DNA of 64,000 nucleotides. Source: an uncultured virus (IMG/VR IMGVR_UViG_3300008116_000020) (Duplodnaviria; Heunggongvirae; Uroviricota; Caudoviricetes). Positions 1-64,000 of this stretch are shown piece after piece. Both the position numbers and the translations under genes were made by a program. The notes beneath the pieces are model-generated. The model was not told the DNA's origin. It was given only the letters and a program-made list of their open reading frames with translations, and searched no databases. The stretch lies in the IMG/VR virus record IMGVR_UViG_3300008116_000020, positions 1 to 64,000 of that record, one strand, 5' to 3'. Positions within the stretch are counted from its first letter, which is position 1. Each line of letters starts with the position of its first letter.

Positions 1-33
1 AATAGTTTTATATATATATATATTAAATCAACA

Positions 34-828
34 TTATTGATTTTTCTGCCAATAGTTTTTACCAGGCATTTCTAATTTATTTTTTTTAATACACCAAGTT
101 ACTTGCCTTGCTGTCACATTTAGTTCCTTAGCTATTTTTGGGACTGACATTTTCCAGATTAGTGGTTTTATTAGTTCTAATAATTCACTATCATCTTTGA
201 AATAACCATCTTTTCTTTTCTCTTTTGTTTTAAGAAAAACATTTTTGTAAAAATCCTCCAAATCAGACTTCAAATATTCTTCTCTCTTCTCATCAAAGTT
301 TATAAAACAATATTTACCAAGTAAATATAGAGAAACTTTATCATACATCTCAGCTGCTTCAATTTCACTATTTGTGAATTTAACTTTTGATATTTGATTA
401 TTATCAAATCTACACATCCAAGATTTTTTACTTTCCTTCCAATAAACACCTTTATACTTTGATGATTTTTTATTATTTGGTTTATAACTAGTTCCTAATC
501 TAAAGGTAGATAGATGTTTTTTCAACTCATCATCAACAAATTTATTATCACCACAACCTCTTATATTATAACCATTTGGTCTGTATGTATTATACTTTTC
601 TGCATATTTAACTTCTAATTTGTTTAACTCATCAATATCTTTAACATTATCTTCTAATATTTCAAAATCAAAATTTTCTAACCCGTATTTATCAACCGAG
701 TTTTTAAGAATTATGTTGTGTGTATATTTTAACCAATCACCACCTTTGTATCTTTTATTGAAACTATGAACAGATTGTCCTATATAAGATTTGCAATTTA
801 TTTTATTAAAAATTCTATATATTATCAT
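34..828 (-). CDS. GIY-YIG homing endonuclease with AP2-like DNA-binding domain
   Basis: N-terminal IIYRIFNKINCKSYIGQS (GIY-YIG) and GYN motif; SSKYKGVYWKESKKSW is AP2-like; TAATATATA motif just upstream. Confidence 0.85.
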   Translation of the reverse strand: MIIYRIFNKINCKSYIGQSVHSFNKRYKGGDWLKYTHNIILKNSVDKYGLENFDFEILEDNVKDIDELNKLEVKYAEKYNTYRPNGYNIRGCGDNKFVDDELKKHLSTFRLGTSYKPNNKKSSKYKGVYWKESKKSWMCRFDNNQISKVKFTNSEIEAAEMYDKVSLYLLGKYCFINFDEKREEYLKSDLEDFYKNVFLKTKEKRKDGYFKDDSELLELIKPLIWKMSVPKIAKELNVTARQVTWCIKKNKLEMPGKNYWQKNQ

Positions 829-871
829 AATATATATATTAAAAAAGCTTATTTTTGTAAAAAATATCTAT

Positions 872-1798
872 ATGAATCGAGTAGGTTATTGTTGTATAAA
901 CATTTCTATAAATAATGGTAAGAAGAAAAAAGACTTCATAACCGTAAATAGAGGAATGACTAAGAAAACCTTTGAAACAAAAGGTTTAGAATATGTCACT
1001 GAGTTAGCACTCTTGAATATAGATGATATGTTCAAGATTATAAAATGGAATAAGGAAAATGATATATTAGTTTACAGAATGTCTAGTGATATTCTACCTT
1101 GTATCGGATTCTATAAAATAGAAAATCTACCAAAATTTGATATAATATCAAAAAAGTTAAAAGAAATTGGTGACTATGCTAAAAGTGTAGATATGAGATT
1201 ATCATTCCATCCAACCCACTTTTGTATACCTGCTAGTGAAAATCCAGTTGTAGTTAAAAACGCAATTGATGAATTAGATAAACATGCTCAAATTATGGAT
1301 TTAATGGGTTTAGATCAAACTCACTATTATCCAATTAATATACACGTAAACACAACAAAACCAACCAGAGAAGAGGCAGCTGAAAGATTTTGTACTCAAT
1401 TTTATAATTTAAGCGAGTCTTGTAGAAAGAGATTAGTTGTTGAGAATGATGATGGACCTAACCAATACTCAACCAAAATGTTATATGATCTAATATATAC
1501 TAAAATTGGTATTCCAATAACTCATGACTTTCACCATCATAATTACGGACCACAAGATATTTCTCAAGAAGAGGCGATAAAACTTGCTTGTTCCACATGG
1601 GGTGATGTAAAACCAATGACTCACATTAGTTCACCTAAAATATTAGAAGATGCAGCAGGCAGAGAAACAGCACACGCTGACTATATTTATGAAGAGATTC
1701 AAACGTTTGGTCTTGAATTTGATACAGAGATTGAAGCAAAAGCCAAAGATTTGGCGGTTATCAAGTATAGAAGTCAGTTTCAAGTACTCAAAGGCTAA
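872..1798 (+). CDS. uvsE: UV damage endonuclease UvsE/UVDE
   Basis: RVGYCCIN, YRMSS, RLSFHP, RLVVENDD, DFHHH, AHADY and EAKAKD motifs; start taken at ATG 872 rather than TTG 791. Confidence 0.92.
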   Translation: MNRVGYCCINISINNGKKKKDFITVNRGMTKKTFETKGLEYVTELALLNIDDMFKIIKWNKENDILVYRMSSDILPCIGFYKIENLPKFDIISKKLKEIGDYAKSVDMRLSFHPTHFCIPASENPVVVKNAIDELDKHAQIMDLMGLDQTHYYPINIHVNTTKPTREEAAERFCTQFYNLSESCRKRLVVENDDGPNQYSTKMLYDLIYTKIGIPITHDFHHHNYGPQDISQEEAIKLACSTWGDVKPMTHISSPKILEDAAGRETAHADYIYEEIQTFGLEFDTEIEAKAKDLAVIKYRSQFQVLKG

Positions 1799-2063
1799 GT
1801 TTAAAGTAGGTGATGAAGTTTTAATCAAAACACGTATAAATACCTTTGATGGGTTTTTTAAACATGGAATTATATTAGAAGTTGTTTTATCACCTAAACT
1901 ACGTGGTGATAGTCTTGACGAATGGTATTATAGAGTTGAATATGATCCACTTGAAGGTAGAAGTTCGGAAAATCATAAATACACTGATTACTTTAATGAA
2001 ACCGAATTAGATTACACATTACAAACGAAAAGAGATAATAAACTAAAGGAACTTGGATTATGA
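1650..2063 (+). CDS. hypothetical protein (KFKVGDE SH3/KOW-like), C-terminal RDNKLKELGL tag; start uncertain
   Basis: paralog of 2452..2739 (KFKVGDE..I, YFNE.ELDY); no ATG close to the uvsE stop. Confidence 0.6.
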   Translation: MQQAEKQHTLTIFMKRFKRLVLNLIQRLKQKPKIWRLSSIEVSFKYSKAKFKVGDEVLIKTRINTFDGFFKHGIILEVVLSPKLRGDSLDEWYYRVEYDPLEGRSSENHKYTDYFNETELDYTLQTKRDNKLKELGL

Positions 2064-2455
2064 AAAATTATATACTCATAAAGTTACCTAATACTATTAA
2101 TTGGTATTCAAAAGGAAAGACTATAACAGATTTAATGTATAGCTCAAAACCTCTTATAACTAATCACACAATTGATAGTTTAATCAGATGTGGCTTACAA
2201 AAAAGTTACCAAGATGATTATAGAAAATATGAAGGTCCGTTCAGTGTTATAGTAGATACTCTTAGACTTGATGGTATAAGAATGGATTATTGGTATGACG
2301 ACCTAAAAGATAAAGGATTTGGAGTTATATCCAGAAATGAATTGGTTATAGATAAAAGGAAATTCGAATCAATTCCTAATATATTTAAAGATTGGTTAAA
2401 CCCCATTATTGTAATGGAGACAAGAGATAATAAACTAAGAGAATTGGGAATATGA
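2060..2455 (+). CDS. hypothetical protein with C-terminal RDNKLRELGI tag
   Basis: ORF chained to its neighbours by ATGA overlaps. Confidence 0.65.
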   Translation: MKNYILIKLPNTINWYSKGKTITDLMYSSKPLITNHTIDSLIRCGLQKSYQDDYRKYEGPFSVIVDTLRLDGIRMDYWYDDLKDKGFGVISRNELVIDKRKFESIPNIFKDWLNPIIVMETRDNKLRELGI

Positions 2456-2739
2456 TTTGGACTATATGGATATTAATAAAATCACTCTTTAAAAAGAAGG
2501 AAATAAATAAATCTCCTAAGTTTAAAGTTGGTGATGAATTGAAAATTAATAGCGAATTCTATAAAAATAGAGAAGGTGTTGTTTTGGAAGTTTCTGAACA
2601 TTTTGTTGATATATGGATTTATCAAGTTGAAATTAAAATGGATGATGGTTATAATCATATTCAATACTTTAATGAAAACGAATTAGATTATCCATTATGG
2701 AAGAAAAGAGATGATAGATTAAAAGAGTTAGGAATATGA
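2452..2739 (+). CDS. hypothetical protein (KFKVGDE) with C-terminal RDDRLKELGI tag
   Basis: paralog of 1650..2063; ATGA overlaps. Confidence 0.65.
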   Translation: MIWTIWILIKSLFKKKEINKSPKFKVGDELKINSEFYKNREGVVLEVSEHFVDIWIYQVEIKMDDGYNHIQYFNENELDYPLWKKRDDRLKELGI

Positions 2740-2936
2740 AAGAAAATACGTTAAGAGAAAATATAAAACCTGGTTTAAGAGTTTTAATAGTTTTAAAGAA
2801 GGATCAGAAAAGTGGAATACTAACAGAAGGTATTGTTAAAGATTTACTAACTAAAGTGCCTAAGCATCACAGAGGTATAAAAGTTAGATTAGAAGATGGC
2901 CAAATAGGAAGAGTGCAAGAAATTTTAGATATATAA
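2736..2936 (+). CDS. YwbE/DUF2196 family protein
   Basis: IVLKKDQKSGILTEGIVKDLLT..HHRGIKVRLEDGQIGRVQEI. Confidence 0.85.
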   Translation: MKENTLRENIKPGLRVLIVLKKDQKSGILTEGIVKDLLTKVPKHHRGIKVRLEDGQIGRVQEILDI

Positions 2937-2940
2937 GTCT

Positions 2941-3621
2941 ATGAGAAAAAGTAAATTAGAAAAAATTGTATGGTTCATAGTTATGAACTTTTTAATCATG
3001 TCAAGTGTTTTATCACAAAATGTGGTTAGTAAAAATGGTTTAGTGATTGACCACGGCGACGTTAAACTTTATTTAGATGATGATACAACATCAATGGTAT
3101 CAATACACAAACTAAAATATGAAAACTTTTTAAAACTAGGTAGTGTTGCTAGAGGAAACAACTGGTATGATGATACTTACAAAGGTAAATACTTACCAGT
3201 TAAATATAAGAAAAGTGGATTTGATAAAGGACACTTAACACCTTCACACATAACTACATATGATAGTATTACAAATAGAAATACTTTCAGTATGTTTAAC
3301 GCAGCTCCTCAATATCCGTATTTTAATGAACATCCTTGGCAAGAATTAGAAGCTGATGTAGAAGATAGTATTAAGAAATATAAATCAGATGTTATTATAA
3401 TTACTGGTGTTATTTATAATGAGAATAAGAAAAATTATATACCAAAATCACGAATTAAAATACCAACACATTATTTTAAAATAGTTACAATTGGATCAAA
3501 GACTTGGGTTTGGTTAGGAGTTAATGCTGATGGTAAGAAAGATTGTATAGTTACAGTAACAACACTTGAAGATTTAAACAACCGATTTAAAGTCAATGGT
3601 ATGAAAGTTAGAATTAAATAA
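2941..3621 (+). CDS. DNA/RNA non-specific endonuclease (NucA-like) with N-terminal signal/TM segment
   Basis: SGFDKGHL, TFSMFNAAPQ, FN..W..LE and IPTHYFK motifs; hydrophobic N-terminus. Confidence 0.85.
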   Translation: MRKSKLEKIVWFIVMNFLIMSSVLSQNVVSKNGLVIDHGDVKLYLDDDTTSMVSIHKLKYENFLKLGSVARGNNWYDDTYKGKYLPVKYKKSGFDKGHLTPSHITTYDSITNRNTFSMFNAAPQYPYFNEHPWQELEADVEDSIKKYKSDVIIITGVIYNENKKNYIPKSRIKIPTHYFKIVTIGSKTWVWLGVNADGKKDCIVTVTTLEDLNNRFKVNGMKVRIK

Positions 3622-3624
3622 ATT

Positions 3625-3653
3625 AAATCCTGTTTTTATAACAGGATTTTTTT
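3625..3653 (+). terminator. intrinsic terminator
   Basis: AAATCCTGTT-loop-AACAGGATTT followed by a T run. Confidence 0.7.
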
Positions 3654-3664
3654 ATCTTTGTACT

Positions 3665-3982
3665 ATGAAAGAAAAAATATTTAAACTGGCTAAAATAGAA
3701 GCCGAATGGATGAGGTACTACGGTCATATCGACTCTAGAATTAGTGAAACTTTTGAAGATATAAACTTTTATGAGAGAATGTTACCAATTGGTTATTCTA
3801 AAGTTTATACACCATTAGTTAATAAATGTCCGATGGGTTATGTCAATAGCTTAGATCTTGAAAAGGTTGAAGTTGTTTATGGTCCGAGAAATCATGAGAA
3901 AGGAGTTTACACACCACTAGAATATGTTATCTACAACAAAGTTGATGGGTATTTAGATTTAATCAAACTGATAAAAGGCTAG
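3665..3982 (+). CDS. hypothetical protein
   Basis: ORF preceded by a TATCTTTG -7 element; ends in TAG. Confidence 0.6.
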   Translation: MKEKIFKLAKIEAEWMRYYGHIDSRISETFEDINFYERMLPIGYSKVYTPLVNKCPMGYVNSLDLEKVEVVYGPRNHEKGVYTPLEYVIYNKVDGYLDLIKLIKG

Positions 3983-4434
3983 TTTGAAATTACTTCAATA
4001 CCCAATTTTAATTTACTCAAATATTCCATATTATAATCTTCTATATAATAATTTGGATACTCATCTTTAATATTATCTGATGCACCTATTATAGTATTTA
4101 CCAAACTCTTTAATTCATCACACCAATTGGAAATTTCACTATTGGAATCTGGGATACTTTCAATGTATTTTTCTATTTTTATACCTATTATTTCTTTTTC
4201 GTAATCACCATTTTCTGATCTAAAATATTTTTCTATTTCGGAATGCAATAGAAAATCACTCTCAAGCCATCTATCATATTTTTTATATTGATATTTATAA
4301 TAAACTTTAGAATTATCAATTTCTATTAAGTCAATTAGACAATTCGTAACATATTCCAAGTCAAGTTCTTCTTTCTTCTTACCACCAATAGAGATAGCTT
4401 CGTTATACTTTTTATAATTCTTAATATTTTTCAT
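3979..4434 (-). CDS. putative head-targeted protein (N-terminal MKNIKNYKKYNEA)
   Basis: N-terminal motif; TAATATATA upstream; similar to 60415..60810. Confidence 0.6.
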   Translation of the reverse strand: MKNIKNYKKYNEAISIGGKKKEELDLEYVTNCLIDLIEIDNSKVYYKYQYKKYDRWLESDFLLHSEIEKYFRSENGDYEKEIIGIKIEKYIESIPDSNSEISNWCDELKSLVNTIIGASDNIKDEYPNYYIEDYNMEYLSKLKLGIEVISN

Positions 4435-4465
4435 AAAGTATATATTAAAATATACATTACAAAAA

Positions 4466-5215
4466 TCATCTTGATACCCATTTATAAGTTTTACCTTTAA
4501 TTATATCAGAAACACAACTTTTTGATATACCATATTTATTACTAAGTTTATCATAAGATAATTTGTTATTATTATAATCAAATATTAAATTTAATACTTC
4601 ATCTTCTCTCAACTTTGAATTTCTTTTCGAATTTTCAATACTATAAATTTCTAGCATTTTAGAATATGGTTCAATATTATCATAATTACCATCTTTATAT
4701 TTCCATAAGAATCCCGTGTGATGTATAACACCCTTCTCGATACCAGTCAATTTAATATTGTTCTGCCTTTCTGCTTCTGACTTACTTGGATACTCCTCTA
4801 TAAAAATACCATTTAAATCATATTTCAATGTTACATAACTCATACTGATTAATTGAGATTTTGGCATTTTCTTACCTTTATTCGATTTGGAGATTTTTTC
4901 TTTAGTTTCATCAGAAATTTTTCTACATTCTTTGGAAAATCCACCATATCCACCATCAGTTAAATTATAATAATCATCACTATCAACCGCATTTTTTTCT
5001 GATATTAAATATCTTTCATATTCTCTAGCGTCATTTTCATTATCAAATACTTTTATAATATTTTTCTCAAAATTCTCCCTACCATATTTCTTTATAGCTC
5101 TAACTAATAGTTTTCCTGATCCTAAATATTTTTTAGACTTCTTCTCATTTTTGGTTACACAAACCCCAATGTATTTTTTACCATTAATCAAATTTTTTGT
5201 TTCATATACATACAT
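4466..5215 (-). CDS. Seg-like GIY-YIG homing endonuclease with NUMOD domains
   Basis: MYVYETKNLINGKKYIG, YLGSG, YNLTDGG and SDETKEKISKSNKGK motifs. Confidence 0.9.
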   Translation of the reverse strand: MYVYETKNLINGKKYIGVCVTKNEKKSKKYLGSGKLLVRAIKKYGRENFEKNIIKVFDNENDAREYERYLISEKNAVDSDDYYNLTDGGYGGFSKECRKISDETKEKISKSNKGKKMPKSQLISMSYVTLKYDLNGIFIEEYPSKSEAERQNNIKLTGIEKGVIHHTGFLWKYKDGNYDNIEPYSKMLEIYSIENSKRNSKLREDEVLNLIFDYNNNKLSYDKLSNKYGISKSCVSDIIKGKTYKWVSR

Positions 5216-5219
5216 AATT

Positions 5220-5255
5220 GACTTTAAATTTTAATATATATTAAAATTTAAAGTC
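5220..5255. promoter_or_regulatory. perfect 36-bp palindrome containing the late-promoter motif, upstream of the GIY-YIG gene
   Basis: GACTTTAAATTTTAATATATATTAAAATTTAAAGTC is self-complementary. Confidence 0.75.
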
Positions 5256-5260
5256 TTCCA

Positions 5261-5659
5261 TTATCTACGCACCGAACTAAATCTATCCTTTATTATTTCT
5301 GATATTGGAACAGGTCCTCCCTCATCATCAATTTGAACAAAAACCATTTTTGTGGAACAAACTAACTTCTCTTGAGATGTTTGAACATTATACTTTCTAG
5401 CTTCTAGATTTATAGTAATTGATGTGTTACCTATACTATTTACAGATCCATATATTTTAATCAAGTTTCCAACTTTTACAGGATTTTGAAAAACAACCTC
5501 TTCAACTTTTTTAGTTACAATATTTGTTGTTTCACACACTTGATAAGCAAATGCTGCTCCAGCTTCATCTAGAAAAGACATCATATTACCACCAAATAAA
5601 TTATTATTTACTCCTAAATCCAGAGTCATACATATCTTAGTTGTTATTAATTCCATCAT
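5261..5659 (-). CDS. acyl-CoA thioesterase (hotdog fold, YciA-like)
   Basis: NNNLFGGNMMSFLDEAG, F..PVKVG and GNTSI motifs. Confidence 0.85.
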   Translation of the reverse strand: MMELITTKICMTLDLGVNNNLFGGNMMSFLDEAGAAFAYQVCETTNIVTKKVEEVVFQNPVKVGNLIKIYGSVNSIGNTSITINLEARKYNVQTSQEKLVCSTKMVFVQIDDEGGPVPISEIIKDRFSSVRR

Positions 5660-5898
5660 AATCCTAAATCATTTAGTTTTTCATCTCTTATCATCATCTT
5701 CAATTCCTCAAACATTCTTACCACACCAGGTCCAAAGTCTTTTAAATCAGTCATACTCAATCTATAAATATATTTATTCCCGGTTTTTTTGTGTATGAAT
5801 TCGTATACCGGCCTCATAGTATATTTATCAATAATCATTTCACTATCATAGTAATGACTCAATTTTTCTAATTCTTGAGATAAATCTTTCATAACCAA
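5656..5898 (-). CDS. hypothetical protein with C-terminal RDEKLNDLGL tag
   Basis: ORF with the shared tag. Confidence 0.55.
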   Translation of the reverse strand: MVMKDLSQELEKLSHYYDSEMIIDKYTMRPVYEFIHKKTGNKYIYRLSMTDLKDFGPGVVRMFEELKMMIRDEKLNDLGL

Positions 5899-6341
5899 TC
5901 ATATTTTACTATTTCTACTCCAGCATCTCTTAAAAACTCTAAACCGGTTATATCTTTATAATCTTCAACATAAACTAATCTTTTAATTCCGGATTGTAAA
6001 ATTAGTTTAGAGCAATCACGACAAGGAGAATGTGTTTGATAAAGAGTTCCACCATCACAAGAATGACCGTGTCTAGCACACTTTAGAATAGCATTAGCTT
6101 CACCGTGAATAACATCCCACTTAGTTTCTCCGTTATCCATTTCACATGCGTTATCTTGACCAGCAGCAGTTCCGTTATAACCATCAGAGATAATCATACC
6201 ATTCTTAACTATAAGAGCACCAACTTGCTTTCTAGTACAGTGTGAAAGTTTAGCCCATTCACGAGCCATATTTAAATAAGTTCTGTCGTATCTTTCTTGT
6301 TTTTTCAAGTCATACACTACTTTATCAAATTGGTTTGCCAT
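5889..6341 (-). CDS. dCMP deaminase
   Basis: SHCTRKQVGALIV, GYNG, HGEANA and SPCRDC zinc motifs. Confidence 0.92.
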   Translation of the reverse strand: MANQFDKVVYDLKKQERYDRTYLNMAREWAKLSHCTRKQVGALIVKNGMIISDGYNGTAAGQDNACEMDNGETKWDVIHGEANAILKCARHGHSCDGGTLYQTHSPCRDCSKLILQSGIKRLVYVEDYKDITGLEFLRDAGVEIVKYDWL

Positions 6342-6480
6342 ATATTCTTTTAATTTTAGATTTTCTAATATCAGTTTTTGAAATTTTCAAAATTTTATCC
6401 ATTATATAATCAGTGTCGAAATAACCAGTTGTCATTGTGTCTTTCAATATGTCTTTCAATATGTCATATTTATTTACCAT
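6325..6480 (-). CDS. small hypothetical protein (51 aa, not in ORF track), ends RKSKIKRIYGKPI
   Basis: manual translation MVNKYDILKDILKDTMTTG...; C-terminus resembles that of the neighbour 6470..6652. Confidence 0.45.
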   Translation of the reverse strand: MVNKYDILKDILKDTMTTGYFDTDYIMDKILKISKTDIRKSKIKRIYGKPI

Positions 6481-6620
6481 AAATCTTTTTTATTTTTTCT
6501 CTACGGTTTTTTACCAAGACATAATTTTCATAAATGTCCATTACTTCTTGATTGACAACTATATAGTTACCAGATGATTTTGACTTCTTTGATATCTCTT
6601 CAGAAGCTTTTAATATCTTA

Positions 6621-7028
6621 TCATAAATCGAAGATTGATAGTTCATCACCAAGTAAATTATCTAATTTTTCATTTCTTTCTCTTTCGAGTATAGTCTGAA
6701 TTAGTTTCAATTCAATGTGTGTTATATCAAAATATCCAGGTTCACCGGTTTCATAGTCACCTCTATACAATTTCATAATAACTTTGAATTCATATTCGCC
6801 ATCAGTGCTAACACCATCTTCTTCATCAAATGCGTAATCCTCTAAACATTCTATGATATCTTCATCAGAACCTCTTCCAATAATTCTATAATATGAATCT
6901 TTATTTAGATTTTTGAAAGTATATCCAGTTTCACTGATAACTATATCACACCAACCTATAATAACAACGACACTCTCTTCTAATTCGAGAATGTCGTACA
7001 TTATTTCTTTCCAATCATTATCTATCAT
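6621..7028 (-). CDS. acidic hypothetical protein with RNEKLDNLLG tag
   Basis: ORF with the shared tag. Confidence 0.55.
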   Translation of the reverse strand: MIDNDWKEIMYDILELEESVVVIIGWCDIVISETGYTFKNLNKDSYYRIIGRGSDEDIIECLEDYAFDEEDGVSTDGEYEFKVIMKLYRGDYETGEPGYFDITHIELKLIQTILERERNEKLDNLLGDELSIFDL

Positions 7029-7627
7029 TGGTTATCTTTAAGTTCTTGAATTCTATCTCTTAATTCAGCAGCGATTTCATACTCTTCATTTTCAAGAGCT
7101 TTTTCCATCATCTTTTCTAAATCTTCGATTGAAACAATTCTTTTTCTTGGTTTAGCATCTTTTATTTCTATATGAAGATCATCATCATCATCATCATTTT
7201 CAATTTCAGTTCCATCATCATTGATATTAATACCAGCACTTGATAAAACATCTTCTGAAATCATAATTGGGCAACTATAAATCAAAGATAATGTAATAGC
7301 ATCTCCAATATTACATTCAATTTCGATATCTTCAACACCGTTGTTTGTTACTATTTTACAATAGAAAACACCTTCTACAATTGTTTGTATGAATACTTCT
7401 TGAACGTCAATACTAAAAGAGTCTGTTAAAGATTTAAAAAGATCATGTGTCAAAGGTCTCGGTGACTTAATCTTTTCAAGTTTCAAAGCAATTTGTTGAG
7501 CATCAGTTGCTTTAACAACAACTGGAATCTTTCTATTACCTTTTACTTCTGATAGTACGACTATATAAGATCCTGCTTGAGTTTGACTATAAGATAAACC
7601 TAATACTTTTAATTTTTTCCTTTTCAT
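7025..7627 (-). CDS. bifunctional nuclease (DUF151/BFN) with C-terminal UVR domain
   Basis: PRPLTHDLF motif; C-terminal ALENEEYEIAAELRDRI. Confidence 0.88.
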   Translation of the reverse strand: MKRKKLKVLGLSYSQTQAGSYIVVLSEVKGNRKIPVVVKATDAQQIALKLEKIKSPRPLTHDLFKSLTDSFSIDVQEVFIQTIVEGVFYCKIVTNNGVEDIEIECNIGDAITLSLIYSCPIMISEDVLSSAGININDDGTEIENDDDDDDLHIEIKDAKPRKRIVSIEDLEKMMEKALENEEYEIAAELRDRIQELKDNQ

Positions 7628-7837
7628 AGTTATTATATTTATTTTAACTCAAAGGTTTGATTTCATATTCCATAAAACCATCACCACCATCTAACTCAAC
7701 AATTTCCAATCCGTATGATTTTAGTTGTGATGCTATTCTATCAACAACATCATTTGGTTGATCATCATACCAAATCTTAAATTTAACTTCTTCTTTCATC
7801 ATCTTTATTTTTACAATTATCTCCCCTGTGGATAAAA

Positions 7838-8476
7838 TCAAGTATTCTTTAAAAGTAGGTCGGCCGCTGATGTACTGGCGAAACCAAGCGGTTTAGCCCA
7901 AGTTCTAAAAGCCATACCTCTTAACCAAGGTGAGTAACTCTTATCAGCTGAGTTTGATTTGTTTTTACCAGATACACCTTCAAATGGATTAAAGTCGATA
8001 TGTAAGTCAACTAATTTCCATTCCATTTCATCACTAGGAAGAAGTGTTAAGTTTTTGATTACACCTTCTTCTTGGTGTGATGGTACATGAGAGTATTCAC
8101 CGTTACATTTTAAAAGGTGGTATTTATATCTTTTTTTCTCAAAGTCAGTTAAATCTTGTCTCACATAGAATTTAGATAACTCTTCTTGTAAATACATACC
8201 AACATCATGTAAGTATTGAGCCTCTTTGAAAAGTCTCTCGTTGTTATCTCTAATTTTTGTTTGAGATTCTCTGAAGAAAACTACGTGTGCTCCTCTACGA
8301 ATATCAGTATTATACATCATAATAGTAACGGCATAAACTGTTCTACGTCTCATTTGTACAGAGTCACACCCAACTGATATAGTTGCGGTTGGATCTTTCT
8401 CCAAGTAGTTTTTCAAATATTCTATTATATCAGGTATGTGTTCACCACCAAACCTTTTAAATCTATCTTTATACAT
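7838..8476 (-). CDS. RNase H-like YkuK/DUF458 family protein
   Basis: ISVGCDS, RLFKEA, HIDFN and KP..FASTSAAD motifs. Confidence 0.75.
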   Translation of the reverse strand: MYKDRFKRFGGEHIPDIIEYLKNYLEKDPTATISVGCDSVQMRRRTVYAVTIMMYNTDIRRGAHVVFFRESQTKIRDNNERLFKEAQYLHDVGMYLQEELSKFYVRQDLTDFEKKRYKYHLLKCNGEYSHVPSHQEEGVIKNLTLLPSDEMEWKLVDLHIDFNPFEGVSGKNKSNSADKSYSPWLRGMAFRTWAKPLGFASTSAADLLLKNT

Positions 8477-8492
8477 CTCATTTTATAATTTT

Positions 8493-8523
8493 AAAAAAGG
8501 GGTATCAATTAAGATACCCCTTT
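8493..8523 (-). terminator. intrinsic terminator after the AAA ATPase gene
   Basis: AAAGGGGTATC-loop-GATACCCCTTT with an A6 tract on +. Confidence 0.7.
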
Positions 8524-8528
8524 GAAAA

Positions 8529-9689
8529 TTACTTACCCTCACCAGGTTTGTTGATTTTCTTGATTTTTCTTAACAATTCTTCGAATTGTAATAAGAAACC
8601 TTTCATCTTCTTGTTGTTGATGTCAGCCACGTTATCTAAAATCCATAACAAGTAAGCTGTTTTTTCATCATCTCCAACTCGTCCTAAGAACTTAACGATG
8701 TTACCCAATTGTTTCTCATTAAGTGTTGAGATATCAATTGCTTTTAAAGAGTGGATCAACTCAGAGTTTTTATCTCTGTTGTATTTTTCCAAATCTTTCT
8801 TAATACCATCGTAGTTGTTGATTACATCTTGAATAGAGATATTCAACATATCTTCACAGTATTGGATGAACTTCATTGCTGAGTTACCAACGTAAGAGTG
8901 AGCTACTCTTTTTAAACTTGGTAAGAAGTCTCTTGGTGAAGCGTTTTTACCAAAGTTTCTTGTGATGAAACGTGATAACATTGTCCAAGAACGTGGTGTA
9001 GCGTATCCTTTAACGTTATCAGAAACTTTGTAGATTTGCTCTGGGTGAGTTTCGATATAAGAAACAATCAAGTTGTGACAGTTCTCTTTTGCGAAATCTT
9101 CAATCCATTCGTTTACCCCTAAAGAGTGGTCTACGTGGATCAAACGGTTGTTCAAAGCCGCGTCAAACTCTTCTACGTCAGTACCATCTTCGTCACCTAA
9201 GTTACCAGATGCCATCATCAGTACGTTATCGTTGAATTTGAAATCACCAATTTCACGTTCAAGTAAGATTTGTAAAGCCGCGTTTCTTACGAATTGTGGA
9301 GCTCTGTTCAACTCTTCAAAGTGAATGATAGTTGGTTGTTGATTTGACTCGAAAGCCCATTTAGGAACTGCGTATCCAGATACTTTGTACATTTTACCAT
9401 CGTACTCTAAATCCTCAAGGTAAGGGTACTTAAAGTCAGATTCATCAGACATTGATAAACGCATATCAAGGTATCTAAATCCTAACTTCTGTGCGATTGA
9501 TAAACCAATTGCTGATTTAGCGACACCTGGTTTTGATGTAATGAAAAGTACACCATATTTCGGCCACATAATCGACAAATACTCTCTTTCTTTTTGTGTT
9601 AACAAATGTAATTTGTCTAACATCCATTGTGGCATCATACCTGGTTCTACTGTGTTGACTACATCAACTGTTAAATTATCCATACTCAT
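8529..9689 (-). CDS. MoxR-like AAA+ ATPase
   Basis: Walker A variant SKPGVAKS, Walker B variant IIHFEELNRA, ASGN sensor, DAALNNRL arginine finger, ATPRSW. Confidence 0.85.
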   Translation of the reverse strand: MSMDNLTVDVVNTVEPGMMPQWMLDKLHLLTQKEREYLSIMWPKYGVLFITSKPGVAKSAIGLSIAQKLGFRYLDMRLSMSDESDFKYPYLEDLEYDGKMYKVSGYAVPKWAFESNQQPTIIHFEELNRAPQFVRNAALQILLEREIGDFKFNDNVLMMASGNLGDEDGTDVEEFDAALNNRLIHVDHSLGVNEWIEDFAKENCHNLIVSYIETHPEQIYKVSDNVKGYATPRSWTMLSRFITRNFGKNASPRDFLPSLKRVAHSYVGNSAMKFIQYCEDMLNISIQDVINNYDGIKKDLEKYNRDKNSELIHSLKAIDISTLNEKQLGNIVKFLGRVGDDEKTAYLLWILDNVADINNKKMKGFLLQFEELLRKIKKINKPGEGK

Positions 9690-9916
9690 TTTTTAAAATT
9701 GATTTTTTAATTTATAACTTTTATTTATTTAAACATTTTTCTGATTTGTTTACCAAGATCTTGGTCATTAGTAAAACTTTTACAGACATCAATATCTCTG
9801 TAAAGAGATCTTACTTTACTACCCAATTCCATATCATTGGAATATGAACGTCTTAGTTTTTTAATAACTTCAACATCATCAATTGAGAAAATTTCTACCA
9901 TAGTTTTATTTTTTAG

Positions 9917-9989
9917 TAGCGGAGGATGGATTCGAACCACCGACCTCAAGGTTATGAGCCTTGCGAGCTGACCACTGCTCTACTCCGCG
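9917..9989 (-). tRNA. tRNA-fMet (CAT), no encoded CCA
   Basis: CGCGGAG...CAAGG CTCATAA CCTTG...CTCCGCTA; unpaired 1:72 position typical of initiator tRNA. Confidence 0.9.
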
Positions 9990-9997
9990 ATATTTAG

Positions 9998-10070
9998 TAG
10001 CCCTATGTGGATTCGAACCACAGTCTCTTAGTCGAAAAACTAAGTATCCTATCCGCTAGACGATAGAGCC
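9998..10070 (-). tRNA. atypical tRNA-like gene A (Glu-like body, 8-nt anticodon loop TTTTTCGA)
   Basis: GGCTCTA TC GTCT AGCGGATA GGAT A CTTAG TTTTTCGA CTAAG AGAC TGTGG TTCGAAT CCACA TAGGGCT A. Confidence 0.8.
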
Positions 10071-10087
10071 ATATTTGAGTGTTTTAA

Positions 10088-10164
10088 CCAGGGGGTTACC
10101 TGAACACTCTTAATATCTACCAGGGGGTTACCTGGATTTTTAGTTGTGCCAGGGGGTTACCTGG
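10088..10164 (-). repeat. three direct copies of the hairpin CCAGGGGGTTACCTG(G)
   Basis: copies at 10088, 10120 and 10149; on the minus strand CCAGG-TAACCC-CCTGG. Confidence 0.9.
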
Positions 10165-10171
10165 ACTTTAG

Positions 10172-10259
10172 TAGCCTCATATGGATTCGAACCACAGTCT
10201 CTTAATCGAAAAATCAAGTATCCTAAGTGTTTTACAACACACCGCTAGACGATAAGGCT
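10172..10259 (-). tRNA. atypical tRNA-like gene B (8-nt loop TTTTTCGA, D-loop hairpin insert GTGTT-GTAA-AACAC)
   Basis: acceptor AGCCTTA/TGAGGCT, anticodon stem CTTGA/TTAAG, T arm TGTGG TTCGAAT CCATA. Confidence 0.75.
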
Positions 10260-10284
10260 CATAGGTCGCCATTTTTTATTTTTT

Positions 10285-10316
10285 CAAAGATACGGAAGAT
10301 TTTTCAATCTACCAAA
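10285..10316 (-). promoter_or_regulatory. Bacteroidota-type sigma70 promoter (-33 TTTG, 20-nt spacer, -7 TATCTTTG)
   Basis: minus strand TTTG-GTAGATTGAAAAATCTTCCG-TATCTTTG. Confidence 0.8.
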
Positions 10317-10348
10317 TCTTTTTTAATTTCAAAGAACGTTTTCTTTAG

Positions 10349-10432
10349 TAGCCCCATGTGGATTCGAACCACAGTCTCTCAGTCGAAGAACTGATTATCC
10401 TACCTCTTACGAGTCCGCTAGACGATAGGGCC
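10349..10432 (-). tRNA. atypical tRNA-like gene C (8-nt loop TTCTTCGA, D-loop hairpin insert CTC-GTAA-GAG)
   Basis: acceptor GGCCCTA/TGGGGCT, anticodon stem ATCAG/CTGAG, T arm identical to gene A. Confidence 0.75.
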
Positions 10433-10477
10433 ATATTTGATTCTGTTAGTCTAAGCTAAACTACCAGAATACTGGTG

Positions 10478-10560
10478 TTGGAAGGGAGGGATTCGAACCC
10501 CCGTACCCTTGCGAGAACAGATTTACAGTCTGTCGGTTTTAACCACTCACCCACCTTCCA
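10478..10560 (-). tRNA. tRNA-Tyr (GTA)
   Basis: ACAGA CTGTAAA TCTGT anticodon arm, long variable arm, GGGGG TTCGAAT CCCTC T arm. Confidence 0.9.
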
Positions 10561-10649
10561 AGGTTAAAAAAAATAGAGCCAAATCTAACTGACATCCTTC
10601 ACCGTAAACTAGACGATACTTCGTGTTTTATTTAAACTATCTATTTTAG

Positions 10650-10721
10650 TAGTCCATAGGAGGATCGAACTCCTATTTTCAGGATGAAAACCTGATATCC
10701 TAACCATTAGATGAATGGACC
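10650..10721 (-). tRNA. tRNA-Glu (TTC), canonical 7-nt loop
   Basis: TCAGG TTTTCAT CCTGA anticodon arm; full cloverleaf. Confidence 0.9.
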
Positions 10722-10738
10722 ATTTTTATTTCTTTTAT

Positions 10739-10770
10739 CAAAGATAAGGAAGATTTTTCAATCTACCAAA
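10739..10770 (-). promoter_or_regulatory. Bacteroidota-type sigma70 promoter
   Basis: TTTG-N20-TATCTTTG, near-identical to 10285..10316. Confidence 0.8.
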
Positions 10771-10784
10771 TCTTTTTTAATTTC

Positions 10785-10913
10785 TTTTGATTACCCAACC
10801 ACTCACGTCCTTTTACTCTTGTGGTTAAAGGTCTTGCGGACCACCATAACGGGTTTGTCATACTAGGAAGACGCTCAGTACACAAACCTTGCTCCTCTCT
10901 GAGGTAATCAAAA
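10785..10913 (-). ncRNA. candidate structured non-coding RNA, family unidentified
   Basis: GC-rich island closed by the 11-bp inverted repeat TTTTGATTACC/GGTAATCAAAA, with internal helices and its own upstream promoter. Confidence 0.5.
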
Positions 10914-10961
10914 ATGTAATATTTCAAAGAACTTGTATCAGACGTTTCTGATTTTGTTTTA

Positions 10962-10993
10962 CAAAGATAAGTAATCTTTTTTAATCTACCAAA
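10962..10993 (-). promoter_or_regulatory. Bacteroidota-type sigma70 promoter
   Basis: TTTG-N20-TATCTTTG. Confidence 0.8.
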
Positions 10994-10999
10994 TCTTTT

Positions 11000-11227
11000 T
11001 TATAATCTTTTTCTAACAAATGAATCTACATAATAAACAACTGAAGATCTAACTTCATCAGACATACCTTTTTCCATAACTCCCTTCTTAACAAGTTTGT
11101 TACAAGCTTTTATCTCTTCTGATGTTAAAAGCTTTCTCAAAACACTGGTATCTCCAAAGTTAATTAAAAAATCTCTTTCTTCTTTTGAAAGTCCCTTAAT
11201 AACTGATGTAATCTCTTCGTTTATCAT
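11000..11227 (-). CDS. small hypothetical protein
   Basis: ORF directly downstream of the promoter at 11232..11263. Confidence 0.55.
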   Translation of the reverse strand: MINEEITSVIKGLSKEERDFLINFGDTSVLRKLLTSEEIKACNKLVKKGVMEKGMSDEVRSSVVYYVDSFVRKRL

Positions 11228-11231
11228 AAAT

Positions 11232-11263
11232 CAAAGATAAGGATACTTTTTTAATCTACCAAA
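11232..11263 (-). promoter_or_regulatory. Bacteroidota-type sigma70 promoter
   Basis: TTTG-N20-TATCTTTG. Confidence 0.8.
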
Positions 11264-11264
11264 T

Positions 11265-11720
11265 TTATATTAAATAAATGTCACCTGATCCAGGTCTAAA
11301 CTTTTGTAAGTTTCTTATAGCTGAAGAACTTATATGTGAGAACTCTTCATCACATCGAAAGAAAACAACATTTATATCCTTCTTAAAATCCTTAATGAAT
11401 TTAATCTGGTTATCCTCATAATCTAAGTCATTACCATTTCTTAAACCACGAACAATAACAACATTGTACCCGTCTACTTCTTTCTGTTCGATAAACTCAT
11501 GTAAGAAAGAAGAATAAACCTCAACTGGTCTTTGTAACTTATTACCAATTTCTTCTGCTCTGATAACAGAAGTAACTGCTGAGTTTTCTTTATCTGTATT
11601 TATACCAATCGCAATTAAAACATTACCTTCACCAAAAACTTTCTCAGCCTTTTGAACAATATTCAAGTGACCTAAGTGAAAGGGATTAAAAGAACCTGGG
11701 TAAATTGCTAATGTTTTCAT
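11265..11720 (-). CDS. coaD: phosphopantetheine adenylyltransferase-like nucleotidyltransferase
   Basis: AIYPGSFNPFHLGH, IVRGLRN..D.DYE and ISSSAIR motifs. Confidence 0.85.
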   Translation of the reverse strand: MKTLAIYPGSFNPFHLGHLNIVQKAEKVFGEGNVLIAIGINTDKENSAVTSVIRAEEIGNKLQRPVEVYSSFLHEFIEQKEVDGYNVVIVRGLRNGNDLDYEDNQIKFIKDFKKDINVVFFRCDEEFSHISSSAIRNLQKFRPGSGDIYLI

Positions 11721-12148
11721 AATAATTTTTTTAACTTACGATCTCTAATATATGAGATTAGATTTCTAACATGCCAACTTTGCTTGAATTCATCATCTTT
11801 AATATAGAAACATAATTTTTCAAATACAAAATCATCAATTTCTTCCCACTTTTCTTCTAAAGTTGTAGACCAAGACCAAGCATCAGATCCACTGGATTCA
11901 GTTTTACAATAAATATTAGATTTTATTTCTTTTACTAAATTCCAACTACTAATGTATATTTTCAATGATTGTTCATTAAATTGATTTTTTGTGAAATCTT
12001 CATAGTCACAAATAATACATGGAAATACCAAATCTGTTTTATTCAACATATAAGTATTTGAACTCCGTTTATATTCATTTATCAAATTGTTTAATGGTTC
12101 GGGATCACCTATCCGTATAACAATTGATTTACTTACTACTTCCATCAT
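11717..12148 (-). CDS. hypothetical protein with C-terminal RDRKLKKLL tag
   Basis: ORF with the shared tag. Confidence 0.55.
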   Translation of the reverse strand: MMEVVSKSIVIRIGDPEPLNNLINEYKRSSNTYMLNKTDLVFPCIICDYEDFTKNQFNEQSLKIYISSWNLVKEIKSNIYCKTESSGSDAWSWSTTLEEKWEEIDDFVFEKLCFYIKDDEFKQSWHVRNLISYIRDRKLKKLL

Positions 12149-12158
12149 TGAGATTTAG

Positions 12159-12229
12159 CACGGGTACCAAGATTCGAACTCGGAACAACGGTTTTGGAGA
12201 CCGGCATGATACCATTTCACTATACCCGT
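12159..12229 (-). tRNA. tRNA-Trp (CCA)
   Basis: CCGGT CTCCAAA ACCGT anticodon arm; G73 discriminator. Confidence 0.88.
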
Positions 12230-12415
12230 GTAACCATGTATGATACCACCGTGTAAAGTTTCATCACCAGTATCTAATACCTGGGAGAGGAAGAGCTTTT
12301 CCACTACTACTCTCATACATTTCTTATACAAATATAAGCTTTATTTGTTTATAAACAACAAAGGAGGTATATATTTTTTAATATATAGTTAAGTGGGAAA
12401 AAATAATACTTAACT

Positions 12416-12958
12416 ATGAAAAAAGAAGAACTAGAAAAATATATCAATGAAGGTATATCATTAAATCAAATATCAAAAGAAACATGTAAATCTTTAACTA
12501 CAATAAGGTACTGGGTAAATAAGTATGATCTAAAATCAAACTTTGTTACTTTTAAAGACCAAGTTAAAACAGAATATGGTGAAACCAGATTTTGTCCAAG
12601 ATGTGGAAAATATGTTGAAACTAAAAACTTCCATCAGAGAAGAGGAAAAGAAAATGGATCATCATATTGCAAACCTTGTACAACTGATCAAACTTTAGAA
12701 AGAATGAGAAAATTAAAAAGTCAAATGGTTGAATATAAAGGTGGATGTTGTGTTAGATGTGGATATAATAAATATATGGGTGCTCTTGAGTTTCACCATT
12801 TAGATCCAAGTGAAAAAGATTTTAACCCATCACATTTAAGAAAATATAAGTTTGATGATAGAGCTAAAATGGAGTTAGATAAATGTGTTTTAGTTTGTTC
12901 AAATTGTCATAGAGAAATACATCACGAACTTAAACAAAAAGAAAAAGAGACACTTTAG
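12416..12958 (+). CDS. HNH homing endonuclease inside the tRNA cluster
   Basis: N-terminal HTH and CxxC pairs; ALEFHHLDP...CVLVCSNCHREIH. Confidence 0.85.
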   Translation: MKKEELEKYINEGISLNQISKETCKSLTTIRYWVNKYDLKSNFVTFKDQVKTEYGETRFCPRCGKYVETKNFHQRRGKENGSSYCKPCTTDQTLERMRKLKSQMVEYKGGCCVRCGYNKYMGALEFHHLDPSEKDFNPSHLRKYKFDDRAKMELDKCVLVCSNCHREIHHELKQKEKETL

Positions 12959-12975
12959 AGTGTCTCTTTTTTGAG

Positions 12976-13050
12976 TGATTCCGGATGGACTCAAACCATC
13001 GACCTATTCATTAGAAGTGAATTGCTACTATTCAACTGAGCTACGGAACC
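12976..13050 (-). tRNA. tRNA-Arg (TCT)
   Basis: ATTCA CTTCTAA TGAAT anticodon arm; T-loop TTTGAGT. Confidence 0.85.
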
Positions 13051-13106
13051 AAATGAGGGTTATTCGAACTCCCTCAAACTTTTTTATATCATGATACAAA
13101 GTATCG

Positions 13107-13180
13107 TGGTCCAGTCAGGACTCGAACCTGAGACTTCAACATTATGAGTGTCGCACTCTAACCAACTGAGTTACAAGACC
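13107..13180 (-). tRNA. tRNA with CAT anticodon, Ile2-like (or elongator Met)
   Basis: GGTCTTG TA ACTCAGTTGGTTAGAGT G CGACA CTCATAA TGTTG; body resembles Ile2. Confidence 0.8.
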
Positions 13181-13320
13181 TAAAGTAGGGAGGCGTCGTC
13201 CAGTACGTTACTGAACTACTCCCTCTGGTTACGTTATTTGTTCATTACTATTGTAACTCAAATAAGAGGCTTGACCAGGCACCATTTGAAAAAAGTGAGA
13301 GTATCAACCACACTCTCACA

Positions 13321-13809
13321 TCAGAGTGTAAAATGCTTTGAAAAATCAAAGTCTCTTACTAAATTTTTTCTTTTAAGACTTCCAATGCCATTATCTTGTA
13401 CAATCCATATTAAATCTTTCAATCCAGAGATATACTCTTGAATCTTAGGATCTAAATCTTTAACAAAGGATTCATCACCCGCTATTGACTCAGTATATCT
13501 TTTCTTGATACCATCAATCTTAACGTAATATTTTTCACCAGATTTATAAAAGGGATAATCATTTACATCTTCAATACAGGTATAAAGTTTGAATTCGCCA
13601 TTTTCAATTGCTTTGGAGATGGCTTCATCTTCTTCTTTTTCCATCTGATCTCTTAGATCTTTTAGTTGTGCTCGATACTCTTGAATTTCTTCTTTGTATT
13701 CTCTCACATCTAATCCAGAGTCTAATAGTTTAATTAGTATGTTTTGTTTTTCCTCAGGAGAACTTGAGTTTTCAAATTCTCCTTTGAATGTTTCATACGT
13801 GTATTCCAT
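13321..13809 (-). CDS. hypothetical protein
   Basis: ORF followed by a GTGAGAGT hairpin and T run on the minus strand. Confidence 0.6.
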   Translation of the reverse strand: MEYTYETFKGEFENSSSPEEKQNILIKLLDSGLDVREYKEEIQEYRAQLKDLRDQMEKEEDEAISKAIENGEFKLYTCIEDVNDYPFYKSGEKYYVKIDGIKKRYTESIAGDESFVKDLDPKIQEYISGLKDLIWIVQDNGIGSLKRKNLVRDFDFSKHFTL

Positions 13810-13820
13810 AGTCTTATTTA

Positions 13821-14444
13821 TTACCCTTTGATAACTTCAACGTTTTTGATTGCTACTACTGGTTTAACAGTTTCCATCATTTCAGTAACTTCACCATATT
13901 GTTTGAACTTATCAATTGTACCTTTAGCCACAGAGTAAGTTGTAACAGCTTTGATAATTTTTTCTCTATCAGACTCTTTAATCTCGTCACAGTTTTCGAT
14001 TAAAGAAGAAAGGATTTCACCATATTTCTCGATCATTGTTTCGTCGAAAGAGAATACTGTTTTTTCTTCAACGATATCTTCACCATAAGCTTCTTTCAAT
14101 TCTTCAGCTCTTTCTTCGTTGATAGAGATATATTTGTCTGTAGCCAAAAACATGAACTGTGAAGTTGACCCACTTTCATTCTCTTGACAAATCATTACTG
14201 ATTCTGGGTTTTTCTTAGTCTTCTCATACTCAGCTGCCCACAATTCTTTAGCGATGTCTTTCAATTCATCTGAAATCAAATCAGCTTTAGCTTTAGCAGA
14301 TTTCATAGTTTCTTGCAAAGACTCCAATTTCTCAACTTTTTCGAAGAAAGTTGGATCTTCAACAACTAATCTTACTTTCTTATCTTTCGCTGAAGTTTTC
14401 TTAACTGGTGTTGATTTTTTCGCCTTGTCAAATAAAGAAGCCAT
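13821..14444 (-). CDS. hypothetical protein (likely start MASLFDKAKK)
   Basis: TTTG-N20-TATCTTTG promoter at 14483..14514 lies inside the longer ORF call, which places the start at 14444. Confidence 0.65.
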   Translation of the reverse strand: MASLFDKAKKSTPVKKTSAKDKKVRLVVEDPTFFEKVEKLESLQETMKSAKAKADLISDELKDIAKELWAAEYEKTKKNPESVMICQENESGSTSQFMFLATDKYISINEERAEELKEAYGEDIVEEKTVFSFDETMIEKYGEILSSLIENCDEIKESDREKIIKAVTTYSVAKGTIDKFKQYGEVTEMMETVKPVVAIKNVEVIKG

Positions 14445-14750
14445 AATATAAAGTTTTAAAGTTATTTTCTGTTTCTGTTTATCAAAGATAAGGAGACTTT
14501 TATATTTTACCAAACTTTTTAGAAACTTTTTTTAATTTCTTTTTGTCGGTATGTCTCTCTCACATTGACAATACAAATATAAGGAACTTTTATAAATAAC
14601 CAAGGGGATACATGAGATTTAATATATAAATTATGAGAAAATGTAAATGGTGTGAAAAAGAATTGATCGATAAGAGATCCGATGCTCTTTTTTGTAGAAG
14701 AGCTTGTAAAAATATGTATAGAAGAAGTATTAAAAATAAACTAAATAAAG

Positions 14751-15488
14751 ATGGGAAAGTTTTGTAAGGAATGTGAAAATGAAAAGGATATATCAGATTT
14801 CTATCTTAAAAAGGATGGTAAACCAAAAACTTCTTATTGTAAGTCTTGTTATAGTAAAATCTATAAAAAAGAATATAATAAAGAATACTACGAAAATAAT
14901 AAAGATAAATTTAAAGAGAATTACAAAAAGTGGATTGTGGAAAATGATAGAACAGAATATCGAAAAAAATATTGGGAAGAAAATAAAGAAATTATAAAAG
15001 AAAAGAAAAAAGAATATAGAAAAAATAATAAAGAATTAGTTTCTCAACAAAAGAGAGAATATTATAAAAATCTATCACCAGAGAAAAAAGAGGAATTAAA
15101 AATCAGAAAAAGAGAATTATATCATAAAAATAATTATAAAGAGAAAAAAAGTGAATATGTTAAAGATAAATTAGATGTAGATCCATTTTTTAAAATGAAA
15201 TTCAATATAAGATCATTGATCAGAAATGCGTTCAAAAGAGGGTTTACATCTAAATCAAAAAAAACCGTGGAGATATTAGGATGTTCGTTTGAAGATTTCA
15301 AATTACATCTTGAATCAAAATTCGATGAAAACATGAATTGGGAAAACCATGGAACATACTGGGAATTAGATCATATAATACCAATTTCATCTGCTAAAAC
15401 AGAAGAGGAAGTTTATAAATTAAATCATTATACAAACTTCCAACCTCTTTACTGGTTAGATAATATTAGAAAAAGTAATAAACTATAA
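14751..15488 (+). CDS. HNH homing endonuclease
   Basis: CxxC zinc ribbon, K/E-rich linker, ILGCS..F..HLESKF, WELDHIIP and NFQPLYWLDNIRKSNK motifs. Confidence 0.88.
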   Translation: MGKFCKECENEKDISDFYLKKDGKPKTSYCKSCYSKIYKKEYNKEYYENNKDKFKENYKKWIVENDRTEYRKKYWEENKEIIKEKKKEYRKNNKELVSQQKREYYKNLSPEKKEELKIRKRELYHKNNYKEKKSEYVKDKLDVDPFFKMKFNIRSLIRNAFKRGFTSKSKKTVEILGCSFEDFKLHLESKFDENMNWENHGTYWELDHIIPISSAKTEEEVYKLNHYTNFQPLYWLDNIRKSNKL

Positions 15489-15685
15489 AACAAATTCTAT
15501 CCAAAGTTTTCCATACTTATTGCTCATCAGTCTATTAACGTTTTCGAGAAAAAGTTCTATTGAACCTGGACTTTCTTTTTCGAGTTCCTTTACTTTGTTT
15601 TTAATTTGAGTGTGTACTTTGTAAACATCTTCAATACTATATTCTTCTTTCTTTTTATTCGAGAATAGATACCAAGGAAATGCCA

Positions 15686-15943
15686 TTATTTAAAGTAATA
15701 TTCGTTATTTTTTATTTGGTTCAATATCTTTATTAGATTTTGACCATTGATTAAGTCCCAACTAATTGATATTTCATTTGGCATAAAAACGTGACCAAAG
15801 TCATTAACTCCGATCACATGAAATCTATACCCAGCAGAAACCTTTTCCTTAAAGAATAGTCTTTTCTCATTATTATTATCTAAAATATCAAGTACTCTTT
15901 TATTTATTTGATCTATAATCGATTTGTGTATAAATGATCTCAT
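15686..15943 (-). CDS. hypothetical protein, local paralog family
   Basis: SFIHKSII...LIKILNQIKNNEY pattern shared with neighbours. Confidence 0.55.
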   Translation of the reverse strand: MRSFIHKSIIDQINKRVLDILDNNNEKRLFFKEKVSAGYRFHVIGVNDFGHVFMPNEISISWDLINGQNLIKILNQIKNNEYYFK

Positions 15944-16395
15944 AATACTCCCCCTTCTTTATTTGGTTTTTCTTTGGTTGTTGTTTCTGATACCGAAGGA
16001 TTCGTTATTGGCTTTGCCACAGTTTTATTTCCAGACCAATTCTTTCCTTTCCAGGTGGTAGTCGGTTTCTTTGGTGTTGTATCAACAACAGTAATTCTTT
16101 CAAATGGTTTAACTCTAACAACTTTATACTCACCTCTGATTAGTTGTTGGTATATCTTTGCTAACTCACCTCCTTTTAAAGTATTGAAGTCTGTTGTCAT
16201 ACCATGTTTGAATCTAAAAAAACCTTTATCACAAATCATATTAAGATCGTCTGCTTGTTTTTTGTAAATAGACTTCTCTGGATTATCAGAGAATGGTTTT
16301 TCTAACCTAACATATGACTTATCTGGCATACCATCAAGTAAGATTTTACAAATCTTTGTTATTTCAAATCTACAATATTTATTTAAAAAACTCAT
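15940..16395 (-). CDS. hypothetical protein, local paralog family
   Basis: SFLNKY...LAKIYQQLIRGEY, with a K/T/P-rich tail. Confidence 0.55.
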   Translation of the reverse strand: MSFLNKYCRFEITKICKILLDGMPDKSYVRLEKPFSDNPEKSIYKKQADDLNMICDKGFFRFKHGMTTDFNTLKGGELAKIYQQLIRGEYKVVRVKPFERITVVDTTPKKPTTTWKGKNWSGNKTVAKPITNPSVSETTTKEKPNKEGGVL

Positions 16396-16399
16396 TTTA

Positions 16400-16660
16400 T
16401 TATTTTGTAAAGTTATTATTTTTTAATTTAAAATAGATTTTAATTAAGTCTATTGATTTTATCAAAATTGGATCAACACCACCAATACCATCTTTAGTAA
16501 ATTTTGTTTTCACTATTGGATGAAAATCTATTTTTCTCATACCGATTATATCGAAATTACCACTTTTTATTGTTTCATCAAAAAAGATATAATTTGTTTT
16601 AACTTTCAATCCAGAGATTGATTCAATATTTTTCAGTATATGTTTTCTAATAAAATCCAT
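16400..16660 (-). CDS. hypothetical protein, local paralog family
   Basis: DFIRKHIL...LIKIYFKLKNNNF. Confidence 0.55.
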   Translation of the reverse strand: MDFIRKHILKNIESISGLKVKTNYIFFDETIKSGNFDIIGMRKIDFHPIVKTKFTKDGIGGVDPILIKSIDLIKIYFKLKNNNFTK

Positions 16661-16664
16661 AGTA

Positions 16665-17018
16665 TTACCATTTACCTTCTTTTAATAATTGTTCTCTTGG
16701 TTCCAATTCAATTCCATTTTCAACCCAATAGTTCCAATTTATCATCAATTTATTTGAGTTATAATTCAATGCTGAACCATCATTTCTCTTTATATGAGAC
16801 ATAATAGATTCTGTCCAAATTGAGAAGTGATCGTATTCATTTTTACCACAACCACATGCTGTGGCTCTGCCGTTGTCAAACTCCCAAACAAGTGGTCTTA
16901 ATCCACAATTTGGACAAGGTGACCAACTCTCTGGGTTTTTTGGTATTTCATAAGCAGATATACATTTATATTTACCTTGTAGTATATCTAATTTTATATC
17001 TCTTACAACTTGAATCAT
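16665..17018 (-). CDS. zinc-ribbon protein
   Basis: CPNCG...TACGCG; N-terminal RDIKLDILQG variant of the tag. Confidence 0.55.
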   Translation of the reverse strand: MIQVVRDIKLDILQGKYKCISAYEIPKNPESWSPCPNCGLRPLVWEFDNGRATACGCGKNEYDHFSIWTESIMSHIKRNDGSALNYNSNKLMINWNYWVENGIELEPREQLLKEGKW

Positions 17019-17308
17019 TATATAAAACTATCTGTTAGGTGACACTTACCTTCTTTTAATTTTCGAAATATTTGTAATACTTCTGTATCTGTAAATGAAT
17101 ACCAACCAATATGTGTCTTTTGTTTTGTTATTGGAGCACCATTTTGTTTCAAACCATAAATCTTAAACTTTGGTTGACGACTTAACTCAATATACTCGTC
17201 AAATCCGATAACAATAGCAAGTCTATGGTCTTTTGTCATTTTACATGACATTTGGATTATTTTGTTTATAAGATGTATTCTTATAAAGTTTTTGTTATCT
17301 GTAGCCAT
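17018..17308 (-). CDS. hypothetical protein, local paralog family
   Basis: NFIRIHLI...VLQIFRKLKEGKC. Confidence 0.55.
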   Translation of the reverse strand: MATDNKNFIRIHLINKIIQMSCKMTKDHRLAIVIGFDEYIELSRQPKFKIYGLKQNGAPITKQKTHIGWYSFTDTEVLQIFRKLKEGKCHLTDSFI

Positions 17309-17913
17309 TGTGTAAAAGTTCTTTTAGTATTTTTTCTTCTTTCCTCTTCTTCTTTAGTTTTGATATACTTTCTCCACTCAGTATTAGATAAGTAGGTTTG
17401 ATAGTCTAACAAAATCTGTACTAATTGGTGTTCTGGTATATCAATACCTTTTAATATCTTATCAGTGTATTTGCTTCTTGTAAAATATGTTTTTGTACCA
17501 ATTTCTTGAATTTTATTCTCTTGTAAGAATTGATATGCTATGTTTTTACGTCTTTTTATTTCTTTACCCTCTGGACAAAAATCAACTACACTTGAAAATA
17601 ACTCTTCTAAGTTTTCCTCACCACTCTTAACTAATTCAATAAAGTTGAAAAGATTTGAGTGTCTTATTTTAAGTTCGTCAAACTTAACTGTTTCTTCTTC
17701 TGAAAATTTAGAAGAATTCATATCCATCTTTAAACCGGTTGTTATATATGTTTTTACTGAACCAGGTTTGTTTAAGACTAATCTTTTACTTCTAAAGTAG
17801 GTTTGTTTACCAATACTAGTTCTTATATCTCTTTTCTCAAAATCTTTAAGAGATTTTTCAGCATCTTCTTTACTAAAGTTAGTAATTAGTTCAATAGCCT
17901 TTTCCAGTTTCAT
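17281..17913 (-). CDS. hypothetical protein
   Basis: 210-aa ORF downstream of a TATATTTG element; internal repeat IGKQTYFRS/IGTKTYFTRS. Confidence 0.6.
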   Translation of the reverse strand: MKLEKAIELITNFSKEDAEKSLKDFEKRDIRTSIGKQTYFRSKRLVLNKPGSVKTYITTGLKMDMNSSKFSEEETVKFDELKIRHSNLFNFIELVKSGEENLEELFSSVVDFCPEGKEIKRRKNIAYQFLQENKIQEIGTKTYFTRSKYTDKILKGIDIPEHQLVQILLDYQTYLSNTEWRKYIKTKEEEERRKNTKRTFTQWLQITKTL

Positions 17914-17945
17914 ATACTTAATTTTATTTTACAAATATAATGATT

Positions 17946-18401
17946 TTAAGCCAAAATTCCAATAACTCTATCAAAAACTTCATCATTGAGACCTTTTAAA
18001 GGATCACATTTAATTACTTTTACAAAAGGTATTCTATTTACTATATCTTTTATATTATCATCAATTACAACAAAGTTATCAATTCGATGTTCGTTTAACC
18101 ACTCTACGATTTCTTCTCCTCTTGTATCACAAGCTCCAGTTATACCAATAATATCACCTCTAAATCCTCTCGATCTAAATAAAGATTTTAATTCAGTTAG
18201 TGTGTAGAATAGTCTCCAGGTTGATGTAATCACTATTTTCGCACCTGTTAAGAGTGTAATATAGTTTAGATTTTCCAGAGCGTCTGGTGAGAAATGTCTT
18301 TTATGTAATTCCGGTATTGGTTCTCCTAGTTTTTGAGACCAAAAGCAATCACTTTCATGAGTTCTTAATACACCATCTATGTCTAGAAATACTATATTCA
18401 T
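17946..18401 (-). CDS. HAD-family phosphatase (Swiss Army Knife RNA-repair-like)
   Basis: VFLDIDGVL, IVITSTWR, RGEEI..WL and FVVIDD motifs. Confidence 0.85.
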   Translation of the reverse strand: MNIVFLDIDGVLRTHESDCFWSQKLGEPIPELHKRHFSPDALENLNYITLLTGAKIVITSTWRLFYTLTELKSLFRSRGFRGDIIGITGACDTRGEEIVEWLNEHRIDNFVVIDDNIKDIVNRIPFVKVIKCDPLKGLNDEVFDRVIGILA

Positions 18402-18437
18402 TTTACAAATATAAAAAAATAATTTAATATATAGAAT

Positions 18438-19157
18438 ATGAAATACATTAAATTATTTGAGGACTTCCAGGACAATCTAGAAGATATAAAGTGGGCTTTA
18501 ATATCAGCTTTTGATACATCTGATTTTGAAATAATGACAAGAACTCCATTAAAAGATGAGTTTGTTGTTGTGAAAATACAATTAGATGAAGATCAAAAGA
18601 ATGATACTACAAAAGAAAGATTTATATCTTTGGTAAAAGGTATAGATGAAGATTATAATTGTTTTTGGACCGAAGTGGTTTACTTTCCAAAAAATGTAGC
18701 TGATACTGTTATCGTAATAGTTAAGGGTAAAGCTTCTGATGTTTTATATAGAAACTTTGGTTTTAGAGATATGAATGGTTATTTAAACTATATAAAAGAG
18801 AGAGTTAAGAAAATTGAAAATAAATGGGTAAATATTAAAGACCTTGTTGAATCATCTGGATTATATGACTTTAATCTTAAAATGTGTTTAGATGATGGTG
18901 TAATAGATGTTGAATTAGAAGAAGGAAGTGAATTACAAAGTATTCATGATGAGCTTTTTGATATAAAAGATTGTTTCTCAGGAAATAGTGATAAAAATGG
19001 TGCAGGTGAAGTTGCTGAAGAAGTTACTGAACTATTATTCCAATACTTAATAAATAATAAAGATTTAAATCTAATCAGAATGTATGGTAAGCATACTGGA
19101 GAAGATTTGGATTTTTTAAATGATATTACTGACGAAATAGAATATGAAATAACATAA
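18438..19157 (+). CDS. putative head-targeted protein (MKYIKLFEDF)
   Basis: N-terminal motif; AATTTAATATATAGAATATG upstream. Confidence 0.6.
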   Translation: MKYIKLFEDFQDNLEDIKWALISAFDTSDFEIMTRTPLKDEFVVVKIQLDEDQKNDTTKERFISLVKGIDEDYNCFWTEVVYFPKNVADTVIVIVKGKASDVLYRNFGFRDMNGYLNYIKERVKKIENKWVNIKDLVESSGLYDFNLKMCLDDGVIDVELEEGSELQSIHDELFDIKDCFSGNSDKNGAGEVAEEVTELLFQYLINNKDLNLIRMYGKHTGEDLDFLNDITDEIEYEIT

Positions 19158-19277
19158 AGTTCTTAAATCTATTAAAAAAAGATTAGATGAAATAGGCTAT
19201 TAATAAAAACCACTCAATTTGAGTAGCTTGAGTTGATACAATTAGAATTATAACATAAAAAATTTAATATATAGAAT

Positions 19278-19676
19278 ATGAAATATCTAAAAAAATTCAA
19301 TGAAGAATTAAATCCAAGTACATATAGAAGTGCTGCTGATAAAAGAGAAAAACAAGGAGATCCAAATGGAACCGTTTCTGATTTGAGAAATCATGCTGAT
19401 AAAATTGAAGATGAATCTGCTAAAAAAATATTAAATGATTTAAAAGCGGGAACAAGAAGTTCAATTCTTTCTAAAGAAGAAAGAGATTTATTAATTGATT
19501 ATGGTATTTGGTGGTTAAAATATGGTTATACAAACATAAGATATAGTGATCATGGTCATATTCAGGCAATGGGTTATTGCCCAGGTTGTAAAAAATATAC
19601 CTATTTATCAACTCAAGAAGGTAATGTTAAACTTGTTCCAAAATGTTTTCATTGTGTCGTAAAAAATAGAAGTTAA
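19278..19676 (+). CDS. putative head-targeted zinc-finger protein (MKYLKKFNEELNP)
   Basis: N-terminal motif; CPGC...CFHC; upstream 25 nt identical to those of 18438. Confidence 0.6.
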   Translation: MKYLKKFNEELNPSTYRSAADKREKQGDPNGTVSDLRNHADKIEDESAKKILNDLKAGTRSSILSKEERDLLIDYGIWWLKYGYTNIRYSDHGHIQAMGYCPGCKKYTYLSTQEGNVKLVPKCFHCVVKNRS

Positions 19677-19945
19677 AATGTATATAGATATTTAACAATC
19701 CAATAATAAAAAACCACTCAATTTGAGTGGTTTAATTTTTTATAAAATTGAATAAAACCAATCTGGTAGACTCGGATAGTCTGACCTATCATTAGGATCA
19801 TATTTGAATCCTCTTTTATTCTTTTCATCAAATAACTTATTTGATTCGATAAGTTTAGTCATTGATCTTTCTGGTTTTATAGATTTCATTTCTCTATGCC
19901 AGAAGTCATATCTTTCGTAATCGTTATTCATATTAAAATTTATTT

Positions 19946-20227
19946 TTAGTATTCTTCTTCATCATCATAATAACCATAGTCCTCGTCGTCTTCATCCTCT
20001 TCATCTTTGTCTAAATAAGGGAAAACATCATGTTCATCAAACATTTCTAATAGTTCTTCAATATCAGAATCTTCTAGATCTAAATCTTCAATCTCAAATA
20101 CATCAGTTGACTTATCCAAATCAAAATCAATTTTTCCTTCTTTCTGAAGGTCTTTTAATTGTTTTAAAACTAATTTTCTATTAGTACATTCATCAAGACT
20201 GTAATAATTATGTAAGTTCATTTCCAT
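19946..20227 (-). CDS. highly acidic small protein
   Basis: D/E-rich ORF. Confidence 0.55.
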   Translation of the reverse strand: MEMNLHNYYSLDECTNRKLVLKQLKDLQKEGKIDFDLDKSTDVFEIEDLDLEDSDIEELLEMFDEHDVFPYLDKDEEDEDDEDYGYYDDEEEY

Positions 20228-20231
20228 ATAT

Positions 20232-20975
20232 TTATTTTTTATTTAAAATTTTTGCTATCTCTGTCTCAGGAAGTCTTGGTAAATCTTCATCTACTGGGTA
20301 TTTGGTGTAAATACGTAAATTATCACCTTCTTCCTGATATCCAATATCTAAGTAATAACCATCACACTTAAACTTAATTGTAGTATCATTAAGTTTTACT
20401 GGTATAACTTCCGTTCTTGGATCTAAATCAAAATTTTTTATCTTTTTAACAAAATCCCAATTTTCATTTTTATAGAACTCTTGTCTCAAAAGTTGTATAA
20501 ATTTCCCCTCTTTTTTAAATAATTCGTTTTTTCTAACTCCGAATACGTCGCGCCACTTAAAGCCTAAAGTTATGTGAAAGTCTTGTTTAGGTAAGTTAAA
20601 TCTTTCTCTAACAGCATCTAATTTATCTGATTGACAAACAATAAAGAAAGATGTGTTCTCATTCTTCTGAGCTCTACCAACACCTAATAATTTCAAATCG
20701 TCAATTGTGTACTTGAAGATTGGATCTAATGAATTAACAAACTTATCTATACCCATTTGTTTGGACAAACGGTTATAATCCACAACATTGACAACTGTTA
20801 TATGATAATGACCACCATCACGTTTGATTTGATTCTCAGTGAATGTTTCGTAATCATTATCACCTAAAATCTCTCTCAACTCATTTAAGTATGGTTGTAC
20901 AATTGTAGTTGGTAAATCTATACCCAAATAATTATTTCCAATAACATCACGAAGATGTGTTATATAACATATCAT
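20232..20975 (-). CDS. 2H phosphoesterase family protein
   Basis: two HxT motifs, YHITV and FHITL. Confidence 0.8.
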   Translation of the reverse strand: MICYITHLRDVIGNNYLGIDLPTTIVQPYLNELREILGDNDYETFTENQIKRDGGHYHITVVNVVDYNRLSKQMGIDKFVNSLDPIFKYTIDDLKLLGVGRAQKNENTSFFIVCQSDKLDAVRERFNLPKQDFHITLGFKWRDVFGVRKNELFKKEGKFIQLLRQEFYKNENWDFVKKIKNFDLDPRTEVIPVKLNDTTIKFKCDGYYLDIGYQEEGDNLRIYTKYPVDEDLPRLPETEIAKILNKK

Positions 20976-20987
20976 AATTTTATTTAC

Positions 20988-21272
20988 TTATTTAATATTT
21001 TCTACTGGGTAAGCATTTAAGATTGTGTCTTTATCAATAGCATCATAAGCTCCTTCTTGAAGAAACTCATAAGCAAAATCTGTTAAAGATGCTTTATCAC
21101 TAGCAGCTTTCAAAGCAGCTTCTACGTGAAGTTTAGCAAACTCAACCATTAAACTTATAATATCACGACTACTACTATCAGCCTCAAATCCATGATATTG
21201 TTCAAATAGTTCATTCGCAGTTGGTATCTTACCCTCAACTGACTCATTTATTTTATCTGTAAATTTTTTCAT
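20988..21272 (-). CDS. hypothetical protein (MKKFTDKINES)
   Basis: ORF with a variant N-terminal motif; EFAKLHVEAALKAAS. Confidence 0.55.
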   Translation of the reverse strand: MKKFTDKINESVEGKIPTANELFEQYHGFEADSSSRDIISLMVEFAKLHVEAALKAASDKASLTDFAYEFLQEGAYDAIDKDTILNAYPVENIK

Positions 21273-21850
21273 AACATTTCTTTAAATTTTTCTACTTCTA
21301 ATCTCTTTATTTCGAGACCAAGTTCTTTTCCTTTTATACCTCTATCCATCAACTCTTGAGCTGATACAGTTGGTTTGTAATCAATAAACTTAATTAGAGT
21401 ATTACTTTCATTTCCAGTAACTTTTAACCACTCTAATATTGTACTATCACTAATACCAGATGCTACTTTCTTTTTATAAAGATCAAAAACATCTTCTACT
21501 TTCATTTTACTAAACTCAAGTAAGAAAATAATTTTCTTAGCAACCTCAGTTTCTATTTTGAACTCTTGTACTAATTTACTTTCTAATACTTTAGTATCTT
21601 CTAACTTAAATAGGTTAGTGAAGATAACAACAAAGTCTTTACTATCAACTAAATCTGTGTTTATTTTAACACCTGGGAATATATATTGTGATAACTTAAA
21701 ATCTAAAATATATTTTAGATATTCATTAAAGTCTTTTGATTGACTAAATGATTTTTTTATTTCATCCCATATTCTTTCTCTGGATAAAGTTTCTAATAAA
21801 TATCCATTTTTAATTATAGATTCCTTCGTCTTGGTTTCAATTATAGCCAT
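21269..21850 (-). CDS. CCA-adding enzyme / tRNA nucleotidyltransferase, C-terminal half
   Basis: IETKTKESI...LSRERIWDEIKK; C-terminal VSAQELMDRGIKGKELG. Confidence 0.8.
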   Translation of the reverse strand: MAIIETKTKESIIKNGYLLETLSRERIWDEIKKSFSQSKDFNEYLKYILDFKLSQYIFPGVKINTDLVDSKDFVVIFTNLFKLEDTKVLESKLVQEFKIETEVAKKIIFLLEFSKMKVEDVFDLYKKKVASGISDSTILEWLKVTGNESNTLIKFIDYKPTVSAQELMDRGIKGKELGLEIKRLEVEKFKEML

Positions 21851-22886
21851 TTCTTTTTAATTTTTCTATATCACTTACAATTTTTTTATATTCTATATCA
21901 ATCTCATATGCTTTAATTATATATTCAATTTCTATATCAGAAACATGTTGCTTTCTTCTATTATATGAACTTTCTATAATTCTAAGATTTGAAATATGAC
22001 CTATTATATATGCTGGTATTCCATTTTTAAATCCGTTAATTTTTGAGTATATATGGTCTAAATCATATCCAAAATAATTTCCTCTTAATTCTATATTATC
22101 TATATTGTAATTATTAAGCGATAATCTAGTATATTTATTCACATCATAAATATAATCAATAAATTTCTTTCTATCTTGTTTTTTTATCTTTGAATTAGAT
22201 AGTGATATTTTATTATTTTTATCTAACCATTTTTCCAATCCAATTTCATTACCAAATTTATCAATATAATAAGATAAAAGATTTTTATTTTTTTGAACAT
22301 CTCTCCACTTTTGATAAATTTTTTCACCCTCAATCACACCATGTTTATTTATACAATTTTCTAAAGTAATTGCTTTTTTATTTTGAACTTCTCTAAAAAT
22401 TTTAATACCCTCAATATCCCCATATCTATCAATATATGACTGTTTACCATTTTTATATTTTTTATTTTCTTTCATTTTATTAAAAAGTAACAAACCATCA
22501 ACCTCACCATACTTTTCTTTATACCCATCTAATGTATGTGATCTCGATAATTTATCAGACATCTCTTTATTCATTAAATTAGAAAGTGTATCTTTTTTCT
22601 TTCTTGTATTTTCTGATGTTCTGCTAGATTTAAACATATTGTCATATTCATCACAAGTTATATTATGTTGTTTTATGTGATCATTATTTATTTCTTTAAA
22701 TTTAAGTCCACATATTTTACATATAACAAAGTCCAAACCCTCAACACCGGTTATCTTATTTTGTGAGTAAGACAAAGATCTACAGCTCTGTGAGCAATAT
22801 TTTGCGTTTTTTTGTCTAGAGTCGTATTCATATGATTTTCCACAAAGATTACAATCTCTACTATTTAATATTATCCAATCTTTCAT
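21837..22886 (-). mobile_element. HNH-type homing endonuclease gene inserted in the CCA-adding enzyme gene
   Basis: zinc fingers, repeated KYGEVDG/RYGDIEG/KHGVIEG/KFGNEIG units, YDLDHIYS...HISNLRII..SYNRRK. Confidence 0.8.
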
Positions 22887-22933
22887 TTAATATATATTAA
22901 ATATAAAAGATGATATTTTTCGAAGAGATTTTA

Positions 22934-23512
22934 CTATAATCTACAAGCCATTCTAATAGCTCTTAAAATTCTTAAAGGATCCTCTTTTATTCTTAAATCA
23001 GGTTCTCCAATCATTGATATAACACCATTCTTTATATCATCAATTCCTCCAACCAAATCGACTATTTCATTCTTGTCTAAGTCATAAAAAAGTCCATTTA
23101 TCCGCAAGTCTCTTCTAAGAACATCATTTTCAATTGTTGAGAATTTAACATCTGGATTTCTAGTTTTACCTAATTTTTCATCATAAACATCCTCTCTGAA
23201 TGTTGCGATTTCCATTCCTTCTGGTTGATCTTTGGTAAATACCACGACAACTCCAAATGCTTTACCTTGTAAGTTAGTTCTGAATTTACCATCTAAAATA
23301 CTTAAAACCTCATCTGGTAAGGCATCGGTTGCTAAGTCAAAGTCCTTTGGTTTATCACCTGTAAGAAAATCTCTAACTGAACCACCAACCAAATAAAGTT
23401 TCTTACCATTCTTAGAGAATAGTTTATGTAAATCTTTAACTGACTGTGGAATAATATCCAACATTGTTTTAGTTGATTCCAAGAATTTTTCGTATTTAGT
23501 TATTATTTTCAC
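22934..23512 (-). CDS. cca: CCA-adding enzyme / tRNA nucleotidyltransferase, N-terminal catalytic half
   Basis: LYLVGGSVRD, KDFDLAT, EIATFR, RRDLRINGL and EDPLRILRAIR motifs; GTG start; ends TAG TAA. Confidence 0.9.
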   Translation of the reverse strand: MKIITKYEKFLESTKTMLDIIPQSVKDLHKLFSKNGKKLYLVGGSVRDFLTGDKPKDFDLATDALPDEVLSILDGKFRTNLQGKAFGVVVVFTKDQPEGMEIATFREDVYDEKLGKTRNPDVKFSTIENDVLRRDLRINGLFYDLDKNEIVDLVGGIDDIKNGVISMIGEPDLRIKEDPLRILRAIRMACRL

Positions 23513-23528
23513 AAATATAGTAATTTTT

Positions 23529-24311
23529 TTAGAATTGTTCTGTTTTAAGAAAGTCTATATATCTTTCTTTCTTTTCATATGGGAACTCATGCCAACCTGA
23601 GCCACCTCTTCTCTGTAATATATAAGGAGAGTATGTTCTATTTGTGTTTATAACAAAAATTGGATGCTCATTTGTTATAATTTTTTCAACATCACTACTT
23701 AATAAGAAGTTAAAACAAACAACTTGACTATAATTTTTATCTTCGAATTTTGGCATTGAAAATATCAAATCCACATTATATAGTTCTTCTAAAGTATCAT
23801 AAGCTAATTTAAACGCATCTAATTCGGTTTTGTAATAAAAACCATAGAAACTTTTTAACCATTCCAATATCTTAACAGCTGTTTCATAATCACAAAATCC
23901 ACCAACTCCTTTACTAATTACATTATCAAAATCATAAGTTTCCTCTAAATTGAAATGATTGATAGTTATTCTAGCATCAGGAACTTTCGATAATTTAACT
24001 TCGATGTTCCTTTTACTTGAATTTACATTATTTTTGGCTATGATAAAATGTTTTGTCATTGAGTATATTCTCTCATTCAAATCATAGATATCATCTATTA
24101 TATAAGTTGACATTTCTAAGTTATTATAACTTATAAATAATTCTGGATCATTAGCAACATACTTTGATTCCGCGTTTTTATCTACAACATCATCAATTGA
24201 TATATGATATTTATCTAGTATTTCAGATTGGATAATATCTTTAACATCTAACCAATCATTTATATCTAAACTAGCGTATTCAAATAGTTTGTATTTTTTT
24301 AAATGTTTCAT
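23529..24311 (-). CDS. putative head-targeted protein (MKHLKKYKLFE)
   Basis: N-terminal motif. Confidence 0.6.
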   Translation of the reverse strand: MKHLKKYKLFEYASLDINDWLDVKDIIQSEILDKYHISIDDVVDKNAESKYVANDPELFISYNNLEMSTYIIDDIYDLNERIYSMTKHFIIAKNNVNSSKRNIEVKLSKVPDARITINHFNLEETYDFDNVISKGVGGFCDYETAVKILEWLKSFYGFYYKTELDAFKLAYDTLEELYNVDLIFSMPKFEDKNYSQVVCFNFLLSSDVEKIITNEHPIFVINTNRTYSPYILQRRGGSGWHEFPYEKKERYIDFLKTEQF

Positions 24312-25165
24312 TTGTTAAATAAATTTGTTCTTCCAGATGTTTGAAGTTCTTTATAGAATAAAGATTTATTTGAGTACTGTCTGAAGAAAAACTCGGTTAT
24401 ATCTTCTACTGAATTGACTACTCCCCACTCACTTGATATTAAGGTTACAATATTAGTTTCGATCCAATCATAAAAACTTATATTCTTATCTTTACGAATT
24501 GGATAATCAATCTTTCCCGTCAAAGCCTTTTTAAGTAGATTTAAACATGTTTTAGCACCAGCATCATCACATAACTTAAATCTACTAGTGATCCAATCTC
24601 TATCTTGACTTTCAGTTACATGTATGTTTCCTGTTTCCGCATTTACATCAATAATAAACATTCTATCAAATAGAATAGGAGCAGCATCGTTATCAACTAA
24701 ATCCCAACCTCTATAATCTTTACTTACTTCTTTACTAATATCAAAAATTATATTCATTGTTTCTTCATCCGCTGGTATAAATCCCTCAACAACTTCAAAA
24801 TATACAACATTATTTTGTCTTTTAACCGCATCTATGTTTGGATATTGATCTTTAAACCACCAATCACTATCTATTTCATAAACTGGGTAAAAATTCAATG
24901 GTTTGATAAATCCACATTTAATTAATATAGTTTGTAACTGTGAAGAAGGTAAACCATTGAAATTAATATCACATTTAACTGGATTAGAAAACTTAGAATA
25001 AAATTCCGCTATTTCTTTACATTTTTTAATATATTCTCTTCTCTGTAAATTATCAGCATGTTTTAACATGTCACTTCTTTTCGTAGGATGAGTTGTAAGT
25101 TTAGAAGCAATATTTCTATATGTATCTGGATTTAGTTCTTCATTAAATTTCTTTAAGTATTTCAT
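24308..25165 (-). CDS. putative head-targeted protein (MKYLKKFNEELNPDTY)
   Basis: N-terminal stretch shared with 19278..19676. Confidence 0.6.
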   Translation of the reverse strand: MKYLKKFNEELNPDTYRNIASKLTTHPTKRSDMLKHADNLQRREYIKKCKEIAEFYSKFSNPVKCDINFNGLPSSQLQTILIKCGFIKPLNFYPVYEIDSDWWFKDQYPNIDAVKRQNNVVYFEVVEGFIPADEETMNIIFDISKEVSKDYRGWDLVDNDAAPILFDRMFIIDVNAETGNIHVTESQDRDWITSRFKLCDDAGAKTCLNLLKKALTGKIDYPIRKDKNISFYDWIETNIVTLISSEWGVVNSVEDITEFFFRQYSNKSLFYKELQTSGRTNLFNK

Positions 25166-25166
25166 A

Positions 25167-26276
25167 TTAAATTTCAGCTATTTTTTTGTAGAAGTAACTA
25201 TTATAGAATTTTTCGTTTGGTTGTGGACTTTCTGGAAGTAATCTATTATTACTTATTCTATTGAATACACTCATCGCTTCATCCAAATCTTCTGATGGAT
25301 CGTGACTTAAAATACCAAGTAGTTCTGTTAGTTTTTTTCTAAAATCTTCGTTTTTAGCTACTAACTTAGGTAAGTCTTTTGTGAACTCGATAGCTGATCT
25401 TTTATCCGAGAAAACAGCTGTATAGTAACCACTAAAAATATTTTTAGGAGATATTTCTAATGATATTTTCTTACTATCTTCAAAGAATGCTTGAACATCA
25501 TAAATTGGATTACCATTTTCATCTTTATCAAGCGGTATTATTTTACCATTTACCCATATTGAACTCGCAACTCCAGTTCCATTACAACTCTCACATTTTT
25601 GAGGTCCTTTATGACCATCACATTGTGGACATTCTCCACCATCGTAGTCTTCTCCATGACCATCACATTCATAACAGTAAAATTCACCGTCACCATCACA
25701 ATCTTGACATCTTGTAAAATCTTTCATACCATAACTTGACCTACTAAGAACTAATGATATACTAAATGGTGTCCATCTATAAATCTTTATAAGCTCATTA
25801 AAGTGTCCATTTGACTTTCCATCCAATTCTGATTTACTACTATTAAGTAATCTAAAAGAAACATCAAATGTTAATCCCAGATGTGTATTATTACCATTTT
25901 TCCAACTATTTATAATATCATCAACACTATAATTAATATCAGTAAGTACCTGTGATTCCTTTCCATATGGAGTTACTCCATATCTAACATTTTCTATTCT
26001 AAGATCAGTCATTTTAACACTTTTCTCAAGATAACTGGTTCTATTCTTCAAAACAGTTACATTATAATAACCAAACTCTTTTTCATCTGCGTAGTCTCTC
26101 AAAATACCCGCCTTTTTTGTTTGATTAGCACTTGTAGCTAACGCCCCTGCTCTTCTGAATTTTTCAGGTTGAAATCCAGTTGATGGAACTGATTGTGTAA
26201 CACCAGTTTCTTCATCATATTCTTTCTTTGTCAATCTTGGACCTATAGCCTCGTTATACTTCTTAATATATTTCAT
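25167..26276 (-). CDS. putative head-targeted protein with DnaJ-type zinc finger
   Basis: MKYIKKYNEA; CQDCDGDG, CYECDGHG, CPQCDGHKG and CESCNGTG repeats. Confidence 0.65.
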   Translation of the reverse strand: MKYIKKYNEAIGPRLTKKEYDEETGVTQSVPSTGFQPEKFRRAGALATSANQTKKAGILRDYADEKEFGYYNVTVLKNRTSYLEKSVKMTDLRIENVRYGVTPYGKESQVLTDINYSVDDIINSWKNGNNTHLGLTFDVSFRLLNSSKSELDGKSNGHFNELIKIYRWTPFSISLVLSRSSYGMKDFTRCQDCDGDGEFYCYECDGHGEDYDGGECPQCDGHKGPQKCESCNGTGVASSIWVNGKIIPLDKDENGNPIYDVQAFFEDSKKISLEISPKNIFSGYYTAVFSDKRSAIEFTKDLPKLVAKNEDFRKKLTELLGILSHDPSEDLDEAMSVFNRISNNRLLPESPQPNEKFYNSYFYKKIAEI

Positions 26277-26308
26277 AAAGTATATATTTAGTTTTTAATA
26301 TATAAATT
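26277..26308. promoter_or_regulatory. back-to-back putative late promoters (AATATATA on both strands)
   Basis: AAAGTATATATTTAGTTTTTAATATATAAATT between divergent genes that both carry the N-terminal motif. Confidence 0.6.
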
Positions 26309-26572
26309 ATGAAATGGATAAAATTATTTGAGGATTTTAAGCAAAATAATGAAGATGGTGACTTAATAACAGTCGAAGATATTATTAAAGCTAAAGAAAG
26401 TGGAGAGAAGATATATGCTACTATTATAGAAGATGTAGCGGGTAATGATCCAGAAGAACCTTTAGAGATAAAGGATATTGATGATGATGGTCTTATTACA
26501 GTTGATTACAAAGGAAAAATGGGTTATGTGAAATTAAAAAATGTTAATCGAATAGGGGATAAATTAGATTAA
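26309..26572 (+). CDS. putative head-targeted protein (MKWIKLFEDF)
   Basis: N-terminal motif and late-promoter motif. Confidence 0.6.
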   Translation: MKWIKLFEDFKQNNEDGDLITVEDIIKAKESGEKIYATIIEDVAGNDPEEPLEIKDIDDDGLITVDYKGKMGYVKLKNVNRIGDKLD

Positions 26573-26597
26573 TTCATTTTAGATTTTCTTTAAAAAT

Positions 26598-26627
26598 AAA
26601 AAAGGGAGATTAAATCTCCCTTTTTTT
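26598..26627. terminator. bidirectional intrinsic terminator
   Basis: AAAAAGGGAGATT-AAATCTCCCTTTTTT between convergent genes. Confidence 0.75.
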
Positions 26628-28212
26628 ACTTTTCTGTGTTTTCGATAACGATTTGTTTTACCTTACCGTTACTTCTACTGATTGGACATTTAACACCAAC
26701 TGAGATAATTAAAACTTTACCTTTGACTTTTGAGAAGTCTAATGTATCTGTATAACCATCTGTTAAAAGTACAGAGTTACAATCGTTGAAGTTTGCTACA
26801 ATGTGATCAATCATCGGTTGTAAACAAGTACCACCTAAACCTTTAATTGGAATACTTTCTAATTGTTTCTTACTTTTAATTCTTTCTACCCAATTTACTT
26901 GTGTATCAGACTCCATAAAGTTGATCTCAATGTCATTTCGGTAAACATATGATAGAACTCTCTCGAAAGTACCTTGACCACCCATTGAACCAGATGTATC
27001 TAATCCAACATTGATTTTAGTTTTAACTTTCTTGTTACCTTTCAAACCAGAGATACTCTTACGGTTTGGTTTAACAATAGTTCTTTCTTTAACAGTACCA
27101 AAAATCATATTAGAAACTGCTCTCTTAATTTCTCTAAGATAGTCTTTTCTTTTCTTTCTTAATTTATTAAGAGTTTGTTCAACGTTACCTGCTGATAAAC
27201 CTCGAGCGGCTAATCTTTCCATAACATCTTTAACCATAGCATTTCTCATTTCCTCAGGAACATCATCACCGATGTGTTTATCTAAGTATTCGCCATTGTT
27301 ACCATCTTCTAAGTCTTGGAAGATTTTCTCTTTAGACCAAGTATCTAATGAGTTGCCATCTTTACCTTGTGGGTTTTTACCATAAGGTCCATAAGAAGGC
27401 TTACCAGTTGAGTCAGTATCGCCATCACTTCCAGTACCATTACAATCTGGACAATCTTCACCTTGACCACCACCATTTTGTGGTTGATTTTGACCTTGTT
27501 GTTGACCTTGTCCACCACCTTGACCATTTTGATCTTGTTGGTCTTGACCTTGTCCTTGACCTTCACCTTCACCAGGTTGTTGTCCTTGACCATCTTTTTG
27601 ATCTTGACCTTGACCACCACCTTGATTTTGTGGTTGACCTTGTCCTTGACCATCTTGTTTTTGTCCTTGACCTTCTTTTTTACCAGATCCGTTACAAGTT
27701 TTACAACAATTTTTCTTTTGTTCTTTTTGCCACTTCTCTTTCTCTTCTTTCATCCACTCGTATAACTCCTCGAAGATAAGGTTACCTGTGTATTCTTTAG
27801 GAACAAAAAGTGCCATGTTTTTACCATCTGGTGACTTTGGAATTTCAACGAAATCGTGTGTAATATCTTCCCAAATAACATGGTTGATAATCATATCTTG
27901 TACGATATTAGACATTTTATGATCATATTGACCAGTTACGGTACGTTTTGGGTGATCAAAAAGTAAGTGGAAGTCCTCGTGTAAAGTAATAAAGTTTACT
28001 TCTTTTTGAGACATATCAGCAAGAAACTTCGGAGAATAGTAAAAGTTCATACCTTTACTAGTCACGTTTACAGCACAAGTACCAATAGTATCTTGTTCAT
28101 GGAAATTGACATGTAAGTTGAACTCACCATAGTAAGGTAGGTTAACTTTGGTATCAATCAAGAGTTGTTGAATACCATTCAACAGTTTTTCGTGAATGTT
28201 TTTAAGTGTCAT
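26626..28212 (-). CDS. DUF2201-type metallopeptidase-like plus VWA domain protein (likely MoxR partner)
   Basis: HEDFH (HExxH); MIDAS DTSGSM, GGT and LTDG; Q/G-rich insert between two CxxCNGxG motifs. Confidence 0.85.
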   Translation of the reverse strand: MTLKNIHEKLLNGIQQLLIDTKVNLPYYGEFNLHVNFHEQDTIGTCAVNVTSKGMNFYYSPKFLADMSQKEVNFITLHEDFHLLFDHPKRTVTGQYDHKMSNIVQDMIINHVIWEDITHDFVEIPKSPDGKNMALFVPKEYTGNLIFEELYEWMKEEKEKWQKEQKKNCCKTCNGSGKKEGQGQKQDGQGQGQPQNQGGGQGQDQKDGQGQQPGEGEGQGQGQDQQDQNGQGGGQGQQQGQNQPQNGGGQGEDCPDCNGTGSDGDTDSTGKPSYGPYGKNPQGKDGNSLDTWSKEKIFQDLEDGNNGEYLDKHIGDDVPEEMRNAMVKDVMERLAARGLSAGNVEQTLNKLRKKRKDYLREIKRAVSNMIFGTVKERTIVKPNRKSISGLKGNKKVKTKINVGLDTSGSMGGQGTFERVLSYVYRNDIEINFMESDTQVNWVERIKSKKQLESIPIKGLGGTCLQPMIDHIVANFNDCNSVLLTDGYTDTLDFSKVKGKVLIISVGVKCPISRSNGKVKQIVIENTEK

Positions 28213-28260
28213 AATTCGCTTTTAATTTATTTTACAAATATAATAATAATTTTTCAAATA

Positions 28261-28722
28261 CTATTTTCTTTTTAGATTTTTTTCTTCTTGTTGTAAGAGT
28301 TTATCTAAATCACTCTCAATTATAAATCTTTTCTTAGATTCTGTATCAGACATTCTTTTATCCATTTCATCATCAAAAAGATCACAAACATATAATGAGT
28401 TTTTAACTGGTATATGTAACTCATATAAGTTATGACTTGTTTCATTTATATCCATAATAGTCATAACTGATTCACCAGTTGGGTTATGTTGAAAAACAAG
28501 AAGAAGATTATCTTTTTCTATTTGTCTAATTCCAAATGTATTAAAAGCCAACTTAGTATTTTTATCCTTTAAAAGAAGTTTCCAAAGTCTTATAGACTTT
28601 TCCTGGAAAGGAGTAATGGTTTTGTTCTGTTCCGGTGTAATAGAATTATCGAAACGTCTTTTCCATTGTCTCCAACGAACTCTTAATCTTTTAAATCTCC
28701 AACTTAATTTATATCTAAACAT
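28261..28722 (-). CDS. hypothetical protein
   Basis: 153-aa ORF with a basic N-terminus. Confidence 0.55.
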   Translation of the reverse strand: MFRYKLSWRFKRLRVRWRQWKRRFDNSITPEQNKTITPFQEKSIRLWKLLLKDKNTKLAFNTFGIRQIEKDNLLLVFQHNPTGESVMTIMDINETSHNLYELHIPVKNSLYVCDLFDDEMDKRMSDTESKKRFIIESDLDKLLQQEEKNLKRK

Positions 28723-29114
28723 TACTTAATCATATTAATTTTTGCGTCTCTAACTTCAGCCTTATTAAGAGGCTCTCTTAACTCATTACCTTTACTATCA
28801 ACTAAAACTGATGTATCAACTGTATCTGATCCAGTTTTCTCAATAAGTGAAAGAATGTAAGGATTAGTTGTTTCTTTACCATCTTCAGGTGAAATTTGCT
28901 CATATATATTCATAGCAACTTCTTCAAACGGAGTTAAGTTAAGAATAACCGATGGATCTTCATCACTGTGTTTGTCAAGTGCTAAAATAAGTAACAAATA
29001 AAGTTCTTCTTTATCTAATTGGTTCATCTTCTCAATTTGAGAACATACATTTAAGTTTGTGTAAATATCTACAAATAAGTCAGATACTACTAGTTTTTTT
29101 TCTTCTTTAATCAT
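28722..29114 (-). CDS. hypothetical protein with C-terminal RDAKINMIK tag
   Basis: ORF with the shared tag. Confidence 0.55.
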   Translation of the reverse strand: MIKEEKKLVVSDLFVDIYTNLNVCSQIEKMNQLDKEELYLLLILALDKHSDEDPSVILNLTPFEEVAMNIYEQISPEDGKETTNPYILSLIEKTGSDTVDTSVLVDSKGNELREPLNKAEVRDAKINMIK

Positions 29115-29293
29115 ATTAATTTATATGTTTTAGTTTCTAATTGTTTAGAATATAAAATATAAAAAGTATATTATAAAATATACAATGTTTATTAGCATTA
29201 GAGAAACAAAATATTCCTCATAGTCGGTTTTTTTAATACCTAAAAATGATATTAGAGTTACCAATGTAAATATAATAAGGTGTGCTAAAATAC

Positions 29294-29575
29294 TCATATT
29301 CGATTTAATATTTCATCTATTCTTTTATCTCTAGTTTCATCAACATCATAGAATACCGCTCTAAAAGTAATTCTATCCATTTTATGTTTGATATTTTTAT
29401 TATCAATGACCCAGTATGTTTTCCAACCACCATTAGTTTTATAACCATCTTCCCAAGAGTATGTTTCATAAAAACCATCATATATCTTACCTTTCTCATA
29501 GATCTGATTATCAGAAATGCTCATTGCATTCTTACAAAGGAATTTTGCTTTAATTACTTCAGATTTCATATACAA
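29294..29575 (-). CDS. hypothetical protein with RDKRIDEIL tag
   Basis: ORF with the shared tag. Confidence 0.55.
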   Translation of the reverse strand: MYMKSEVIKAKFLCKNAMSISDNQIYEKGKIYDGFYETYSWEDGYKTNGGWKTYWVIDNKNIKHKMDRITFRAVFYDVDETRDKRIDEILNRI

Positions 29576-29892
29576 TCGTAACCTTCAGAATCTCTTAAAT
29601 CATTTACCAAGTTCTCAACAAAACTAACGAATGTGTAAATAGTTGCGTCTTTTGAGAAAAGATGTTTATGTTTTTCGAAGAATCTAAAATATCTTTCTCT
29701 TGTTAAAAAGTTTTTAATCTCAACACAAACTTCTTTAACTTCATCACTAGTCATTTCATAAGCCATAACTGGACCATCGAAATCTTCAAAGTATTTACCA
29801 CCAACTTCTTTACAGATGGCACCTATCAATCTTTCCGAACTTATACTTGTTAAGAAACTACTACCGGAATTTGTTACAATTGTTCTACTCAT
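29566..29892 (-). CDS. hypothetical protein
   Basis: ORF in a chained operon. Confidence 0.55.
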   Translation of the reverse strand: MSRTIVTNSGSSFLTSISSERLIGAICKEVGGKYFEDFDGPVMAYEMTSDEVKEVCVEIKNFLTRERYFRFFEKHKHLFSKDATIYTFVSFVENLVNDLRDSEGYDCI

Positions 29893-30341
29893 ATTCCCAA
29901 TTTTTCCAATCTATATTCTCTATATGCTTGTTTTGTAACAGAACCTAATTCATATGCTCTATGGAAAAAGACTTCAAATATTTCTTCATGTCCTTTTTCT
30001 TTAGCAACCATTGCTCTATTTAGAGCTTTCCACTCATCATGAATTCGACCTGCTTGTGTTCTCGATAAAGATACCATCTTATCACAATCACCATTTGATT
30101 TATCAACTATGTCTTTTACTCGTTTATAGTTTTTTTCAAATTCGGCTTTACTTTGACCGTTCCATTTACCACTCATAATATCAAAACAATTATAAAATCC
30201 ATTTTTAAGTCTTTGACCATTCCACTCTAGAGTGCCCGATAAGTTCTTTCTATTTATTTTACCTTTAAACCAGAACCAATAACAATTATCTCTTTCATTT
30301 TGTAGAAAGTCAGTTAGTTTTGATTTTGATAATTCTTTCAT
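29889..30341 (-). CDS. hypothetical protein with REYRLEKLGI tag
   Basis: starts 3 nt after the suppressor tRNA. Confidence 0.6.
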   Translation of the reverse strand: MKELSKSKLTDFLQNERDNCYWFWFKGKINRKNLSGTLEWNGQRLKNGFYNCFDIMSGKWNGQSKAEFEKNYKRVKDIVDKSNGDCDKMVSLSRTQAGRIHDEWKALNRAMVAKEKGHEEIFEVFFHRAYELGSVTKQAYREYRLEKLGI

Positions 30342-30344
30342 AAG

Positions 30345-30416
30345 TGCGAATAATGGGATTCGAACCCATGACTTAGAGTTTTAGAGGCTCCTACTCTACC
30401 ACTGAGTTATATTCGC
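30345..30416 (-). tRNA. amber suppressor tRNA (anticodon CTA); amino-acid identity unclear
   Basis: GCGAATA TA ACTC AGTGGTA GAGT A GGAGC CTCTAAA ACTCT AAGTC ATGGG TTCGAAT CCCAT TATTCGC A. Confidence 0.85.
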
Positions 30417-30506
30417 GTATAATTTATACAAATATATAAAAAGTAATTAAAAAGTTATAGTTTTGAACTACATTTTTTTAATATATACAATAAAAATGGT
30501 GTTCAA

Positions 30507-31199
30507 ATGACTAAAATAGAAAAACTAACAAAAGATGAATTGATTATTTTAATTGATAATTCTAAAAGTATAAAGGATTTATTATTAAAAATTGGATATA
30601 AAAACACAGGTACTTATTTATATAATATATTTTATGAAGTTTTAAAAAAATATAATATAGATAATCCGAATTTTAAACCACTACCAAGTAATTTAAAGGA
30701 TTATAAAAAATATGAACTATCTGAAATATTTGTAGAGAACTCTAGTTTTAGAAGTAGAAGTTCAATGAAAAAAAAACTTATAAAGTATGGAATATTAGAA
30801 TACGAATGTGCTAAGTGCTCTATTTCTGAGTGGCTGGGTAAATCAATCACACTTCAACTCGAGCACAAAAATGGAATCAACAATGATAATAGAATTGAAA
30901 ATTTAGAGTTATTGTGTCCAAATTGTCATAGCCAAACATCAACATTTTGTGGTAAAAATATCAAAATGGAGGAAAAGTTTTGTTTATGTGGTGAAAAAAT
31001 AGATAAGAAGAAGACAAAATGTAGGAAATGTATCTTGAATAAGATGAAGGAGACAAACTTTAATAACAGAAAAGTTAAAAATAGACCGAGCATTGAGGAA
31101 CTATCCAAATGTGTAGAGGAATATGGTTTTTTAAAAACTGGTAAGAAATATGGTGTATCTGATAATACAATAAGGAAGTGGTTAGGAATAAAAAAATAA
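30507..31199 (+). CDS. HNH homing endonuclease
   Basis: LQLEHKNGINNDNRIENLELLCPNCHSQT; C-terminal HTH GKKYGVSDNTIRKW. Confidence 0.9.
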   Translation: MTKIEKLTKDELIILIDNSKSIKDLLLKIGYKNTGTYLYNIFYEVLKKYNIDNPNFKPLPSNLKDYKKYELSEIFVENSSFRSRSSMKKKLIKYGILEYECAKCSISEWLGKSITLQLEHKNGINNDNRIENLELLCPNCHSQTSTFCGKNIKMEEKFCLCGEKIDKKKTKCRKCILNKMKETNFNNRKVKNRPSIEELSKCVEEYGFLKTGKKYGVSDNTIRKWLGIKK

Positions 31200-31925
31200 T
31201 TAATTTAAAATATCATCTATTCTACCATTTCTTGACCAACAAAGATTATCTTCAATTTCTCTTTCAATATCGCCATATTTAATAATACTACCAGTTGATA
31301 TCATCTCAGCAATAACATAATTTATGATATAAGCACCACCTCTTAAATCATAGTGTAAATCAAGTACAAGATAATCAACGGATTTATCATTTGGTTTAGA
31401 AACTATTGATCCAATTGAATATTTAAGTAGATTGTGTTCCACTCCATCTTTATCATATCCCCATATTTTGGAAAAGAATTCGATAGTAGCTTCTAATAAA
31501 TAAATCCAAGCAATTATAGAAGAAGCATATGCACTAAAGTTATAAGTATATCTAATATAATCAGTATTTAAAACTCTGTGTTCTGTTTGCTCAATATTAG
31601 AAATATCTTTTTCGCTAATTTTTACTTTATCATAAGTGCCATTTTTATTCATCTTTTTATTATCAAAAGATCTTACTTTTAGTTTGTCTAAAATTTCAAA
31701 AAAGAAATCAGATCTATCTTTAGCAATAGAAAATGTAAATCTAAAATCAATTATTGGATCAGGACATTTAAAATTTGACATTCCTGTCGGAGAATTGTAA
31801 CTTAGTTCGTTAATACTAAATTCTATATTAATATCAGTGGTATTAGTATATTTAGCAAACACCATTATATTATGTGGAAGTCTACCACCATTCCACTTCA
31901 TTATATCTACGTCAGTTAACTGCAT
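31200..31925 (-). CDS. hypothetical protein with RNGRIDDILN tag
   Basis: ORF with the shared tag. Confidence 0.55.
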   Translation of the reverse strand: MQLTDVDIMKWNGGRLPHNIMVFAKYTNTTDINIEFSINELSYNSPTGMSNFKCPDPIIDFRFTFSIAKDRSDFFFEILDKLKVRSFDNKKMNKNGTYDKVKISEKDISNIEQTEHRVLNTDYIRYTYNFSAYASSIIAWIYLLEATIEFFSKIWGYDKDGVEHNLLKYSIGSIVSKPNDKSVDYLVLDLHYDLRGGAYIINYVIAEMISTGSIIKYGDIEREIEDNLCWSRNGRIDDILN

Positions 31926-32653
31926 TTTCTTTTTCTTAAAAGGTTATTAATTTTTCTATTTCTATTCTCAACTGTTGAAATTGTTTTCTCAAACCCATCA
32001 AATTTAAAATTTGAGGTTCCGGTTCCAACTAATGTTAAATTAAATTGTCTTGATAATAATTTGAATATTCTATCATTATGACTCTCAAGTCCTCTCAATC
32101 TTTGAGAGATATAAGCAATCTTAAATAATCTCTTTCTTGTTTGTTTAGGAAGTTTATCAAGGAACATTTCTAAATTATCAATCATTTCAGATCTGTAATA
32201 ACTGGATGATAATTGCCATCTACTCATTCTGAATGTGTATTGAATATGCGAACTTGAACCCCAACCAACTGAGAAGTTTAGTTTTGAACTAATTTCAATT
32301 GAATACGTTTTTTCGTAATGAAATGCTTTTGAGTTATCGACTTTATCAGCCGAATATGTATAAGATTTAACCCAGTCATATTTATCTCTTAAATATGTTT
32401 CACCCGGTTTAATTATAGTTGTTTTATGTCTTTTGGTTTTGTTGCAATAGTCGTAACTATATCTTGGGTATTTATAAGTGACTTCCATTTCACCGGTTTT
32501 CACTAATGTTCGATTATAAAATCGATATTCATTTGCCTTAAAATCAACGAATATGGTTTTAAAGGCTTCAATTAGTATTTCTGCTAATTGTCTATTGGTA
32601 AACTTCTTAGTTTTCCAATCTAATTTTTCTACATTTGTAATCTAGTTGTTCAT
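31916..32653 (-). CDS. hypothetical protein; probable start at 32653 with an in-frame TAG at codon 4
   Basis: ATG AAC AAC TAG ATT ACA..., then open and in frame with track ORF 31916..32503; RNRKINNLL tag. Confidence 0.6.
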
Positions 32654-32786
32654 AATTATTTATTTTATTTTTTAATTCTAAATCCAGTAAACCAAAGATC
32701 GATTCTGAAAAAGAATTGACCTTTATTTTTACCAAATCCAATTCTTAACATTCTATTATCTTTGTCTAGTGGAATTTTTTCTAATT

Positions 32787-33032
32787 TCATCTTAATATAT
32801 TATTTATTCTTAAATCCCTAAGATCCTCTTTTGTATAAAAGTATTTATCAAAGTCTGATTTTGATAAAGCCCAATCTCTATCTTCAGTTAAGATATAACA
32901 ATAGATATGTTTACTTTCATAGTTATTTGGTTCTCGATAGTTGTACCAAACATCTTTTTTCCATCTAACATATCCCCATTTTTGTTCTTCATCACCTCTA
33001 TTAAATTTAGTTCGTTTACAAAAAACCTTCAC
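32787..33032 (-). CDS. hypothetical protein with RDLRINNIL tag
   Basis: ORF with the shared tag. Confidence 0.55.
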   Translation of the reverse strand: MKVFCKRTKFNRGDEEQKWGYVRWKKDVWYNYREPNNYESKHIYCYILTEDRDWALSKSDFDKYFYTKEDLRDLRINNILR

Positions 33033-33259
33033 TTTAAAATATCTCTTATTTTATCGTCTCTTAAATCTTCTTTACTACGATTATTAAGACGTTCAAAAGA
33101 TTTATTTGATATGTATAAGAATGATAGAAATATGATAATGTTTATCCAAACAAATGTTTTATTATTTGCTAACCATTGTGGTATAATAAATGGCATAACA
33201 AATATTTTAAAAATACTAACAAATCCTAAATAGATTGAGTATCTATCATATCTTCTCAT
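33029..33259 (-). CDS. two-TM membrane protein with RDDKIRDIL tag
   Basis: two hydrophobic segments plus the shared tag. Confidence 0.55.
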   Translation of the reverse strand: MRRYDRYSIYLGFVSIFKIFVMPFIIPQWLANNKTFVWINIIIFLSFLYISNKSFERLNNRSKEDLRDDKIRDILK

Positions 33260-33520
33260 TTCCTTTTAAATTTTTTATTAACTATTTCAAATGGAATAGA
33301 TTTTATCTTATCACCAAGACTTAGAGTTACCATAATATGTAATTGTTCATTATCAACTACTAAAACTTGATACTCAATATCTTTTTCAAAAAGATCAAAA
33401 TCTTCTTTACATATCAAAATATCACCTTTTTTCATAGGTTTTTTATGATTTTATATAATAAATGTTTAAAAAATAACCAGATTTTTTTAAATAGGTGTAG
33501 ATTTATTTTATATATAAAAT

Positions 33521-34240
33521 ATGAATAAGTTAGATAAAAAGATTTGTAAAGTATGTAATATTGAGAAAGATCTATCTTCTTTTGTTAAATGGAAAAGAAC
33601 ATGTAGAAAGTGTGATATTGAAAATAATAAAAAATGGAAAGAAAAAAATAGAAAAATTATAAAGAGTAATTGTATAGACTGTAATATTGAATATGAGACT
33701 GTTATTTATTCAACAGAAATTCCTAATATTAGATGCAGGAAATGTAGTATAAGAAGTAAAAAAGTTATTTTAACAAATAAGACATGTAAGATTTGTGAGA
33801 TAAATAAAAGTATAGATGATTTTTATAGAGGAAATATTTGTAAGAAATGTTTATTCAAAAAAAGAAATGAGAGATATTATCAGAGATTAAAAGAAGATTT
33901 TCTTTTTAGAATAAAACATAACCTGAAAGTAAGTTTTAAAAAAAATATTAAAAGTTTCAACACTAAAAAAGACTCAAAAATGATAGAAATAATAGGATGT
34001 TCGATCGATGATTTAAAAATACATATAGAGTCTAAATTTGAAGATTGGATGAATTGGGAAAACTATGGTAAATATAACGGTAAATTAAATTATGGATGGG
34101 ATATAGATCACATAATACCAATATCATCATCAAATGATAGTGATGAATTGAAAAAACTATATAATTATACAAACTTACAACCTCTTTGTAGTAAAGTAAA
34201 TAGAGATATTAAAAAAGATAAAATAAATTATGAAAATTAA
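33521..34240 (+). CDS. HNH homing endonuclease
   Basis: multiple CxxC pairs; IIGCS..L..HIESKF, WDIDHIIP and YTNLQPL motifs. Confidence 0.88.
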   Translation: MNKLDKKICKVCNIEKDLSSFVKWKRTCRKCDIENNKKWKEKNRKIIKSNCIDCNIEYETVIYSTEIPNIRCRKCSIRSKKVILTNKTCKICEINKSIDDFYRGNICKKCLFKKRNERYYQRLKEDFLFRIKHNLKVSFKKNIKSFNTKKDSKMIEIIGCSIDDLKIHIESKFEDWMNWENYGKYNGKLNYGWDIDHIIPISSSNDSDELKKLYNYTNLQPLCSKVNRDIKKDKINYEN

Positions 34241-35165
34241 ACATAAACTACTAACTGATTATCAATATATGAGTGTTGATAAAAAGATATTTGTTCTAAA
34301 AGCTGGTACGGTCTTAGAAAATTATAACTACAATATAAAAGGAGATTTTATTTATATAGATAAAGATATTGTTGAAGCTAATCCTGAAATATTCTCTTTA
34401 ATTGATTGGAAGTTTGAATTGATGGCTTTTATGAAAGTTAATAAACTTCCACAACCAGCTCAGTTAGGAAAAAAGTTAATTCCTTTTATAGAAGAGATGG
34501 TTTTATCTTCGGTTAGTCAACAAACTGGTGTTAAGATTGATGAATCTAAGATAAGAGAATTAGAAGAAAAAGAAACCGAACTATTCTCACAAGAACAAAA
34601 CATTCAGAGAGAGAAAGTTTCTTTAGGAACTAGAGAAAGAATTATCAAAGATAAAGAAGATGATTTGGAAGCTAGGTTAAAAAGACTTGAGAAAAAAGAA
34701 AATGATTTTAAATCTGAGTTAGCTCAATTCGAAAAAAGAGAAGATGAATTAAGAGAAAGAAATAGAGAGTTAATTGATAAAAAAATTGATTTAGATGATA
34801 AGCTACAAGATCTAAATGAAAGAGAAAGAAACTTAGATTTAAACGCTTTGAAATCATCTGAACAAATTGACATCAAATATGCGGAATTACAAGCAAAAAT
34901 GGATAGTGATTTAAAAGATCTTTCTAATAAAGAAAAAGAATTAGAGTTAAAATTAAAAGAATTATCTAAAAGAGAATCTGAAATAGAAAAAAGAGAAGAA
35001 GAAATCTCAGATAAAATAAATGAGATAAACGATTTTGATAATCTAAAAAAAGAGTTTGACTTATATAAGGAAGAAGTATTTAAACTAGATCAAGAAATAA
35101 AAGAATGGGAGAGTTTAAATGTTAAACTTCAAAGAATAAATCTTCCACCATCAGCAATACTTTAA
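34230..35165 (+). CDS. long coiled-coil protein
   Basis: E/K-rich heptad pattern over the C-terminal two-thirds. Confidence 0.65.
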   Translation: MKIKHKLLTDYQYMSVDKKIFVLKAGTVLENYNYNIKGDFIYIDKDIVEANPEIFSLIDWKFELMAFMKVNKLPQPAQLGKKLIPFIEEMVLSSVSQQTGVKIDESKIRELEEKETELFSQEQNIQREKVSLGTRERIIKDKEDDLEARLKRLEKKENDFKSELAQFEKREDELRERNRELIDKKIDLDDKLQDLNERERNLDLNALKSSEQIDIKYAELQAKMDSDLKDLSNKEKELELKLKELSKRESEIEKREEEISDKINEINDFDNLKKEFDLYKEEVFKLDQEIKEWESLNVKLQRINLPPSAIL

Positions 35166-35210
35166 TTTAAAAATCCATCTTTTTAAGATGGATTTTTTTA
35201 TATATAGTTT

Positions 35211-35951
35211 ATGAAAGAGTTAAAAAACCTTTATAGCTATTTGAAAAAATCAGATAAAAAGATTTTATTCCTAACAACTTCTAATCGTTGGTCAGGACAA
35301 AATGAATTACCTAAATCAACAATAATTGCTAATGAATTAGCATCTCAATTAAAATCTGTTGAAATTATAAACGTTTCTAAATTAAAAATATTTCCTTGTG
35401 AAGGAAATGTATCAACACACTCTGGTAATACTTGTGGTATTAAAGAAGCTCTTTTAAAAGACAGTAAAAAAGATCCTAATAAATTTATTAGATGTTGGGC
35501 CTCTATCAATAACCCAACAGATGAAATGTGGAAAGTGGCAAACGCTATTCATGATGCTGATATAATCATTTTCTTTGGTTCTATTAGATGGGGTAAAATG
35601 AACGCTATCTATACACAGTTGATAGAAAGACTAACTTGGTTAGAAAATAGATGGACTACGTTAGGTGAAACAAATATTTTAAAAGATAAAGAAGCTGGTG
35701 TTATTGCGGTTGGTCAAAACTGGAATGGTAAAGAATCTGTAAAACTAGAAAAAGAGGTCTTGAAATTTTTTGGTTTCAAAACCCCTGATGTATTAAGTTT
35801 TAATTGGCAATACTTAAATGATGCTAAAGATGAATCTAAAAAAGGTTATAAGGATGCTTATAAAACCTTTATGAAAGATTTCAACTTTGTGCAAACATTA
35901 AAAGAAGGTATTAGAAAATTCAAGGATTTTATAAGTCATGTAACATCATGA
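35211..35951 (+). CDS. flavodoxin-fold NAD(P)H-dependent FMN reductase-like protein
   Basis: PKSTIIA, IFPCEGNVS, ADIIIFFGSIRWG, LIERL and AGVIAVGQN motifs. Confidence 0.7.
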   Translation: MKELKNLYSYLKKSDKKILFLTTSNRWSGQNELPKSTIIANELASQLKSVEIINVSKLKIFPCEGNVSTHSGNTCGIKEALLKDSKKDPNKFIRCWASINNPTDEMWKVANAIHDADIIIFFGSIRWGKMNAIYTQLIERLTWLENRWTTLGETNILKDKEAGVIAVGQNWNGKESVKLEKEVLKFFGFKTPDVLSFNWQYLNDAKDESKKGYKDAYKTFMKDFNFVQTLKEGIRKFKDFISHVTS

Positions 35952-35956
35952 TATAA

Positions 35957-36595
35957 TTAACATAAATAATCTCTTAATTTAATAAAAGGTATTATTGTAT
36001 CTTCTTTTATATTTTTCTTTTCATAAACATCTAAATCTATCTCATACATATCTAATTCTTCTTCTGGAAGATTTATTAGTTTATTAGTTATACCATCTTC
36101 AATTGTTAGAAATGCTTTTAATGCTAATTGTCCTGGTTTTTTTGGTTGACCAGAAGACCAATTCTTATCAGTTGATATCTCGATAGATGCTTCTGATAAT
36201 GTTATAGCAGTCTTTCTTTGTCTATCAAAGTATTTTGAAATTTCCGGTTCACAAGGTGTTGAATTCAATAATAATTCACGTAGCTTTAGGTGTCTCCAAA
36301 CAGTATAATAATTTATACTTATAACACCTTTCTTCTCACTTATCCATTTCATATCAGATATGCGTTTTTTCGCATATTTTACATAGTAAACGGCATATTT
36401 AACTCTGGCTTTTTCAATTTTATCCCAGTCTAACTGACTAGCTTCTTCGTATGAAATACCATCTTTATCAAGAACTTTAGCAATATTTTTACTTCTTTCT
36501 CTTAATTCTTTAACAACACTGAATATAGTTGATCCAGTAGAAAAAGCTGTTTCAATTTTTCTATCAATCATACTTTCAATTTGCTCTTTTCTCAT
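35957..36595 (-). CDS. hypothetical protein
   Basis: 212-aa ORF. Confidence 0.55.
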   Translation of the reverse strand: MRKEQIESMIDRKIETAFSTGSTIFSVVKELRERSKNIAKVLDKDGISYEEASQLDWDKIEKARVKYAVYYVKYAKKRISDMKWISEKKGVISINYYTVWRHLKLRELLLNSTPCEPEISKYFDRQRKTAITLSEASIEISTDKNWSSGQPKKPGQLALKAFLTIEDGITNKLINLPEEELDMYEIDLDVYEKKNIKEDTIIPFIKLRDYLC

Positions 36596-36646
36596 ATGCC
36601 TATTAATTTTTCATAAAGTTAAAAAATTATTTTAATATATACAAAT

Positions 36647-36982
36647 ATGAAAACAATTAAAACATTTGAAGGTTTTTTTGATTTTTTCAAAAATGAAAAA
36701 TCCGATTATAATGAAATTTTATTAGGAGATAATAAAATTTATAAAGTTAAAAAAGGTGATAAATTAGTATTTATGGAACATTATAAGAATTATCTTCTGA
36801 AAAAAGATCCTTCTTTAAGTGATAAAATAAACTTAGATGATCCAGTAACTTTTATACAAATTGAGTCTTCTCATTTAATTCGACCAAATTTGATAGTTCA
36901 AACCATAGATGGTGTTGATTGGGTATTTGGTTCCGATGCTTTTATGTTAGATAAAAATATTAACAATGATGAAAACAATTAA
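36647..36982 (+). CDS. putative head-targeted protein (MKTIKTFEGFFDFFK)
   Basis: N-terminal motif; TTTAATATATAC upstream. Confidence 0.6.
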   Translation: MKTIKTFEGFFDFFKNEKSDYNEILLGDNKIYKVKKGDKLVFMEHYKNYLLKKDPSLSDKINLDDPVTFIQIESSHLIRPNLIVQTIDGVDWVFGSDAFMLDKNINNDENN

Positions 36983-37505
36983 AACATACGAAGGTTTTTT
37001 TGACTTTTTCAAAAAGAAAAGATCTGAGGATGATAAAATCGTAATGGATTATATCAAAAGATTAGAACGCCTAAAAAGTTATTTAGAAAAAGGTGGAGTT
37101 GCTCCTTATGATATAACAATTAATCTTAACGGTACTGAACCAGGTGAACAATATTTTACAAGATATAGATTCCAATTTGATGATAGTCCTATAAGAATTG
37201 TTAAAGCTGAGGCTGATAGAAAATATAGACGAGGTTGGAGTGAAGAAATTCAAAAACAATTTATTAACGATGATGGTGCGGTTAAGAAAAACAACAATGT
37301 ATTTTATCAACTTTATATTGAGAATGCTGACGAATCGGTTAGAGCTGATGTTGATCTTTTAGAAGAAATGCATGAGCTATCTGAATGGTGTTTTAAACAA
37401 AACAAAGAAAATAAAAGAATTAAAAAAATCAGAGGTAATATGAATCCAGCAGCTGATTTATTAGATGATGATGTTTGGGGTAATACACCTTTAGATAAGA
37501 GATAA
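36966..37505 (+). CDS. putative head-targeted protein (MKTIKTYEGFFDFFKKK)
   Basis: N-terminal motif. Confidence 0.6.
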   Translation: MMKTIKTYEGFFDFFKKKRSEDDKIVMDYIKRLERLKSYLEKGGVAPYDITINLNGTEPGEQYFTRYRFQFDDSPIRIVKAEADRKYRRGWSEEIQKQFINDDGAVKKNNNVFYQLYIENADESVRADVDLLEEMHELSEWCFKQNKENKRIKKIRGNMNPAADLLDDDVWGNTPLDKR

Positions 37506-37506
37506 A

Positions 37507-37869
37507 CTAAATTAGTAAATCTCTTATCAATTTATCTCTCCTTTTGGAAATATATCTACCATACCATTCATCATCTTCAAATTTTATAGTTGATTTTAAT
37601 GTTAAGTTTATTTTATCTCCCTCAATCTCAATTTCTTTTGAATATATTTTATAAAATATTCTTTTCATTTTTATACCAAATCTACTTGAAATTTGACTAT
37701 AATCAAATCTATCAGATTGACTCCAGCGAAAATCACAATCCGGATCAAATTTTTTAGTCAATCGAATTAAAATTTCTACATCATCAATAAATATATCCTT
37801 ATAAAATATAGGAACTTTATATTTAATATGATAAGTCTTATAACTAACTTTATTTACTATCAACTCCAC
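37507..37869 (-). CDS. hypothetical protein with RDKLIRDLLI tag
   Basis: ORF with the shared tag. Confidence 0.5.
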   Translation of the reverse strand: MELIVNKVSYKTYHIKYKVPIFYKDIFIDDVEILIRLTKKFDPDCDFRWSQSDRFDYSQISSRFGIKMKRIFYKIYSKEIEIEGDKINLTLKSTIKFEDDEWYGRYISKRRDKLIRDLLI

Positions 37870-38512
37870 TATCTATAGCACTTATTCTTGTTATTATATT
37901 CCACAAATCATTTATGTGTTTTCTATAAATGTCCTTTTCAACAGGTCTTTGGTTTTCATCATACTTCTCGGCTAATTCTAACTTATGATGTATGATATCT
38001 AAGAAGTTATGAACTTTACAACCATTATGTATTGTATAATTTATCTTTTCATCAGTTCCAATCAAGTCATAATCACAACTAAAACTATAACCTTTATAAA
38101 CGCCATATGAATCATAACCTCTATAATTACCAGTATTTACATTTATTGATAAAAAGTTTTTTTCATATACAACTTTATTTAAATTAAAAACACCACAAAA
38201 CGAAATAAAGTTATCTCTACCTATAATAAAATCAAGATCATCCGGAACTCGACTAAATATATTTTGCCCTTTATATCTATAAGCCCTCAAAGCACTTGAA
38301 CCAGTTAAAATAGAGTCCAGTTTCAATAAAGTATTTAAATATTTTGCTCTCTTTGGATAAAATAATTTTTCAAAGAAATTATTGAAGTGACTAAATGGTA
38401 AATCACTTAATGTTATATTATTATTGTTCTCTAATATTAACTTAAATTTAAGATCTCTTAAATAAGTTTTAACATCATTTAGTTTTTGTAAATCGCTCAT
38501 ATAAATATCCAA
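37850..38512 (-). CDS. putative Pol-beta-family nucleotidyltransferase
   Basis: ILTGSSAL...RVPDDLDFII (GS...DxD); C-terminal KHINDL. Confidence 0.55.
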   Translation of the reverse strand: MDIYMSDLQKLNDVKTYLRDLKFKLILENNNNITLSDLPFSHFNNFFEKLFYPKRAKYLNTLLKLDSILTGSSALRAYRYKGQNIFSRVPDDLDFIIGRDNFISFCGVFNLNKVVYEKNFLSINVNTGNYRGYDSYGVYKGYSFSCDYDLIGTDEKINYTIHNGCKVHNFLDIIHHKLELAEKYDENQRPVEKDIYRKHINDLWNIITRISAIDSGVDSK

Positions 38513-39212
38513 TTATTATCCCAGTTAAAGCACCCGCAACGTGGGCTATATGTCCAATTCCATCTTTTTGGTGTCCTAATGAAATTATAAATTCATCTAC
38601 AATAAAATAAAGTGGTATTAAAAAAGTCGGAAAGTTTATTTTACCAATCTTATTAGTTATTTTCATTCCAACAAAAATACCCATTAGTCCATAAATAGAA
38701 GAAGAAGCTCCTGCTACAGTGGCTGTTAGTAAACCATCAAGATATATTTGTAAAAAACCACCAATCGAACCACATATTAAATAAAAGATAATGAATTGTA
38801 AAGATTTCATTCTTCTTTCAATTGGTGGGCCAACTAAAAGTAATACACACATATTATTTCTTAAATGTTCGGTACTGGCATGTATAAATTGATGTGTTAT
38901 TAGTTTATCAAATGAAAACGAACCTAAACTCATTAGAAGTGGTTGAATTATTTGTGATGGTAGTAATAACTCACAATTAAATATAAAAAAGTTCATAGCA
39001 ACTAAACCAATTACTATTGGAGTTATTGATCTTATACTTTTATCGAAATTATCTACTTTTTTAGAAGTAAAGACAAATAGTGATGCGATAACAGGTGTTA
39101 ATAACAAACTGATAAAGTATGTTATATTATAGCCTATCTTTCTCTTTTCACCTTCAAAACTTAATCTAACACAAAGAATTGAGTATAGAAAGGCTAATGT
39201 AAGTAAAATCAT
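38475..39212 (-). CDS. rhomboid intramembrane serine protease
   Basis: HASTEHLRNN, GPPIER, GASS catalytic Ser, AHVAGALTG catalytic His; multiple TM segments. Confidence 0.9.
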   Translation of the reverse strand: MILLTLAFLYSILCVRLSFEGEKRKIGYNITYFISLLLTPVIASLFVFTSKKVDNFDKSIRSITPIVIGLVAMNFFIFNCELLLPSQIIQPLLMSLGSFSFDKLITHQFIHASTEHLRNNMCVLLLVGPPIERRMKSLQFIIFYLICGSIGGFLQIYLDGLLTATVAGASSSIYGLMGIFVGMKITNKIGKINFPTFLIPLYFIVDEFIISLGHQKDGIGHIAHVAGALTGIIIGYLYERFTKTK

Positions 39213-39441
39213 AAACCTCTTTCTCTATTATCAATAACTATTCTCATACAACCATGACAAACAACAACTGGTCCAGCTGGAGTCATAACTGGTTCTCTCT
39301 CACATTTAGATTCACACGGTTTTGTACCTTGTGGTGCGTAATCTCTCAAAGATCTTCTTTTTTCTCTTTCTCTCATGACTATAAGTTTTATTTTACAAAT
39401 ATACGAATTTAATATATACGATAGAAAAAAAATATAATAAT

Positions 39442-39864
39442 ATGAAATACTTAAAGAAGTTTAATGAGAGTTTTGGTAGAACATTATTTGAGGACTTTGG
39501 TTCTAAAGACATTATTGATGATATAAAGAGTATATCATACATATTAGAAGATAAAGGATATGAATTAGGTGTTTATGAGTTTTCTCTTCATACGAATTGG
39601 GAAGATGTAATAACTATTAAAATAGAACTTTGGACTGAACAATATGTAACTGGAGTTGGTGCTTTTACTGATAGCAGTCATGAAAATCTTATGAAAAAAG
39701 TGGAGTCTGATATTGATAACTACAAAACTCTTCTAATGGAACATTTAGACTATATACCATCAGATAAATTTCATGTAGGTAAAATAACTCATAGAATTGG
39801 GTCTCAAGTTTCATTTTCTAAAGAGAGTGTTCGTTTTGAATGTAAAATAAAAATAGATTTGTAA
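39442..39864 (+). CDS. putative head-targeted protein (MKYLKKFNESF)
   Basis: N-terminal motif; shares ISYILED.GY...HLDYIPS with 58215..59057. Confidence 0.6.
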   Translation: MKYLKKFNESFGRTLFEDFGSKDIIDDIKSISYILEDKGYELGVYEFSLHTNWEDVITIKIELWTEQYVTGVGAFTDSSHENLMKKVESDIDNYKTLLMEHLDYIPSDKFHVGKITHRIGSQVSFSKESVRFECKIKIDL

Positions 39865-40499
39865 TGAAAAATATTAAAACATATGAAGGTTTCTTTGACT
39901 TTTTTAAAAAGAAAAATAAAGAAGTAAGTAACGAACCTGTTTATTTAGATGATATAAAAGAATGTCTTTATGATATAACAGAAGATACTAGATTTGATAA
40001 TTCCTTAGATGGTACAATTGATGGAGTCTTCAACACTTATCGTGATGTTTTTAAAATTAAGAGTAATCTAAGTTTAGATTCTGATTATGAACAATTGGGT
40101 AATGATATAGAAGGATTACCTGAATATGTTAAAGATAATATGATGGCTGTTAGAATTAGATATAAGAGAGAAGAAGAAGATGATAGATATTCGGGAGTAG
40201 ATAAAGTTGGTGTATTAGATGATGATTTTAAGAGATTATTGGAAATTTGTGAATCCAAATTAAAAACATATAATTGTGAAGTTTCTTATTATGTTTGCAT
40301 TGGTAATACACACTTAGTTAATGGTGCTAGTTGTATTCCGGATGAGTTTAAATCAATTGATAAGTTATTTTATTTTTTACAAAATAGGAGAGAAATTTTA
40401 GGATCAGCTCGTCGTGATTCATCCGGTACTACATTTTTCATTCGAGGATCAATAAACTTAACTATGAAAATAACATCACCTTCAAAAATAATAGTATAA
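39864..40499 (+). CDS. putative head-targeted protein (MKNIKTYEGFFDFF), tandem paralog 1
   Basis: clearly similar to 40502..41020 from EPVYL.DIKECLYDITED to MKIT.PSKIIV. Confidence 0.65.
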   Translation: MKNIKTYEGFFDFFKKKNKEVSNEPVYLDDIKECLYDITEDTRFDNSLDGTIDGVFNTYRDVFKIKSNLSLDSDYEQLGNDIEGLPEYVKDNMMAVRIRYKREEEDDRYSGVDKVGVLDDDFKRLLEICESKLKTYNCEVSYYVCIGNTHLVNGASCIPDEFKSIDKLFYFLQNRREILGSARRDSSGTTFFIRGSINLTMKITSPSKIIV

Positions 40500-40501
40500 A
40501 T

Positions 40502-41020
40502 ATGAAAAATATAAAAACATATGAAGGTTTCTTTGACTTCTTAAAAAAGAAAAAAAATTTAGAACCGGTGTATTTAGAGGATATAAAAGAATGTCTTTAT
40601 GATATAACAGAAGATGAACCAAGAATTAAAAACTCTTTAGATGGAAATGTTGATGGTATATTTAAAAGTTATGATGAGATATTTGGTATTAAAAATGGAA
40701 GAAGTATTGAATATTATGGGTCAATGGATCATATTAAAGATAATATGATAGCGGTTAGACTTACTTATAATCTAAATGAAATTAGTAATGAAGAAGTTAA
40801 AAGATTATTAGAAATATGTTCTTCTAAATTAAGAACATATGATTGTGTAGCAACTTTTTATTTATCATATGGTAGAGATGAAGGTAGAACAGATGATAAA
40901 GAATATAAATCAGTTGATAAATTATTCAATGCAATAAATAAATATTACAGCTGGTCTGTTAGACAAAGAAATCCTAATATCGCAATGAAAATAACAGCAC
41001 CTTCAAAAATAATAGTATAG
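40502..41020 (+). CDS. putative head-targeted protein, tandem paralog 2
   Basis: paralog of 39864..40499; ends TAG TAA. Confidence 0.65.
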   Translation: MKNIKTYEGFFDFLKKKKNLEPVYLEDIKECLYDITEDEPRIKNSLDGNVDGIFKSYDEIFGIKNGRSIEYYGSMDHIKDNMIAVRLTYNLNEISNEEVKRLLEICSSKLRTYDCVATFYLSYGRDEGRTDDKEYKSVDKLFNAINKYYSWSVRQRNPNIAMKITAPSKIIV

Positions 41021-41052
41021 TAAACCTAAATTACTTTTTTAATATAATTATC

Positions 41053-41553
41053 ATGTATTTAAATAAAGATAGAAAAAATTGTACTCTATATTTTGTTAAA
41101 TCAAACGATATAAATGATTTGATAAAAAGTAATAGTTTGGGGAGTGTGTATGATTTAGAGATTTTAAAAAGTGATTCAGATAGCATTAAATATGGTAGAG
41201 TTGAAACGCAGATAGTAGGTGCTCTTAGATATACAACCGATGAAGATATTAGTAGTTTTATCGAGAAAAGTGATATAATAGTTGAAGTAATTAAGAATAA
41301 AAGTAGTTATTCTTCTTTTCATTTAGAACCATCTTCTTCGACAGAAGTTAGAATAATAATGTATGAACTTTTAAACTTTAGTGAGATAAAAGAATTTGAA
41401 AATATTGGTAGTATTGAAAGAAGACTTATAACAACAATTGAAATTGAAATAAAACCAATAAAAGTAGTTGAAACGGAATCAAATAATATTTTAAGAGATA
41501 TAAAGTCTTTAATACGTGATAATAAATTGGATAACTTATTAGGAAATTCCTAA
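41053..41553 (+). CDS. hypothetical protein with RDNKLDNLLG tag
   Basis: ORF with the shared tag. Confidence 0.55.
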   Translation: MYLNKDRKNCTLYFVKSNDINDLIKSNSLGSVYDLEILKSDSDSIKYGRVETQIVGALRYTTDEDISSFIEKSDIIVEVIKNKSSYSSFHLEPSSSTEVRIIMYELLNFSEIKEFENIGSIERRLITTIEIEIKPIKVVETESNNILRDIKSLIRDNKLDNLLGNS

Positions 41554-41904
41554 ATTATTAAGTTTTTCGTCTCTTTCAGCAGATTTTAATAGATTTTCTA
41601 TTTCAGAATCTTCAACACTAAGAAATTTTTTAAATGATTTTATATTAGATATATTAACTACGAATTCATTTTCCCAAAAATCTTCTTCGTTATCAGGTCT
41701 TATAATATTTAAGGCTAAGCCTAATCTAGCTTTGTTAGCTCCATATTGAACACCCCAATTTAAAATTGATAAAGTATTTACTTCACTACTTATAAACTTT
41801 TTAAAATCGGAAAAGTCTTTCATATACCAAGTCATTGGATGTACGTTTAAAACATCTCTTATACCAACAGTTCTTGATAATATGTTCAAAGATATGATTA
41901 TCAT
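41539..41904 (-). CDS. hypothetical protein with RDEKLNNLGI tag
   Basis: ORF with the shared tag. Confidence 0.55.
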   Translation of the reverse strand: MIIISLNILSRTVGIRDVLNVHPMTWYMKDFSDFKKFISSEVNTLSILNWGVQYGANKARLGLALNIIRPDNEEDFWENEFVVNISNIKSFKKFLSVEDSEIENLLKSAERDEKLNNLGIS

Positions 41905-41905
41905 A

Positions 41906-42271
41906 TTATATTATTTTATCTATATTAAAATTTCTTAATATGGCTTTTAATTCAGATACACTTTCTTGTATCTTTTCTGATTTAGTTATTCTACTAATAT
42001 CTTGTTGTTTTTCAAACTCAGATTTAGCAAATCTCTCAGTTAAAACTTTTTTGTTATATTTAAACCATTCTTTTTGTAGAGTATTCGGCATACTACATAT
42101 TTCAACTAGTTTATCCATAGTTTCAATTATATAGTAGTAGTTGTTATCTAATTCGAAAATTATATTACACTTTCTAACTATTGTATGATGTTCCCATGTA
42201 TCGGAATAAGATACAATTCTCATTCCTTCTACTAAAAAACCACCAGCTCCATTTTCGCCAATTAGTCCCAT
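41906..42271 (-). CDS. hypothetical protein with RNFNIDKII tag variant
   Basis: ORF with a variant of the shared tag. Confidence 0.5.
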   Translation of the reverse strand: MGLIGENGAGGFLVEGMRIVSYSDTWEHHTIVRKCNIIFELDNNYYYIIETMDKLVEICSMPNTLQKEWFKYNKKVLTERFAKSEFEKQQDISRITKSEKIQESVSELKAILRNFNIDKII

Positions 42272-43611
42272 TACTTAAATTTCTTTTTTAATTCATTTAA
42301 GTCATCAAGATACATATCTTTAGGATCGGTTTCTTCTAACTTTTTAATATCTAACTTTTTATTTGTAAAATCTTCTTTCAATTTCTCAAATAATTCTTTA
42401 GTTAAAGAGTAGATTGGCATTCTTAATAAGTAGTCATAAGAATCATCTATCTTATCCAACCCCATTTCTTCAATACCTTTTATGATATCTGGTTTAGAAA
42501 CATTATTTACTTTTAACTTTTCATCTAAGATAGCTTTAATAAATCTACCTCTATTACTTAAAACTTTCAATTCGTGTTGCATTTTATCCAACATGAATTT
42601 CTTTCTTTTATGATAGTATGAAAGTCTGAAATTAACAAAGTATTCAATTATATCAGATGAATTTTCAAATATCTTTAATTTACCCCATTCATCTAATGTT
42701 GAAAATATTTCAGTTGATGATTCTTCTAATTTTAAGAGTTTAACTAATTTTTCATCGTCATATTTTTCTAAATCAGCTCTTGTAAACTTTATTGTATAAT
42801 CAATGTTATCTTTACAATTATCATCATAAGAAACTATATCTTTATTATCACATAACTTATCTAATATTTCTTCATATTTCTCATAAGTCATTGACGGTGG
42901 TAATTCAGTAATTCTAACAGTTGATGTGTTAACTCTTTGAAATTTTCCTTTTATAATCCATCTTCTATTGTTCTCTGGATCTTGTATAAACTCACCTGTA
43001 AACTCATTAAGTGATGGTTTTATTTCTTTTATAGATTTACCATTTAATAAACTAATACAAGCATCTGTGACAGATTTAACATCTCTGTTTAATAGATTCG
43101 ATGAGAATCCAACGGCAATACCAGAAGAACCATTTATTAAAATAGTTGGTATAATTGGGAGAAAAAACTTAGGTTCAATTATTTCACCTTCTTCTTCTTT
43201 ATATTCAAGTAGTTCAAAATCTTTATAAAGTAATTTAAAGTTACCATTTAATTTAGTACCAATATATCTGGGAGCTCCAGCTTGTGGAGATCTCAATGAA
43301 CCAAATTGACCAATCTCATCTAATAGAGGAGCATTGTTTTTGAATTTTTGGGCCATTGTAGTAATTGCGTTTTCTAACGATTGGTTACCGTGATGGTAGA
43401 AAGCGTCAGAAGCAACTTTACCGGCTAATTGGAATACTTTTAATGGCTTCTCTGATCCTGTTTTCCATATTTGATTACAAACGTGTATAATCTTCCTGTG
43501 TGTTGGTTTAAAACCATCTACAACAGAAGGAATTGCTCTACCCTCAATAGAGTACATAGCGAATTCTTTATATTCGTTTGATAAAAATTCTGTAATACTT
43601 TTTTCAATCAT
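42271..43611 (-). CDS. type II DNA topoisomerase cleavage subunit (T4 gp52 / GyrA-like)
   Basis: RAIPSVVDGFKP, YHHG, GQFGS, APRYI catalytic Tyr, GIAVGF and ITELP motifs. Confidence 0.95.
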   Translation of the reverse strand: MIEKSITEFLSNEYKEFAMYSIEGRAIPSVVDGFKPTHRKIIHVCNQIWKTGSEKPLKVFQLAGKVASDAFYHHGNQSLENAITTMAQKFKNNAPLLDEIGQFGSLRSPQAGAPRYIGTKLNGNFKLLYKDFELLEYKEEEGEIIEPKFFLPIIPTILINGSSGIAVGFSSNLLNRDVKSVTDACISLLNGKSIKEIKPSLNEFTGEFIQDPENNRRWIIKGKFQRVNTSTVRITELPPSMTYEKYEEILDKLCDNKDIVSYDDNCKDNIDYTIKFTRADLEKYDDEKLVKLLKLEESSTEIFSTLDEWGKLKIFENSSDIIEYFVNFRLSYYHKRKKFMLDKMQHELKVLSNRGRFIKAILDEKLKVNNVSKPDIIKGIEEMGLDKIDDSYDYLLRMPIYSLTKELFEKLKEDFTNKKLDIKKLEETDPKDMYLDDLNELKKKFK

Positions 43612-43666
43612 AGAGTTATATATACAAAATCTTTTTTTTGTTTTCTATTTTTTTATATATAGAGTT

Positions 43667-44533
43667 ATGAAAAGAGTTAAAAATTATAACGAGTTTGTTA
43701 ATGAAGGTATCTTCTTTAAGAAAGATGAATACTTGAGAGCTGAGTTAAATAAATTATATAATACTGATGAGAATAAAGTTAGATTACAAGAAATCATTAG
43801 TACTTTCAAGAATTTAAATAAATTACAATTAATTCATAAATTAAAAAGTTTAGGTTATTCAGAATATTTAATCGATGACAAGAAACTTTATAAAGAGTTT
43901 GAAAAGTTTAAAAAAACTGGTGAACCATTTGGTTTAGAAAAGTTATTATTAGGTGATGAGATACAAAGACAAATTGTTCTTTCCAAAAGAGGTCAGTTAA
44001 GTAGATACTTAATGGAACATGGTGAAGAATTCACTTTTGGTATGTTAAGAGCTATTTTCAAAGATGCTAAAGACGCTAAAATCTTAATGGATACTAAAAC
44101 AGCTTTTTATCAAGCACTTCCAAGAGCTATTCCTACAATCATAGCACCTTTTTATCCAATTTTAGCAATTGTTGGTTTGGTTTTAGGAACATCCAGAACA
44201 TTTAATAAGTTTTTGAAACCACTTTTTAAACATATTGATTCGGAATCTAAATATGTTGATTTCTTAAAGACGATGGTTAATTACTATATGAAAGTTCCGG
44301 AAGGTGATGTAAATGTAAAAGATCGTTTTTCGAGAGCTTTTGTTGTTACTGATAGATTAATAGATGCTGTTAAACCAGAAGTTATACAAGATTTTACAAA
44401 TAAATTAATTATAAAAATGGATTCTGAACCGGATGATAAGCCGGTGCCAGATCACTATATTGAAAATCAATTGAAGACTTATCTGAATGATAATTTTGAT
44501 GTTGATCCAGAAATACCATTAAAAATAGAATAA
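43667..44533 (+). CDS. putative head-targeted protein (MKRVKNYNEFVNE) with a hydrophobic segment
   Basis: N-terminal motif; TTTTATATATAG upstream. Confidence 0.6.
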   Translation: MKRVKNYNEFVNEGIFFKKDEYLRAELNKLYNTDENKVRLQEIISTFKNLNKLQLIHKLKSLGYSEYLIDDKKLYKEFEKFKKTGEPFGLEKLLLGDEIQRQIVLSKRGQLSRYLMEHGEEFTFGMLRAIFKDAKDAKILMDTKTAFYQALPRAIPTIIAPFYPILAIVGLVLGTSRTFNKFLKPLFKHIDSESKYVDFLKTMVNYYMKVPEGDVNVKDRFSRAFVVTDRLIDAVKPEVIQDFTNKLIIKMDSEPDDKPVPDHYIENQLKTYLNDNFDVDPEIPLKIE

Positions 44534-44535
44534 TT

Positions 44536-44900
44536 ATGAAATATTTAAAGGGATATAATGAATCAATAAGGTTGTATGATTTGCAAGTCTTCAAAGGGAG
44601 AAAGAGAAATTATAAAACTTTTGAATAATTTAAATGTAAATTATATACATCAAAAAAAAATTCAAAGATTGTAAATATTTATCAAATTTAATTTTTGATT
44701 TTTACTTACCAGATTATGATATTTGTATAGAGTATAATGGCGCACAGCATTATGAACCATTTGATTATTTTGGTGGAAAAGAATCTTTTGAATTAGTAGT
44801 TAAAAGAGATAAAATTAAAAAAAACTTTTGTAGAAAAAATAATATTAAGTTATTTACAATATCATATAAAAAAAATATAGAAAAAGAGATAAAAAAATAA
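44536..44900 (+). pseudogene. frameshifted or chimeric PD-(D/E)XK (DUF559-like) endonuclease remnant
   Basis: MKYLKGYNES start; +1 frame GCMICKSSKGEREII...HQKK; after the A9 run at 44652..44660, FKDCK...FDFYLPDYDICIEYNGAQHY...RDKIKKNFC. Confidence 0.7.
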
Positions 44901-44907
44901 TAGAGAA

Positions 44908-46740
44908 ATGTCAGCTGATAAATATAAAAAATTAACAGATAGAGAACACGTACTACTTAGACCATCTATGTATTTGGGTTCGATGAAACCAAATATTTCA
45001 AATAAATGGGTTTTTGAAGATGGTAAAATATTAAAGAAAGAAATTAATAATGTCCCGGCTTTTATAAAGTTATTTGATGAAATAATCACCAATTCCATAG
45101 ATGAGAGTCGTAGAGATGGTAGTAGATTAAATGTTATTAAAATAAATATAGATAATGATATTGTAACCGTTTGGGATAACGGGGGAATATCTGTTGTAAA
45201 AAATAAAGATGATGAGTGGATTCCAGAGATGGTATTCTCTAATATGCGAGCAGGTTCTAATTTTTCAGATGATGAGAATAGAACTTGGGCAGGTACTAAT
45301 GGTGTTGGGAGTTCTTGTGTGAATATATTTTCAGAAGAATTTAGAATATCAACTTGTGATGGTAAAAACCATTTTACTCAAGTTTTCTCTAAAAATATGA
45401 GTGAGAGATCTAATCCTATTATTAAGAAATCAAAAGCAAATCATACTGAAATAACTTATAAACCAGATTATGAAAGATTTGGTTTAAATGGTATTGATGA
45501 CGATCATTTTAAAATGATTGAGAAAAGAGTTTATGATTTAGCTGCCTGTAACACACATTTAAAAATATATTTTAATGACTTATTGCTAAATTTTAATACA
45601 TTTGAAGATTATATTAAGTTATATACGAGTGAATACTTCTATGAAAGTAATAAAGATAAAACATGGTCTATCGCAGTTGCACTTTCAGAAAACGGATTTC
45701 AACAAGTTAGTTTTGCTAACTCTACGGAGACTTATGATGGTGGTACACACGTTGACTACATAATGGGTCAGATAATCTCACAGATGAGAGAATTCTTCTT
45801 GAAAAAACACAAAGTTGATATTAAACCATCTGAGTTGAAAAATCATATGACACTTTTCTTAAACTCAACCGTTATCAATCCTAGTTTCTCATCACAAACA
45901 AAAGAGAAATTAATTACTGAGGTTAAAGAATTTGGTTCTACATTTGAAGTATCAACTAAGTTTATACAACAAATACTTAAATCCGAAATTGTAAACTCTA
46001 TTTTAGATTGGATTCAACAAAAAAAGAATGCTGATGATAATAAATTACAAAGAGAGTTAAATAAAAAACTATCTAAGATTAAAGTGGATAAACTAATTGA
46101 TGCTAAAGGTAAAGATAGATGGAAATGTTCATTGGCTCTTTTCGAGGGAGACTCTGCTTCTGGTGCTTTTAGAAAGTATAGAACTCCTGAAACAATGGGT
46201 GCTTTCTCATTAAGAGGTAAGTTTATAAATGTTTCTGAAATATCTAATCAAAAATTAGTTCAGAATACAGAGGCTGTTAACTTAATGGCGGCAATTGGTT
46301 TGAAATTAGGTCAGAATATAGAACTTAAAACATTAAGATATGGTAGAGTATTGATTTACACTGATGCTGATGTTGATGGTAATTCGATATCTGGATTATT
46401 GATAAACTTTTTCTACAAGTATTGGCCTGATATGTTCGAAAGAAGAATGATTTATAAGGTTGAAACTCCGATAGTAGTAGCAACACCTAAAGATAAAAAG
46501 AAAAAGAAAGCTCTTTTCTATACTCAAAGTGAGTACAATGATTGGGAATCTAAAACAGACTTAAAAGGTTGGGATGTTAGTTATAAAAAAGGTTTAGCAG
46601 CTTTGGTTGATGATGAGTATGGTGACATCATTAATAATCCAAAGTTAACACTTATAACTAAAGATGATGTCTCTGAAACTTCATTAGATGTTTGGTTTGG
46701 TAAGAATTCGGATTTAAGAAAGACTGAGTTATTAAAATGA
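44908..46740 (+). CDS. type II DNA topoisomerase ATPase/TOPRIM subunit (T4 gp39+60 / GyrB-like), unsplit
   Basis: EHVLLRPSMYLGS, EIITNSID, DNGG, GTNGVG, GGTHVD, EGDSA, LRGK, DADVDG and KGL motifs. Confidence 0.95.
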   Translation: MSADKYKKLTDREHVLLRPSMYLGSMKPNISNKWVFEDGKILKKEINNVPAFIKLFDEIITNSIDESRRDGSRLNVIKINIDNDIVTVWDNGGISVVKNKDDEWIPEMVFSNMRAGSNFSDDENRTWAGTNGVGSSCVNIFSEEFRISTCDGKNHFTQVFSKNMSERSNPIIKKSKANHTEITYKPDYERFGLNGIDDDHFKMIEKRVYDLAACNTHLKIYFNDLLLNFNTFEDYIKLYTSEYFYESNKDKTWSIAVALSENGFQQVSFANSTETYDGGTHVDYIMGQIISQMREFFLKKHKVDIKPSELKNHMTLFLNSTVINPSFSSQTKEKLITEVKEFGSTFEVSTKFIQQILKSEIVNSILDWIQQKKNADDNKLQRELNKKLSKIKVDKLIDAKGKDRWKCSLALFEGDSASGAFRKYRTPETMGAFSLRGKFINVSEISNQKLVQNTEAVNLMAAIGLKLGQNIELKTLRYGRVLIYTDADVDGNSISGLLINFFYKYWPDMFERRMIYKVETPIVVATPKDKKKKKALFYTQSEYNDWESKTDLKGWDVSYKKGLAALVDDEYGDIINNPKLTLITKDDVSETSLDVWFGKNSDLRKTELLK

Positions 46741-47120
46741 TGGAAGTTTTATTATATGGAGATTTCGGATATGAAATACTTTACATAAAATCACCAATTA
46801 GAGCAATTTATGATACAGTTGGTGATAATCACATGATAACTATCGAAAAGTCATCTTTAAAATCAAATAGTTTGATAGAACTATCTAATGGATATTTGAT
46901 TATTCGATATAATCAATATGATAGACTTGGTAATATCATAAGGTCTGTCATTTTTAATATAGTTGATTTTGGTGAAAATGATCTTAATTACTTTTTCAAA
47001 TTCTCAAAAATAAAAGATGTGTATTTTGATAGAAAAGAATCTAAAAAAGATTTAATTGATTTGGATAATTACATCAAATCTTATATAAGAGATTATAGAT
47101 TAGATGAGATATTTGATTAA
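46737..47120 (+). CDS. hypothetical protein with RDYRLDEIF tag
   Basis: ORF with the shared tag. Confidence 0.55.
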   Translation: MMEVLLYGDFGYEILYIKSPIRAIYDTVGDNHMITIEKSSLKSNSLIELSNGYLIIRYNQYDRLGNIIRSVIFNIVDFGENDLNYFFKFSKIKDVYFDRKESKKDLIDLDNYIKSYIRDYRLDEIFD

Positions 47121-47169
47121 TCTGAATTATTGAAGTAGATTTTTTGATATATAAAAGAAAAATCTAATT

Positions 47170-48585
47170 ATGAGTTACACACCTACAACCTGGGACTACA
47201 CAGTAAATTCAAAGAATGAAAAGATATATAAAGATCATATTTTAAATATTGTTCAAGAGAATTTATTAACCATTTCAAAGTTTATAGATGATTTTAGAGA
47301 TGACGCTCGTTATGATATAACTATTGTTCAAGATAATGTTAATGCTAAAACAGTTCATGATCCAAGTGTTTCAATTATCGGAATGTTTGTTTCTAAAATT
47401 ATTGAAGGACTTGGAGTTATATTTCCAGCTGGAACAGCGGCTGCTATAATAACAACTATTGCTTGTAAAATTATAAGTGGTATAATATCAACTTTAACCA
47501 CAGATAAATCAACTGATGTTTACAATAAAATCTTAGATGCTTCTAATGATTTAAGAGATGCTTTAGAACAAGTTTGTTTTGGTATTCAATTACAAATCGG
47601 TAGATGGCTTGATGATATGAGATCAAATTGGTTGGTTGAGTTTGAGTGCGATGGTAATAAATACCCTGAATTTAAAGGTAAAGTAAAATTAGCTGATTTT
47701 GCTGACACAGAAGAATACTTCCCTAAACCAGCATCGGCTGATTATATCTTGATGAGAGAAAAGTTAAGTAAAGATTCTAAATATGAATCAGCGTCAATAT
47801 TACTACCAGTTAGATGGAAAATAAGAGCTCATAGAGGATTTCCTGCTGATGGAATATCCAATTTTGTTAAAGGTTGGACAGTTTGTTTCTATAAAGTTAG
47901 AAACAGATCAACTTGGGATAAATGGCATTCAAGTCAAGAATTTCCTAATATCCCTAGTTACTTATCTGGAGATATTGAAGGTCCTTATGAATATACAGAG
48001 AAGGGTGATGATTCTACAAAACAAAGAATTATGGGTTGGGGTCAAGAGTATAAAGATTATCCTTGGTCAGATGGTCAACAATTTAGAGATTCGAGACAAT
48101 GGAATGGAACTCGATGGATGGGTATTTCTGGTAATAATAAGCTAGAGTTGGAAGATAATAAAAACCTTAAAAGTGGAACATCTTTTAAAGATTGTGTAGA
48201 TGATATATTAAATGGGTATTATAGTGGTTGGGAACAAAATACAAAAAATTATCTTCCTAAAACGCCGTCATATTATCTTTGGTATAAAACAAAAAGAAAT
48301 AATGAAAATATTGAAATAATCAATGATAGAAGAATTTGGACTTTAATGGGTAATGATTCTACAATAGATTGGGCTTATGACTCTTATGATATATTTCATT
48401 GGGGAAGAGCTTATAGAGGAATTACTTTTAATCACTATACATTAGTTGATCAAGATAGTAATTACGCACCAAGTGTTTTATGTAAATGGTTATTCATTGA
48501 TAATGGACATGGTAAAATCGTAAACGAACATGGAGTTGCTAATATGGAAGATGTTTATCACAAATGGAATTTAAAATTTGAATAA
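47170..48585 (+). CDS. hypothetical 471-aa protein with a hydrophobic helical hairpin and Trp-rich C-terminal region
   Basis: IIGMFVSKIIEGLGVIFPAGTAAAIITTIACKIISGIISTL segment. Confidence 0.6.
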   Translation: MSYTPTTWDYTVNSKNEKIYKDHILNIVQENLLTISKFIDDFRDDARYDITIVQDNVNAKTVHDPSVSIIGMFVSKIIEGLGVIFPAGTAAAIITTIACKIISGIISTLTTDKSTDVYNKILDASNDLRDALEQVCFGIQLQIGRWLDDMRSNWLVEFECDGNKYPEFKGKVKLADFADTEEYFPKPASADYILMREKLSKDSKYESASILLPVRWKIRAHRGFPADGISNFVKGWTVCFYKVRNRSTWDKWHSSQEFPNIPSYLSGDIEGPYEYTEKGDDSTKQRIMGWGQEYKDYPWSDGQQFRDSRQWNGTRWMGISGNNKLELEDNKNLKSGTSFKDCVDDILNGYYSGWEQNTKNYLPKTPSYYLWYKTKRNNENIEIINDRRIWTLMGNDSTIDWAYDSYDIFHWGRAYRGITFNHYTLVDQDSNYAPSVLCKWLFIDNGHGKIVNEHGVANMEDVYHKWNLKFE

Positions 48586-48586
48586 T

Positions 48587-48616
48587 AAAAAAACCCTCAA
48601 TTAAGAGGGTTTTTTT
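48587..48616. terminator. bidirectional intrinsic terminator
   Basis: AAAAAACCCTC-AATTAA-GAGGGTTTTTT between convergent genes. Confidence 0.75.
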
Positions 48617-49598
48617 ATTTAAAGAAATCTTTTATTTTATCAAGTTGTTTATTTAAAATTTGATCATTAACACAATCAATTATATATCTTAATGTTTCTT
48701 CTCTTGAATCGTCCATTTCACTTCTATCTTGTTCATCTATAATAAATTGAAGTCTAAGAAACTTATCTAGTGGTAATTGTTGGCATTCATAATCAACACA
48801 TTTTGATGATGCTTGTAGCATAACCGTTGAAATAGGAACAGCCCAATTTAAAGCTCCCCACTTTTTAATTGGTCGGTGCCACCATTTTCTTCTATACCCT
48901 AACTTTTCGGAATGGAATCCGGTTCCTAATGAAAGTAATTGAATATCCTCAACAGTTATATCTGGGTTTCCATATTTATATCTAAGTGTATCCGCAACAG
49001 CTGCCATGGCTGGATTGTTAATATAAATACCACCATCAACTAAAATTCTATCAACATCGTTATAGTTATATTCGAATGGTGATAAATATACAGGAGCCGC
49101 ACTTGTTGCTCTACAAACATCTTTTAGTGGTAGATCAAATCCATACTCATTAGTTCTTCTACTTTTAAACATAACAATTTCATTATGTATTATATCATAT
49201 GATGTGACAATTATTGGTTTAAGAACTTCTGATAGTCTTATATCACCAAAGTATTCAGATAATTGATCTTCTAAACCATTCTTTTTATATTTTGGTAAAA
49301 AAATTGATCTTATTCCTCTATATTTCTTTTTTAACCAAGTGTTTTGTTTTGGGAATATTTTATTACCATTGGTGTTGTAAAGATCTATTAGTTTATCAAC
49401 TGTTAATACTGGTTTTCCATTTTTTGCCGCGGTTAATCCACATGCTATTATACCACCAGTTGATGTACCAACTATCAAATCAAATAGTTCATAAATTCTT
49501 TTACCAGTTATATCTTCAATTCTCTTCAGAATAATTAATTCTGCTAATCCTCTCAAGCCTCCACCATCTAAGGATAAAATTTTAAACTTCTTTTTCAT
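48615..49598 (-). CDS. patatin-like phospholipase
   Basis: LSLDGGGLRG, GTSTG, ATSAAP, VDGG..NNP and LSLGTG motifs. Confidence 0.92.
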   Translation of the reverse strand: MKKKFKILSLDGGGLRGLAELIILKRIEDITGKRIYELFDLIVGTSTGGIIACGLTAAKNGKPVLTVDKLIDLYNTNGNKIFPKQNTWLKKKYRGIRSIFLPKYKKNGLEDQLSEYFGDIRLSEVLKPIIVTSYDIIHNEIVMFKSRRTNEYGFDLPLKDVCRATSAAPVYLSPFEYNYNDVDRILVDGGIYINNPAMAAVADTLRYKYGNPDITVEDIQLLSLGTGFHSEKLGYRRKWWHRPIKKWGALNWAVPISTVMLQASSKCVDYECQQLPLDKFLRLQFIIDEQDRSEMDDSREETLRYIIDCVNDQILNKQLDKIKDFFK

Positions 49599-49651
49599 AA
49601 AATTATATATAAATAATTTACTTTTTCATATTTATTTTATAGTTTTGTATT

Positions 49652-49966
49652 ATGAGAGATCGTGCTTGGAGAAGATCAACTTATGAGAAAGTCACACTCA
49701 GAAGATTGAGAGAAAATTTGTATAAATCTTGGTGGTATTATAAAGATGCCAATGGGTATTATATACAAAATGCGGTCTTGCCTGATTATATAGGAACTGA
49801 GTATCATCGTAGTAAGAGATATATCGGTAACTATGGTAAAGATAAATATTCTCCAAATAAAAGTAATAGAAGAAAAAGTTTTCCAAGACCTGGAGATACA
49901 CCAAATACAAGAGAATGGAATAAGAGATATCTATTAAAAATATTAAAAGAAAATGGAATTAAGTGA
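49652..49966 (+). CDS. basic hypothetical protein
   Basis: ORF after a TAGTTTTG element. Confidence 0.5.
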   Translation: MRDRAWRRSTYEKVTLRRLRENLYKSWWYYKDANGYYIQNAVLPDYIGTEYHRSKRYIGNYGKDKYSPNKSNRRKSFPRPGDTPNTREWNKRYLLKILKENGIK

Positions 49967-50501
49967 TTTAATACCAAGAAAACCAGGATATTCTATAAGT
50001 GGAGATATTCTACATTTTAAGAAATTGATCAATATACCTATTTGTTATATTGATACTTATGATGTTGCTTATGTTTTCTTAGATATGAGAATAAAGAAAG
50101 AAGTAATTAGATTTGTTCAACATTTAATGAAAATTGGAATTGAATTTTATTTTGCTTATCCAGATAGTGCTAATCCATCGGGTGTTTTAAACTATAAGGA
50201 GAAAGTAATCTATCACTATTTAATTATCTATTTAGGTATCTTTGAACACGAAAGTAATGATAGAAGTTTATATCTTGGTTTAGAAAGAGTAGGTCTTGAT
50301 TATTTTAAAAACTTAGTTAATTGGTGTTTAAAAGAAGATTGTTTACCAGTTTTGAAAAAGATTTACGATGAATTAAAACCAAAAGTTGAAGCTAATTTTT
50401 ACGATTGGTATTCAAAAGATAAAAGATATAATTATACTGATGAAGTTAGAGAAGATTATAAAACACTTTGGAGAGAAATACAACTTAATATGATATTATA
50501 A
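49953..50501 (+). CDS. hypothetical protein with REIQLNMIL tag variant
   Basis: ORF with a variant of the shared tag. Confidence 0.55.
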   Translation: MELSDLIPRKPGYSISGDILHFKKLINIPICYIDTYDVAYVFLDMRIKKEVIRFVQHLMKIGIEFYFAYPDSANPSGVLNYKEKVIYHYLIIYLGIFEHESNDRSLYLGLERVGLDYFKNLVNWCLKEDCLPVLKKIYDELKPKVEANFYDWYSKDKRYNYTDEVREDYKTLWREIQLNMIL

Positions 50502-50529
50502 AAAAACCCACCAAATTTGGTGGGTTTTT
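50499..50529. terminator. bidirectional intrinsic terminator
   Basis: AAAAACCCACCAAA-TTTGGTGGGTTTTT. Confidence 0.75.
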
Positions 50530-50547
50530 ATTTTGTTATTTTTCTAA

Positions 50548-51030
50548 TTAAGAAATTTTAACAGTTCTGTAATTAGTATTAGAAACACTTTTAGGGATCA
50601 TAATTGTTAAGATACCATTATCATACTTAGCTCTTGTTTCAGATGTTTCTGCGTTATTAGGAATATTAAATTCTCTTGTAAAAGAAGAATAGTTATATTC
50701 TCTGTATGAATAATTTGTAGGTCTTTCTGATTTATTTTCAGTAGCTTTAACAGTTAAAGTTTGATACATACTGTTGTTTGAGTAAGCAACCTCAAAAGAT
50801 TCTTTTGTGTAACCAGGTGCTGCGATTTCAAATACGTAACTATCAGAAGTTTCATAAGTGTTAACACTTGGTGTAGTTGGTGTGTAGTTTACCCAGTTAG
50901 TAACTGTGTTTAATGCTGGGTTGTTTGTGAATGGTGCTACATTCCACAATGAAAATGGAGTTTCAAGTAGAATAGAATTAGTGTTGTTAGTGTTTTCCCA
51001 GTTGAATGGGAAGTTGTTAGGTTTGTTCAT
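50548..51030 (-). CDS. small heat shock protein (Hsp20/alpha-crystallin)
   Basis: PSVNTYET, EIAAPG, REYNYSSFTREF.IP and AKYDNGILTIMIPK motifs. Confidence 0.9.
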   Translation of the reverse strand: MNKPNNFPFNWENTNNTNSILLETPFSLWNVAPFTNNPALNTVTNWVNYTPTTPSVNTYETSDSYVFEIAAPGYTKESFEVAYSNNSMYQTLTVKATENKSERPTNYSYREYNYSSFTREFNIPNNAETSETRAKYDNGILTIMIPKSVSNTNYRTVKIS

Positions 51031-51140
51031 TTATTAGATTTATTTTTTATTTTATATTATTGATAATTAAAATAGTTTAAAAACTATAAAACATAATAAC
51101 ATATTTATACTATATACATTATAAAAAATAATAACATGGA

Positions 51141-52112
51141 ATGTTAGTAGATTTAATTATTGATGGTAACTATATTTTAAGTCGTTTAGTTTTTACTTTA
51201 CACAAAAATAATTTACTTTATGGTGCTTTACACCAATCATTAGAAAACACAATAAGAAATTACAGAAAATGGTTTCCTTTTGCGAACGTTTATTTAGTTT
51301 CTGACTCTAAAGAAAAATCTTGGAGAAAACAAATTATAAGTGAATATAAAGCCACTAGAAAAAAAGATTCAGATATAGATTGGAATTTTGTTTATCAAAC
51401 ATATGGAGAATTTAAAGAAGAGATTAAATCAATCTCTAAAATTTTAGAAGCACCTCACGTAGAAGGTGATGACTGGATTTCTTTTTTAGTTGAAAAGGCA
51501 AACTCAGAAGGTCGTTCAACTGTGATTGTATCAAATGACTATGATATTAAACAGATAGTTAATTTTGGTGTTGATCCTTTATACATTAATATTATGACTA
51601 ATGAAATGTATAATAAAGAAAAACTTTTCTTACCTAAAAACTATCAAATATTTTTAAACAAGTTATCTAAATTACCAAATGATGATATTTTTGATCTAAA
51701 TGATAATAGTGAGTTTATTGGACTTTTGAATAGATTTCTTAATAAATATGAGATTAATGAAATTAACTCAACAGAATCATTAATTATTAAGATTATATCA
51801 GGTGATACATCTGATAATATTGAATCTGTTTGGTCACAAGTTAAAAATGGTAAGAAAAGAGGAATTGGTGCGAAAGGCGCGAAAACTATTTATGATCAGT
51901 ATATATCAGAGTTTGGTGAAGTAAATTTAAAAGATCCAGATTTATATGAGAATATAGCGGACTTAATTTGTGAGAAAAAGAAATTAAGTAAAACTAAAAT
52001 TGAAGATATAGTTGATAATATTAAAAGTAATATGAAACTAATTGATCTTAGAATAAATAACTTACCAACAGATATTGTTGATAAAATGTATAATGTTTAT
52101 GATAAAATTTGA
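51141..52112 (+). CDS. 5'-3' exonuclease (T4 RNase H / FEN-like)
   Basis: IIDGN, SWRK...YKATRK, EGDDWI, VSNDYD and GDTSDNI motifs. Confidence 0.88.
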   Translation: MLVDLIIDGNYILSRLVFTLHKNNLLYGALHQSLENTIRNYRKWFPFANVYLVSDSKEKSWRKQIISEYKATRKKDSDIDWNFVYQTYGEFKEEIKSISKILEAPHVEGDDWISFLVEKANSEGRSTVIVSNDYDIKQIVNFGVDPLYINIMTNEMYNKEKLFLPKNYQIFLNKLSKLPNDDIFDLNDNSEFIGLLNRFLNKYEINEINSTESLIIKIISGDTSDNIESVWSQVKNGKKRGIGAKGAKTIYDQYISEFGEVNLKDPDLYENIADLICEKKKLSKTKIEDIVDNIKSNMKLIDLRINNLPTDIVDKMYNVYDKI

Positions 52113-52596
52113 TTTTGATAAAGCTATTTCAAAATGGTCTCCTGTAATAGAGAATACCATAATGAAACACAAATATACTTATTGTAGAGATTTAATTGAA
52201 TCAATAAGTATATTTTGTGAATGGTTTTCTCGGAATGAAGATCAAAAAATTAATCAATATAATCAATATGCCAGTACTTGTACTACATTAGGTCAGATAC
52301 CTAATGGTACACCGGGTAGTGGTGATTATGAAAATCCATTACCAGGTAAGCTTAAAGATATTTATGAAAAATTAAAATCAATTGATCTTAGAGTTGAAAT
52401 AGTTGGTGAGTATTTGAATATGGCAACTGGACAAGTTGAATATAAATTAGCTGATGGTAGGTATATACCAAAAGATTTTAAAAACTTTAAACCATCAGAG
52501 GATATTTATTTACAAGTTTTCGATCATGATTTCCTAACTTTTTGGAAACCGGATATTATAAGAGATTGGAAACTTAATAATATTTTAAATGGCTGA
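52099..52596 (+). CDS. hypothetical protein with RDWKLNNILNG tag
   Basis: likely start MIKFDF; KWSPVIE...GSGD segment. Confidence 0.55.
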   Translation: MIKFDFDKAISKWSPVIENTIMKHKYTYCRDLIESISIFCEWFSRNEDQKINQYNQYASTCTTLGQIPNGTPGSGDYENPLPGKLKDIYEKLKSIDLRVEIVGEYLNMATGQVEYKLADGRYIPKDFKNFKPSEDIYLQVFDHDFLTFWKPDIIRDWKLNNILNG

Positions 52597-52990
52597 GATA
52601 ACTGATATTGCTAGAGCAATTTTTCAAAAAAGAAGTGAATGGTCAAATATAACGGATGAAGATAAAATCAAGTGGTTTTTTATATTCAATCGATATTTTT
52701 CTAAAATTTACCCTGATAAAGCACAACTTTTAAATCTAAAGAATATAGACAAAGTAATGGCTATGGATATTTGGTATCATTTTATGAAAACTGAGCCTTA
52801 TCCAGATAATTTTTGGAGTAAGACACCCAAAGTTGAAAAAGATATTCCAGATAAAGATTGGAAGATGCTTAAAAAACATCTTAAAGTAAAAGAAGAAGAT
52901 TTAGATTACTTAATCAATAAATTTCCAGATTTTATAAAAGAAGAGTTAAGTTATTTAAAGAAATTAGAAAAAGAATTTAAAAACAAATAA
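52589..52990 (+). CDS. hypothetical protein, possibly clamp-loader small subunit (gp62)-like
   Basis: FFIFNRYFS...AQLLN pattern and replication-gene context; weak support. Confidence 0.3.
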   Translation: MAEITDIARAIFQKRSEWSNITDEDKIKWFFIFNRYFSKIYPDKAQLLNLKNIDKVMAMDIWYHFMKTEPYPDNFWSKTPKVEKDIPDKDWKMLKKHLKVKEEDLDYLINKFPDFIKEELSYLKKLEKEFKNK

Positions 52991-52995
52991 TAGTT

Positions 52996-53553
52996 ATGGT
53001 TACAATAGAGAAAAAAACTAAAACAAATTGGTACGTAGTTAGAACAGCTACAAATAAAGAAAAATCAGTTGCTGAGAAAATTCAAAAGCAATCTGAGACA
53101 GGTGATCTTATGAATAAGGTTAGTCAAGTTATTGTTCCAACCGAAACATCATTTTATCTTAAAAATGGTAAAAAGGTTAAACGTGAGAAGGTTAAATTCC
53201 CAGGTTATATCTTTGTTCAAACAAACGCAATTGGTGAGTTAAAATACTTCTTAAAAGGTACAAATGGTGCTGGTGGGTTCTTAACCAACAGAGCGGGTGA
53301 TGTAGTTCCTCTTTCAAATGCTGAAGTTAGTAGAATGATTGGTGAGTATGAAGAATCTAAAATTGAGAAACCAGAAGAAATGAGTAAATATTTACCAGGA
53401 GAAGAAGTTACTATTTTAGATGGTCCTTTTTCTAACTTTAATGGTAAAGTTGAGTCAGTTAAAGGTGATAAAGTTAAGGTTGAAGTTTCTATCTTTGGAA
53501 GAGTTAATCTAATTGAATTGGGTACACTTCAAATTGATAAAAAGAGAGATTAA
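52996..53553 (+). CDS. nusG: transcription elongation/antitermination factor NusG
   Basis: WYVVRTATNKE, FPGYIFV; KOW motif GEEVTILDGPFSNFNGKV; VSIFGR. Confidence 0.93.
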   Translation: MVTIEKKTKTNWYVVRTATNKEKSVAEKIQKQSETGDLMNKVSQVIVPTETSFYLKNGKKVKREKVKFPGYIFVQTNAIGELKYFLKGTNGAGGFLTNRAGDVVPLSNAEVSRMIGEYEESKIEKPEEMSKYLPGEEVTILDGPFSNFNGKVESVKGDKVKVEVSIFGRVNLIELGTLQIDKKRD

Positions 53554-53894
53554 TTATAAAGAAATTTTTCATATTTTTCTTCATCTTTTAAATTAATTTC
53601 CATTACAGTTTCTTTTAATGGTGTTGTGAAAGTTACTATAACATAAGTTAGGTAATCTGTTTCAACACCATTTAATAATTCATCTAATAAAATATCTCTT
53701 TCGGAATCTTTATCTAATCTTTCACCAGTATCAATCCTTAAATTAATTTTCCAAGGTAATCTTTTATTAACATAACTAATAACAGATGTTTTGTAAACAT
53801 TTGGCTGTCTCATTTGTCTTTTAAATAAGAATAAAGAAAATATTACTATTCTAGTTATGTATTGGTGATAAACTTGATTAACATCTAATTTCAT
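53550..53894 (-). CDS. hypothetical protein (internal RDILLDELLNG)
   Basis: ORF with an internal copy of the tag. Confidence 0.5.
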   Translation of the reverse strand: MKLDVNQVYHQYITRIVIFSLFLFKRQMRQPNVYKTSVISYVNKRLPWKINLRIDTGERLDKDSERDILLDELLNGVETDYLTYVIVTFTTPLKETVMEINLKDEEKYEKFLYN

Positions 53895-54078
53895 AGCTTA
53901 TTTATTAAACTATTTACCTTCTGTTTTATCAATTTTGATCAATTTGAAAAGTCTTGGATAGTAAATATTTTGTTTTTAGTTTCATAATCAATAGTTTATA
54001 TATTATCTAATAATAATAATTATTTCGGGAAGCTTTGATTTTACTAAAAAAATGGTTATTATTGTAAAAATTTTTTTT

Positions 54079-54612
54079 ATGGCAAGAAGTTCGGAAAAAT
54101 GGGAACACCAATTTATAATAGCAAAGACCCTATTAGAGTCAATGGAGCCTTATAAGGATAATGATGATTTGATTAGATCTTTTTGTGTTGGGTTGAGAAA
54201 TCCAATTGTTTTTGATAATCAAGTTACTGAAGCTTATCACTTTCTACCTTATAAATTAGAAGAATATGAAAATGTTAAAGGTCCTCTTACAGAAGATCAT
54301 TTAATCGGTATTAGTAATATAGTTCTTTATATCTTTAAAAATGAAATCTATAAAAGATGGAATACAGTTGAAGATTTTAAAAGAACTTTAAAAGCATTCC
54401 AAGTTTTACTTACAGTACCAAAGGCATTAAACGATAAAGGTTCTTATAAACATGGTTGGCAATTTAATGTTGATAATATTAACGAATGTATAAGTTGGGA
54501 TGTTAAACTTAAAAATGAGAATATTAACTACCTAATTGATGAATCTGGTAATCAAGTCTCTGTTGATGATGTTTGGAATGAATGGTATCAACAATACTCT
54601 GACTTTTTGTAA
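54079..54612 (+). CDS. hypothetical protein
   Basis: likely start MARSSEKW; LTEDHLIG...LN pattern faintly HNH-like. Confidence 0.5.
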   Translation: MARSSEKWEHQFIIAKTLLESMEPYKDNDDLIRSFCVGLRNPIVFDNQVTEAYHFLPYKLEEYENVKGPLTEDHLIGISNIVLYIFKNEIYKRWNTVEDFKRTLKAFQVLLTVPKALNDKGSYKHGWQFNVDNINECISWDVKLKNENINYLIDESGNQVSVDDVWNEWYQQYSDFL

Positions 54613-54642
54613 ACAAAACTAGTTTTTAGTTATAAAATAGAC

Positions 54643-54855
54643 ATGTATAAAGAAATAGATGTTGATTTCATAGAATTCTATGTTAAGAAAAAATATAATC
54701 AAAATTTAGACAAATATTTTGAAGTTTCTAGACCCGCTCTATCCGTTTGGAGAAAAAATGGAATTCCACAAATTCGCGTAGATGAATTTATGAGAAGAGA
54801 AAAATCTTTTGATATTATTGAATTATTTTCAAGAATTTATAAAAGGGAGAGTTAA
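54643..54855 (+). CDS. small HTH-like protein
   Basis: YFEVSRPALSVWRKNGIP. Confidence 0.5.
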   Translation: MYKEIDVDFIEFYVKKKYNQNLDKYFEVSRPALSVWRKNGIPQIRVDEFMRREKSFDIIELFSRIYKRES

Positions 54856-54889
54856 CAATTTTATATATAATTATAAAATTGTTAATCTT

Positions 54890-55669
54890 ATGAAAGTATG
54901 TAGTAAATGTGGATTAGAAAAAGATTTTAGTGAGTATCATAAATTTAAACATTCAAAAGATGGTTTAAAGTCACAATGTAAAGTTTGTATTCTTTTAAAA
55001 GAGAAAGAAAGAAGATCAACAGATGAATATAAATTAAATCAAAAAGAATATAATCAATCAATTCCAAAAGAAATTAAAAAATCAAATAGAAGAAAACACT
55101 ATTTAAAAAACATAGAAAAAATATCCGAACAAAATAAAAAATATAGAGAAGATAACAAGGAATATTTTATTGAATATAATAAAAAATATAGAGAGGATAA
55201 CAAAGAAAAAATATCTGATAAAAGTAAAAAATATAGAGAGAATAACAAAGAATCTATTAAAGTATGGAGGGAAAATAATCCTGATAAAATTAAAGGATAT
55301 AGAGAAAAATATTCAAAATCGGAATCTTGTAAAGAGCACCGAAAAAATTGGTATAGATCTATAAAAAAAAGAAGTCCACATGTTCTGGCTTGGCGTACAA
55401 TATTAAATAATACATTAAAAAGATTTGGTAAACAAAAAGAAGATGAAACTATTAAACTTCTTGGATATTCTGCTATACAATTAAAGGAATATATCGAAAG
55501 TTTATTTACAGAAGGTATGAGTTGGGACAATTATGGTGAGTGGCATATAGATCATATAAAACCAGTTTCATCATATGACTCAGATACACCAGTTGATGTT
55601 GTAAATTCTCTTGAAAATTTACAACCCTTATGGGCTTTTGATAATCTAAGTAAAGGAAATAAAATATAA
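54890..55669 (+). CDS. HNH homing endonuclease
   Basis: MKVCSKCG, KKYREDNKE repeats, WHIDHIKP and NLQPLWAFDNLSKGNK motifs. Confidence 0.88.
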   Translation: MKVCSKCGLEKDFSEYHKFKHSKDGLKSQCKVCILLKEKERRSTDEYKLNQKEYNQSIPKEIKKSNRRKHYLKNIEKISEQNKKYREDNKEYFIEYNKKYREDNKEKISDKSKKYRENNKESIKVWRENNPDKIKGYREKYSKSESCKEHRKNWYRSIKKRSPHVLAWRTILNNTLKRFGKQKEDETIKLLGYSAIQLKEYIESLFTEGMSWDNYGEWHIDHIKPVSSYDSDTPVDVVNSLENLQPLWAFDNLSKGNKI

Positions 55670-55687
55670 AAAATAATTCAAATAAAA

Positions 55688-56554
55688 ATGATTTCATACA
55701 TGGGAGCCAAAGGCGGCGCAATGGGTAAGTGGATTGAAGAATTTATACCAAAAGATATAAAAATATTTTCAGAACCATTTAGTGGTATGTTTAACGTATA
55801 TTTAACAATGGATTTAGATAAATATACAAACTTAGAAAAAGTAATTTATAATGATTTTAATGTATTAAATGCCAATATATTTGCATGTGCTAGAAATTAT
55901 AAAAAATTTTATTCATATTTAGAAAAACAAGAATGTCAACAAAAAAGAATTGATAACTCTCCAACAGATTCAAAATTTAAGGAATGGTTTAATCAGTATC
56001 AAAAAGAGATATTTACTAATCAACCAAAATTAGATATGGATAATCCAGATTATGAGAGTGCTGTTAAATACTCGTATGTATTATCCCAAGTTTTTTCGGG
56101 TTCTAAACCAGAAACTAGTTCATTTATAGATTTAAAAGGTAAGTATAATTGTAAGTTTGAATCATTCAGAAAAAAAATGAATGGTACTAACCACGGAAAA
56201 AGTATATTAAAACATCTTGATGGTATTACAAATGTTGAAAGTATGGACTTTGAAGATTTGATGTTAAAATATGATAGTCCAGAAACTTATTTTTATTTAG
56301 ATCCTCCGTATTATAACTGTGAAACATATTATAGCAATCATGAATTTGGGTTGCAAACACATAAGAGGTTAGCTGATTGTATTAAAAAGTTAAAGGCTAA
56401 ATGGTCTCTATCTTATTACTACTTCCCAGAATTAGAAGAGTGGTTTCCAAAAGATAAGTACCGCTGGGAAGAAAAAGAATTTAATAAAATATCAGGTGCT
56501 AAAAAAGGTCAAGAAACCAAAAAGGGTACTGAACTTTTAATTATGAATTACTAA
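55688..56554 (+). CDS. DNA adenine methyltransferase (Dam / D12 class)
   Basis: SYMGAK, EPFSG, YNDFN, FYLDPPYY and ELLIMNY motifs. Confidence 0.9.
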   Translation: MISYMGAKGGAMGKWIEEFIPKDIKIFSEPFSGMFNVYLTMDLDKYTNLEKVIYNDFNVLNANIFACARNYKKFYSYLEKQECQQKRIDNSPTDSKFKEWFNQYQKEIFTNQPKLDMDNPDYESAVKYSYVLSQVFSGSKPETSSFIDLKGKYNCKFESFRKKMNGTNHGKSILKHLDGITNVESMDFEDLMLKYDSPETYFYLDPPYYNCETYYSNHEFGLQTHKRLADCIKKLKAKWSLSYYYFPELEEWFPKDKYRWEEKEFNKISGAKKGQETKKGTELLIMNY

Positions 56555-56748
56555 TGAGTTATCAAATTGATAGTGATGGATTTGTAATATACAAAGGTGT
56601 TAAGTTGAGTTTAACGGTTGAACAGTTAAGTGATACTCGAATAATAACTGGTATATCAAGTGAAAAGTTGATTGAATATCAATACAAAAGAGAGATTGTT
56701 GAGATAAGAGATAAGAAGATAGATGAAATAATAAAACCACTCGATTGA
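56554..56748 (+). CDS. small protein with RDKKIDEII tag
   Basis: ORF with the shared tag. Confidence 0.5.
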   Translation: MSYQIDSDGFVIYKGVKLSLTVEQLSDTRIITGISSEKLIEYQYKREIVEIRDKKIDEIIKPLD

Positions 56749-56771
56749 GTGGTTTTATTTTAAGTTTAAAA

Positions 56772-58178
56772 TTAAATCCTCCTAATTCCAGGCACAAACC
56801 CATATTTAAAGTTTTTCTTTGCCCATTCATAATCATCTTTATTCAATGGATTATCATCGTTGCAACTTCCAGCCCAATAATAACCTTTTACTTCTTTAGG
56901 ACCTTCTTTTAATGATTTTATCCTATTTCTATCACAATTAAAATTACCTCCTATTGATCTTGGTGATCCTTCTAAAGAAGTTAATATATTAAATGAACAA
57001 TCAAAACTACCACTAACTTTTCCAAATTTAAGAGGAATTTTTTTCAAACCATTATTACTAATATTTACCGTTCCATCAACATCAACTGTTCCATCTGAGT
57101 TAATTTTATAATTCTTAATACCGAGTTCTGAACAAATTCCATCAATACCAAGATCTTTTTCATCTAAATCAACAACATATTTATCTTCCTGATCATTATA
57201 AACTCTATTATTTAGACAGAAAGTTCCAATTGACTTATTAAAATATTCATTTAATATATTATCAACCGTTTTTTTAAATTCACTTCTATTAACACCATAC
57301 ATATGTTTACTCGTATATAAATTAGTTATATCACGATCTAAACCATCCTCGATGTATAATCCCTCTTCTTCATATTTTCTCTCCATTTCAGGACTTATTT
57401 CTTTATGAGTAGCTACAACTTTACCTGATCTATCTTTAACAGTATAAAGAGTAGGATGGTATGGTTTTATATTCAAAACACCCAATGGGTTATTAATGTT
57501 TTTATCATTTTTATTTATCAAATAAGATATTAGTGATCCTTCTTGAACTTCTTTAATTAAATACTTGACATTAACACCATCACTTTTATATTTCATTATC
57601 TTATCGTTAATTTCTCTTATTTTCTTATCATCATTAGATTTCTTAGCACTTTCTAATTCATCCATTAATTTAGTTAAACGATTAGATTTATCTGTTCCAA
57701 TTGTCATACAATTTGTCCAATTTCTATCTGTATCGGATCCAGTAATATCATATGGGTGTCTTGATATAACAACTAAAAGATCTTCTTTTGAAGTAGATGT
57801 TAAGGCTTTTCTTTTCTCATCCTCGACAAACTTTTTATTTAAATCTTCATTTTTAAATCTAGTTAACAACTTACCAATTGTGGTTTCGTTTTTAGAATTA
57901 TTAAACTTAGCACTTCCTTTAACATAATCAACAATCTGACAATCATTTTCTTTTAGAAATTTATCAATCTCTTCATGAATTTTTGAGACATATCCTTTTA
58001 TTTCCTCTTTAACTAAAGGTATATAAATACGATAGTAATTTTTATCATGCTCATACTTATCACCAAGTTTCTTAAAAATATCTAAATATCTTTCCCTATC
58101 AAATTCTTTAACATATTCCCTAAATTGACTAGGTTTTAAAGCTTCGTTAAAATTTTTAAAACTATTTAAATGTTTCAT
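56772..58178 (-). CDS. putative head-targeted protein with C-terminal LRR-like repeats
   Basis: MKHLNSFKNFNEA; VSGSFDCSFNILTSLEGSP / IGGNFNCDRNRIKSLKEGP repeats. Confidence 0.65.
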   Translation of the reverse strand: MKHLNSFKNFNEALKPSQFREYVKEFDRERYLDIFKKLGDKYEHDKNYYRIYIPLVKEEIKGYVSKIHEEIDKFLKENDCQIVDYVKGSAKFNNSKNETTIGKLLTRFKNEDLNKKFVEDEKRKALTSTSKEDLLVVISRHPYDITGSDTDRNWTNCMTIGTDKSNRLTKLMDELESAKKSNDDKKIREINDKIMKYKSDGVNVKYLIKEVQEGSLISYLINKNDKNINNPLGVLNIKPYHPTLYTVKDRSGKVVATHKEISPEMERKYEEEGLYIEDGLDRDITNLYTSKHMYGVNRSEFKKTVDNILNEYFNKSIGTFCLNNRVYNDQEDKYVVDLDEKDLGIDGICSELGIKNYKINSDGTVDVDGTVNISNNGLKKIPLKFGKVSGSFDCSFNILTSLEGSPRSIGGNFNCDRNRIKSLKEGPKEVKGYYWAGSCNDDNPLNKDDYEWAKKNFKYGFVPGIRRI

Positions 58179-58214
58179 ATTTTTATTTTTTTTTTATATT
58201 TTTATTTTTTTATA

Positions 58215-59057
58215 TTATAAACTAATTATAACTTTTTCACCTTCAGCTACTATATTTTCACTTGGTATATAATCTAAATGATCTCTTAAAAGATCAACAA
58301 ATCTATCTAAGAATTCTTTAGATGCATCTTTTATATTTATTGAAATTCCAGATGTGTAAAGTTTATTATCTAATTCCAAACTTCCAAATAATTTAACTGA
58401 ATTAAATAAAAGAAATGTATTATAACTAAAAGAATATCCTTCATCTTCAATAAGATATGATATTGTGTTAATATCTTTTAATAAATCTTTAATTTCTTCA
58501 TTATTTTTTTTGATATCCTCTTCACTTTTACCATCATTTATGTATTCTGATAATGAGAATAATTTATTTAAAAATTTACATTCTTTTTCATAATCATCTT
58601 TATCGATAACTTTCCATATATCCGAATTAGTTTCTACATATCCATTTGATTTCAAAAATCCATGTATAAAAGTCTTAATTTCATTATCATAACCTTTGAA
58701 TTTATTACAATTAACATCTCGACCCATCTGTATGTCACTTCTAGTTGTGATTTTTCTCCTAATTTTACTTCTAAGTGTGTTTCTATCAAGTCCTCTGTTA
58801 TTTATCTCATTCAAAAGTTGATCCATAAGTTCACTCAACTGATTGAATGATGCTAATATTATTTTTGTGTATTGTTCATTAGTAAGATTTCTTCCTATAT
58901 ACTTACACTCATGTGTTATATCACTTACTCTAGGATCCCCAATGGTCCAGTATTTATTGCTCTCACCTGCGTAATTAGCGCTAGTCAATTGAACTAAGAA
59001 CTTATCGCTTATTACTGTTAAATCAGTTGCCTCATTAAAATTTTTTAAATATTTCAT
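58215..59057 (-). CDS. putative head-targeted protein (MKYLKNFNEA)
   Basis: N-terminal motif; C-terminal domain shared with 39442..39864. Confidence 0.6.
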   Translation of the reverse strand: MKYLKNFNEATDLTVISDKFLVQLTSANYAGESNKYWTIGDPRVSDITHECKYIGRNLTNEQYTKIILASFNQLSELMDQLLNEINNRGLDRNTLRSKIRRKITTRSDIQMGRDVNCNKFKGYDNEIKTFIHGFLKSNGYVETNSDIWKVIDKDDYEKECKFLNKLFSLSEYINDGKSEEDIKKNNEEIKDLLKDINTISYLIEDEGYSFSYNTFLLFNSVKLFGSLELDNKLYTSGISINIKDASKEFLDRFVDLLRDHLDYIPSENIVAEGEKVIISL

Positions 59058-59067
59058 ATTTTACTCT

Positions 59068-60030
59068 TTATTTCTTATAAAATTCTTCTATTTTATCAAC
59101 TCTTATTAATAATACATTAGAGTCAGTCCAAATTTCATGTCCTGGAGTTGGTTCTTTTAAATCATAAATTTTTTCATCATCATTATATGTATTCCCTCTA
59201 TATTCATATGATGGTAAATTTCCAAATGATTTTTTATATTCTAAATAACTCATTTTCTTAATACCCATAGATTCTGGTGAGAATAAAGTATTTAGAACAT
59301 CAATAGTTAAAGGTTTTTTTGGATTTTCCGAGAAAACCCAACTATCACCGGATGTATCAACTTTACTACAAAATTCTAAAACATCTTCCCAATCTTCAAT
59401 GGAATCAGCAGCTCGATTGGTCGATGACCTCATCCATGATTCGAAATCAATAGGATCATCCGGATACATTAATTCATCTTTTGATTTTGGAATCCTTATA
59501 ATATTCAGTTTTGATATATTATTAATATCAATATTTTGATTTATTTTATTACCTATCAAAACATTTAATAATTTTGAAAACTCATGAGTCAACTCGACAT
59601 TGTGCATATCAAAATTAGGAACTATTCCCCAATTAGATCCATTAAAAGGGATAACCCTATATAAGTTATTTCTATATTCCATAAAAGTTCTCATTGAAGT
59701 TGAGCATATTAATTGTCTTTTTGGATAAGAACTCCAAGAGTTTAAATGATTTATAAGAGGAGTGTGTAGATAATTTTTACCAGAAACTCCTTGCATACTT
59801 TTTCTATAAGTAACACCATCATGTTTATATGAATTCCTAGGACTCCAATATGATGAATTTACATAAAGATATGAATCATTAGATGAAATTGATCTGTATA
59901 TGGGTCTATCTTCCCATTTAAAATCAGAACATTTTTCTTTTAAAATTCTTTCGAATTCTTCTTTAGTTAAACTTTTATTTTCATTTAAATTGAAATTTTC
60001 ATAAAGTTTCAAATATTTTAAATATCTCAT
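59068..60030 (-). CDS. putative head-targeted protein, possible ADP-ribosyltransferase fold
   Basis: MRYLKYLKLYENFNLNE; PIYRS, ICSTS and HEIW in R-STS-E order. Confidence 0.45.
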   Translation of the reverse strand: MRYLKYLKLYENFNLNENKSLTKEEFERILKEKCSDFKWEDRPIYRSISSNDSYLYVNSSYWSPRNSYKHDGVTYRKSMQGVSGKNYLHTPLINHLNSWSSYPKRQLICSTSMRTFMEYRNNLYRVIPFNGSNWGIVPNFDMHNVELTHEFSKLLNVLIGNKINQNIDINNISKLNIIRIPKSKDELMYPDDPIDFESWMRSSTNRAADSIEDWEDVLEFCSKVDTSGDSWVFSENPKKPLTIDVLNTLFSPESMGIKKMSYLEYKKSFGNLPSYEYRGNTYNDDEKIYDLKEPTPGHEIWTDSNVLLIRVDKIEEFYKK

Positions 60031-60061
60031 ATTAAAATTTTATTTTTATATATATTTTTTT

Positions 60062-60418
60062 TCATTTATAAAATGAATAACTTGCTGAAGTTATTTTTTC
60101 TTCACCTTCATCCGTATCAGTACCAATCTCAAAATATGATAATTGGTATCCGTTAGATTTCATATGACCAATTACTGATTTCATATGATAGTAAACCTTC
60201 TCTAAGTCTTTAAAATCATTAATAGGTATAATGATTTGAAAATCATTTTTATCAAAATCGTCTATCTCATTATTATCAATAATATCTTGCATTGTTATTT
60301 CATCACCATCACCATGTAAATATATATCATAATGATCCATTAGATCTTGTAAATAATCAACTAAATCAATTAGCTGAAACTCTTCTGAACTTTCGTTAAA
60401 TTTTTTTAAATGTTTCAT
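60062..60418 (-). CDS. putative head-targeted protein (MKHLKKFNESS)
   Basis: N-terminal motif. Confidence 0.6.
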   Translation of the reverse strand: MKHLKKFNESSEEFQLIDLVDYLQDLMDHYDIYLHGDGDEITMQDIIDNNEIDDFDKNDFQIIIPINDFKDLEKVYYHMKSVIGHMKSNGYQLSYFEIGTDTDEGEEKITSASYSFYK

Positions 60419-60810
60419 AATTTATTTAATTTTATATTTATTTCCAAACTCGGTGATTTTGTTAATGTCTTTTTTATTTCATATTCTGGGTATTCATCTA
60501 ATAATCTATTAATACTACTATCAACTCTTTGTGATATTTTTAACCAATTTTCAAAAAACTCAGTTATCTCAGTATCATTACTATTATATTGACTTGGGTT
60601 ATAATACCATTGATTAAATGGTTTGTCTATATCAAAACCAATTGAACTTTTCAACCAAGTTGATATAACTAATCGATAATTAACACTCTTTTTATATGAA
60701 TATTCACATCTGAAATTATCATCTTCTATTACTTCTCTGAAACAACTTTCGATATACTCAATATCCAATTCGTTTTCACTACTTTCATTAAATTTCTTTA
60801 AATATTTCAT
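60415..60810 (-). CDS. putative head-targeted protein (MKYLKKFNESS)
   Basis: N-terminal motif; TTAATATATAG upstream; similar to 3979..4434. Confidence 0.6.
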   Translation of the reverse strand: MKYLKKFNESSENELDIEYIESCFREVIEDDNFRCEYSYKKSVNYRLVISTWLKSSIGFDIDKPFNQWYYNPSQYNSNDTEITEFFENWLKISQRVDSSINRLLDEYPEYEIKKTLTKSPSLEINIKLNKL

Positions 60811-60871
60811 AATTCTATATATTAATTCTCACTATTCAAAATTAATTTCCTATATTTGTAAAAAGTATTTT

Positions 60872-61279
60872 ATGTTAAGAGAAGATAATTCAGGATTTGT
60901 AATATTTCCAACAAGAACCTCCACGAGGTTTAAAAGATTAGAAGCAGGTAAAACACTTGTTTATTTCGTTGCATTTGATATTGAAGATATTAATAGAGGT
61001 AAATACTGCCTTTCAAATCTTAACTTAGAATTACCTGGTGAATTCGTCGCAGACGATATTTCAAAAAATAATATTTATTTTGATAAAGACGGTTTGTCAA
61101 TTCAATTAACTACTTCTATTTGTGTTGGGTGGTCAAATTATTCTTATGAAGATAATGATGGATCTGATTGGGTTGCTACTTTTGATAAGTTAAGTAATGA
61201 GGGTAAGAAACTTTATTACTCTTTAAGAAAGTTACACAATAACAAAGAAATAAGAATTTTAACATTTAATAATTACTAA
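60872..61279 (+). CDS. hypothetical protein
   Basis: ORF after a TATATTTG element. Confidence 0.55.
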   Translation: MLREDNSGFVIFPTRTSTRFKRLEAGKTLVYFVAFDIEDINRGKYCLSNLNLELPGEFVADDISKNNIYFDKDGLSIQLTTSICVGWSNYSYEDNDGSDWVATFDKLSNEGKKLYYSLRKLHNNKEIRILTFNNY

Positions 61280-61282
61280 AAA

Positions 61283-61314
61283 TTTGGTGATTTAGAATAA
61301 ACTTATTATATTTG
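61283..61314 (+). promoter_or_regulatory. Bacteroidota-type sigma70 promoter
   Basis: TTTG-GTGATTTAGAATAAACTTAT-TATATTTG (20-nt spacer). Confidence 0.75.
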
Positions 61315-61338
61315 TTAAACAAATAAAAAATAGAAACA

Positions 61339-61512
61339 ATGGGAGACGCAATTTTAAACACTATAACATATATGATATTAATTATCTTTATGATTGGTTT
61401 TGGAGTTATTATAACTATTGGTCTTTATAAGTTTATTAATGAAGATTTATTGGGTAACAAACCAAAGAAAGATTTTAAAGTTACTAAACCTAACAGAAGT
61501 ATAAGAAAATAA
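61339..61512 (+). CDS. small single-TM protein (not in ORF track)
   Basis: MGDAILNTITYMILIIFMIGFGVIITIGLYKF... Confidence 0.5.
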   Translation: MGDAILNTITYMILIIFMIGFGVIITIGLYKFINEDLLGNKPKKDFKVTKPNRSIRK

Positions 61513-61533
61513 AAATTTAAATTTATATAAATT

Positions 61534-63102
61534 ATGTCACAAAAAATTTACATTTCTCCTGAGTTAAAAGAAGTTTTACTTGAAATTCAAGATTCAGTTG
61601 TTGCTAAACTTTTATTACAAGATGATCACTCTGATGAAGAATTGGCTACTGATTATGTAAACTTTATTTCTATTTCAAAGAAAGATGTAACTAAGATCTC
61701 TTATTTACCAAAAGAAAGATCTGAGGGTTTAACATTAGATGAATGTTGGGCTACAACAAAACGAGTTATGGCTAAACCAGGTGGTTTTGTTTCTAAAGTG
61801 TTTGTTGGTATTTCTGAAAAAGAAGTTGAGAAATTCTCAACACTTTTTAGAAGTGAGGTAACTAAACCTAAATTGAACTTTAAAGTTGTTAGTGGTGATG
61901 ATATCAAAAAATACTACCATTATTCAACTTACTGTGAGAAAAATGGTGGATCATTACACGCTTCTTGTATGAAGTATGATGGTTGTCAAAGATATTTAGA
62001 TATCTATTCAAGAAATCCAGAGATTTGTAAAATGGTTGTTCTTTATGACAACGATGATACAAGACGAATTGTTGGTAGAGCACTTCTTTGGGAGTTAGAT
62101 GGTTATAAAATCATGGATCGTATTTATACAATTAGTGATGAAACTTACCAATTCTATTTTAAACAATGGGCTACTAAAAATGATTACTTGTTTAAATCAG
62201 AACAAAACTGGTTTAATACCAAAAAGTTCGAGAATTTAAATGGTGTTAAGGTTAACTTAGACTTAACTGTTAAGTTACCAGGAGTTAATAACTTAGATTA
62301 TACTCCATATATGGATACCTTTAAGTTTTTAGATTATGATGGTAACCTACATAACGCTCAACCTAAAGGTAGAGACTACTATACTTTAACTACAACAGAT
62401 GGTAGAAAACACGGTTATGATTACCTTGTAACTGATGTCTTAGATGATGTTTTGAGATATAGACACGACGCTTGTTACCTAAGATATTTAGAGGCTTGGA
62501 CTTCACCAAACAACTGTAAATATTCTAACATTTTAGATACTTATATCTTGGATAGAGATTGTGTTTATAATGATGAATTAAGAGACTATATCTTTAATGA
62601 TGAGCACAAATCTCATAACAATGATGAAAGAATTAACTCTCAGTTAGAATATATCAGAGAAGAAAAAAGACAACGTGAAGAACGTGATGCTCGAAGAAGA
62701 GAAGAAAGACGATTGAGAGATGAACGCGAGGCTCAAGAAAGAGCTGAACGTGAAGCCAGAAGACAACAAATGATGAGTGAAGCTCAAGGTGACCAAGTTG
62801 AAGATATTCGATTATCCGATATTTATCCAAATGATTACCTTGGATTTGGTTTCGGTGGTGGTGATAGACTTGGTATGTTCGACGCTTATCGTGTTGTTAT
62901 GGAAAGTATTGAGAGACTACCAGGTGACATAAACAGAGCTGAGTTTGCTCATACTGTTTTAGATAATTTCAATATGTTATCAAGAGATACTAGAACATTA
63001 GACGCATTAGAACACATTATGAACCGTTACATCAGAGGTGGTTATACTATCGAAAACAACCGAGACCGTTACGGTTATTACTACGATAGACCAAGATACT
63101 AA
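61534..63102 (+). CDS. hypothetical phage protein (SCM...GRALLW...MDRIY domain) with R/E-rich helix
   Basis: GSLHASCMKY, IVGRALLW, IMDRIYT and PYMDTF motifs; function unknown. Confidence 0.65.
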   Translation: MSQKIYISPELKEVLLEIQDSVVAKLLLQDDHSDEELATDYVNFISISKKDVTKISYLPKERSEGLTLDECWATTKRVMAKPGGFVSKVFVGISEKEVEKFSTLFRSEVTKPKLNFKVVSGDDIKKYYHYSTYCEKNGGSLHASCMKYDGCQRYLDIYSRNPEICKMVVLYDNDDTRRIVGRALLWELDGYKIMDRIYTISDETYQFYFKQWATKNDYLFKSEQNWFNTKKFENLNGVKVNLDLTVKLPGVNNLDYTPYMDTFKFLDYDGNLHNAQPKGRDYYTLTTTDGRKHGYDYLVTDVLDDVLRYRHDACYLRYLEAWTSPNNCKYSNILDTYILDRDCVYNDELRDYIFNDEHKSHNNDERINSQLEYIREEKRQREERDARRREERRLRDEREAQERAEREARRQQMMSEAQGDQVEDIRLSDIYPNDYLGFGFGGGDRLGMFDAYRVVMESIERLPGDINRAEFAHTVLDNFNMLSRDTRTLDALEHIMNRYIRGGYTIENNRDRYGYYYDRPRY

Positions 63103-63147
63103 GATAGACCATACTAAACATTTAGATCTCTCATTTATATAAATTAA

Positions 63148-63894
63148 ATGAGAGATTTTTTTTTACAGAAATTAGAGTGCTTTAAAGATCCGGATTTTAT
63201 ATTTGACCCAGGTCTACACAAATATACCTATCATGGTGATGTATTTCAATCTGTTACACAATTCTTAGGTGAGTTTCACCTTCCATTTGACACCGAAGAG
63301 AAATCAAAAAAGAAAGCAGATGATACTGGTTTTGATCAAGAATGGATTAAAGCTGAGTGGAAAGAAACAAATAGGTATGCTAACGAAGTAGGAACTGCTA
63401 CTCACGAATGGATTGAGAATTATTACAATAAGATTTGGCAACCACTTCCAGAAAATCCAGACATTATACATCGTATAAATAAATTCAATAAGATTTTTTG
63501 TAAACAACTCCACAAACTTGATGAAGTTAAGTTTGAGATAAAAGTCTTTTCTAAAAAATGGAAAAAGGCTGGTACGATAGATGCTCTTTTCATGAAAGAT
63601 GGTAAGTTATACATACTTGATTGGAAGACGAATAAGAAATTTACGGATGATGATCATAAGGATGGTAAGTGGCAGAAGTTATTATGGCCCTTCCAGGACT
63701 TCTATAAAAATCATCATAATGAATATTCTATTCAGTTATCTATGTATGCTTGTATTTTGGAAGAGTGGGGTTTTGAGGTTGCTGGAGCTTACTTAGTTTA
63801 TATCAGTCCTGGTGAGGAAGAAGCGAGGTTGATTAAATGTAAAGACATGAGAAAATATATTAAACAATATTTTGATAGTGTTAATAAATATTAA
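63148..63894 (+). CDS. PD-(D/E)XK exonuclease (Cas4/RecB-like phage nuclease)
   Basis: SVTQFL, GTATHEWIE, AGTIDALF, ILDWKT and YSIQLSMY motifs. Confidence 0.85.
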   Translation: MRDFFLQKLECFKDPDFIFDPGLHKYTYHGDVFQSVTQFLGEFHLPFDTEEKSKKKADDTGFDQEWIKAEWKETNRYANEVGTATHEWIENYYNKIWQPLPENPDIIHRINKFNKIFCKQLHKLDEVKFEIKVFSKKWKKAGTIDALFMKDGKLYILDWKTNKKFTDDDHKDGKWQKLLWPFQDFYKNHHNEYSIQLSMYACILEEWGFEVAGAYLVYISPGEEEARLIKCKDMRKYIKQYFDSVNKY

Positions 63895-64000
63895 AAGATG
63901 GTCATCCAAATAATATTAGATTAATTAATGAAATTTTATTATCTTTATGAAAATAAAAAATAATATGCAATCAGAAAAAACCATACAATTCTTAAAAAAA

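Follow-up and report, generated by a model that had tools for sequence, protein, structure and literature searches.

The sufD, sufG, SufB2 and SufJ types of +1 suppressor tRNA are laboratory mutants of single genes and carry 8-nt anticodon loops. Phage tRNA variants can counter anticodon nucleases, as with the T5 tRNA-Lys against PARIS and the T4 repair against PrrC. In archaea, the bulge-helix-bulge intron is formed by two 3-nt bulges around a 4-bp helix at the exon-intron borders. Published passages on the GOLLD RNA (RF02032) describe tRNAs near it and in its linker, with one pseudo-tRNA inside (bioRxiv 10.1101/2024.12.08.627333, PMC12990946, PMC6582537). A natural, selected 8-nt loop is described, in passages on yeast mitochondria, for the tRNA-derived tRNA-Thr1 (UAG), a single organellar gene which decodes triplets and reassigns CUN (PMC3113583, PMC4267643). 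The YrlA RNAs, according to a published passage, are non-decoding copies of the tRNA elbow and acceptor in which the anticodon arm is swapped for a Ro-binding stem, and they are encoded beside rsr (PMC4201824).

In the window, which is the whole stretch of 64,000 nucleotides analysed and comes from a large lake phage, we found three Glu-type tRNA-like genes that resemble each of these systems in part. Like the suf suppressors, they have one extra loop nucleotide beside an otherwise cognate anticodon; unlike them, the phage design is natural, multi-copy and conserved across phages, its loop ends pair in 20/20 homologs, and the phage genome shows no adaptation to quadruplet reading. Like the anti-nuclease phage tRNAs, they are extra phage copies with an anticodon stem-loop unlike the host type, although those are tRNA-Lys with 7-nt loops and these are Glu-type. 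Archaeal D-loop introns and CPR hairpin insertions lie in the same D-loop region; they occur in A1-U72 tRNA-Gln-type or dead copies, none beside GOLLD, whereas the phage hairpins are plain tetraloop-capped stems in intact, covarying genes. As with the GOLLD-associated tRNAs, Glu-type genes of relatives bracket or precede GOLLD, but the published passages contain no Glu-derived lineage, D-loop hairpin or remodelled anticodon arm, and the 78-kb record of the window's phage has no GOLLD that we could find. tRNA-Thr1, in the passages cited, has no elbow hairpin, and no counterpart of the rsr context of YrlA was seen here. A full-text literature search (main texts) found no account of GOLLD in giant phages and none of phage tRNA-Glu variants that carry a D-loop hairpin or a loop of 8 or 6 nt.

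The features of the tRNA island are as follows.

9916-9989, minus strand: tRNA-Met, 8 nt downstream of copy 1 and in the same array
9998-10070, minus strand: copy 1, Glu-type tRNA-like gene, 73 nt, without D-loop hairpin
10026-10045, minus strand: copy 1 anticodon arm, CUUAG-UUUUUCGA-CUAAG
10088-10164, minus strand: hairpin motif CCAGGUAACCCCCUGG, present three times in the spacer that separates copy 2 from copy 1
10172-10259, minus strand: copy 2, Glu-type tRNA-like gene, 88 nt
10200-10219, minus strand: copy 2 anticodon arm, CUUGA-UUUUUCGA-UUAAG
10227-10240, minus strand: copy 2 D-loop hairpin, GUGUU-GUAA-AACAC
10285-10320, minus strand: promoter-like element upstream of copy 2 (TTTG, 20-nt spacer with inverted repeat, TAtcTTTG)
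10349-10432, minus strand: copy 3, Glu-type tRNA-like gene, 84 nt
10377-10396, minus strand: copy 3 anticodon arm, AUCAG-UUCUUCGA-CUGAG
10404-10413, minus strand: copy 3 D-loop hairpin, CUC-GUAA-GAG
10477-10560, minus strand: tRNA-Tyr, between the remnant and copy 3, same array
10575-10620, minus strand: 5' remnant of a further Glu-type gene, read from the sequence
10649-10721, minus strand: canonical tRNA-Glu(UUC) with 7-nt loop UUUUCAU (ARAGORN; Rfam, 60.3 bits)

The original prediction, a family of three paralogs with tRNA-Glu-like bodies and a canonical tRNA-Glu nearby, held in these respects: the coordinates of all three elements are unchanged, on the minus strand; the canonical gene was called by both ARAGORN and Rfam; and a DNA search of the phage's own genome linked the copies (copy 3 at 80% over 73 nt, copy 2 at 89% over 54 nt). 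Copy 1 scored 48.6 bits on the Rfam tRNA model (gathering score 29), where Infernal placed one inserted base in the anticodon loop, and ARAGORN reported it as "tRNA-??? (tt)", i.e. with a 6-nt loop. Because of their D-loop inserts, copy 2 reached just 16.1 bits on the Rfam model (E 4.1) and ARAGORN called neither copy 2 nor copy 3; copy 3 gave no Rfam tRNA row at E<=10.

The alignment comprised the three copies and a fourth paralog, which lies at L007:1014-1099 in a near-identical contig and has the D-loop hairpin ACUC-GAAA-GAGU. In the 7/4/5/5-bp stem pattern 83 of the 84 cloverleaf cells were paired, the pair 27-43 of copy 3 being A/G and unpaired. Changes on both sides were found in four pairs, three of them in the anticodon stem (fourth paralog included). 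The covariation score of the four paralogs was matched by 0/500 shuffles, and pairing was 25-58% when the partners were slid. The structure of the three copies is under selection, as had been proposed from the pairing kept between differing stems.

This bears on the reading of the copies as decaying tRNA-Glu pseudogenes with loops invaded by small mobile hairpin elements. Homing endonuclease genes are present in and near the island, which also holds a true remnant (10575-10620). The remnant retains the D arm UC-GUCU...GGAU, lacks a T arm and runs into a T run, its fold is not above shuffles (z = 0.45), and it serves as an example of decay in this island. The copies themselves, however, have compensatory changes in nearly complete cloverleafs, and three or four D-loop hairpins with different stems occupy the same D-loop site, a pattern that copies of one element would not give. 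With the design kept over many phages as well, the pseudogene reading is largely refuted.

The tRNA-Glu body is intact in all copies. Every copy has U8, A14, G18G19, G15/C48 and the UUCGA T-loop, and each also has U11-A24, the U13-G22 pair with A46, and 4 nt in the variable loop. The acceptor stem begins with G1-U72, or A1-U72 in copy 2, followed by G2-C71. For E. coli GluRS, a published passage gives the identity elements as U34 U35 C36 A37, U11-A24, U13-G22:A46 and no residue 47 (PMC9976931). The D-helix Glu elements and UUC are present in the copies, and position 37 is G. The acceptor stem GGCCCUA/UGGGGCU is common to copy 3, to the closest outside homolog (L173) and to a hairpin-less copy in a complete 224-kb phage genome (G013), and differs from that of the canonical tRNA-Glu of each of those phages. 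Judged from the sequences, the odd Glu copies are a distinct lineage.

Between the 5-bp anticodon stems of copies 1 to 3 lie 8 nt (UUUUUCGA, UUUUUCGA and UUCUUCGA). These loops spell U-U-(U/C)-UUC-G-A, with the extra nucleotide adjoining the anticodon. None of the three has the canonical 7-nt loop with U33 and purine 37, and in copy 3 a C stands directly 5' of UUC in place of U33. Among 20 aligned homologs the first and last loop bases pair in every case (C-G 13, U-A 5, U-G 2), five of the homologs lack pairing at the outermost stem position, and all 6 pairs of the arm covary, with a score matched by 0/500 shuffles. The "8-nt loop" was therefore correct as the count of nucleotides between the stems and not as an open loop: since the loop ends always pair, a better reading of the arm is a hexaloop, Y-N-YUC-R, closed by an additional base pair. 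ARAGORN and minimum free energy folds shut the loop to 4-6 nt.

The loops had also been read as Lys anticodons (UUU and CUU). Loop positions 4-6 are UUC or CUC, followed by a purine, in 20/20 homologs, while positions 3-5 would spell UUU, CUU, UCU or AUU. By this alignment the anticodon is always YUC (Glu) and never consistently Lys, and the Lys reading is not supported. If the copies are decoys, their target may be tRNA-Glu rather than tRNA-Lys.

The position of the extra base also touches the reading of the copies as +1 quadruplet decoders of GAA-A or GAA-G, which would recode phage genes or derail host translation. A Glu loop with a pyrimidine added 5' of the anticodon, as in these copies, is the classical suf-type suppressor design, and the added base can be U, C or A, variation that a fourth anticodon base could also show. 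The added base adjoins the closing pair, however, and the coding sequences do not fit: among 1311 in-frame GAA codons, the next base is A at 0.397 (background 0.385) and G at 0.290 (0.282). Programmed +1 decoding, one of the roles suggested earlier, found no genomic support. As GAA-A and GAA-G occur at background frequency and are not avoided, about 900 in-frame sites in 65.5 kb would be hit. GAG-A in the 224-kb phage is likewise at 0.341 against a background of 0.329. Of the 29 candidate +1 ORF pairs found in a scan, nearly all have their own start codon at the junction; none was convincing, the only long candidate (63947-64936 with 64875-67517) having a start 67 nt past the upstream stop. 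We consider quadruplet decoding very improbable.

The GNRA-capped D-loop hairpins were confirmed, with GUAA caps in copies 2 and 3. Their stems vary among the copies (GUGUU/AACAC, CUC/GAG, and ACUC/GAGU in the fourth paralog) at a shared D-loop site, and they fold as plain 3-5-bp stems under GUAA or GAAA caps, without bulges. In the wider family the hairpin was judged by inspection of the matches and from the folds of these copies. Fifteen distinct forms with a D-loop hairpin bear canonical 7-nt Glu loops, and such a form is the sole Glu-like match in three incomplete phage contigs; the hairpin may thus be compatible with decoding. Two candidate origins were set aside: an enzyme-spliced archaeal-type D-loop intron, as the folds show tetraloop-capped stems and no bulges, and a mobile hairpin element, as the stems differ between copies and the host genes are intact and covarying. 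In genome contigs, the D-loop-insert pattern matched mostly archaeal and CPR tRNAs. No GOLLD was found among these genome-contig loci (L220-L339, mostly archaeal or CPR), and we rejected them as family members, considering them a different phenomenon.

Relatives were searched in the records reached through loci. The 8-nt design is retained by about 26 distinct sequences, which come from about 17 records of phages or metagenomes; this count overstates independent events because family members are often closely related. An 8-nt loop ending in YUC-R-N was found in 23 of 152 distinct model matches, with pairable end bases in 23/23. Further 8-nt copies occur in the 224-kb phage and in the published 635-kb genome LR745206; five more sequences have the same hexaloop on a 5-bp stem; and one locus (L188) has the identical loop UUUUUCGA on the unrelated stem ACCUC/GAGGG. 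A loop-specific pattern search matched the sister contig only. The expectation that homologs share the 8-nt loop thus held for the roughly 26 sequences above and failed for the closest outside homolog (87.9 bits), which has the 7-nt loop UUUUCGU with G37. The 224-kb phage mirrors the window's set of Glu copies, in that two of its copies bear the hairpin, one lacks it and a fourth gene is the canonical tRNA-Glu; CUC is the anticodon of all four. The island lacks synteny across relatives: in 15 of them, the loci flanking the neighbouring AAA-ATPase gene contain other tRNAs and no odd Glu copy.

GOLLD was found within 1.5 kb of such Glu genes in 16 records (Rfam, nhmmer), and the pattern search had been made without GOLLD. 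In G005, G007 and LR745206, the last of which is additional to the 16, GOLLD is bracketed by two such Glu genes, one of them 10-11 nt beyond the end of its 3' domain and the other at its 5' side. Related arrays beside GOLLD have the same body with loops of 4, 10, 12 or 19-32 nt, and these anticodon arms cannot decode. In the phage's own 78-kb record neither GOLLD (Rfam, nhmmer) nor a GluRS-family gene was found, which says little, since this record is a fragment (about 24% complete). A truncated GluRS-like gene was present in 3 of 5 records with odd copies (G005, G011 and G012, where the protein has about 280 aa; it was not seen in G003 and G013). Of 5 records without odd copies, one (G006) had it, counts too small for any linkage to the odd copies to be claimed.

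The copies might instead be mainly processing punctuation: tRNA-shaped handles, disarmed to stay out of translation, at which RNase P and RNase Z cut neighbouring non-coding RNAs to exact ends (GOLLD in relatives, the hairpin spacer in the window). The 10-11-nt spacing, with a second Glu gene at the 5' side, fits this, as do the tRNAs described in and beside GOLLD in the published passages cited above, and window copies 2 and 1 bracket three conserved spacer hairpins. Punctuation has no need, however, for a Glu anticodon hexaloop, the Glu identity triple in the D arm or 3-6 tandem copies; Met and other ordinary tRNAs flank GOLLD too, and no GOLLD was found in the 78-kb record. We regard this explanation as improbable.

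Considering these results together, we favour, at a probability of about 40%, the reading that the copies are processed, largely non-decoding mimics of tRNA-Glu. On this reading, the three genes belong to a conserved, phage-specific lineage of tRNA-Glu derivatives, transcribed within the tRNA island and keeping all that is needed for the tRNA L-shape and for excision by RNase P and RNase Z. The promoter-like repeat and the RNA-library contigs described below count in its favour. Two functional ends of the tRNA, the anticodon arm and the elbow, would have been rebuilt. In the arm, one nucleotide gained on the 5' side would pair with position 38 and place the Glu anticodon YUC and purine 37 in a closed hexaloop; at the elbow of most members, a tetraloop-capped hairpin would have grown from the variable part of the D-loop. 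The mimics would still be recognised by a factor reading the tRNA-Glu body and anticodon loop, the candidates being GluRS, an enzyme that cuts or modifies the anticodon loop, or an RNA such as GOLLD, and would serve poorly in ordinary decoding. What we observed directly is the anatomy, the covariation, the conservation across phages and the GOLLD linkage in relatives; the processing, the non-decoding behaviour and the nature of the partner we infer.

Some observations count against the mimic reading. The conserved YUC and purine 37 are also expected of a working decoder, copy 1 has no hairpin, and in the closest outside homolog the Glu loop is of the ordinary 7-nt kind.

The copies might instead be working Glu triplet decoders (GAA/GAG), in which the extra base and the elbow hairpin give resistance to a host nuclease or other factor attacking tRNA-Glu, so that phage translation continues. 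The retention of YUC and purine 37 in 20/20 homologs agrees with this, as does the sharing of the canonical tRNA-Glu anticodon by the odd copies (UUC in the window, CUC in the 224-kb phage). The heavy use of GAA, with 1311 codons in 65.5 kb of ORFs, would account for several Glu tRNA genes. The 15 hairpin forms with perfect 7-nt Glu loops fit as well, and natural 8-nt-loop tRNAs that read triplets are described for yeast mitochondria in the passage cited (PMC3113583). On the other side, the loop ends pair in all 20 homologs, mostly as C-G, shutting the loop to 6 nt, copy 3 has C at the place of U33, related arrays beside GOLLD hold the same body with non-decoding anticodon arms, and no tRNA-Glu-specific host nuclease was identified in this analysis. 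Resistant decoding therefore seems unlikely to us.

A broader form of the mimic reading, which we hold to be somewhat unlikely, is that giant phages encode non-decoding hexaloop/elbow-hairpin tRNA-Glu mimics that partner the GOLLD nanocage and/or a minimal phage GluRS. This GluRS could be one without an anticodon-binding domain, and the mimics could serve as cargo, docking adaptors, non-ribosomal glutamyl carriers or host-factor decoys. The cage structure of GOLLD is known; the recurrent position of the Glu genes beside it offers a concrete, testable partner, and the joint reading, if true, would be the first functional handle on GOLLD.

Conservation of the design through turnover of the stems suggests a selected function other than ordinary decoding, and a Glu anticodon in a closed hexaloop combined with a stable elbow hairpin would be a new kind of natural tRNA change. 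Decoys or resistant decoders would point to an unrecognised host attack on tRNA-Glu, and charged copies to a non-ribosomal use of Glu-tRNA in phage infection. Standard tRNA finders overlook these genes or label them wrongly, and for that reason a component that recurs in giant-phage tRNA islands has gone unseen, even in the published genome LR745206.

The 8-nt loops are not an assembly error. The suspicion of one T too many was settled by an independent IMG/VR contig with identical loops and by contigs from a DNA run of another study (X3), which span all three loops with no indel there. That run showed an 11-nt indel polymorphism at the 5' end of copy 2 (10257) and a G>A at 10378, which is position 43 of copy 3. 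Copy 1 was covered by RNA-library contigs with 0 differences, and an RNA-library contig (X16) covers 9993-10150. Expression of the copies is thus weakly indicated, by two short contigs from one study's RNA libraries, which may contain DNA; the parts of the stretch left uncovered in the RNA runs are no evidence of silence. Contigs from another RNA run (X17) were rejected as transcripts of the copies: they match mostly at 90-95% and then run into unlike sequence, and so derive from tRNAs of other organisms.

In the spacer between copies 2 and 1, the three CCAGGUAACCCCCUGG matches compare with 0.01 expected, three being reached in 0/100 shuffles, and the spacer (10088-10164) folds with z = -3.5. 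A candidate small RNA at 10785-10945 was discarded, its fold being not above shuffles (z = -1.0). The promoter-like element at 10285-10320 presumably matches the Bacteroidota -33/-7 consensus, and an exact 23-nt repeat of it was found at 10748-10770, upstream of the canonical tRNA-Glu.

The three odd minus-strand genes (copies 1, 2 and 3) are best read as members of a conserved phage lineage of tRNA-Glu derivatives rather than as Lys-like or quadruplet decoders. They retain the Glu anticodon but hold it in a closed hexaloop, most members have a hairpin at the elbow, and relatives sit with GOLLD, the cage-forming RNA of Rfam RF02032. A non-decoding mimic role, with a presumed partner and function, is the most likely reading (about 40%). 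Full-text literature searches gave no description of this Glu hexaloop and D-loop hairpin design in phage tRNAs.

The window takes up the first 64 kb of a record of 78,156 bases, estimated 24% complete, and its DNA has 27.8% G+C. DNA of the window phage was met again in lake and freshwater metagenomes. Judged by the neighbouring ATPase gene, its nearest relatives are phage contigs of 280-600 kb, and the tRNA island is also matched by uncultured phage genomes of 635-735 kb (LR745206, LR7565xx). The minus-strand order over 9916-10721, from upstream to downstream, and two ORFs of the surroundings are as follows.

Features of the tRNA island and its surroundings
10649-10721, minus: canonical tRNA-Glu(UUC)
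about 10575-10620, minus: Glu-type remnant, a decayed copy with D arm but no T arm, fold no better than shuffles
(next in order), minus: tRNA-Tyr
10349-10432, minus: copy 3
10294-10316, minus: promoter-like repeat
10172-10259, minus: copy 2
10088-10164, minus: hairpin CCAGGUAACCCCCUGG, present three times in the spacer that separates copies 2 and 1 and at no other site of the window
9998-10070, minus: copy 1
(last in order), minus: tRNA-Met
12416-12958, plus: HNH endonuclease ORF within the island
4466-5215, minus: GIY-YIG/SegE-like ORF near the island

Homing endonucleases of these two kinds could be drivers of tRNA-gene duplication and shuffling. An independent, near-identical IMG/VR contig (the sister contig) contained the same three genes, a duplicated tRNA-Met and a fourth paralog with D-loop hairpin ACUC-GAAA-GAGU and anticodon arm UUAAG-UUUUUCGA-CUUAA. 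A sequence similar to the spacer hairpin, CCCAAGUAACCCCUUGG, adjoins the tRNA array of LR745206 (L001, about 4117).

Copy 1 cleared the Rfam tRNA threshold with 48.6 bits, with one base inserted in the anticodon loop by Infernal, and ARAGORN called it 'tRNA-??? (tt)', which stands for a loop of 6 nt with an anticodon of two bases. Copies 2 and 3 received no ARAGORN call and were below or outside the reach of Rfam tRNA, because their D-loop holds 10-15 extra bases. In the cloverleaf of the four paralogs 83 of 84 cells were paired, and two-sided changes were found at four pairs, three of them in the anticodon stem. The covariation score was reached by 0 of 500 shuffles, and sliding the partners left 25-58% pairing. 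Together with the sister contig, these results confirm the original prediction of three odd tRNA-like genes with selected structure. Ordinary decay is scarcely credible: the intact genes covary, whereas the remnant at about 10575-10620 shows what real decay looks like, so all three intact copies are being maintained. An assembly slip does not account for the additional base in the loop, which was also present in the sister contig and in contigs assembled from another study's DNA run. The DNA-run contigs matched the window except for an 11-nt indel at the copy 2 5′ end (10257), G>A at 10378 (copy 3, position 43) and two differences that lie outside the genes. Without the 11 nt, the acceptor strand of copy 2 would begin GG.

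The Glu-type body of the copies is UC-GUCU-AGCGG...GGAU with U11-A24 and U13-G22, and the variable loop of 4 nt (AGAC) gives A46 without residue 47. Passages of PMC9976931 name these features as major non-anticodon GluRS determinants of E. coli tRNA-Glu. The loops read U-U-(U/C)-U-U-C-G-A, with UUC then purine as the common part. Alignment of 20 anticodon arms, taken from 13 records, gave UUC or CUC at loop positions 4-6 in every case and A or G at position 7, while positions 3-5 were UUU, CUU, UCU or AUU; the Lys anticodons UUU and CUU, proposed earlier, are therefore rejected. The odd genes bear Glu anticodons plus one extra 5′-side base. The complete 224-kb phage G013, with terminal repeats, uses GAA (919) more than GAG (410), yet its canonical and odd genes are all CUC, so the odd genes follow the phage's canonical tRNA-Glu and not the commonest codon. 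Nuclease-resistant triplet decoding ranks next after the mimic role and is possible though unlikely.

The first and last loop bases form a standard pair in all 20 homologs (C-G 13, U-A 5, U-G 2), which include several close relatives and are not 20 independent events. The outermost anticodon-stem pair 27-43 was unpaired in five, and none of 500 shuffles reached the covariation score of these arms. The anticodon helix would thus in effect be shifted one step loopward, with the loop a hexaloop closed by the new pair; the ARAGORN 6-nt reading and MFE folds agree. Pairable 32/38 bases were also found in some canonical 7-nt loops of these phages (CUCUCAG, UUCUCAG).

A covariance model from the four paralogs was run on whole records of relatives and on loci found by a pattern of Glu-type D arm, D-loop insert and T arm only (36 viral loci, at least 120 metagenome stretches).

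Classification of 152 distinct model matches among the matches listed (distinct sequences; copy 2 is counted within the 23 8-nt forms)
8-nt loop ending YUC-R-N, end bases pairable: at least 23
8-nt loop ending YUC-R-N, end bases not pairable: 0
Y-N-YUC-R hexaloop on 5-bp stem: at least 5
7-nt loop CUUUUCA (type of relative G003): at least 6
Canonical 7-nt Glu loop: at least 15 with D-loop hairpin, at least 10 without
Glu-type body with other anticodon arms: at least 43
A1-U72 tRNA-Gln-like, intron-type inserts (unrelated): at least 29
Separate 'GCCGAGG' group (unrelated): at least 9
Other tRNAs: at least 12

The loop UUUUUCGA occurs identically on an unrelated stem, ACCUC/GAGGG, in locus L188, where the D-loop hairpin is CUC-UUCG-GAG. 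Loop CUUUUCGG was found in G005, G007, L181, L104, L184 and LR745206, CCUUUCAG or CUUUUCAG in L081, L091, L098, L140, L154, L203 and L204, and CUUCUCGG and UCUCUCAG in G013, whose gene set mirrors that of the window: a single copy that lacks the hairpin, two that bear it, and one canonical tRNA-Glu. The 8-nt loop expected in related phages is thus kept in many of them, but the best-scoring outside homolog among the matches listed (L173, 87.9 bits, hairpin GUAUC-GAAA-GAUAC) has the 7-nt loop UUUUCGU. The acceptor stem GGCCCUA/UGGGGCU is common to copy 3, L173 and the hairpin-less copy of G013, whereas the canonical Glu genes of these phages have other acceptor stems; therefore the odd genes are their own lineage and not fresh local duplicates.

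In every case the D-loop insert comes after G18G19, where the loop is variable. The caps are GUAA, GUAA and GAAA in copies 2 and 3 and the fourth paralog, on differing stems; inserts of the wider family are 10-70 nt, by inspection mostly stems capped by UUCG, CUCG, GAAA, GCAA or similar loops. Copies of a mobile hairpin element would hardly show such varied stems at a single site of intact genes, and the plain hairpin stems speak against bulge-helix-bulge introns.

The locus pattern search was blind to GOLLD, which was found by Rfam (278-324 bits, gathering score 150) or by our own nhmmer profile. Among the matches listed, its 3′ domain lies at most 1.5 kb from odd Glu-type genes in 16 records. 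In G005, G007 and LR745206 one hexaloop gene is at the GOLLD 5′ side and another begins 10-11 nt past the 3′ domain; in LR745206 a third follows after another 85 nt. Five loci (L068, L070, L081, L083, L085) carry arrays of 4-6 tRNA-like genes upstream of GOLLD. These genes have the body GGUCUGU...ACAGACU (identical acceptor stem) in common, each with a hairpin in the D-loop, and vary widely in the anticodon arm, with tetraloops, a CUUCGAA loop resembling Arg-UCG, or 10-32-nt inserts. A role as processing punctuation is improbable. GOLLD was absent from loci L220-L339 (genome contigs, mostly archaeal or CPR) and was not found in the window's record, from which about three quarters of the genome is missing. 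Passages of the GOLLD literature place it near tRNA islands, with tRNAs possible in the linker, and mention an unexpressed pseudo-tRNA in one mycobacterial GOLLD (bioRxiv 10.1101/2024.12.08.627333, PMC12990946, PMC6582537). In G003 a CUA-anticodon tRNA with an insert of about 30 nt in the anticodon loop (L026:1664-1767) directly follows an odd Glu-type gene and GOLLD.

Quadruplet +1 decoding of GAA-A and GAA-G, also proposed earlier, should lead to in-frame avoidance, and none was seen: over 1311 GAA codons in 89 ORFs of the window phage A came next at a frequency of 0.397 (0.385 over all codons) and G at 0.290 (0.282 over all codons). GAG-A was not avoided in G013 (0.341 vs 0.329). Since 65.5 kb holds about 900 in-frame targets, efficient quadruplet reading would be self-destructive. 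When upstream ORFs that run into a long +1 frame were scanned for, 29 pairs came up, and in nearly all of them the junction has a start codon. The one long candidate (63947-64936 and 64875-67517 of the whole record) joins a 329-aa ORF to an 880-codon +1 open frame, with one GAAR site in the 59-nt overlap; a separate start for the downstream frame lies 67 nt past the upstream stop, and these are probably two separate genes. No pair was convincing. Quadruplet decoding is very unlikely.

A perfect 23-nt repeat, TTTGGTAGATTGAAAAATCTTCC, with TAnnTTTG after it, lies upstream of copy 2 (10294-10316, minus) and of the canonical tRNA-Glu (10748-10770, minus), with an inverted repeat in its spacer and a variant near 10950-10990. 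It resembles a Bacteroidota-type promoter. In G005 a comparable element sits ahead of the first odd gene (L027, about 415-445). Two metatranscriptome libraries of one study gave contigs with 0 differences over 9930-10078 and 9993-10150, spanning copy 1 and part of the hairpin spacer; they are weak evidence of expression, because RNA libraries can carry DNA and the contigs show no ends.

No GluRS-like gene was found in the window's 78,156-base record. Full-length GluRS-like genes occur in G001, G004 and G005, and GluRS-like proteins of about 280 aa in G005, G011, G012 and G006 (full-length and short ORFs in G005 and G011: L210:1492-2979, L211:1501-2343, L213:913-1761). The short proteins are missing the insertion domain and all of the anticodon-binding part, scored about 214-218 bits against bacterial GluRS (cut-off 290), and were below the cut-offs of both the gltX and GluQRS models. 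Odd Glu-type genes were present in three of these four records, a small sample, and absent from G006. A GluRS without anticodon-binding domain could charge bodies with variable anticodon arms.

The window also encodes a tRNA with anticodon CTA (30344-30416, minus; amber suppressor, ARAGORN label Pyl), with an Rfam tRNA score of 69.8 bits. Of the three stops, TAG is used least in the window phage (7 of 89 ORFs of at least 120 aa) and may be read as sense in some of its genes.
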